DNA of 14,285 nucleotides, taken from contig NZ_LGHJ01000025.1 of assembly GCF_001306055.1 (NCBI RefSeq), positions 1 to 14,285 of the forward strand. The letters run 5' to 3'. Both the position numbers and the translations under genes were made by a program. How positions within the stretch are numbered: position 1 is the stretch's first letter; the number at the start of each line of letters is the position of its first letter. Below the pieces are notes generated by a model. That model worked only from the letters and a program-made list of their open reading frames with translations, was not told the origin of the DNA and did not search any database. This DNA comes from Bellilinea caldifistulae (GTDB lineage Bacteria; Chloroflexota; Anaerolineae; Anaerolineales; Anaerolineaceae). Of this stretch, positions 1 to 14,285 are shown piece by piece.

Positions 1-29
1 TAAACAGGTTTGGGATGAGGTAAAGCCCA

Positions 30-269
30 GTGGATGCACGCATTAGCCGGATTGAGTTTAGCAAGCGGCAACGTCAGGTATTGGCGTTGATTGCGCAGGG
101 TTACACGACCGGTCAGATTGCCTGTGCTTTGGGGATTAGTCGGCGAACCGTGCTTGCGTATTCTGCATATTTGCGCAGTCTGACTGGTGCGGCTAACAAT
201 GCTGGTCTGGTGCATGTTTGTTGGGAGATGGGCGTTTTGCCTTTGGATTGTGCCGGCTTATCAACGTGA
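30..269 (+). CDS. Stand-alone LuxR/GerE-type helix-turn-helix transcriptional regulator (79 aa)
   Basis: GTG start at 30, preceded by GAGG (17-20) and bounded by an in-frame TAA (21-23). The translation carries the LuxR/GerE C-terminal HTH pattern (SKRQRQVLALIAQGYTTGQIACALGISRRTVLAYSAYL). There is no receiver or ligand-binding domain; the ORF is only the DNA-binding module. Confidence 0.7.
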   Translation: MDARISRIEFSKRQRQVLALIAQGYTTGQIACALGISRRTVLAYSAYLRSLTGAANNAGLVHVCWEMGVLPLDCAGLST

Positions 270-330
270 AGCCGGAGACCGCAAGCGGAGCGATTAGCGG
301 AGCATTGCGGGCGTAGGCTTGACCTGCCCT

Positions 331-376
331 TTGCCCCCTCAGGGGGCAAGCGCATTGTGGGGGGCTTGCCCCCCAC
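331..376. repeat. Two adjacent GC-rich palindromes built from copies of GGGGGCAAG / CTTGCCCCC
   Basis: Arms TTGCCCCCT (331-339) and AGGGGGCAA (341-349) are complementary, as are GTGGGGGGC (357-365) and GCCCCCCAC (368-376). GGGGGCAAG (342-350) is also the exact complement of CTTGCCCCC (365-373), so alternative pairings exist. No T-tract follows. Confidence 0.6.
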
Positions 377-449
377 AGGGCGCAAGCTTTCAATGGCGGA
401 CATTTGCTAGCCCGCAGCCCGGAGGGCAAGGGCGGTAGCAAAGGACGCC

Positions 450-529
450 GTGCGCCACAAGAGCGGTGGTGGAGTGACGCCGTAGGCGGAACGACACCAC
501 CAAAACCCTACCTTTCCGCAGTGGCGCAC
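450..529. other. 80-nt nested three-helix stem-loop (candidate structured RNA or REP-like element)
   Basis: Three perfectly nested complementary pairs: GTGCGCCAC (450-458) with GTGGCGCAC (521-529), GGTGGTG (465-471) with CACCACC (495-501), and CGCC (478-481) with GGCG (485-488) around a GTA loop. Strand and function are unknown. Confidence 0.3.
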
Positions 530-544
530 ATTACCTTTTGGTTC

Positions 545-773
545 TGAATCATGATTCACGACTGGTGGCCAGGCTGACTGCGGTGGCCAGGCTGACTGTG
601 GCATGATTCACGACTGGTGGCCAGGCTGACTGCGGTGGCCAGGCTGACTGTGGCATGAATCACGACTGGTGGCCAGGCTGACTGTGGCATGATTCACGAC
701 TGGTGGCCAGGCTGACTGCGGTGGCCAGGCTGACTGTGGCATGAATCACGACTGGTGGCCAGGTGAATCACTA
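545..773. repeat. Tandem direct-repeat array, 52-nt unit with a nested 18-nt sub-repeat (about 4.5 copies)
   Basis: Units at 551-602, 603-654, 655-688 (34 nt, one sub-repeat missing), 689-740 and 741-773 (truncated). Unit = ATGA(T/A)TCACGACT + 2 x GGTGGCCAGGCTGACTG(C/T) + GGC. The array is entered through the perfect 14-bp palindrome TGAATCATGATTCA (545-558). No spacers. Confidence 0.95.
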
Positions 774-918
774 CGATCTACTTTATTCACTTACGGCGGT
801 GGTTGAATGGTTGCTTGCTGCTTTGTGTTAGTTTCAATCCGTTGTTCTGAGACGATTTATCGAAACTTTGTGTTTCAGGGTGAAACAGTTATTTTGCTTT
901 AATTCAATTAATTTTTTT

Positions 919-992
919 CCGTCATTCTTTACGAGCGCAGCGAGCGCGGCAATCTCCCGCAAAGCCTTGGCGGAGGCAGGGCGGGAGATTAC
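919..992 (+). repeat. Solo copy of the repeat family that forms the 5091-5775 array
   Basis: CCGTCATT..ACGAGCGCAGCGAGCGCGGCAATCTCCCGC (919-960) closely matches the first half of the array unit. AATCTCCCGC (951-960) pairs perfectly with GCGGGAGATT (981-990) across a 20-nt loop. Confidence 0.75.
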
Positions 993-1117
993 CAACGGGC
1001 AAAGCGGCTTAACAATTTTGCAAAGATTAATTTCGACCAACCTAAAATTTGTTATAAACAAGTTGTCCAGTGGTATTTTTTTTTCTCAATTTTTTCTCGC
1101 CCTTGTAGGGAAAAATT

Positions 1118-1816
1118 ATGCCCACCCTCAGCCGCACCATGCTCCTGACCGGAATTTTCCTCCTGCTGGCAGGCCTGTTCTGGCAGCCGTTGCCGGCGGT
1201 TCGCGCCTCACCGGCGGCGCAAAGCACGCCGGAGGTGGCTTGTGATGACTACAAGGTGTACCTGCCGCTGATTGCCAACGCTCCCGCCAGCCAGCCGAAT
1301 CAGCCGACTAACACCTGCCTGACCGGCGAAGAAGAAAAACTGGGCAACCTGATCAACGCCTACCGCCGCGAAAAAGGTCTGCCGCCAGTGACTTTCTCCC
1401 AATCGCTGACCCGCGTCGCCCAGGCTCACGTGCGCGACCTGTACGAAAACCGCCCCAATACCGGGGAATGCAACCTGCACTCGTGGTCGGATAAGGGCAA
1501 CTGGACGCCGGTGTGCTACACACCGGATCACAAAAACGCCAGCGGCATGTGGCTGAAGCCCAAAGAGATTACCAACGGCATTTACACCGGCTACGGCTTT
1601 GAGATTGCCTACTGGCACAGCGCCCGGGCAACCGCCGATGGGGCTTTTGCCGCCTGGAAAGCCAGCAGCGGCCACAACGCCGTGATGATTGAAGACAGCA
1701 TCTGGAAGGGGATGAACTGGGGAGCAATGGGCATCGGCATCTACCAGAATTACGCGGTGGTGTGGTTTGGTCAGCCGGCCGACCCACTGGGGAGTGCGAC
1801 CGCCTGCCCGCGCTGA
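1118..1816 (+). CDS. Secreted CAP/SCP (YkwD-like, cysteine-rich secretory protein family) domain protein
   Basis: The N-terminus is a hydrophobic signal-like segment (LLTGIFLLLAGLFW..AVRASPAA). The remainder shows CAP-domain blocks (LINAYRREKGLPPV, AQAHVRDL, GHNAVMIE, YAVVWFG). Confidence 0.7.
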   Translation: MPTLSRTMLLTGIFLLLAGLFWQPLPAVRASPAAQSTPEVACDDYKVYLPLIANAPASQPNQPTNTCLTGEEEKLGNLINAYRREKGLPPVTFSQSLTRVAQAHVRDLYENRPNTGECNLHSWSDKGNWTPVCYTPDHKNASGMWLKPKEITNGIYTGYGFEIAYWHSARATADGAFAAWKASSGHNAVMIEDSIWKGMNWGAMGIGIYQNYAVVWFGQPADPLGSATACPR

Positions 1817-1854
1817 AAAGTCCGCCCCGGCTGCTTTTCAGGTACAATTAAATC

Positions 1855-2952
1855 ATGTCCAGCCTGCCGCTCGATCAGGTCATCCAGGGTGACTGTGTGG
1901 AGGTGCTCAACCGCCTGCCGCCCGAATCGATTGACCTGATTTTTGCCGACCCGCCCTACAACCTGCAATTGCGCAACGAGCTGCGGCGGCCGGATCACAG
2001 CCGGGTGGCGGGGGTAACCGATCCCTGGGACCGCTTCGCGGACTTTGAGGCTTACGACCAGTTCACCCTTGCCTGGCTGAGCGCCTGCCGGCGGGTGCTA
2101 AAAGCCAGCGGCACGCTGTGGGTGATCGGCAGTTACCACAACATTTACCGGGTGGGTTACCACCTCCAAAATCTGGGGTTCTGGATTTTGAACGACATCG
2201 TCTGGATCAAAACCAACCCGATGCCCAACTTCCGCGGGGTGCGCTTTACCAATGCCCACGAAACGCTGATCTGGGCGCAGAAAGAACGCGGCAAGCCCTA
2301 CACCTTCAACCACCACGCCATGAAGGCGCTCAACGGCGACCTGCAAATGCGCAGCGACTGGCATCTGCCGATCTGCAGCGGCAGCGAGCGCCTGCGCGAA
2401 AACGGCGCCAAAGCCCACTCCACCCAAAAACCGCGTGCTCTGCTTTACCGGGTTCTGCTGGCAGCTTCCAACCCCGGCGATGTGGTGCTGGACCCGTTTT
2501 TCGGCAGCGGCACCACCGGCGAGGTTGCCCGATGGCTGGGGCGGCACTGGATCGGCATTGAACGCGATCCGCGCTATATGGAACTGGCGCGCCGCCGGCT
2601 GGCAAACACATCCGCAGCGCCCCCCGCCACACTGACCCAGACCAACCCGCGCCGTGAACCGCGCCTGCCGTTTGGTGCCTTGCTGGAACACGGTCTGCTA
2701 CAAGCCGGGCAAACCCTGTACTTCGAGGGCCGCACGGAACACACGGCGCTGGTTTTAGCCGACGGACGAGTCGAGTATAATGGAATGCGTGGCTCAATCC
2801 ACCTGATTGCCCGCCAGATCGCCGCAGCAGCGGTCAACGGCTGGCAGCAATGGCATTACTTCGATCCTCACGACGAGACCCTGCGCCCGATTGACCACCT
2901 CCGCCAAAAACTCAAATCCATACTGTTCAAACCAAGAGAGGAAGAAGAATGA
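1855..2952 (+). CDS. ccrM: CcrM-family (beta-class) site-specific N6-adenine DNA methyltransferase, orphan
   Basis: Beta-class motif order: DPPY first (DLIFADPPYNL), the AdoMet motif later (DPFFGSGTTG). Blocks WVIGSYHNI, NDIVWIKTNPMPNFRGVRFTNAHETLIWA and HSTQKPRALL match what I recall for Caulobacter CcrM / M.HinfI relatives. So does the roughly 80-aa C-terminal extension (PRLPFGALLEHGLL...GSIH...NGW..WHY). No restriction endonuclease candidate on either side. Confidence 0.85.
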   Translation: MSSLPLDQVIQGDCVEVLNRLPPESIDLIFADPPYNLQLRNELRRPDHSRVAGVTDPWDRFADFEAYDQFTLAWLSACRRVLKASGTLWVIGSYHNIYRVGYHLQNLGFWILNDIVWIKTNPMPNFRGVRFTNAHETLIWAQKERGKPYTFNHHAMKALNGDLQMRSDWHLPICSGSERLRENGAKAHSTQKPRALLYRVLLAASNPGDVVLDPFFGSGTTGEVARWLGRHWIGIERDPRYMELARRRLANTSAAPPATLTQTNPRREPRLPFGALLEHGLLQAGQTLYFEGRTEHTALVLADGRVEYNGMRGSIHLIARQIAAAAVNGWQQWHYFDPHDETLRPIDHLRQKLKSILFKPREEEE

Positions 2953-4733
2953 CCACCACTGATACCCGTTATCCGCAAACCCGCTGGAGCCTCAGCGACC
3001 TGTTCCCCGCCCCCAACAGCAGCGAACTGGAAAACGCCTTCCAGACGCTGGATCAACTGGTGGCCGAGTTTGAAACCTACCGGGGCAGTCTGCGCGAGGA
3101 CATTTCCGTCGAGGAATTTTTGAAAATCCTGCAACAGTTGGAGAAAATTCAAAATCTGGGGGCGCGGCTGTACGCCTACGCCGGGCTGCTGTTCTCCGAG
3201 GATACCCAGAACCAGACCGCCCAAACCCTGACGGCGCGGGTGGAGCAGTTTGTCGCCGACCTGACCAACCGCACGCTGTTTTTCAACCTGTGGTGGAAAG
3301 ACCTTTCCGATGAAGCCGCCGCCCGGTTGATGCCGGCTGCCGGTGACCTGGAATACTGGCTGGAAGCGCTGCGCCACTTCAAGCCCCACACCCTCAGCGA
3401 AGCCGAGGAAAAAATCATCAACATCAAGAATGTGACCGGCGTCAACGCCCTGCAAATGCTGTACAGTTCCATCACCAACCGCTACACCTTCAAAATTACG
3501 GTGGATGGCGAGGAAAAGGAACTGACCCGCGGTGAGTTGATGGTCTACGTGCGCGGCGCCGACCCCGACCTGCGCGCCGCCGCCTATCAGGAACTCTACC
3601 GCGTCTACGGCAACGACGGGACGATTCTGGGGCAGATTTATCAGGCGCTGGTGCGCGACTGGCGCAATGAGCAGATCAACCTGCGCAAACACCGCACGCC
3701 CATGTCGGCGCGCAATCTGGTCAACGACCTGCCGGATGAGGTGGTGGATACGCTGCTGGATGTGTGCGCCAGCAACGTAGATGTGTTCCAGCGCTACTTC
3801 CGCCTCAAAGCCCGCTGGCTGAAGATGAATCGGCTGCGCCGCTATGATATTTACGCGCCGGTTGCCAAAGCCGATAAGCACTATCCCTTCGATCAGGCCG
3901 CCGTGACCGTCTTCGACGCCTTCCGCGAGTTCGACCCGCAAATTGCCGAGCTGGCGCGGCGGGTGTTCGAGGAGAAACACCTTGACAGCGAGGTGCGCAA
4001 GGGCAAGCGCAGCGGCGCGTTCTGCTGGGGCGCCGTGCCGGAACTGACCCCGTGGGTGCTGCTCAACTACCAGGGGCGCGCCGATGATATGGCAACCATG
4101 GCGCACGAATTGGGGCATGCCATCCACTCCATGCTGGCATCCCATCACAGCGTGCTGACGTGGCACTCCAACCTGCCGCTGGCCGAAACCGCCTCCACCT
4201 TCGGCGAAATGCTGCTGATTGACCGCCTGCTCAAAAGCGAAAGCGACCCGGCTGTGCGGCGCGACCTGCTCTTCCGCCAGATTGACGACGCCTACGCCAC
4301 CATTCAACGGCAGGTCTTCTTTGCACTGTTTGAACGCGATGCGCATGAAATGGTGCATCAGGGCGCCTCGGTGGATGAACTGGCAAACGCTTATATGGAA
4401 AACCTGCGCCGTCAATTTGGGGACGCGGTAGATGTCAGCAACGAGTTCCGCTGGGAGTGGGTTTCCATTCCGCACATTTTCGATGTGCCGTTCTACGTGT
4501 ACGCCTATGCGTTCGGGCAATTGCTGGTATTCTCCCTTTATCAGCAGTACAAAGCCGAAGGGGATTCGTTCAAACCGCGCTACTTGAAAATCCTTTCGAC
4601 CGGCGGCTCGAAAGCGCCGATTAAGGTGTTGAGCGAGGCGGGCGTGGACGTCAGCCAGCCGTCCTTCTGGCAGGGCGGTTATGACTTCATCCGCCAGCAG
4701 ATAGAGGCGCTGGAGAGCATTCCGATTGAATGA
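2949..4733 (+). CDS. pepF: M3B-family oligoendopeptidase F (zinc metallopeptidase)
   Basis: HEXXH zinc motif (MAHELGHAIH) with a downstream glutamate block (ETASTFGE). The 594-aa length and helical N-terminal domain fit PepF. ATG 2949 overlaps the methyltransferase stop (ATGA) and follows GAGAGGAAGAAG. Confidence 0.85.
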   Translation: MTTTDTRYPQTRWSLSDLFPAPNSSELENAFQTLDQLVAEFETYRGSLREDISVEEFLKILQQLEKIQNLGARLYAYAGLLFSEDTQNQTAQTLTARVEQFVADLTNRTLFFNLWWKDLSDEAAARLMPAAGDLEYWLEALRHFKPHTLSEAEEKIINIKNVTGVNALQMLYSSITNRYTFKITVDGEEKELTRGELMVYVRGADPDLRAAAYQELYRVYGNDGTILGQIYQALVRDWRNEQINLRKHRTPMSARNLVNDLPDEVVDTLLDVCASNVDVFQRYFRLKARWLKMNRLRRYDIYAPVAKADKHYPFDQAAVTVFDAFREFDPQIAELARRVFEEKHLDSEVRKGKRSGAFCWGAVPELTPWVLLNYQGRADDMATMAHELGHAIHSMLASHHSVLTWHSNLPLAETASTFGEMLLIDRLLKSESDPAVRRDLLFRQIDDAYATIQRQVFFALFERDAHEMVHQGASVDELANAYMENLRRQFGDAVDVSNEFRWEWVSIPHIFDVPFYVYAYAFGQLLVFSLYQQYKAEGDSFKPRYLKILSTGGSKAPIKVLSEAGVDVSQPSFWQGGYDFIRQQIEALESIPIE

Positions 4734-5020
4734 GCAAATTGCCATACTTCGTTTACATCTTGACGAATTCGTACAACACCGTTTTATACACAGGTGTAAC
4801 CAATGACCTGATCAGAAGAATTAATGAGCATAAAAACGGAATTGGAAGTAAGTTCACATCCCGCTATCGCGTTCATAAATTGGTGTATGTTGAGTCAACG
4901 GAGAGCGTAGAGGGCGCCATTGGAAGGGAAAAACAAATCAAAGGTTGGTCGAGGGCGAAAAAGGTTTCGTTGATCGAATCGGTAAATCCTGAATGGAAAG
5001 ATCTTTCTGATGAGTTGTGA
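4730..5020 (+). CDS. Small GIY-YIG nuclease-domain protein (UPF0213-like, 96 aa)
   Basis: GIY-YIG signature YFVYILTN..LYTGVTNDLIRRINEHK plus REKQIKGWSRAKK. The start ATG overlaps the pepF stop (ATGA at 4730-4733). Composition is clearly more AT-rich than the neighbours: 22 of the first 60 nt are G+C, against 33 of the last 60 nt of pepF (hand count). Confidence 0.85.
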   Translation: MSKLPYFVYILTNSYNTVLYTGVTNDLIRRINEHKNGIGSKFTSRYRVHKLVYVESTESVEGAIGREKQIKGWSRAKKVSLIESVNPEWKDLSDEL

Positions 5021-5090
5021 TTATTTTGTAACTTCATTGCTGGCGGGAAAAACACTCTCCCGCGTGGGTGTAGACGCGAAAATAGTGTTC

Positions 5091-5775
5091 ACGTCATTGC
5101 AAGCGAGCGCAGCGAGCGCGGCAATCTCCCGCAAGACCGGCGGGGAGACCCCTCACTCCGTTCGGGGTGACATTAAGGGGTTTACGTCATTGCAAGCGAG
5201 CGCAGCGAGCGCGGCAATCTCCCGCAGAGCCGGCGGGGAGACCCCTCACTCCGTTCGGGGTGACATTAAGGGGTTTACCTCATTGCAAGCGAGCGCGGCA
5301 ATCTCTCGCAAGACCGGCGGGGAGACCCCTCACTCCGTTCGGGGTGACATTAAGGGGTTCACGTCATTGCAAGCGAGCGCGGCAATCTCCCGCAGAGCCG
5401 GCGGGGAGACCCCTCACTCCGTTCGGGGTGACATTAAGGGGTTTACCTCATTGCAAGCGAGCGCGGCAATCTCCCGCAGAGCCGGCGGGGAGACCCCTCA
5501 CTCCGTTCGGGGTGACATTAAGGGGTTTACGTCATTGCGAGCGAGCGCGGCGAGCGCGGCAATCTCCCGCAAGACCGGCGGGGAGACCCCTCACTCCGTT
5601 CGGGGTGACATTAGGGGGTTCACGTCATTGCGAGCGAGCGCAGCGAGCGCGGCAATCTCTCGCAAGACCGGCGGGGAGACCCCTCACTCCGTTCGGGGTG
5701 ACATTAGGGGGTTTACGTCATTGCAAGCGAGCGCGGCGAGCGCGGCAATCTCCCGCAAGACCGGCGGGGAGATTC
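5091..5775 (+). repeat. Tandem array of an 84/93-nt two-hairpin unit (7 full copies plus a truncated 8th)
   Basis: Units at 5091-5183, 5184-5276, 5277-5360, 5361-5444, 5445-5528, 5529-5621, 5622-5714 and 5715 to about 5772. They are near-identical, and the 93 vs 84 difference is a 9-nt internal duplication. The strand assignment rests on U-G wobble positions (see findings). Confidence 0.95.
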
Positions 5776-5849
5776 CCACCTGCACTGCACCAAACGCAGT
5801 GCGGTGCAAGCGTCGCTTCGCTCGGAATGACATAAAGAAGGAGTAATCC

Positions 5850-6512
5850 ATGTACATTGCCATAGAAGGTGTCATTGGAGTTGGAAAAACGACCCTGGCG
5901 CGGCTTTTACAGCCGCGCTTTGAAGCCAATTTGCTGCTGGAAGTCTTTGAAGAAAACCCCTTCTTGAGCAGTTTCTACGCCGACCGGGCACGCTACGCTT
6001 TTCAAACCCAAATCTTCTTCCTGCTCAGCCGTTATAACCAGCAGCGCTACAGCGTTCCCGCCCTGCTGGCCGAAGGAAAACCGCTGATCAGCGATTACAC
6101 CTTTGAAAAAGACGCCCTGTTTGCGCGCATCAACCTGAAAGGCGATGAACTGGAAACCTACTACCGCGTTCACGAAGCCCTGATTGAAAAGATTATCCCC
6201 CCTGATTTGGTGGTCTACCTGCGCGCCAGCACCAATACCCTGATGCAGCGCATTGCCCTACGCGACCGTCCCTACGAGCGCAACATGGAACGCGACTACA
6301 TCGCCGAACTCAATCAGGCGTATGATGAATTCTTCCTCTCGTCCAAACCACGTTTCCCGGTGCTGGTCATCGAAAGCGACCCGCTCGATTTTGTGCGCAA
6401 CGAAGGGGATCTGGAATGGATTGAGAACCGCATCCGGCAGGCGTTGCGCCTGTCCCCCTTTCAGCCGGAATTACCGCTGGATACACCCGCCGAATCGGGG
6501 CATTCAAACTGA
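5850..6512 (+). CDS. Deoxynucleoside kinase (dAK/dGK-type dNK family)
   Basis: P-loop IAIEGVIGVGKTT at the N-terminus, plus dNK blocks EENPFL..FY.D..RYAFQTQIFFLLSR and LRDRPYER. Strong RBS AAGGAG (5838-5843) sits 6 nt upstream of the ATG. Confidence 0.85.
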   Translation: MYIAIEGVIGVGKTTLARLLQPRFEANLLLEVFEENPFLSSFYADRARYAFQTQIFFLLSRYNQQRYSVPALLAEGKPLISDYTFEKDALFARINLKGDELETYYRVHEALIEKIIPPDLVVYLRASTNTLMQRIALRDRPYERNMERDYIAELNQAYDEFFLSSKPRFPVLVIESDPLDFVRNEGDLEWIENRIRQALRLSPFQPELPLDTPAESGHSN

Positions 6513-6536
6513 CTTTTCCCCTGAGGAGGTAAGCCC

Positions 6537-7541
6537 ATGCGCATCACCCTGGAAGCCCTGCATAAAGCCGCCCGCGAGAGCGCCGAACGGTATGCCCGCC
6601 GCGATCGCAGCCTGGTTTGTATTTACCTGACCGGCTCGCTGCTCGGCGAGGAGCCACTGCTGGGTGGAACAACCGATATTGACCTGATTTTTGTCCACAC
6701 CACCCTGCCGCCTTATCCGCGTGAAATTGTGCGGCTGACCGATGAAATCCATCTGGATATTGCGCACCTGCCGCAGAGCGCCTTCCAGCAGCCGCGCCGG
6801 CTGCGCGCCGATAACTGGATCGGGGCTTTTTTGTGCGCCAACCCGATTCCGCTGCATGACCTGGGACACTGGTTTGAATTTACCCAGGCCAGCGCCGGGG
6901 CGCAGTTTGACCTGCCGGAGTATGTCCTGCAGCGTGCTCGCCAATTCAGTGAGAATGCCCGTCAATCATGGCTGGATTTGCAATCCCAGCCGCCTCAGGC
7001 CACCCCGTTGCAAATTCACCAGTACCTCGATATTCTGGAAAATGCCTCTAACGCCATCAGCGTTTTGTACGGCACCCCGTTAACCGAACGTCGTTTTCTG
7101 CTTGTTTTTCCGCAGCGCGCCGAAGCCGCCGGGCGTCCGGGCATGGCCGCCGGACTGGCCGACCTGATTCAGGATGACCCTGCCAGCCCGGAACTGATCG
7201 AAAACCTGCTGGAACCGTGGCGAGTCGCCATGCAGGCTGCCGGTAGTCTGACCGAAAAGCCGCCGCGCCTTGACCCTGCCCGTCTGCCCTATTACGAACG
7301 AGCGATCCTGTCCCTGTCCGAGGCGTCCCCCGCCGCCGGGCTGTGGCCGATGCTGCGCACATGGACGCGTGCCGCCCGCGCCCTGCCGCAAAACCCAGAT
7401 GTCCTGACCGAGTGGCAAAATGCCTGCCGCCGACTGGGACTCTCCGGCGAAGCCCTGCCCGAACGTCTCAAAGCGCTGGATGCGTACCTGGACATTGTCG
7501 AAGAGACGCTCGACCTGTGGGGAGAACGGTACGGCGTGTAA
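6537..7541 (+). CDS. Pol-beta-superfamily nucleotidyltransferase-domain protein with a long helical C-terminal region, function unknown
   Basis: Minimal NTase pattern G-S-x12-D-x-D (LTGSLLGEEPLLGGTTDIDLIF) plus a downstream acidic residue (IHLDIAH). RBS GAGGAGG (6523-6529). The gene starts 24 nt after the dNK stop, so the two are probably co-transcribed. Confidence 0.6.
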   Translation: MRITLEALHKAARESAERYARRDRSLVCIYLTGSLLGEEPLLGGTTDIDLIFVHTTLPPYPREIVRLTDEIHLDIAHLPQSAFQQPRRLRADNWIGAFLCANPIPLHDLGHWFEFTQASAGAQFDLPEYVLQRARQFSENARQSWLDLQSQPPQATPLQIHQYLDILENASNAISVLYGTPLTERRFLLVFPQRAEAAGRPGMAAGLADLIQDDPASPELIENLLEPWRVAMQAAGSLTEKPPRLDPARLPYYERAILSLSEASPAAGLWPMLRTWTRAARALPQNPDVLTEWQNACRRLGLSGEALPERLKALDAYLDIVEETLDLWGERYGV

Positions 7542-7599
7542 TAAGGAAGGAAATCACACCCCCACAGGTGGGGAGTCTCTCTGCGGTTCTTTTTTCGTT

Positions 7600-7975
7600 T
7601 TTTCCACGTTATCTGTGGATAAATGTGGAAAAACTGTGGATAAGTTGGGATGGATGTGGAAAATTGGGGATAAATGCTCAAATTATTCTGCTTTAGCGTC
7701 AAAGTCAGCCCCCCATATATGGGGGGCAAATGTCCTGGATTGCCATATATAAAAAAGCCCGCTTTATGACGAAAATTTCGGTTTTTCAATCCACGCTTTC
7801 TCCACAGAATCTATCCCCAAAGCGGGGTAATTTTTACCACTGTATGCAGCCAACCAGATCCTCATTAACCCTATATATGGGGGATTGGTGCAATCAAAGG
7901 CGGTTTTATCCACATATCCCCAGCCCCTACTGATTCTACGAATCTCATTAAACTTTATTCTGATGGGGATAAATG
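7600..7975. other. DnaA-box cluster (candidate oriC or DnaA-titrating/regulatory locus)
   Basis: Perfect boxes: TGTGGATAA at 7614-7622 and 7635-7643, TTATCCACA at 7906-7914. One-mismatch boxes at 7624-7632, 7655-7663 (TGTGGAAAA), 7665-7673, 7964-7972 (TGGGGATAA) and 7798-7806 (TTCTCCACA). Two-mismatch boxes at 7600-7608, 7811-7819 and 7914-7922. The region is non-coding, with AT-rich and T-rich stretches. Confidence 0.6.
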
Positions 7976-8022
7976 ATTGGCAAAACAGGTCAGCCGTTCA
8001 AGAAAAAAAACAGCCTATCGGG

Positions 8023-8529
8023 TTAATCGTCATCTTCACCGTTTTCCCGTCCCCTGCTTTCCTTTTCTTCATTTTCATTCCCGAAAGTCGCTGCCAATTC
8101 CTGTAAAAATACCTGCTTTTCAGCCGCACTCAGGCGGGCTTCCGGATGTAGCGGCAGGTAAAACCACGGTGGCATTTCGCCGTTTTGGACGACTTTGACC
8201 ACATCATCGGCTTCATTCTCACGAATTCCCCATTCGGATACATTCAATTTTTCTCGCCCCTCGGTCACGTCCCGGCTGATCAGCCAGGACGCCGGCGCAA
8301 TGTTGGTATACCATGGCCAGACGGTTTGATTGCTGTGACAATCGCCGCAGGCGCGCATGAAGGTTTCACGGGTTTGCGGACTGTCCCAGTTTGGTTCGGC
8401 TACCACCGGCGGGTTGGTGTGGTCTTTGCCGATTGGCAGAAATTGAATGAAAACGAAGGCAGATAAAAGGACAAGAATTGGAATGGATACAACGGTTAAA
8501 GTTAATCGAGAAAGAGGTTTGCTAGACAT
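8023..8529 (-). CDS. Heme-binding-domain (CxxCH) membrane-anchored protein
   Basis: Single N-terminal TM segment ([21 protein letters not shown]) and a CGDCH heme c attachment motif. Blocks [30 protein letters not shown] and GEMPPWFY match the Haem_bd-type domain as I recall it. RBS GGAGA lies 6 nt upstream of the ATG, and the C-terminal tail is acidic. Confidence 0.75.
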
Positions 8530-8666
8530 CTTGATTCTCCACGAAAAAGGGGTTTATATGTCCATATAGTCGTATTCTGTGCCAAAAAGTTACGGGCAAA
8601 AAGTTTTTTCATATCCGGCTAGGTATAAAATCAACCCAACTTCGACGATCAAGTTTGCTAAATCAA

Positions 8667-8695
8667 TTGAATTTTCAAAATATTTACTTTATAAT
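8667..8695 (+). promoter_or_regulatory. Sigma70-like promoter candidate for the lipoprotein gene
   Basis: TTGAAT (8667-8672), a 17-nt spacer, then TATAAT (8690-8695). It lies 36 nt upstream of ATG 8732 in a very AT-rich divergent intergenic region. Confidence 0.4.
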
Positions 8696-8731
8696 TTTTG
8701 TAAAATTTATCATATTTAAACGAGTGTTTAG

Positions 8732-9421
8732 ATGAATATTTTAAGGCGCTTTTTGATCGTTCTGTTGACAGCCGTGGTGGCTGCCGGACTGTCCGCCTGC
8801 GCGGGAAGTGGTGATTCGGGAAGCCTGCCGGAAATTACCTCACCTATAATCCCGACCGCGTTGCCTTCCCCCGTTCCAACCCAAACAGCGCCCCCAACCG
8901 AAGTACCGTCGCCGCTCCCTACCGAGACTACTGCGCCTGATCTGGTGCTGGAACCCTGCATCATTGGACGTTGGGTGGTGGTGGATGCTGCACCGTATTT
9001 TCAAACCGCTTTCGAAGGCACGGATATTACTTACGTGGGGACAAGCGGGAATGCATGGTATCAGTTCAACCCCATGGGTCAGCTGTTTTTTGAAGCCATT
9101 CAGTTCACCCAAACTGCTTCGATCAAAGCCGGCTCGACCGATGTGCTGATGGATGTCATCATTGACGGGCCGGGATTTGCAGACTATCGTGTTGAAGAAA
9201 TCGGGAAGATCGTTTTCAGTAATGTGGCATCTTCCAGTGTTACTCTCGAAGTAGAAATTTTCGGCGAACGAGAGCTGTTGGATACGGTCGGTTTGTTTGG
9301 CGATCCCGCTGCGGCTGAGACCGTCTTCTTGTACGATTGTCAGGGCAGCAACCGCTTGCTGTTGACCCCGCCGCTGAAAAATTACGACGTCTTTCCGCTC
9401 ATTCTGGAACGCTATCCGTAG
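8732..9421 (+). CDS. Lipoprotein of unknown function
   Basis: Signal peptide with a lipobox (VVAAGLSAC followed by AGSG), then a Pro/Thr-rich linker (PTALPSPVPTQTAPPTEVPSPLPTETTAP) and a globular domain with two Cys. I recognise no family signature. Confidence 0.65.
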   Translation: MNILRRFLIVLLTAVVAAGLSACAGSGDSGSLPEITSPIIPTALPSPVPTQTAPPTEVPSPLPTETTAPDLVLEPCIIGRWVVVDAAPYFQTAFEGTDITYVGTSGNAWYQFNPMGQLFFEAIQFTQTASIKAGSTDVLMDVIIDGPGFADYRVEEIGKIVFSNVASSSVTLEVEIFGERELLDTVGLFGDPAAAETVFLYDCQGSNRLLLTPPLKNYDVFPLILERYP

Positions 9422-9514
9422 CGGCATGCGGTCAAAGCCGGCAGGGAGATTCAATCGTTGCACATGGCGTAAACTTTAATCCGCCTTTAATCGCCATGGT
9501 TTACAATCGCATTC

Positions 9515-10819
9515 ATGCTGCGAAAAATCATTCAAATCTCCTTCATCCATGTTGCTGTGGCGATGACGCTGGTGCCGATCAACAGCACCCTCAACCGGGT
9601 GATGATCAAGGAACTGGCGCTTTCGGCTGCGCTGGTTTCTCTGCTGGCGTCTCTGCCGTATCTTTTCGCTCCAATTCAGGTGATGATCGGCTCGTACTCC
9701 GACCGTCACCCAATTTTTGGCTGGCGGCGCAGCCCCTACATTGCGCTGGGGCTGTTGCTATGCGTGGCAGCTTTGGGTGTGGCGCCGTTTGCCGTGTTCA
9801 CCATGCCGCAAAACCCCGGTCTGGGGCTGGTGCTGACTTTGCTGACCTTTGCCGCGTGGGGCATGGGGTACAATCTGGCGGCGGTCAGTTATTTCTCGCT
9901 GGCTTCGGAATTGACCGGCGAACAGGGACGCAGCCGCGCCGTTGCGGTGATGATGACCCTGATGATCCTCTCGATCATCTTCACCGCTGCCACCCTCAGT
10001 CGGCTGCTGGTGGATTATTCGCCCGAACAGCTGCAAACCGCCTTTTTATATGTGGCCGGGGCAGCCCTGCTGCTGGGAATCATCGGCCTGCTCGGTTTGG
10101 AGCCGCGCAACAGCCGCCCGCTGCAAAATGTGCCGGATGAAGAACGCACCGGCTGGGTTAGCACCCTGCGGGTGGTGTTTGCCAATCCGGTGGCGCGGCG
10201 TTTCTTCTTTTACCTGATTTTGCTGCTGGCCGCCATTCTGGGGCAGGATGTCCTGCTGGAACCGTTTGCCGCCCAGGCATTCAACCTGCCGGTAGCCACC
10301 ACCACCCGGATTACCTCGATTTGGGGCACCTGTATGCTGATTACCCTGGCAAGCGCCAGCCTGCTGGAACGGTGGATTGGCAAGCGCCGGGTGGCGCAGA
10401 TCGGCGGCAGCGTTGCGGTGGTTGCATTTTTGCTCATTTCCGCCAGCGCACTGGTAGAAAACACCGGCATGTTTTACGGCGGGGTGGTGCTTTTGGGTTT
10501 GGGCAGCGGGCTGGCCACTGTTTCCAACCTCTCGCTGATGCTGGATATGACCACCGAACGGGTAGGGCTGTATATCGGGGCGTGGGGCATCGCCAACGCC
10601 CTCTCGCGGCTGACCGGCACACTTTCCAGCGGCGTACTGCGCGATTTGATCAGTCTGCTGACCGGCAATCCGCTGGCGGGTTATGTGATCGTCTTTTTCC
10701 TGTTTGCGGTGAGCCTGTCGGTTTCGCTGATTTTGTTGCGCCGCATCACCGTGCAGGGTTTTCAGGAATACAGCCGCCCGCTCAGTTTTGCGGAGCGTGC
10801 CGCTGCGCTAAATGATTAA
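9515..10819 (+). CDS. BCD (PucC/LhaA) family MFS transporter
   Basis: The N-terminal block TLNRVMIKELALSAALVSLLASLPYLFAPIQVMIGSYSDRHPIFGWRRSPYI fits the PucC/LhaA signature (TLNRVMI.ELG....P.L.AP.R...G..SD....GW.R.PY). About 12 hydrophobic segments in 434 aa. Confidence 0.8.
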   Translation: MLRKIIQISFIHVAVAMTLVPINSTLNRVMIKELALSAALVSLLASLPYLFAPIQVMIGSYSDRHPIFGWRRSPYIALGLLLCVAALGVAPFAVFTMPQNPGLGLVLTLLTFAAWGMGYNLAAVSYFSLASELTGEQGRSRAVAVMMTLMILSIIFTAATLSRLLVDYSPEQLQTAFLYVAGAALLLGIIGLLGLEPRNSRPLQNVPDEERTGWVSTLRVVFANPVARRFFFYLILLLAAILGQDVLLEPFAAQAFNLPVATTTRITSIWGTCMLITLASASLLERWIGKRRVAQIGGSVAVVAFLLISASALVENTGMFYGGVVLLGLGSGLATVSNLSLMLDMTTERVGLYIGAWGIANALSRLTGTLSSGVLRDLISLLTGNPLAGYVIVFFLFAVSLSVSLILLRRITVQGFQEYSRPLSFAERAAALND

Positions 10820-11586
10820 TCGGGATTACGCCGGCGCACGGCGCGTAAAAAGCCGGGAGTGTTCAACCCGCGCTCAAGGTAGTAGGTCAGGTAGTCCTGC
10901 ATACGCGTTTCCATTTCCTGCTGAACCGGCAGGGGGATGACCGCGCGGCCGGCTTCTGCGTAGGAACTGCGTTGAAAGTGGCGTAAAAAACGCAGGGCAT
11001 TGACCGAAACCGGCCTCGCCGAGGTGTCCTGTCCGCCGCAGCGCGGGCAGAGCACGCCCCCCAGCAGCGGCGAGAAAAACTGATCCACCGGCTGAATTTC
11101 CTCGCCGCACCCCACGCAGCGGAACAACTCCGGGCGGAAACCGAGCAGGTCGAGCAGGCGTAATTCGTAATAGCGCAGAACGGTGAAGGAGGGATGACCC
11201 TCATTCAGCCGCTGCAGGGTGACCGCCAGCAAATCGAACAGGGCGCGGTTGCCGCCTTCTTCGTAGGTGAACCGGTCGAGCAGTTCCACCACATAACTGG
11301 CGTGGGCAATCCGCTCCAAATCGTCGCGCAGGGAAAGGTAGGCCGCCAGCGTTTCGGCCTGGGTGACAATCCACAGGTCTCGTCCGCGCGCCAGCATCAA
11401 TTTGACGCGGGTGAACGGTTCCAGGTGGCCGGCTTTGCGCGAGCGCAAACGGCGCACGCCTTTGGCAATGGCGCGCAGTTTGCCTTCTTCGCGGGTATAG
11501 AGGGTCAGCAGGCGGTCGGCTTCGCCCCAGTCGTTGTGGCGCAGGACGATGGCTTCCACCCGCAGGGTACGTTCGGATGACGGCAT
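10816..11586 (-). CDS. recO: DNA repair/recombination mediator protein RecO
   Basis: N-terminal OB-fold block (EAIVLRHNDWGEADRLLTLYTREEGKLRAIAKGVRR..SR) and C-terminal zinc motif CVGCG..x..CPRCGG, in 256 aa. RBS AGGAAG lies upstream of ATG 11586. Its stop overlaps the convergent MFS gene stop. Confidence 0.9.
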   Translation of the reverse strand: MPSSERTLRVEAIVLRHNDWGEADRLLTLYTREEGKLRAIAKGVRRLRSRKAGHLEPFTRVKLMLARGRDLWIVTQAETLAAYLSLRDDLERIAHASYVVELLDRFTYEEGGNRALFDLLAVTLQRLNEGHPSFTVLRYYELRLLDLLGFRPELFRCVGCGEEIQPVDQFFSPLLGGVLCPRCGGQDTSARPVSVNALRFLRHFQRSSYAEAGRAVIPLPVQQEMETRMQDYLTYYLERGLNTPGFLRAVRRRNPD

Positions 11587-11684
11587 GGGTTCTTCCTGTA
11601 GAGTAATCGGAAAGAGACGAGGAATGTGCCACCCGCACTGGTAATTGCACCTGCACTGTAAAGGAGTTGCTTTGCACGGAATAA

Positions 11685-11738
11685 CATTAAAGGTTTTACG
11701 TCTTTGCGAGCCGCCGTCAGGCGGCGTGGCAATCTTCC
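11685..11738 (+). repeat. Solo, variant copy of the array repeat family (spans a unit junction)
   Basis: ACATTAAAGGTTTTACGTCTTTGCGAGC....GGCAATCTTCC matches a unit end plus unit start of the 5091-5775 array. The GCGAGCGC-rich core is replaced by a perfect hairpin GCCGCC-GTCA-GGCGGC (11710-11725). Confidence 0.65.
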
Positions 11739-11823
11739 TGATTATCGGGTTGGAAAAGAGCAGTTTGATCCGATTTGAGGGAATGAAAAAAATCGTATCT
11801 CCTGCCTATTATACATCCAGCCC

Positions 11824-12543
11824 CTACGGCACAAAGTGAATTGCAGGGTGAGGGGGAATTATCTGTTGAATGAAGGTGACCCAACCGATGCTGATCAACA
11901 TCAGCAGGAAAAACGCCAGCGGGTAATGCCACAAGCGTACTGGTCTGGCCTGCCGTTGTTCTGCATCCGGCAGGCAGTAAGCCGGCAAGTAGGTCATCAG
12001 ACCGTAAATCAACATCCACATGGCAAAACCACCAACTTGCTGAATGCCAAAAGCGAGAATCTCGCCCACCCAGCCCAGAAAACCGCTGATTATAAACACC
12101 GCAAACGGAGAAAAATCCAATCGGGTTAATAAAATTGCCCATCCCACAAACCAGCCGAAAAACACAATGACACTATGATGAAAGATCACGTCCCAGTAAT
12201 CGGTTGAGGCAGTGATGTAGGCTTGTCCGATTGGAACACCGAAGAAGGGCGCAAGATTGGTCATGCTCACCGCAATGGCTTCTTCGATCATCGCCATCAA
12301 AGTGGCGAACAGGATGAATTTAATCTGCCAAATGCCCGGCAGGTTAAGAATCAGGGAACGGATACGGTTGCGCTGCCAGAAAGTCAGCCCGCCGATGATT
12401 CCCACCCAGCCAGTGACCAGACCGGCAGCCATGCCGATGACGGCATTTTCAGCCGGCTTTGAGCGGGTAATCAGCCACAGGACTGAAAGCAATACCAGCG
12501 TACAGGCAAGTAAAAAGAGGACGAACAGTCCCTTGAAACGCAT
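11824..12543 (-). CDS. Polytopic membrane protein, unknown function (about 7 hydrophobic segments)
   Basis: 239-aa ORF with hydrophobic segments throughout and no family signature I recognise. There is no Shine-Dalgarno. A TAGAAT hexamer (complement of 12550-12555) lies 6 nt upstream of the ATG, so a leaderless start is possible. The start codon is uncertain. Confidence 0.55.
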   Translation of the reverse strand: MRFKGLFVLFLLACTLVLLSVLWLITRSKPAENAVIGMAAGLVTGWVGIIGGLTFWQRNRIRSLILNLPGIWQIKFILFATLMAMIEEAIAVSMTNLAPFFGVPIGQAYITASTDYWDVIFHHSVIVFFGWFVGWAILLTRLDFSPFAVFIISGFLGWVGEILAFGIQQVGGFAMWMLIYGLMTYLPAYCLPDAEQRQARPVRLWHYPLAFFLLMLISIGWVTFIQQIIPPHPAIHFVP

Positions 12544-12604
12544 GATTAAATTCTAGCAGGGGTTGATGAGGAATAGAGGCGGAGCAGGACAAAGGATGGA
12601 AAAC

Positions 12605-12638
12605 ATAAAAAAGCCTGCCCGTGGGGAGGCGGGCAGGC
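12605..12638 (-). terminator. Rho-independent terminator after the rhodopsin gene
   Basis: Perfect 9-bp GC-rich stem GCCTGCCCG (12613-12621) / CGGGCAGGC (12630-12638) with an 8-nt loop. On the minus strand it is followed by a T-run (complement of AAAAAA 12607-12612). It begins 21 nt after the stop at 12660. Confidence 0.75.
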
Positions 12639-12659
12639 AGGCTGGCTGGAGTTCTCGCA

Positions 12660-13469
12660 TCAGTTGATGCTGACCATTTCCACTTCTTTTTCGGCGGAAG
12701 TGGTTATCCAGCCTTCGGCTTTGCTCAAATCCATGGCCACTTTGGTTACCAGCACACCGTAGATGACTTTGGAGGTAATATCGGCCACGGTGTAAATGGC
12801 CTGCCGCAGCACAACACCGTCAGCAGTCGGCAGGATAGCCGGCATGATGTAGGCAAGCGGGTAAATCGTCCACGCAATCAGAAACAGCCAGCGGATGCTC
12901 TTCATGGTTGCGGCAGCGGATGCCGGCATGCGCGGCAACGCTCGGCCGATTTCCACCCACACATAATAAAGCAGGATGATGTAGAAAACGGTGCTGATGC
13001 CGCCCCACGCCCAAAGCGCGGTCAGGTTGGTTACTTCGTAAAACTGGCCGACGTAACCGAGCAAAATCATCGCCACACCCGAACCGACAAAGATAATGCC
13101 CAGACGGCGACTGGTGGCTGCACCAAGCCCGAGGATGACGACCAGTTGCAGCAGGAGCATGGGGACGTCAATCAACCAGTTCAGGTAACGAAAGCCGTTG
13201 GAGAAGACGCCCTCACTGCGCACAAATTCGCCATTCTGGAAGGTAAAGGTGGTTTGCCAGCTTTGCCATTGGGCAAACAGCAGCAAAAAGGCAGAGACCA
13301 TCACAATTCCGCCCAGCACCGAAGCGATGCGGTAGCGGGGAGCCACCTCGCGCATGGTGGTCATAAAGTAGACAAACCCGGCTGCCATCGAGGCGAAGCC
13401 TAAAATCAAAATGTGGGCAACCAGTTGCCATTGTACAGGGTCATAAGTGAGCATATTCTCAATGTTCAT
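12660..13469 (-). CDS. Microbial (type 1) rhodopsin with NDQ motif, predicted light-driven Na+ pump class
   Basis: Seven hydrophobic helices. Helix C FRYLNWLIDVPMLLLQL gives N97 (AAC, 13181-13179), D101 (GAC, 13169-13167) and Q108 (CAA, 13148-13146), all checked by hand. Helix G ADITSKVIYGVL supplies the Schiff-base lysine K234 (12770-12768) and D230. It aligns well with my recollection of Krokinobacter KR2 (YRYLNWLIDVPMLLFQ, ADVSSKVIYGVL). Confidence 0.85.
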   Translation of the reverse strand: MNIENMLTYDPVQWQLVAHILILGFASMAAGFVYFMTTMREVAPRYRIASVLGGIVMVSAFLLLFAQWQSWQTTFTFQNGEFVRSEGVFSNGFRYLNWLIDVPMLLLQLVVILGLGAATSRRLGIIFVGSGVAMILLGYVGQFYEVTNLTALWAWGGISTVFYIILLYYVWVEIGRALPRMPASAAATMKSIRWLFLIAWTIYPLAYIMPAILPTADGVVLRQAIYTVADITSKVIYGVLVTKVAMDLSKAEGWITTSAEKEVEMVSIN

Positions 13470-13484
13470 GGTTCTTTTTCCTCT

Positions 13485-14222
13485 CTACCGATAAAATGAT
13501 TTGACTTGTTGATATGCTTCTATTATTTGTCTGTACAATGCTGTCTGTCTAATGATTGTATAATCTTTTGCGGGTGATTTGCTTTTTATCAGGGCATCCG
13601 GCAGCGGGCCAGGTAATCTACCCCCTGACGGGAAAATTTTTGTCCAATCTGTTCGGCGGTTAAGGGCGCTGCCGTTTTCCGTCGCCTGCCAGTTTTCAGG
13701 GTCGAACCGCCACTTTCCGATTAATTCGCCGGCAGGGTTGAATGCCAGTAGATGCTGATAGCGTTCGTCCAGTGAGTAGATGATCTTGCCGTCATCACTC
13801 CAGGCCGGGGGGAGAAAACTTCCCTCGTCCAGTCTTTGAAGTTCACCGGAATTAATTTCCACCACAAATGTGCTGCGTTCTTTTTCATCTTTCAGGAAGC
13901 CGGTAACTGCGATCGTATTCTGAAAGGGTGACCAGACCGGCGCGCTGGGGTTGTGGATGACTGAAATTCTGGCAATCCGATCAATTTGACGCAGATCCAC
14001 CCAGCGCAGTTCTGTTTTGATGCTCCCCGGCGGCTGGTAGAGGTAGGCAAACTGGTTGCCGTCCGCCGACCTGCCGCAGTAAAAACCGGCCGAACCAATA
14101 TCGAGCATCCCTAAAAAGCCGAGAGGCGAATAGATATCAATCCAATAGCCGCTGGACGGAGAGAGTTGAAAAATCAAGCGTAATACGCCGAGCAGGCTGT
14201 TTGAGGGGTGGAAAAGCCGCAC
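13485..14222 (-). CDS. PD40/TolB-like beta-propeller repeat protein (start uncertain, possibly truncated)
   Basis: Repeated PD40-like strings (RSADGNQFAYL, APVWSPFQNTIAV, PPAWSDDGKIIYS). The ORF opens with GTG 14222; an alternative ATG lies at 14108. No convincing signal peptide. The stop TAG (13487-13485) is only 15 nt upstream of the rhodopsin ATG. Confidence 0.5.
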   Translation of the reverse strand: MRLFHPSNSLLGVLRLIFQLSPSSGYWIDIYSPLGFLGMLDIGSAGFYCGRSADGNQFAYLYQPPGSIKTELRWVDLRQIDRIARISVIHNPSAPVWSPFQNTIAVTGFLKDEKERSTFVVEINSGELQRLDEGSFLPPAWSDDGKIIYSLDERYQHLLAFNPAGELIGKWRFDPENWQATENGSALNRRTDWTKIFPSGGRLPGPLPDALIKSKSPAKDYTIIRQTALYRQIIEAYQQVKSFYR

Positions 14223-14285
14223 CCGATGGGGTATCCACCCTAAAATAAAGGGGCTGTGTATCTTGATTTGACCTCTTCACCTCCA

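Follow-up and report, generated by a model that had tools for sequence, protein, structure and literature searches.

A short GANTC palindrome amplified in tandem within a rare, apparently mobile cassette of Bellilinea caldifistulae

Introduction

Dam methylation reportedly controls the ends and promoters of the transposable elements IS10/Tn10, IS50/Tn5 and IS903. IS10, IS50 and IS903 encode their own transposase, with single GATC sites located in the promoter and right at the terminus of the element. In IS10-type elements the methyltransferase sites lie inside a protein-recognition sequence, and activity can therefore be coupled to the passage of the replication fork, which leaves hemimethylated DNA. 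The pac site of phage P1 is said to hold seven TGATC(A/G) hexamers and to be cleaved under Dam regulation. In the pap and agn43 switches, two or three methyltransferase sites lie inside regulator sites, with methylation and binding mutually exclusive; these switches are part of the promoter of the operon they control and depend on Lrp or OxyR. To our knowledge, understanding of CcrM-type GANTC methylation is limited to the Alphaproteobacteria. In Chloroflexota, m6A was found at 88–99% of GANTC sites in three MAGs (metagenome-assembled genomes) with an orphan methyltransferase (PMC6329791); the literature reports this presence, and we found no functional role described for GANTC methylation in the phylum.

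We analysed a window of 14,285 nucleotides (the whole stretch of DNA considered here, from contig NZ_LGHJ01000025.1 of Bellilinea caldifistulae), in which a sequence-only reading had described a GANTC-rich tandem array at 545–773. The array lies in a cassette that can be set beside each of these systems. As in IS10, IS50 and IS903, a host orphan methyltransferase has its sites close to one end of a mobile element and within a recognition sequence, here a putative one. Unlike them, the cassette has no transposase, and its GANTC inverted pair is placed ~200 nt inside the boundary and amplified in tandem, with a methylation dependence that is likewise putative. P1 pac is comparable in having some seven short repeats packed into a few hundred bp, each with a methyltransferase target flanked by T..A. 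However, pac serves phage packaging with a pacase, whereas no similarity of the cassette to phages or plasmids was found, and the Bellilinea repeats are long units of 34/52 nt derived from recent duplication. With pap and agn43 the locus shares the idea, only proposed here, that methylation and protein binding exclude each other, but the cassette site lies downstream of an operon and upstream of genes that vary from copy to copy and are unrelated, with no promoter consensus, rather than in the promoter of one specific operon.

The sequence-only reading had called the array iteron-like. Direct repeats beside an AT-richer stretch and near a gene for a small DNA-binding protein do recall iterons, yet the likeness fails on most points: the cassette holds only an 82–87-aa helical protein and a 79-aa GerE helix-turn-helix (HTH) protein, without a Rep initiator gene or any match to Rep, phage or plasmid families; the heads are unevenly spaced and unphased (intervals of 52/34 nt here, 48/47/38 nt in the C14 copy, 91 nt in relative L017) instead of following phased 17–22-bp repeats; the copies are chromosomal; and no DnaA boxes were found in the cassette. 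Only the AT-richer tail fits. In ToxI-type loci, repeats lie directly upstream of an endoribonuclease toxin gene; here no downstream gene is conserved.

Results

Sequence inspection resolves window positions 545–773 into a 14-bp palindrome, five CATGA(T/A)TCACGAC heads and seven 18-nt sub-repeats. The heads, ATGA[T/A]TCACGACT, start at 551, 603, 655, 689 and 741, the sub-repeat GGTGGCCAGGCTGACTG occurs 7 times, and the units measure 52, 52, 34 and 52 nt before a truncated terminal one. GANTC starts at 546, 553, 605, 657, 691, 743 and 765, which accounts for 7 of the 32 sites of the 14.3-kb window. The features of the locus are as follows.

2..46, + strand: 3' end of the first cassette gene (82–87-aa helical protein, no Pfam family), cut by the contig start, overlapping the HTH gene by 17 nt
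30..269, + strand: second cassette gene, GerE/LuxR-type HTH-only protein of 79 aa (Pfam GerE, E = 1.4e-11)
311..540, + strand: GC-rich structured domain (covariation) of several helices, the last a nested hairpin at 450–529, then the invariant AAAACCCTACCTT; a T-rich stretch is next
545..558, no strand: entry palindrome TGAATCATGATTCA, the inverted pair GAATCA/TGATTC
550..773, no strand: tandem array of five units
550–601: array unit 1, T-head, 52 nt
602–653: array unit 2, T-head, 52 nt
654–687: array unit 3, A-head, 34 nt
688–739: array unit 4, T-head, 52 nt
740–773: array unit 5, A-head, truncated, with end GGTGAATCAC
774..930, no strand: AT-richer cassette tail with two family-conserved motifs
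802–813: tail motif GTTGAATGGTTG, conserved across the cassette family
inside 831–866: tail motif TTTCAATCCGTTGTTCTGAGAC, conserved across the cassette family
919..992, no strand: solo REP-type hairpin (..GAGCGCGGCAATCTCCCGC..GCGGGAGATT), the right cassette boundary, where inter-copy similarity stops
1855..2952, + strand: CcrM-type N6-adenine methyltransferase, outside the cassette (NCBIfam CcrM, 531 bits, full length)

All statements of the sequence-only reading about heads, palindrome and GANTC starts were confirmed, as were its assignments of a GerE/LuxR HTH-only protein (30–269, Pfam GerE), a CAP-domain protein (1118–1816) and a CcrM-type methyltransferase (1855–2952, by family profiles and alignment to PDB entry 6PBD). 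Its figure of about one GANTC expected by chance falls to ~0.63 sites in 229 bp at the genome-wide density of 2.76 per kb. The excess of seven over one does not count seven independent events, because one site-bearing unit was duplicated. Similar GANTC clusters occur in other tandem arrays of the same genome, for example at C1:214.9–215.7 kb. The alternation between T- and A-heads concerns one base, at the N of GANTC, and distinguishes the halves (52 + 34 nt) of a higher-order repeat of 86 nt, which is clearest in the sister array with which contig C2 ends. No exact copy of the head was found outside the arrays in the genome, where matches with 1–2 mismatches are scattered.

Two other readings of the array and tail were discarded. 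Neither is coding: the array has a period that 3 does not divide and is crossed by no ORF, and the ORF in the tail loses its frame from copy to copy. As the sequence-only reading had also held, the array is not a CRISPR, its bodies being identical copies without unique spacers and the genome's real CRISPR array, on C20, having a different 33-nt repeat. The 36-nt tail segment 831–866 was considered as a CRISPR-like solo repeat; it has only GGATTGAAAC in common with the type I-C-like C20 repeat, and we rejected the idea because this 10-mer occurs ~24 times elsewhere in the genome.

This genome has four such arrays, each at the equivalent place of a ~1.7-kb cassette. From 5' to 3' this cassette comprises a GC-rich domain, paired promoter boxes, the genes for the helical protein and the GerE/LuxR HTH, the structured domain (+ strand), a T-rich stretch, the head site(s) and the AT-richer tail, in which GC drops to about 41–46% (measured on the C2 copy). 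Three arrays are near-identical and one is diverged. A comparison of unit number had been suggested as a check: the paralogous copies differ (5, 6, 10 and 3–4 heads). A second record of the same organism (DF967971.1, GCA_001050215.2) is identical at the locus and possibly derived from the same data, and is therefore uninformative on polymorphism.

The first cassette gene is complete in the other copies and on scaffold DF967971. An AF2 model of its product has four helices (pLDDT 81), for which no PDB analogue was found (best E = 4.3); its family has 11 representatives among 1.84 billion proteins. The association of the array with a GerE/LuxR gene, already noted from the window, extends to all four copies of this genome and to relatives. 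Among 8 family members the GerE recognition helix ISRRTVLAYSAYLR hardly varies, and the paired promoter boxes CCATATATGGGGG are nearly invariant too; the flanks of the heads vary. From this pattern the HTH more likely binds the promoter boxes than the array, and the earlier idea of the LuxR-type protein as the array binder loses ground. PADLOC and PHROGs found nothing specific in the cassette, PADLOC giving one weak HTH match.

Across diverged cassettes, what is conserved is an inverted pair, GANTCA-N(0/6/44)-TGANTC, with the N of each GANTC free. Every family member has such a paired site (GAATCGTGATTC, GAGTCATGATTC, GAGTCA-N6-TGACTC or TGATTC..N44..GAATCA), and N was seen as A, T, G or C. 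The pair persists in lineages whose surroundings cannot be aligned, where N changes and G, A, T and C are kept. A single palindrome reads GAATCATGATTC. Heads are conserved and bodies unrelated, with units of 52/34 nt here and 48/47/38 nt in C14; L017 has a 91-nt duplicated block and L023 a single site. In nine copies GANTC is confined to the head region, with the exception of a lone site close to the 5' end of L027, a partial contig, and the five copies tested have 0 sites in their remaining 1.3–2.05 kb against shuffle means of 1.8–3.2 (P(0) 0.03–0.13 each). Both the pair conservation and the GANTC avoidance rest on small numbers of homologous sequences, because there are only ~six independent cassette lineages. 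The paired site is not enriched elsewhere in the genome (1–6 per spacing against 2.75 expected), and on this result and the scattered head matches we rejected the idea of a genomic regulon of heads. Head spacing has no helical phasing.

These data bear on the reading of the array as a neutral minisatellite, that is, a slippage by-product in the non-coding tail of a selfish cassette, with head number and GANTC content both functionless and a GANTC pair owed to chance and shared ancestry. Its units are 100% identical and their number differs between copies; GANTC also occurs in other tandem arrays of the genome, and some relatives (L023) have only one site. Moreover, GANTC was lost in two of the three heads of the C14 array (CATGGTTCAC, CATGTTCAC), and three head-like units of G009 read CATGATTTAG; extra heads, it follows, need not keep the site. 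However, chance and ancestry fit poorly with an inverted pair kept amid unalignable sequence with N alone changing, with the rest of every cassette (the L027 site excepted) being free of GANTC, and with an amplification that recurred in at least three lineages in different registers. We consider this explanation unlikely. Amplification in itself could be neutral, and 100% unit identity would also be expected of a very young minisatellite.

Next to the array, the part of the structured domain at 311–452 has 50 pairs, 97.5% paired, 19 of them with compensatory changes; none of 500 shuffles was equally good, and its invariant G-U pairs are on the + strand. By this covariation the domain appears to work on the + strand, as RNA or ssDNA. 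Both helices of its terminal hairpin are swapped between copy types. No Rfam family was found for the domain: at E ≤ 1 the sole match was a sub-threshold osmY, outside the region. Since the domain would act as RNA or ssDNA, an RNA role for the heads is possible, and the array might then be the 3' continuation of a structured + strand RNA, a protein-binding or processing platform like CsrB/RsmY or ToxI. T-type and A-type heads can pair at 9 of 11 positions, folding the bodies into hairpins. No canonical terminator separates the structured domain from the array, and on either strand the fold of the array beats that of shuffled sequence (z = −2.0 on +, −2.9 on −), although such z-scores are unreliable for internally repeated sequence and it is the − strand that has the better score. 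In all lineages a conserved T-rich tract separates domain and heads, an intrinsic-terminator-like hairpin precedes the domain in L023, and no toxin-like or RNA-binding gene consistently follows the array. A constraint on hairpins only would not preserve GANTC in both arms. We therefore hold an RNA-level role of the array to be very improbable.

The cassette as a whole is found at different sites in related genomes. Within this genome, the copies on C21 and at the end of C2 are 100% identical over the array and the first 100 nt of the tail, 80–89% identical over the rest, and end in 3' hairpins of different types. The G006 copy is 97.5% identical to the C14 copy, with a flank that is only 78% identical and syntenic to C3 here; the genes flanking the G009 copy sit on C2 and C1 here, and a 23-nt direct repeat brackets that copy. 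In L023 the contig ends are identical over 29 nt. Sequence or small-ORF matches place the cassette in 3 of 22 genus genomes, and a covariance model of the structured domain, run on those 22, matched only this genome and G009, with no further copies. Other relatives amount to one metagenome locus and a few short contigs; no small-ORF match was found in 400 other genomes of the class, and neither a DNA match in plasmid and phage collections nor any phage genes. The 31 viral contigs that match a 16-mer of the structured domain do not align to the cassette and were dismissed as chance. A REP sequence ending GGCAATC, in the same orientation as the right-boundary hairpin, also precedes the left end of each copy; neither terminal inverted repeats nor a short target-site duplication was found. 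No exact empty site was obtained, the G006 contig ending inside the cassette and the G009 flanks being unlinked here.

The cassette thus resembles MICs and MITEs: it is small, multi-copy and transposase-less, carries passenger genes, occupies different loci in related genomes and is better conserved than its flanks. It differs from them in being bounded by same-orientation REP-type sequence or long direct repeats and in carrying two large structured domains. We conclude from these comparisons that it is a rare, multi-copy, horizontally moving, REP-flanked element of Bellilinea-type Chloroflexota.

Such movement raises the question of whether the palindrome is a recombination or transposition site, the core for a recombinase acting in trans (such as a tyrosine recombinase of the host, by analogy with Xer-dependent elements) whose abortive or intermolecular events produced the tandem units. 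The cassette changes sites and is far more conserved than its flanks without having a recombinase of its own, inverted half-sites around a short variable spacer are typical of recombinase cores, and direct repeats bracket copies (23 nt in G009, REP-type here, the 29-nt contig ends in L023). But the palindrome lies ~200 nt inside the right boundary, away from the junction, no empty/occupied pair was recoverable, and no circular form was seen. A spacer range of 0–44 nt is also too variable for a single recombinase. We rate this explanation as highly doubtful.

The methyltransferase gene outside the cassette encodes a close CcrM homologue. Its product matches Pfam N6_N4_Mtase (PF01555, E = 1.2e-63) and RAMA (50.5 bits), is 56.5% identical to Caulobacter CcrM 6PBD (44% in the C-terminal part), and has a DPPY motif aligned with CcrM D31-Y34. 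Alignment to 6PBD shows conservation of R44, P45, F63, Y93, H94, K118, M122, P123, F125, R129, F130, H134 and E135 in the methyltransferase and of S315, H317, N330, W332 and R350 in the C-terminal domain; the CcrM residues reading G1, T4 and C5 are kept. Substitutions are G39G40 to R-N, L43 to R and N47 to H, and specificity at N is uncertain because the N-pocket residues G39/G40 are R-N here. On the strength of these residues the target is likely GANTC, and this is most likely the enzyme that methylates GANTC in the array, just as it would everywhere else in the genome. The motif is under-represented genome-wide (O/E 0.73–0.78, rank 16 of 1,024 pentamers). As in the Caulobacter CcrM/GANTC system (PDB 6PBD; PMC6787082), the enzyme is an orphan with a C-terminal domain and its target is under-represented; the Bellilinea case differs in its phylum, in the replaced G39/G40 and in that no GcrA- or CtrA-type reader is known.

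Of 40 related genomes, 33 carry the gene, in a single copy, and it is a vertically inherited core orphan gene of the order; its nearness to the array is therefore accidental, and three of the four arrays are far from it. The proposed link between the array and the adjacent gene fails on this contrast between a core gene and a cassette found in so few genomes of the genus.

The sequence-only reading had made the array a methylation-sensitive, iteron-like platform bound by the LuxR-type protein, or a phase-variable copy-number switch of the CAP gene, with the CcrM-type enzyme 1.1 kb away, and in its favour the LuxR/GerE gene always adjoins the array, every head of this copy has GANTC, the methyltransferase is a good CcrM homologue, head number differs between paralogous copies, and the next gene is co-directional in this copy and in the C2-end copy; it is nevertheless very unlikely, given that the genes after the four copies are unrelated and two of them convergent (CAP; convergent MBL-fold hydrolase; 430-aa protein without family; convergent 302-aa ORF), that the array lies 345 nt from the CAP start with no promoter between (no promoter or terminator consensus was found in window positions 1–1300), that the methyltransferase is a core gene distant from most arrays, that the promoter boxes are the likelier GerE operator, and that initiator gene and helical phasing are lacking. 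A switch for the CAP gene is unsupported because the downstream genes differ between copies, and the CAP and methyltransferase genes are bystanders.

Discussion

We conclude that the array arose by local amplification of a short DNA palindrome, GANTCA-spacer-TGANTC, and that the entry palindrome at 545–558 is its ancestral kernel. That we are dealing with a cassette-borne amplified site, and not with a switch of the CAP gene or of the CcrM locus, is highly probable. We give about an even chance to the fuller explanation, in which a palindrome carried by the cassette was amplified by slippage and homogenised by gene conversion, its half-sites being targets of host GANTC methylation.

Unamplified cassettes have two head-like repeats, one on either side of a 38-nt body. 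According to this explanation, slipped-strand or unequal recombination between these repeats would have produced the tandem units, separately in three or more lineages whose bodies and periods differ, and inter-copy gene conversion would have homogenised the arrays within a genome. The conserved kernel would be the DNA recognition site of a dimeric protein. Candidate readers are the small protein and the HTH of the cassette itself, and an enzyme, of the host or acting in trans, that mobilises it. Each half-site would be a target of the host's core CcrM-type methyltransferase, and with methylated half-sites recognition would depend on whether the DNA is fully methylated or, being newly replicated, hemimethylated, as it does at transposon ends under Dam control. 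Taken by themselves, these parts differ in strength: the palindrome may be a protein-binding DNA site, with chances somewhat short of even, and a functional reading of its methylation state is unlikely.

The boldest version, which we regard as quite improbable, would make the inverted GANTC pair a replication-coupled licence: the protein responsible for moving or regulating the cassette would recognise the palindrome only in the hemimethylated state left behind the replication fork, and tandem amplification would multiply the signal. If true, this would be the first functional read-out of core CcrM-type methylation in Anaerolineae, and the cassette would represent a novel type of mobile element, lacking a transposase and organised around two structured RNA domains.

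Independently of that version, short-read assemblies of this genome break at several unstable copies, of which this array is one. Throughout an order of Chloroflexota, a close homologue of CcrM belongs to the core genes as an orphan, accompanied by genome-wide depletion of GANTC, and a GANTC pair holds a fixed position in one rare mobile cassette that otherwise avoids the site. The 12–14-bp palindrome, with its arrays of 5–10 copies, offers a concrete substrate for methylation-sensitive recognition in this phylum.

Four arrays occupy the same place in one cassette

The array at window 545-773 has the sequence structure described in the sequence-only reading. The palindrome TGAATCATGATTCA stands at 545-558, five heads of the form CATGA(T/A)TCACGAC start at 550, 602, 654, 688 and 740, with GGTGGCCAGGCTGACTG(C/T) present once or twice behind each head, and the truncated final unit ends in GGTGAATCAC. 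The T/A alternation of the heads concerns a single base, the N of GANTC, which tells the 52-nt half of an 86-nt higher-order repeat from its 34-nt half. GANTC starts at 546, 553, 605, 657, 691, 743 and 765; the array thus accounts for 7 of the 32 present across the window, whereas the genome-wide density (10,083 sites, 2.76 per kb) predicts 0.63 in 229 bp. This excess is real and trivial in origin, because it arose through duplication of a unit that carries a single site. The dense GANTC clusters of the genome also include another region of tandem repeats (C1:214.9-215.7 kb).

The window is the entire contig C21 of a 3.66-Mb assembly in 31 contigs. Contig C2 carries identical head and body types twice, at C2:66392-66628 and at its terminus, where the contig breaks within the array, and a diverged array lies at C14:35397-35560. 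In scaffold DF967971.1, a second public record of the organism, the C2-end array is present in full and comprises 10 heads and 12 GANTC sites. All four arrays occupy the same position within a module of ~1.7 kb, and the proposed link between array and LuxR gene holds in that a GerE/LuxR gene belongs to this module at every array.

Elements of the cassette
GC-rich 5' domain
Two direct boxes, CC(A/T)TAT(A/G)TGGGGG, at a distance of 31 nt, on either side of a promoter-like stretch and flanking GTGTCAATTGT(T/C)ACTTGTG
Gene for an 82-87-aa protein without Pfam family
GerE/LuxR HTH gene, 78-79 aa, overlapping the preceding gene
230-nt GC-rich domain
T-rich stretch
Heads
AT-richer tail of ~160 nt, in which two motifs are conserved
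REP-type sequence on both flanks
Operon promoter (L061:2080-2250, L001:7560-7650, L009:870-930), outside the window, whose contig starts later

Three contig ends fall inside cassette copies (C2 end in the array, C21 start in the small ORF, C14 start in the promoter), and the cassette is therefore a cause of assembly breaks. Even in scaffold DF967971.1, one copy keeps an N gap within its 5' domain.

An inverted GANTC pair is the conserved kernel

C21-type and C14-type arrays retain their heads (CATGATTCACGAC) while their bodies are unrelated. Head regions take the following forms.

Head regions by lineage
C21-type arrays: units of 52/34 nt
C14 array: units of 48/47/38 nt
L017 (metagenome contig): 91-nt block, duplicated
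L023 (contig with a cassette relative): one site only
G009 (genome of the same genus): inverted pair, 56 nt start to start, and three head-like units
L027 (contig with a cassette relative): GAGTCAGCCCCCTGACTC

Shared across them is an inverted pair, GANTCA-N(0, 6 or 44)-TGANTC, in which the N of GANTC may be A, T, G or C. Among nine cassette copies examined, GANTC sites are confined to the head region, 45-110 nt past the invariant AAAACCCTAC, the sole exception being one close to the 5' terminus of L027, a partial contig. The remaining 1.3-2.05 kb of the cassette contains none in the five copies tested (shuffle means 1.8-3.2; P(0) 0.03-0.13 per cassette). GANTC as the kernel of the array is upheld. 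This pattern, based on ~six related lineages, is the strongest point for the earlier idea that GANTC matters. The argument is weakened because amplified heads of C14 and head-like units of G009 have lost the site. Elsewhere in the genome the paired site is not enriched, and no heads were found outside arrays.

The neighbouring methyltransferase is a core gene

The CcrM-type product of ORF 1855-2952 does belong to that family, matching NCBIfam CcrM over its full length (531 bits) and 6PBD at 56.5% identity. It keeps the CcrM readers of G1 (R44), T4 (F63, Y93, H94, R129) and C5 (loop 120-126) (PMC6787082), as well as the dimer residues and C-terminal S315, H317, N330, W332 and R350. CcrM G39/G40 are R-N in B. 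caldifistulae, which makes its preference at N uncertain. Of 40 related genomes of the order, 33 carry the gene as a single copy, in 18 of 19 genera, and its identity drops from 90% to 56%, tracking relatedness. It is therefore a core orphan gene, and that it lies near this particular copy of the cassette is a coincidence; the significance attached to that proximity falls away. So does action of the array on the CAP gene (1118-1816), as the genes following the four copies differ: the CAP gene, a convergent MBL-fold hydrolase gene, a 430-aa ORF without family and a convergent 302-aa ORF. Window 1-1300 shows neither a sigma-70-type promoter consensus nor one for an intrinsic terminator.

Methylation of the array sites is a reasonable inference from the CcrM homologue, the depletion of GANTC (among the 20 most depleted pentamers of the genome, O/E 0.73-0.78) and the m6A measured in three Chloroflexi MAGs with an orphan GANTC-type enzyme, where it marks 88-99% of GANTC sites (Hiraoka et al., PMC6329791). 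A literature search found no role for GANTC methylation in Chloroflexota.

Other repeats were also observed. A tandem 10-nt period at window 7614-7676 (consensus TGTGGATAAA, which resembles a DnaA box and reads TTATCCACA on the opposite strand) lies at ~7 kb distance from the array, has GANTC sites at 7573, 7807, 7932 and 7940, and is a possible oriC region. A large CRISPR array at C20:15609-23986 (~124 repeats of GTCGCTCCCCCCACGGGGAGCGTGGATTGAAAC) is unrelated to the window array.

Candidate readers and the structured domain

Binding of the array by the LuxR-type protein, as first proposed, is probably wrong. The GerE recognition helix (ISRRTVLAYSAYLR) is nearly invariant among eight members, and so are the paired promoter boxes, while the head flanks vary; we think that the HTH protein is an autoregulator with the boxes as its likely operator. 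The boxes are conserved in 7 of the 9 cassette copies examined, with variants in L027 (CCATATGTGGGGG, CCTATATGTGGGGG) and none in the copy L028. The palindrome might be read by the small four-helix protein, by a host factor or by a recombinase acting in trans. The AF2 model of the small protein has four helices (pLDDT 81), and no structural analogue of it was found.

The heads might instead have a role in RNA, given the adjacent GC-rich structured domain (window 311-540; C2:66159-66390; C14:35158-35390). At window 311-452 it folds into six helices of 50 pairs, with 97.5% of cells paired and compensatory changes in 19 of the 50 pairs; none of 500 shuffles was as good, and slid controls collapse. 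On the + strand, several G-U pairs vary little or not at all, and both helices of the terminal nested hairpin (450-529) are exchanged between copy types with pairing kept. It follows that the domain acts as + strand RNA or single-stranded DNA. A conserved T-rich tract, however, separates it from the heads. The domain matched no Rfam family. Upstream of the operon, each cassette carries a related domain that shares the GCGGAGCGGAGC loop and the ..CCCTTACCTT motif.

Array dynamics and mobility of the cassette

Unit number is unstable among paralogous copies, as had been suggested, with 5 (window locus), 6, 10 and 3-4 heads; DF967971.1 is identical at the window array locus. Between C21 and the C2 end, identity is 100% over the array and the first 100 nt of its tail, within cassettes that are otherwise 80-89% identical and carry different types of 3' hairpin, a pattern expected if unequal exchange and gene conversion operate between copies.

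The small protein was absent from 400 other genomes of the class and has 11 representatives among 1.84 billion proteins; wherever neighbours were looked up on multi-gene contigs, an overlapping small HTH gene came next. Within the genus, only genomes G006 and G009 also carry the cassette, and a covariance model of the structured domain found no additional copies there. A metagenome contig of 1.46 kb (L017) and a handful of short ones (L023, L027) supply further lineages. Identity between the G006 and C14 copies is 97.5%, while the flank of the G006 copy is 78% identical and matches C3 of B. caldifistulae. The G009 copy, bracketed by a 23-nt direct repeat, lies between genes located on C2 and C1 in B. 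caldifistulae. Because the G006 copy outdoes its flank in identity and the neighbours of the G009 copy sit elsewhere here, the cassette moves both between genomes and within them, despite encoding no recombinase.

REP-type hairpin arrays of 84/93 nt (CGTCATTGCGAGCGAGCGC..GGCAATCTCCCGC..) adjoin a GIY-YIG gene (window 4730-5020).

REP-type sequence
Window 5087-5772 and 919-992
C2:64903-65152 and 66795-67063
C14:1-1000

The same REP sequence brackets every cassette copy in the same orientation, so the cassette may insert into REPs or recombine through them. The 1637-nt L023 (Logan contig SRR17771294_48872) is a complete relative of the cassette with the same 29 nt at both ends (ATCAATAAATGCCCGTCAGGGCATTAAGA). 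Either it is circular, or a different REP type forms its borders; that type is also abundant in B. caldifistulae (C1:214-215 kb, C14:3.9-4.4 kb).

The module is a rare mobile cassette family without match in protein-family, Rfam, phage or plasmid searches. Its array, whose function is inferred, is best read as a palindromic DNA site that belongs to the cassette, has been amplified and overlaps with methylation of GANTC by the host.

Follow-up and report, generated by a model that had tools for sequence, protein, structure and literature searches.

The tandem array at 5092–5832 of the window, a stretch of 14,285 nt from Bellilinea caldifistulae (contig NZ_LGHJ01000025.1), is probably a set of 16 small palindromic DNA modules of the CGTC-tagged REP / SRM super-family, lying just downstream of an Ssn nuclease gene homolog. 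A sequence-only reading had matched the array to no described class; by our analysis its units agree with both the CGTC-tagged REP super-family (PMC3733652) and the Ssn-related motifs (PMC11893778), and its interpretation as a new structured RNA is not supported. New are the length of the array, its quick turnover, the second array in the same genome and the blindness of the published SRM pattern to these modules.

TRF analysis revealed a tandem array at 5087–5772 (period 93 or 84, 7.7 copies, 92% matches, score 1034). The phased, spacer-less array of hairpin-forming units proposed earlier is borne out as eight head-to-tail units of 93 or 84 nt. Units 1 (5092–5184), 2 (5185–5277), 6 (5530–5622) and 7 (5623–5715) are 93 nt long, units 3 (5278–5361), 4 (5362–5445) and 5 (5446–5529) are 84 nt long, and the terminal unit 8 (5716–5832) differs from the others in its right half. 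The length difference is a real 9-nt duplication, (A/G)GCGAGCGC. The array starts 71 nt after the stop of the GIY-YIG gene (5020), close to the 70 nt given before; the terminal module ends 17 nt before the ATG of the deoxynucleoside kinase (dNK) gene (5850). CRISPR arrays consist of short identical repeats with unique spacers between them, usually with cas genes near. This candidate was rejected, as the units abut without unique spacers and the main ORFs of the window contain no cas domain.

Rather than two unrelated hairpins, each unit is best seen as a pair of inverted copies of the same module with a short central hairpin between them (~5125–5148 in unit 1). The plus module, (C)GTC-ATTGC-[A/G]AG...GCAAT-CTC, lies at 5092–5128, 5185–5221, 5278–5305, 5362–5389, 5446–5473, 5530–5566, 5623–5659 and 5716–5752 in units 1 to 8. 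The minus module reads GTC-ACCCC-GAACGGAGTGA-GGGGT-CTC on the minus strand and lies at 5145–5172, 5238–5265, 5322–5349, 5406–5433, 5490–5517, 5583–5610 and 5676–5703 in units 1 to 7. In unit 8 the minus module (5769–5832) has another stem type, GTC-ATTCC-GAG ... GGAAT-CTC, and holds a 44-nt insert that includes the perfect hairpin at 5782–5802, present where it had been claimed. The window total is 16 modules, eight per strand and alternating in orientation, which form eight inverted pairs. Successive units are joined by a linker of 13–14 nt, ATTAAGGGGTTTA. All tags are (C/T)GTC except for the CCTC of two modules, in units 3 and 5, and 6/8 plus modules have AAG in place of the family-conserved GAG, with the consensus GCGAG seen in units 6 and 7.

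The array is preceded by a leader (5021–5091, plus strand) with a decayed module (CTTCATTGC ... CTCTCCCGCGTGGG) that is 67% identical to the unit in register, and is followed by the dNK gene (5850–6512, plus strand; Pfam PF01712, E = 1.4e-38), whose RBS comes directly after the terminal module. The exact copy number is uncertain: the source assembly is at scaffold level and contains N gaps, and in the same and related organisms every short-read contig ends within the first repeat.

The gene upstream of the array (4730–5020, plus strand) encodes a 96-aa protein with PF01541 as its sole Pfam domain (E = 1.4e-17, residues 6–78), consistent with the single-domain GIY-YIG architecture of ~94 aa, without extra domains, that characterizes Ssn. 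NCBIfam added nothing further, and PHROGs and PADLOC nothing informative. The invariant residues Y9, Y20 and E67, all present in this intact gene, are spaced like Y6, Y17 and E64 of Neisseria meningitidis SsnA, the residues mutated in that protein (PMC11893778). The protein has >8000 homologs and shares 55–70% identity with homologs in >15 phyla; no Neisseria protein appeared in the top 120 of a second homolog search. It is 58% identical to the protein of locus L161, whose gene is enclosed by two motifs, both fitting the published SRM pattern and coming close to the NTS consensus. The ATG of the ssn-like gene overlaps the pepF stop codon (ATGA), a position kept in five related genomes. The tree of the ssn gene is discordant with those of its neighbours. 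The profile of the protein family also matches 1ZG2 (E = 1.3e-8) and 1YWL (E = 9.6e-5), structures from UPF0213 (YhbQ, YazA), which like Slx1 has a small GIY-YIG (URI) domain; these are only distant relatives with no described repeat association, and Slx1 has an extra zinc-finger domain and requires Slx4 (PMC7017083).

Modules are strongly associated with this gene family. A search of 80 homolog loci, sampled from the closest homologs, found 411 modules versus 50 in reversed-sequence controls, and 213 of the 411 lie within 250 nt of an ssn-type gene. A module is found ≤300 nt from the gene in 69/80 loci and on both sides of it in 53/80, the commonest layout being module-gene-inverted module (34/80). 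In the window all 16 modules, under our generalised definition, are downstream of the ssn-like gene; none is upstream because the gene abuts pepF. Beyond these homolog loci, in >15 phyla, the module is present in >120 viral contigs and >119 metagenome contigs, and inverted module pairs are common in both. The proposition that the repeats always stand beside the gene was rejected, a homolog being present in 0/120 viral and 5/119 metagenome loci. That most modules elsewhere are not near an ssn-type gene was counted against our best explanation.

Family-wide, a module consists of an unpaired 5′ tag, (C/T)GTC, with an invariant GTC, a 5-bp stem that covaries between lineages, an interior made of G-A/A-G and a 2-bp mini-hairpin or of a variable inserted hairpin of up to ~45 nt, and a C immediately 3′ of the stem. 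An anchor-based test of the stem that did not require complementarity and represented ten arm types found 23/48 distinct arm combinations fully Watson-Crick, versus an average of 3 and at most 9 when partners were shuffled. In a set of 56 modules chosen without regard to pairing, pairing extends to 89.5% of cells versus 76% in shuffles, and 79 cells versus 25 are changed on both sides; 0/500 shuffles reach the observed values, and slid controls yield 18–52%. At the orthologous locus, L009 has ATTCC/GGAAT as its right-hand stem; L010 and the window have ACCCC/GGGGT. For the inner hairpin, 242 distinct inserts average an MFE of −4.56 kcal/mol versus −2.75 kcal/mol in shuffles (p = 8e-19). The closing pair of the mini-hairpin, positions 3 and 9, is A..T in 66, G..C in 60, A..C in 2 and G..T in 0 of 128 homologous modules. 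Membership in this DNA module family is shown by sequence and covariation.

The Ssn protein (Chenal et al., Nat Commun 2025, PMC11893778) binds NTS/SRM hairpins as ssDNA only, not as RNA or duplex, and cuts upstream of the hairpin; cleavage depends on the 3 nt 5′ of the stem, and binding on the C that follows the stem; in N. meningitidis, the oriented 5′ GTC is critical for cutting and the C after the palindrome for binding, and the ssn gene is flanked by SRM motifs. The window resembles this system in its single-domain GIY-YIG protein of ~95 aa, in a gene that adjoins hairpin repeats with a 5′ (C/T)GTC tag, an A-T stem start and a C after the stem, and in the wider pattern of genes often bracketed by inverted motifs, of clustered motifs that far outnumber the gene and of a spread over many phyla. 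All 16 modules have the oriented tag and the C directly after the palindrome, two of them with CCTC. The differences are a 5-bp stem with a G-A/mini-hairpin or inserted hairpin instead of a continuous 8-bp stem, a regular eight-unit tandem array with no motif upstream of the gene, and a Chloroflexota (Anaerolineae-like) host. The published pattern, HGTCWYN(0-2)YYVSBRHN(0-5)WNVSBRGN(0-2)RNCYNB, matches none of the window modules, so that no SRM by that pattern lies within 500 bp of the gene; it has 0 matches in L001, L003, L005, L009 and L010 as well, and flanking matches in 3/80 homolog loci. The SRM label therefore rests on our own generalisation.

CGTC-tagged REPs (Di Nocera, De Gregorio, Rocco, BMC Genomics 2013, PMC3733652), which include Neisseria dRS3 and Rickettsia RPE-4/6, carry CGTC, TGTC or CCTC tags, form inverted dimers and have no known transposase. 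The array shares with them the CGTC tag with its TGTC and CCTC variants, the A-T stem start, the short unpaired tail, the predominance of inverted dimers (here eight pairs), often with two stem types, the occasional large cluster, and a location between co-directional genes near stop codons. The plus modules have CGTC or CCTC, ATTGC...GCAAT and CTC; the minus modules have TGTC, ACCCC...GGGGT and CTC, with C-G rather than T-A as second stem pair. Unlike our modules, the described families have stems of 8–9 bp and loops of 4–5 nt; their clusters were called rare, no dedicated enzyme was found, and Chloroflexi were listed for GTAG repeats only, not for CGTC (PMC3733652). Like the array, REP/BIME/REPIN elements with RAYT place a covarying hairpin after a conserved 5′ tetranucleotide, pair up as inverted doublets and build tandem mosaics in which orientation alternates (BIMEs); they too come with one repeat-flanked nuclease gene, whose product recognises ssDNA hairpins, as is proposed for the window. 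The tag here is GTC, not GTAG, the nuclease is GIY-YIG, not an HUH (Y1) transposase, and assignment to this class was rejected since no Y1 transposase domain occurs in the ten main window ORFs. Full-text literature searches with module motif strings matched PCR primers only; those for GIY-YIG with repeats, hairpins, MITE or RAYT returned mostly fungal mitochondria, DUF6435 had no match, and COG2827/UPF0213/YhbQ yielded only a review sentence on Slx1 relatives.

The array turns over quickly among close relatives. At orthologous pepF-ssn-[repeats]-dNK loci, repeats of the same family fill spans of 246, 585, 594, 699 and 829 nt. A second array of the window's unit, with a period of 94, was found in the same genome ~6.5 kb away (L001, 3481–4076).

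Based on the published family, we infer binding and cleavage of the modules by the 96-aa protein, as well as their biological role, along the following lines. During replication, repair or DNA uptake the array region would become single-stranded and each module would fold. The Ssn protein would then bind the strand reading GTC-stem-loop-stem-C and nick it a few nucleotides 5′ of the tag, inside the head-to-head linker, so that along either strand one cut would follow the next at the distance of a unit (84 or 93 nt). The array most likely arose from a single inverted pair through tandem duplication or unequal recombination. Any RNA hairpins arising from pepF-ssn-dNK transcription would be incidental and might influence mRNA stability in the way REPs can. 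As judged from the AAG in 6/8 plus modules and the two CCTC tags, some modules may no longer be substrates.

A different origin, to which we give a low probability, is an accumulation of non-autonomous mobile elements (MITE- or REPIN-like), in which each inverted pair transposed or homed beside the previous one and the motif-gene-motif arrangement is the autonomous, IS-like parent. The bracketed genes of 34/80 loci, with the tags outermost as in an IS, fit this proposal, as do the compact bracketed examples of ~400 nt at L158 and L161, the second array at another locus, the spread across >15 phyla and viral contigs at 55–70% protein identity, and the disagreement between the ssn gene tree and the neighbours; the same analogy was raised by the authors of PMC11893778. 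The phased units, common linker and 92% match, however, favour local tandem duplication over independent insertions, no target-site duplication or empty site was noticed incidentally, single-domain GIY-YIG proteins are without known transposition activity, and the gene is fixed at the pepF stop in the five related genomes.

A similarly small likelihood attaches to the possibility that the modules are decaying relics, no longer recognised by the local Ssn, and that the array persists by neutral slippage with no present function. Signs of decay are the AAG substitutions, the two CCTC tags, the decayed unit at 5021–5091, a decayed solo copy at 918–993, and the minus module core GAACGGAGTGA, which departs from GAGCGAAGCGA and in its exact form is rare (1/128 in a metagenome sample). 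Yet the changes in this core preserve the A..T pair of the mini-hairpin, and the tag (GTC or CTC), complete pairing of the 5-bp stem and the C behind it are retained in 16/16 modules. The existence of a second array with the window unit and the intact ssn gene with all its invariant residues also argue against mere relics.

We regard as doubtful, and below both of these in probability, that the array is a structured, processed RNA, transcribed between ssn and dNK, with the H1 and H2 hairpins of each unit acting or being cut as RNA. Transcription through the array is itself likely because no promoter or terminator signal was found inside it; array and neighbouring genes run in the same direction, and REP-type repeats, which frequently lie within transcripts, can alter mRNA levels (PMC3733652). 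H1 (5125–5148) and H2 (5153–5170, with CCCC at 5149–5152 and GGGG at 5177–5180) were correctly placed by the sequence-only reading, and RNAfold predicts both on the plus strand. Single units score only modestly against shuffles (z = −2.5 at 93 nt, −1.3 at 84 nt) and fold slightly better on the plus than on the minus strand (z = −2.5 vs −0.65); inner inserts fold slightly better on the module strand (−4.56 vs −4.14 kcal/mol). The last unit, in contrast, folds far better than shuffles and equally well on either strand (z = −5.2 on plus, −4.3 on minus). H1 is the junction hairpin that joins two module tails. The H2 helix first drawn is not conserved: about half of the homologous modules disrupt it, the position of its C6-G13 pair is mostly non-complementary across 128 of them, and the covariation of positions 3 and 9 fits another fold, a mini-hairpin inside the ACCCC/GGGGT stem. 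The earlier argument for a plus-strand RNA was based on one C-to-T change; family-wide, single stem mismatches show no excess of G:U over A:C (41 G:T vs 36 A:C, p = 0.65). Modules alternate within the array, both orientations relative to genes occur, and the cognate protein family does not bind RNA (PMC11893778). Rfam at E ≤ 1 returned only osmY for the window (E = 0.43, 21 bits versus a threshold of 46.9, over 5782–5852) and 0 matches at gathering score for 16 related loci, and a tRNA/tmRNA scan found none.

There is next to no chance that the ATG-initiated 278-aa ORF at 5010–5846 (plus strand), annotated as a CDS in the public record, encodes a repeat protein, because two plus frames stay open across the array merely from 93 and 84 being multiples of 3, as had been proposed, and the sister array has a period of 94, relatives have no conserved ORF (intergenic spans of 246–699 nt, with called ORFs varying in frame and strand), its Pfam matches are without an aligned stretch, and it overlaps the end of ssn. 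The suggested link of the array to widespread hairpin repeats that yield spurious proteins holds.

If our preferred reading of palindromic DNA modules beside an Ssn homolog is extended, the GTC-stem-GAG...A-stem-C module, with a GCGAAGC-type mini-hairpin or a swappable insert, might define a much larger Ssn/SRM branch, in which Ssn nicking at head-to-head linkers makes and reshuffles BIME-like arrays and copies units to new loci, and Ssn is the missing propagating enzyme of CGTC-REPs. We put this forward tentatively, as a conjecture with the odds somewhat against it. It would take in the majority of the closest Ssn homologs, in >15 phyla, plus phage-like contigs; the sampled loci with modules range from Chloroflexota to Cyanobacteria, Bacillota, Bacteroidota and candidate phyla. 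On the preferred reading itself, a puzzling 'RNA-like' array is explained by a partnership of DNA repeat and nuclease described only in 2025, and the modules would supply many new nuclease/hairpin specificity pairs for ssDNA tools. There is also a practical gap, as the published SRM pattern misses the module type found around 69/80 of the closest sampled homologs, and these modules break short-read assemblies and cause spurious proteins to be annotated. The one orthologous locus with its fast turnover, together with the second array nearby, offers a tractable site for the question of Ssn-driven repeat expansion.

A 21-nt inverted match (1033–1053 / 4932–4952) was considered as a remnant of the ssn gene and rejected, as no second copy is detected by tblastn and relatives conserve this stretch ahead of the CAP-domain gene; it is probably due to chance. 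The solitary decayed copy at 918–993 (plus strand) comprises a plus module with a mismatched stem and the central hairpin, without a minus module. In relatives the equivalent position, ahead of the CAP-domain gene, is occupied by one to several modules that are intact.

The array at 5091-5842 is a module cluster of the CGTC-tagged REP/Ssn-related motif (SRM) type: 16 oriented hairpins that adjoin an intact Ssn-type gene. TRF analysis of the window (part of NCBI assembly GCA_001050215.2, scaffold DF967971.1) identified a tandem array at 5087-5772 with periods of 93 and 84 nt (7.7 copies, 92% matches, score 1034). Splitting at the recurring C(G/C)TCATTGC sets unit starts at 5092, 5185, 5278, 5362, 5446, 5530, 5623 and 5716, with lengths of 93, 93, 84, 84, 84, 93 and 93 nt in order, then a last unit with a different right half. 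The two lengths differ by a 9-nt duplication of (A/G)GCGAGCGC. The tandem 93/84-nt units proposed in the sequence-only reading are thus borne out, and its array observation is confirmed as a whole. The flanking genes are those it named, ssn (4730-5020) for a 96-aa GIY-YIG protein and dNK (5850-6512) for a deoxynucleoside kinase. The ssn ATG shares bases with the stop codon of an M3 oligopeptidase gene. Proteins of the window have their nearest named relatives in Bellilinea and Chloroflexota MAGs. The 278-aa ORF 5010-5846, an annotated CDS in the public record, was rejected as a spurious repeat artefact, since its 'significant' whole-sequence Pfam scores (DUF6435, serotonin-transporter N-terminus) come with no aligned stretch.

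The hairpins drawn from sequence, H1 (5125-5148), H2 (5153-5170) and a terminal hairpin (5782-5802), are present, and the RNAfold MFE of the + strand unit returns them. Internal units fold with a small excess over shuffles (z = −2.5 and −1.3); only the last unit has a large excess, on both strands (z = −5.2 and −4.3).

We compared the array with the orthologous pepF-GIY-YIG-[repeats]-dNK locus of four related genomes (L003, L005, L009 and L010), where the repeat is an imperfect palindrome of ~90 nt, GTCATTGCGAGC-(small hairpin)-GGCAATCTCCCGC-(variable centre)-GGGGGAGATTCCTCGCTTCGCTCGGAATGAC. Its right arm reads GTC-ATTCC-GAGCGAAGCGA-GGAAT-CTC on the minus strand, a plan equal to that of the left arm (GTC-ATTGC-GAG...-GCAAT-CTC), and L010 carries a form (GTC-ACCCC-GAGCGCAGCGA-GGGGT-CTC) intermediate to that of the window (GTC-ACCCC-GAACGGAGTGA-GGGGT-CTC). 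The region drawn as H2 is therefore one more copy of the module in minus orientation, and its stem carries a double compensatory change (ATTCC/GGAAT to ACCCC/GGGGT); H1 is the hairpin formed at the junction of two module tails (CTC / GAG). In the window, a generalised scan found seven − modules of the ACCCC form plus a terminal one (5769-5832) of the ATTCC type, with a 44-nt insert that holds the perfect hairpin 5782-5802. As every − module has a + module before it, the array consists of eight inverted pairs, or 16 modules, whose heads face one another across a 13-14 nt linker, ATTAAGGGGTTTA. Inverted pairs elsewhere (metagenome loci L212-L330; L009/L010 4342-4885) are usually heterotypic, with a left stem of ATTCC, ATTGC, ATTTC or ATGCC and a right stem of ACCCC, reminiscent of the Y/Z REP pairs in E. 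coli BIMEs.

The module is widespread. The pattern GTCATTSCGAG-N(6-30)-GCAATCTC matches at least 120 IMG/VR contigs, and the − module pattern matches at least 119 metagenome contigs. Across lineages the outer 5-bp stem varies yet stays complementary (ATTGC/GCAAT, ATTCT/AGAAT, ATCCT/AGGAT, ATCCC/GGGAT, ATTTC/GAAAT, ATGTC/GACAT, ACCCC/GGGGT and others). An anchor-based test, which imposed no complementarity, gave 48 distinct arm combinations, 23 of them fully Watson-Crick; partner shuffles averaged 3, with at most 9. In 56 modules with no preselection for pairing, 89.5% of cells are paired (76% in shuffles) and 79 are changed on both sides (25 in shuffles); 0/500 shuffles attain the observed values, and slid controls are 18-52% paired. 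The module structure is under selection.

The inner part of the module is GA-GCGAAGC-GA or an arbitrary inserted hairpin, and 242 distinct inserts fold more stably (mean MFE −4.56 kcal/mol) than shuffles (−2.75 kcal/mol; p = 8e-19). Two degenerate inner positions covary almost perfectly in 128 − modules (A..T, 66; G..C, 60; A..C, 2; G..T, 0), which supports the mini-hairpin and contradicts H2 as it had been drawn. The commonest core is GA-GCGAAGC-GA (e.g. L009 4400-4432). As DNA, d(GCGAAGC) is a well-known mini-hairpin of exceptional stability, and tandem sheared pairs could arise from the G-A / A-G on either side; such a core would favour structure at the DNA level. Solitary modules lie directly 5′ of an RBS and ATG, in the same orientation, in IMG/VR loci L013, L015, L016, L018, L030, L039 and L051. 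Several solitary viral modules precede the same phage-like gene (MSKVKES...), and they may have a role, or an insertion preference, at phage gene starts.

The GIY-YIG protein family has >8000 matches, with 55-70% identity across >15 phyla. In 80 genome loci selected by protein alone we found 411 modules, as opposed to 50 when the sequences were reversed as controls; 213 of the 411 are no more than 250 nt from the homolog gene. A module lies within 300 nt of the gene in 69/80 loci and on both sides in 53/80, and the commonest layout is module, gene, inverted module (34/80; L158 and L161 are compact examples). Among the matches listed, the gene is present in 0/120 viral and 5/119 metagenome module loci. 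The association thus holds from gene to module and the converse does not, the same relation known for REPs and RAYT genes. At least four modules are near the gene in 33/80 loci, and arrays of 13-18 alternating modules lie beside ssn homologs in a Dehalococcoidia MAG (L144 5320-6046), an Anaerolineae MAG (L156 4483-5736) and the cultured gammaproteobacterium Vreelandella salicampi (L159 4607-6013).

CGTC-tagged REPs, as defined by Di Nocera et al. 2013 (PMC3733652), have a CGTC tag that stays unpaired and is often replaced by TGTC or CCTC, stems starting A-T and a short tail; they are mainly inverted dimers, often heterodimers, and form clusters in Neisseria and Wolbachia. They form a super-family that includes Neisseria dRS3 and Rickettsia RPE-4/6, with 'no dedicated transposase' (PMC3733652). 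Chenal et al. 2025 (PMC11893778) describe SsnA of N. meningitidis (CDD cd10448), which has 94 aa and a single GIY-YIG domain. Its ligand is an oriented hairpin, CGTCATTCCCGCGMAVGCGGGAATCYRG (NTS), bound as ssDNA alone and not as duplex, RNA or reverse strand (PMC11893778). The cut falls a few nt upstream; cutting depends on the three bases 5′ of the stem, and binding on the C that follows it (PMC11893778). 'Ssn-related motifs' flank 71% of homolog genes, the NTS-ssnA-NTS layout is IS-like, with the system likened to REP/RAYT, and the N. meningitidis Ssn system reduces transformation by NTS-bearing DNA (PMC11893778).

The gene and repeats of the window fit this picture in every tested feature, bar two. 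The window, the surrounding 20 kb and the four relatives all lack a match to the published degenerate SRM pattern, which has flanking sites in only 3/80 homolog loci. One of these, L161, has a gene bracketed by near-canonical NTS motifs and encodes a protein 58% identical to that of the window. This bridge, together with invariant Y9, Y20 and E67 at spacing identical to Y6, Y17 and E64 of SsnA (mutated in SsnA), suggests that the window protein is Ssn-type. The window module has a 5-bp stem and an inner G-A/mini-hairpin, whereas the SRM/CGTC-REP has one continuous 8-9 bp stem. No module was found upstream of the window ssn gene, and, unlike the published picture, the eight repeat units are arrayed with unusual regularity. 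The array and gene are a variant of an already known system, published in 2025. The case is ordinary in principle since then, yet it exposes a large motif class absent from the published definition.

All four relatives carry the repeat family in the equivalent spacer, with different copy numbers and variants; spacers are 246, 585, 594 and 699 nt, versus 829 nt in the window. Array length and content differ among the five genomes, with flanking proteins 88-97% identical. In comparisons of the window with L003, L005, L009 and L010, the ssn tree is discordant with its neighbours: between the window and L009/L010, Ssn is 82% identical (pepF, 97%; dNK, 95%), and with L003 it is 95% identical (pepF, 94%; dNK, 92%). 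DNA identity falls only at the gene (to 73-80% over about 4690-4930). A second array of the 93/94-nt unit (L001 3481-4076, 6.4 copies, period 94) lies on the same scaffold, starting from which the window begins ~1.2 kb further right. This array has no adjacent ssn gene, ends in an N gap and overlies the start annotated for a minus-strand amidohydrolase gene. Short-read contigs of the window organism and relatives stop within the first repeat. A 21-nt inverted match (86%) between 1033-1053, upstream of a CAP-domain gene, and 4932-4952, the KQIKGWS codons of ssn, is probably due to chance, as tblastn found no second ssn copy.

Selection on a + strand RNA, which the sequence-only reading had favoured, is not supported, and its H2 fold is contradicted; as a whole, that interpretation is partly supported. 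Of the single mismatches counted in outer stems, 41 are of G:T type and 36 of A:C type (p = 0.65), giving no sign of selection on one RNA strand. Module orientation alternates within the array, both orientations are found around genes, and no Rfam family matches the window or related loci. For the inner inserts, folding is slightly more favourable on the module strand than on the complementary one, a weak advantage that could come from loop energetics. The array was found to contain no promoter- or terminator-like site, so read-through transcription is plausible. By analogy with REPs, RNA hairpins in such a transcript may have side effects on the dNK message.

In the proposed working, a single-stranded module would fold and the encoded nuclease would bind the strand reading GTC-stem-C, cutting just 5′ of the tag within the head-to-head linker, so that either strand would be cut at unit-length intervals. 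Slippage and unequal exchange would be promoted by the nicks and by the repetitive structure, and would explain array turnover. The system might serve restriction of incoming ssDNA as in Neisseria, repeat propagation, or both.

Three further features lie in or near the window. An unrelated tandem repeat at 550-763 (nested periods of 52, 34 and 86 nt; unit GGTGGCCAGGCTGACTG[C/T]GG with or without CATGA[T/A]TCACGACT) has 86-nt period copies matching 100%. A 21-nt inverted repeat at 7502-7580 (86% complementary, 37-nt loop), a possible terminator or other repeat, spans the 3′ end of a 334-aa ORF (6537-7541). A PucC-family transporter (9515-10819) and a bacteriorhodopsin-family gene (L001 17931-18740) are located a few kb apart in what is apparently an Anaerolineae genome.

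Follow-up and report, generated by a model that had tools for sequence, protein, structure and literature searches.

The window analysed here, a contig of 14,285 bp taken in full (C21), belongs to a genome of 3.66 Mb that is assembled in 31 contigs and 99.7% complete. It encloses a non-coding gap of 481 bp (7542–8022), matching the roughly 480 bp of the original prediction, between two convergent genes that both end there. The left flanking gene (6537–7541, plus strand) encodes a protein of 334 amino acids without a Pfam match, and the right one (8023–8529, minus strand) a Haem_bd domain protein. The left gene is followed on the plus strand by an element (7559–7603) in which a C5/G5 hairpin, CCCCCACAGGTGGGG, kept in relatives with changes in the loop, is joined by a second terminator-like hairpin (7568–7584) and a T-rich tail, and which is probably the terminator of this gene. 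At the other end of the gap a terminator-like hairpin with a T-run (7992–8015, minus strand) belongs to the right flanking gene.

Between these bounds the gap is crowded with DnaA boxes, and a re-scan confirmed every box coordinate given in the prediction. Perfect boxes start at 7614 and 7635 (TGTGGATAA) and at 7906 (TTATCCACA), one-mismatch boxes at 7624, 7655, 7665, 7798 and 7964, and two-mismatch boxes at 7600, 7811 and 7914. Only 40 perfect boxes occur in the 3.66 Mb of the genome, three of them within 300 bp at this locus, and the cluster, described at the outset as dense, ranks first genome-wide with eight boxes per 400 bp (three perfect) against at most four elsewhere; no comparable second cluster was found in the 99.7%-complete assembly. 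On the left, five boxes in the TGTGGATAA orientation form a head-to-tail array on the plus strand (7614–7673, with starts at 7614, 7624, 7635, 7655 and 7665), next to a degenerate inverted box at 7600–7608. The spacings within the array are 10, 11, 20 and 10 bp. Of the helically phased run that had been described here, the five same-orientation boxes and their 10–11-bp steps stand, but the slot at 7645 is unfilled and leaves a step of 20 bp, since its 9-mer carries four mismatches and is not conserved in relatives. Boxes 7614, 7635 and 7655, separated by 21 and 20 bp, or two helical turns, are kept throughout the genus and also in two other families; the intercalated boxes 7624 and 7665 are confined to the four closest species. 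Further to the right lies a conserved co-oriented pair on the minus strand (7798–7819), formed by TTCTCCACA at 7798 and CTATCCCCA at 7811, which shares its orientation with the boxes of the module described next.

A basal unwinding system has been defined as a DnaA box or tandem pair of boxes, a spacer of up to 16 bp (most commonly 13) and at least three DnaA-trios, which carry a central A on the bound strand and have the consensus 3'-GAT-5', equivalent to 5'-CTA-3' on the box strand (PMC8287927). All of these parts occur in order at 7906–7944. The tandem boxes (7906–7922, minus strand) consist of the perfect TTATCCACA followed directly by TATCCCCA, and are invariant in the genus and present in 41 species. 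They are succeeded by a GC-rich spacer, GCCC (7923–7926), so that the first trio begins 12 bp past the perfect box. The trio array itself (7927–7944, minus strand) reads CTA CTG ATT CTA CGA ATC on the top strand and 3'-GAT GAC TAA GAT GCT TAG-5' on the bottom strand, that is, four consecutive trios and then two more, the fifth unit (CGA) being without the central T. Beyond it lies a short AT-rich stretch (7945–7963, about 19 bp with about 76% A+T), where the strands are predicted to open first (DUE), in a slot that is AT-rich in 41 of 41 loci. The region is closed by an inverted box on the plus strand (7964–7972, TGGGGATAA); most relatives have an inverted box, complete or partial, in this slot: the closest species share TGGGGATAA, and others carry TGAGGATAA, ATGGATAA or weaker forms.

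The module at 7906–7944 thus fits the published definition (PMC8287927), and a search of the 3.66 Mb with a pattern stricter than that definition (no more than one mismatch in the box, a spacer no longer than 16 bp, and four or more consecutive NTN trios starting with CTA and including two or more CTA) returned this module as its single match. Since the module conforms to the definition and is unique in the genome, the GATTC-TAC-GAATC motif, originally noted as a pair of GANTC sites, is to be read as a piece of the DnaA-trio array. The unwinding site therefore likely lies to the right of the 7906 box, at 7927–7963, and neither in the T-rich tract (7587–7603) nor at 7740–7790, the two places to which attention had been drawn. 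The former sits behind terminator-like hairpins, has no trios on its side, and is more likely the hairpin tail of the upstream gene. As for the AT-rich DNA claimed at 7740–7790, the most AT-rich 25-mers of the gap are found instead at 7670–7695 and 7933–7965.

Comparative analysis extends this picture well beyond the genus. BLAST recovers the gap from eight further species of the genus, relatives whose contigs bear Bellilinea names, and from two additional families of the order, and the columns conserved across them are the boxes, a palindrome discussed below, and the block of box pair, spacer and trios. A 21-mer core, CCACATATCCCCARCCCCTAC, is present in 41 GTDB species, mostly Anaerolineae (Bellilinea, Thermanaerothrix, Anaerolinea and others), and in all 41 loci it is followed by CTA-rich trios, in relatives CTA CTA CTA CTA and similar strings, and by AT-rich DNA. 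Box pair, GC spacer and trio core are identical to the letter across Chloroflexota, Firmicutes and Eisenbacteria. The dnaA gene lies next to the core in Lachnospiraceae (Faecalimonas), in Selenomonadaceae, in an Ardenticatenales MAG and in two Anaerolineales lineages (OZ252150 and G022), and there the same element is thus the classical dnaA-linked origin. It lies apart from the core in the genus of the window, in T. solaris and in isolate SSC4, by 500–700 kb where the distance is measurable. Judged by this comparison, the putative origin has become separated from dnaA in the present lineage, and its elements in the gap are intact and under strong purifying selection.

The lack of dnaA in the window, noted from the beginning, finds its explanation in the position of the gene on another contig (C31:111077–112477). 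An origin upstream of dnaA was considered and is ruled out by the complete absence of DnaA boxes from the 1 kb that precedes the gene; C31 has almost wholly negative skew, without an origin-type turn. A further caveat, namely that the genes to the left of the gap point towards it, has no weight. Gene-strand bias in this genome is close to nil, so that gene orientation is uninformative either way.

GC skew is strong (|0.06–0.10|) over most contigs of the genome, and C21 belongs to a weak-skew, GC-rich domain (56–62%) that also comprises C1:100–260 kb, C2, C3, C14 and C15. Within C21, which is only 14 kb long, the cumulative skew has a weak minimum at 8273, near the gap, and the local skew change at the gap is not significant (88th percentile, within the top 12% of positions). 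Synteny with the relative G006 puts C21 between C14 (reversed) and C3, and the C14–C21 junction is also backed by a repeat copy split over both contig ends. In the joined sequence a broad skew trough spans 40–95 kb with the candidate origin at 60 kb, a compatible though not a sharp placement. Skew in this fragmented assembly is therefore compatible with oriC, but not decisive. Better resolution comes from four relatives whose contigs are long or whose chromosome is closed: there the cluster is found at or near the GC-skew minimum, in T. solaris approximately so. The closed chromosome CP059258, sampled sparsely, has negative skew at 468 and 702 kb and positive skew from 936 kb to 3.28 Mb, with the minimum of the cumulative skew over ±200 kb at 873 kb, the core at 886 kb and dnaA at 1,588 kb. 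On a 1.11-Mb contig of a member of the same genus (G003) the skew declines steadily over 200 kb to the cluster at 948 kb, reaches a plateau and then rises; in G013 the cluster, at 62.7 kb, almost coincides with the minimum at 61.8 kb; and T. solaris has a trough at 116–172 kb and a local minimum where the cluster lies (172.8 kb), its dnaA being 500 kb away on the same contig. Another contig of T. solaris, taken as a control, displays strong monotonic skew at 50% GC. The neighbourhood of the origin combines weak skew with heavy rearrangement between species, so that in the present genome skew places the origin no more closely than within a domain of a few hundred kb.

Taken with the unique unwinding module and the conserved core, the skew minima of the relatives support the leading interpretation of the original prediction, and we consider that the gap at 7542–8022 is very probably the chromosomal oriC of this Bellilinea-like Anaerolineales (Chloroflexota) genome. 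Its most durable rival holds that the gap is a former or secondary origin, an oriC by descent in a strain that fires mainly elsewhere, for example near C1:~205–212 kb, where the skew turns from negative to positive more smoothly and cleanly than on C21, though no box cluster is found there. Blocks homologous to C1:195–224 kb lie 4–90 kb from the cluster in three relatives, and the switch could accordingly mark an earlier place of the origin. However, compared with G006 it also falls where neighbouring synteny blocks change orientation, as would be expected of an inversion scar, and the proximity of the blocks together with this change makes the switch plausibly a rearrangement scar in a scrambled origin-proximal zone. 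With no DnaA-box and trio module near C1:212 kb or anywhere else, and with all origin elements in the gap apparently intact under purifying selection, a displaced site of firing is very unlikely.

An alternative raised early on, that the cluster is a DnaA-titrating or -recycling locus of the datA/DARS kind which does not itself fire, the true oriC being elsewhere, could draw on the absence of both dnaA and dnaN from the window, on the separate skew switch at C1:~212 kb, and on an assembly in 31 contigs, in the gaps of which an origin could hide. It does not fit a locus with a unique and conserved unwinding module, complete with box pair, spacer, trios and AT-rich DNA, since datA and DARS are without such a module. 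Related lineages and Firmicutes carry the identical core next to dnaA, the cluster coincides with skew minima in relatives, and the 99.7%-complete assembly holds no other box cluster or candidate origin; a titration locus is, on this evidence, scarcely credible. The chance that the gap is instead a DnaA- or NrdR-regulated promoter or a small-RNA locus is negligible: NrdR-type boxes, of which the gap contains candidates, do normally overlap promoters (PMC12176259), and the second of them (7742–7757) holds a TATATA/TATAAA string, but both flanking genes end at the gap, sigma-70-like promoters number zero against 1.3 expected in 7542–8022, a search of the same interval against Rfam gave no meaningful match, and the neighbouring genes differ from species to species around an element that stays intact. 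Almost certainly, then, the locus is an ordinary element of its kind, a canonical DnaA origin equipped with a basal unwinding system.

Less ordinary are the palindromes that lie between the left array and the unwinding module. Box 1 (7710–7725) is a perfect 16-bp palindrome, CCCCCATATATGGGGG, and is followed after a 16-bp spacer by a degenerate box 2 (7742–7757, TTGCCATATATAAAAA), whose CCA.ATAT core is conserved in relatives; a third palindrome-like site (7868–7883, ACCCTATATATGGGGG) is weakly conserved in its slot. The operator of NrdR is a 16-bp palindromic box, usually present as two boxes 15–16 bp apart (PMC12176259). The sites in the gap are read as NrdR operators because their 16-bp length, AT centre and 16-bp spacer match this definition, a likeness strengthened by an identical copy at nrdR-nrdJ. 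They differ from the published NrdR consensus in their arms, which are C5/G5 and not ACAC/GTGT, and from the operators of ribonucleotide-reductase promoters in that they lie within a replication origin, where there is no gene for NrdR to repress.

Exactly three copies of CCCCCATATATGGGGG occur genome-wide, in the oriC candidate, in the nrdR-nrdJ promoter and in the dnaA promoter. The second, at C29:28257, lies about 105 bp upstream of nrdR (C29:28152–27715), with a class II RNR-like gene next to it, and is conserved in six genomes, one of them from another family; the third lies about 300 bp upstream of dnaA. When the pattern CCCCNATATATNGGGG was searched in nine relatives, all matches fell in the origin (seven species), 5' of nrdR-nrdJ (six genomes) or 5' of dnaA (two), and a reversed control pattern gave zero matches in the same nine. 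In T. solaris a 17-mer, CCCCCATATATAGGGGG, stands upstream of dnaA, and a one-off variant of it occupies the matching slot of the origin. It is thus fairly likely, judging by architecture and distribution, that the palindromes at the origin, dnaA and nrdR-nrdJ are NrdR operators. They cannot be regarded as nrd-only sites: tandem NrdR-type boxes at C14:34484/34515 and at C2:65590 precede small unknown ORFs and a LuxR-type HTH gene, not nrd genes, and therefore either the regulon is wider than the RNR genes or the binder is not NrdR alone. That in Bellilinea and its closest relatives NrdR binds not only its own nrdR-nrdJ promoter but also the tandem operator in oriC and the one copy of the dnaA promoter is put forward tentatively, and whether its presence at the oriC palindrome would really affect initiation we hold to be somewhat doubtful.

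A second possible regulatory input is methylation. Some 5 kb upstream of the gap the window encodes a CcrM-family N6-adenine DNA methyltransferase (1855–2952, plus strand; Pfam N6_N4_Mtase and RAMA), with DPPY at residue 32, FFGSG at residue 215 and a C-terminal RAMA domain, which matches Caulobacter CcrM (6PBD) over its full length with E 2.8e-130. No nuclease or restriction-enzyme domain is present in the two ORFs that flank it (a CAP-domain protein and an M3 peptidase), and from these two neighbours it would appear to be an orphan methyltransferase. Of 30 genomes of the order, 25 carry one copy of the orthologue, whose identity tracks relatedness, which suggests vertical inheritance, and in G006, G013, G016 and G004 it is encoded 4–6 kb from the box cluster. 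CcrM homologues have already been recorded in 'some Chloroflexi' (PMC3973325).

This gene gives a real basis to the earlier idea of a methylation-controlled origin, and the four GANTC sites on which that idea relied (7573, 7807, 7932 and 7940) are all real. Their number in the gap is only marginally in excess of expectation (four against 1.28, P = 0.04), in a genome in which GANTC words are depleted by about 25%. Conservation in relatives is restricted to 7932 and 7940, inside the trio array, and the conserved CGANTC found there is explicable by trio constraints alone. These two sites, if read by the CcrM orthologue, might add a methylation input, though methylation control of the origin, possible but unsupported, appears to us rather unlikely.

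By analogy with the basal unwinding system of Bacillus subtilis, initiation at this locus would begin with the binding of DnaA-ATP to the tandem boxes at 7906–7922, from which DnaA would oligomerise rightwards on one strand of the trio array (7927–7944), so that the AT-rich stretch at 7945–7963 would open and the helicase be loaded there. The left array (7614–7673) and the middle pair (7798–7819) would build a larger DnaA scaffold that assists and regulates opening. The tandem NrdR-type operator (7710–7725 and 7742–7757), placed between this scaffold and the module, probably lets NrdR, an ATP/dATP-sensing repressor, bind the origin, and the CcrM orthologue nearby might methylate the two GANTC sites of the trio array.

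Characterised origins offer several points of comparison, none of them from Anaerolineae, for which no experimentally characterised origin was found in the literature. With oriC of B. subtilis and C. difficile the locus shares a tandem of boxes pointing the same way, of which the upstream one matches the consensus better, a 12-bp spacer that includes a GC cluster, and trios of the CTA type on the strand of the boxes, with AT-rich DNA behind them. The trio string of C. difficile, CACCTACTACTATTACTACTA, looks the same as the array described here (PMC7561715), and the 21-mer core is identical in dnaA-adjacent origins of Lachnospiraceae and Selenomonadaceae. Unlike those of B. subtilis and C. difficile, however, the present origin is flanked not by dnaA and dnaN but by unrelated convergent genes, dnaA being on another contig; it is continuous and not bipartite, and the fifth unit interrupts its array of trios.

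In E. coli, oriC carries two opposed DnaA sub-complexes on phased boxes, and the Bellilinea locus resembles it in having one arm of closely phased (10–11 bp) head-to-tail boxes, boxes of the opposite orientation adjoining the unwinding element, and a location apart from dnaA. It differs in the order and number of boxes and in an unwinding element that is based on trios and not on 13-mers, and neither IHF/Fis sites nor GATC/SeqA clusters were identified in it. Cori of Caulobacter crescentus also lies away from dnaA, is subject to CcrM/GANTC methylation and contains regulator sites within the origin. The present locus shares with it a conserved CcrM orthologue, GANTC in the origin, a predicted embedded site for a regulator other than DnaA, and a position not beside dnaA, but has no CtrA sites, and its GANTC enrichment is marginal (P = 0.04).

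For the Anaerolineae, the locus provides a precise model of an origin, with its boxes, trios and unwinding site, and indicates that an origin can drift 500–700 kb from dnaA within one order. It also anchors the orientation of the replichores in a fragmented genome where skew alone misleads. The sole part that could be new biology is the NrdR-type operator common to oriC, dnaA and nrdR-nrdJ; to our knowledge no circuit that places this regulator inside an origin has been described for NrdR. Should such a circuit exist, the deoxynucleotide pool would gate initiation directly at the origin, and the supply of dNTPs would be tied to origin firing.

The origin neighbourhood is a rearrangement hot zone with oriC at its centre. 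Comparison of window 1-14285 and contigs C1 (195-250 kb), C2, C3, C14 and C15 with the corresponding contigs of relatives' genomes (G006:C5, G013:C3 and G004:C16) revealed that the ~200 kb surrounding the origin consist of dozens of blocks shuffled and inverted between species, whose DNA identity is still 75-90%. One repeated module has at least three copies (C14:34484-35054, C2:65559-66129 and window 1-400), the third being divided between the ends of contigs C14 and C21, the latter being the window itself. Its order is tandem CCATATATGGGGG boxes 31 bp apart, followed by an 82-84-aa ORF and then a 78-79-aa ORF of the LuxR-type HTH class, and one copy lies ~7.5 kb to the left of the origin.

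The unwinding core's 21-mer, CCACATATCCCCAGCCCCTAC, recurs without a mismatch in Lachnospiraceae/Faecalimonas, Selenomonadaceae and Candidatus Eisenbacteria (fetched loci L041-L043, L058, L060, L066 and L069). In these matches a non-coding origin core is conserved letter-perfect between phyla. At the left edge of the gap, the hairpin CCCCCACAGGTGGGG (window 7559-7574) is conserved across the genus, its C5/G5 stem being retained and its loop varying, a pattern resembling that of the origin palindrome.

Genes in the vicinity of the origin encode a deoxynucleoside kinase (window 5850-6512), a PucC-family transporter (9515-10819), RecO (10816-11586) and a microbial rhodopsin (12660-13469), the last of these unexpected if the organism is Bellilinea caldifistulae, an anaerobe. 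A CcrM orthologue combining N6_N4_Mtase and RAMA domains (window 1855-2952) is conserved throughout the Anaerolineales by vertical descent, and neither of its flanking ORFs showed a nuclease or restriction-enzyme domain. All four GANTC words are ~25% rarer than expected in the genome.

Across the whole genome (C1-C31) the between-contig GC gradient is large. GC content is about 58-64% in the domain of weak skew that surrounds the origin (C1, C2, C3, C14 and C21), strong skew (0.06-0.10) appears only beyond this GC-rich domain, and at the terminus-type skew switch (~44 kb on C7) GC falls to 40-42%. An equivalent contrast exists in T. solaris between contigs C2 and C3 of its genome (G032), at 60% versus 50% GC. 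Separately, a single 10-kb bin of C23 (~240-250 kb) has a GC skew of +0.23 in an otherwise negative-skew contig.

A perfect 16-bp palindrome identical to the origin copy, which was read as an NrdR-type box, is located ~300 bp upstream of dnaA (C31:110775-110790), and no DnaA boxes were found in the upstream region carrying it. Since the palindrome is present there and DnaA boxes are not, dnaA may in this organism be controlled by NrdR instead of by autoregulation.
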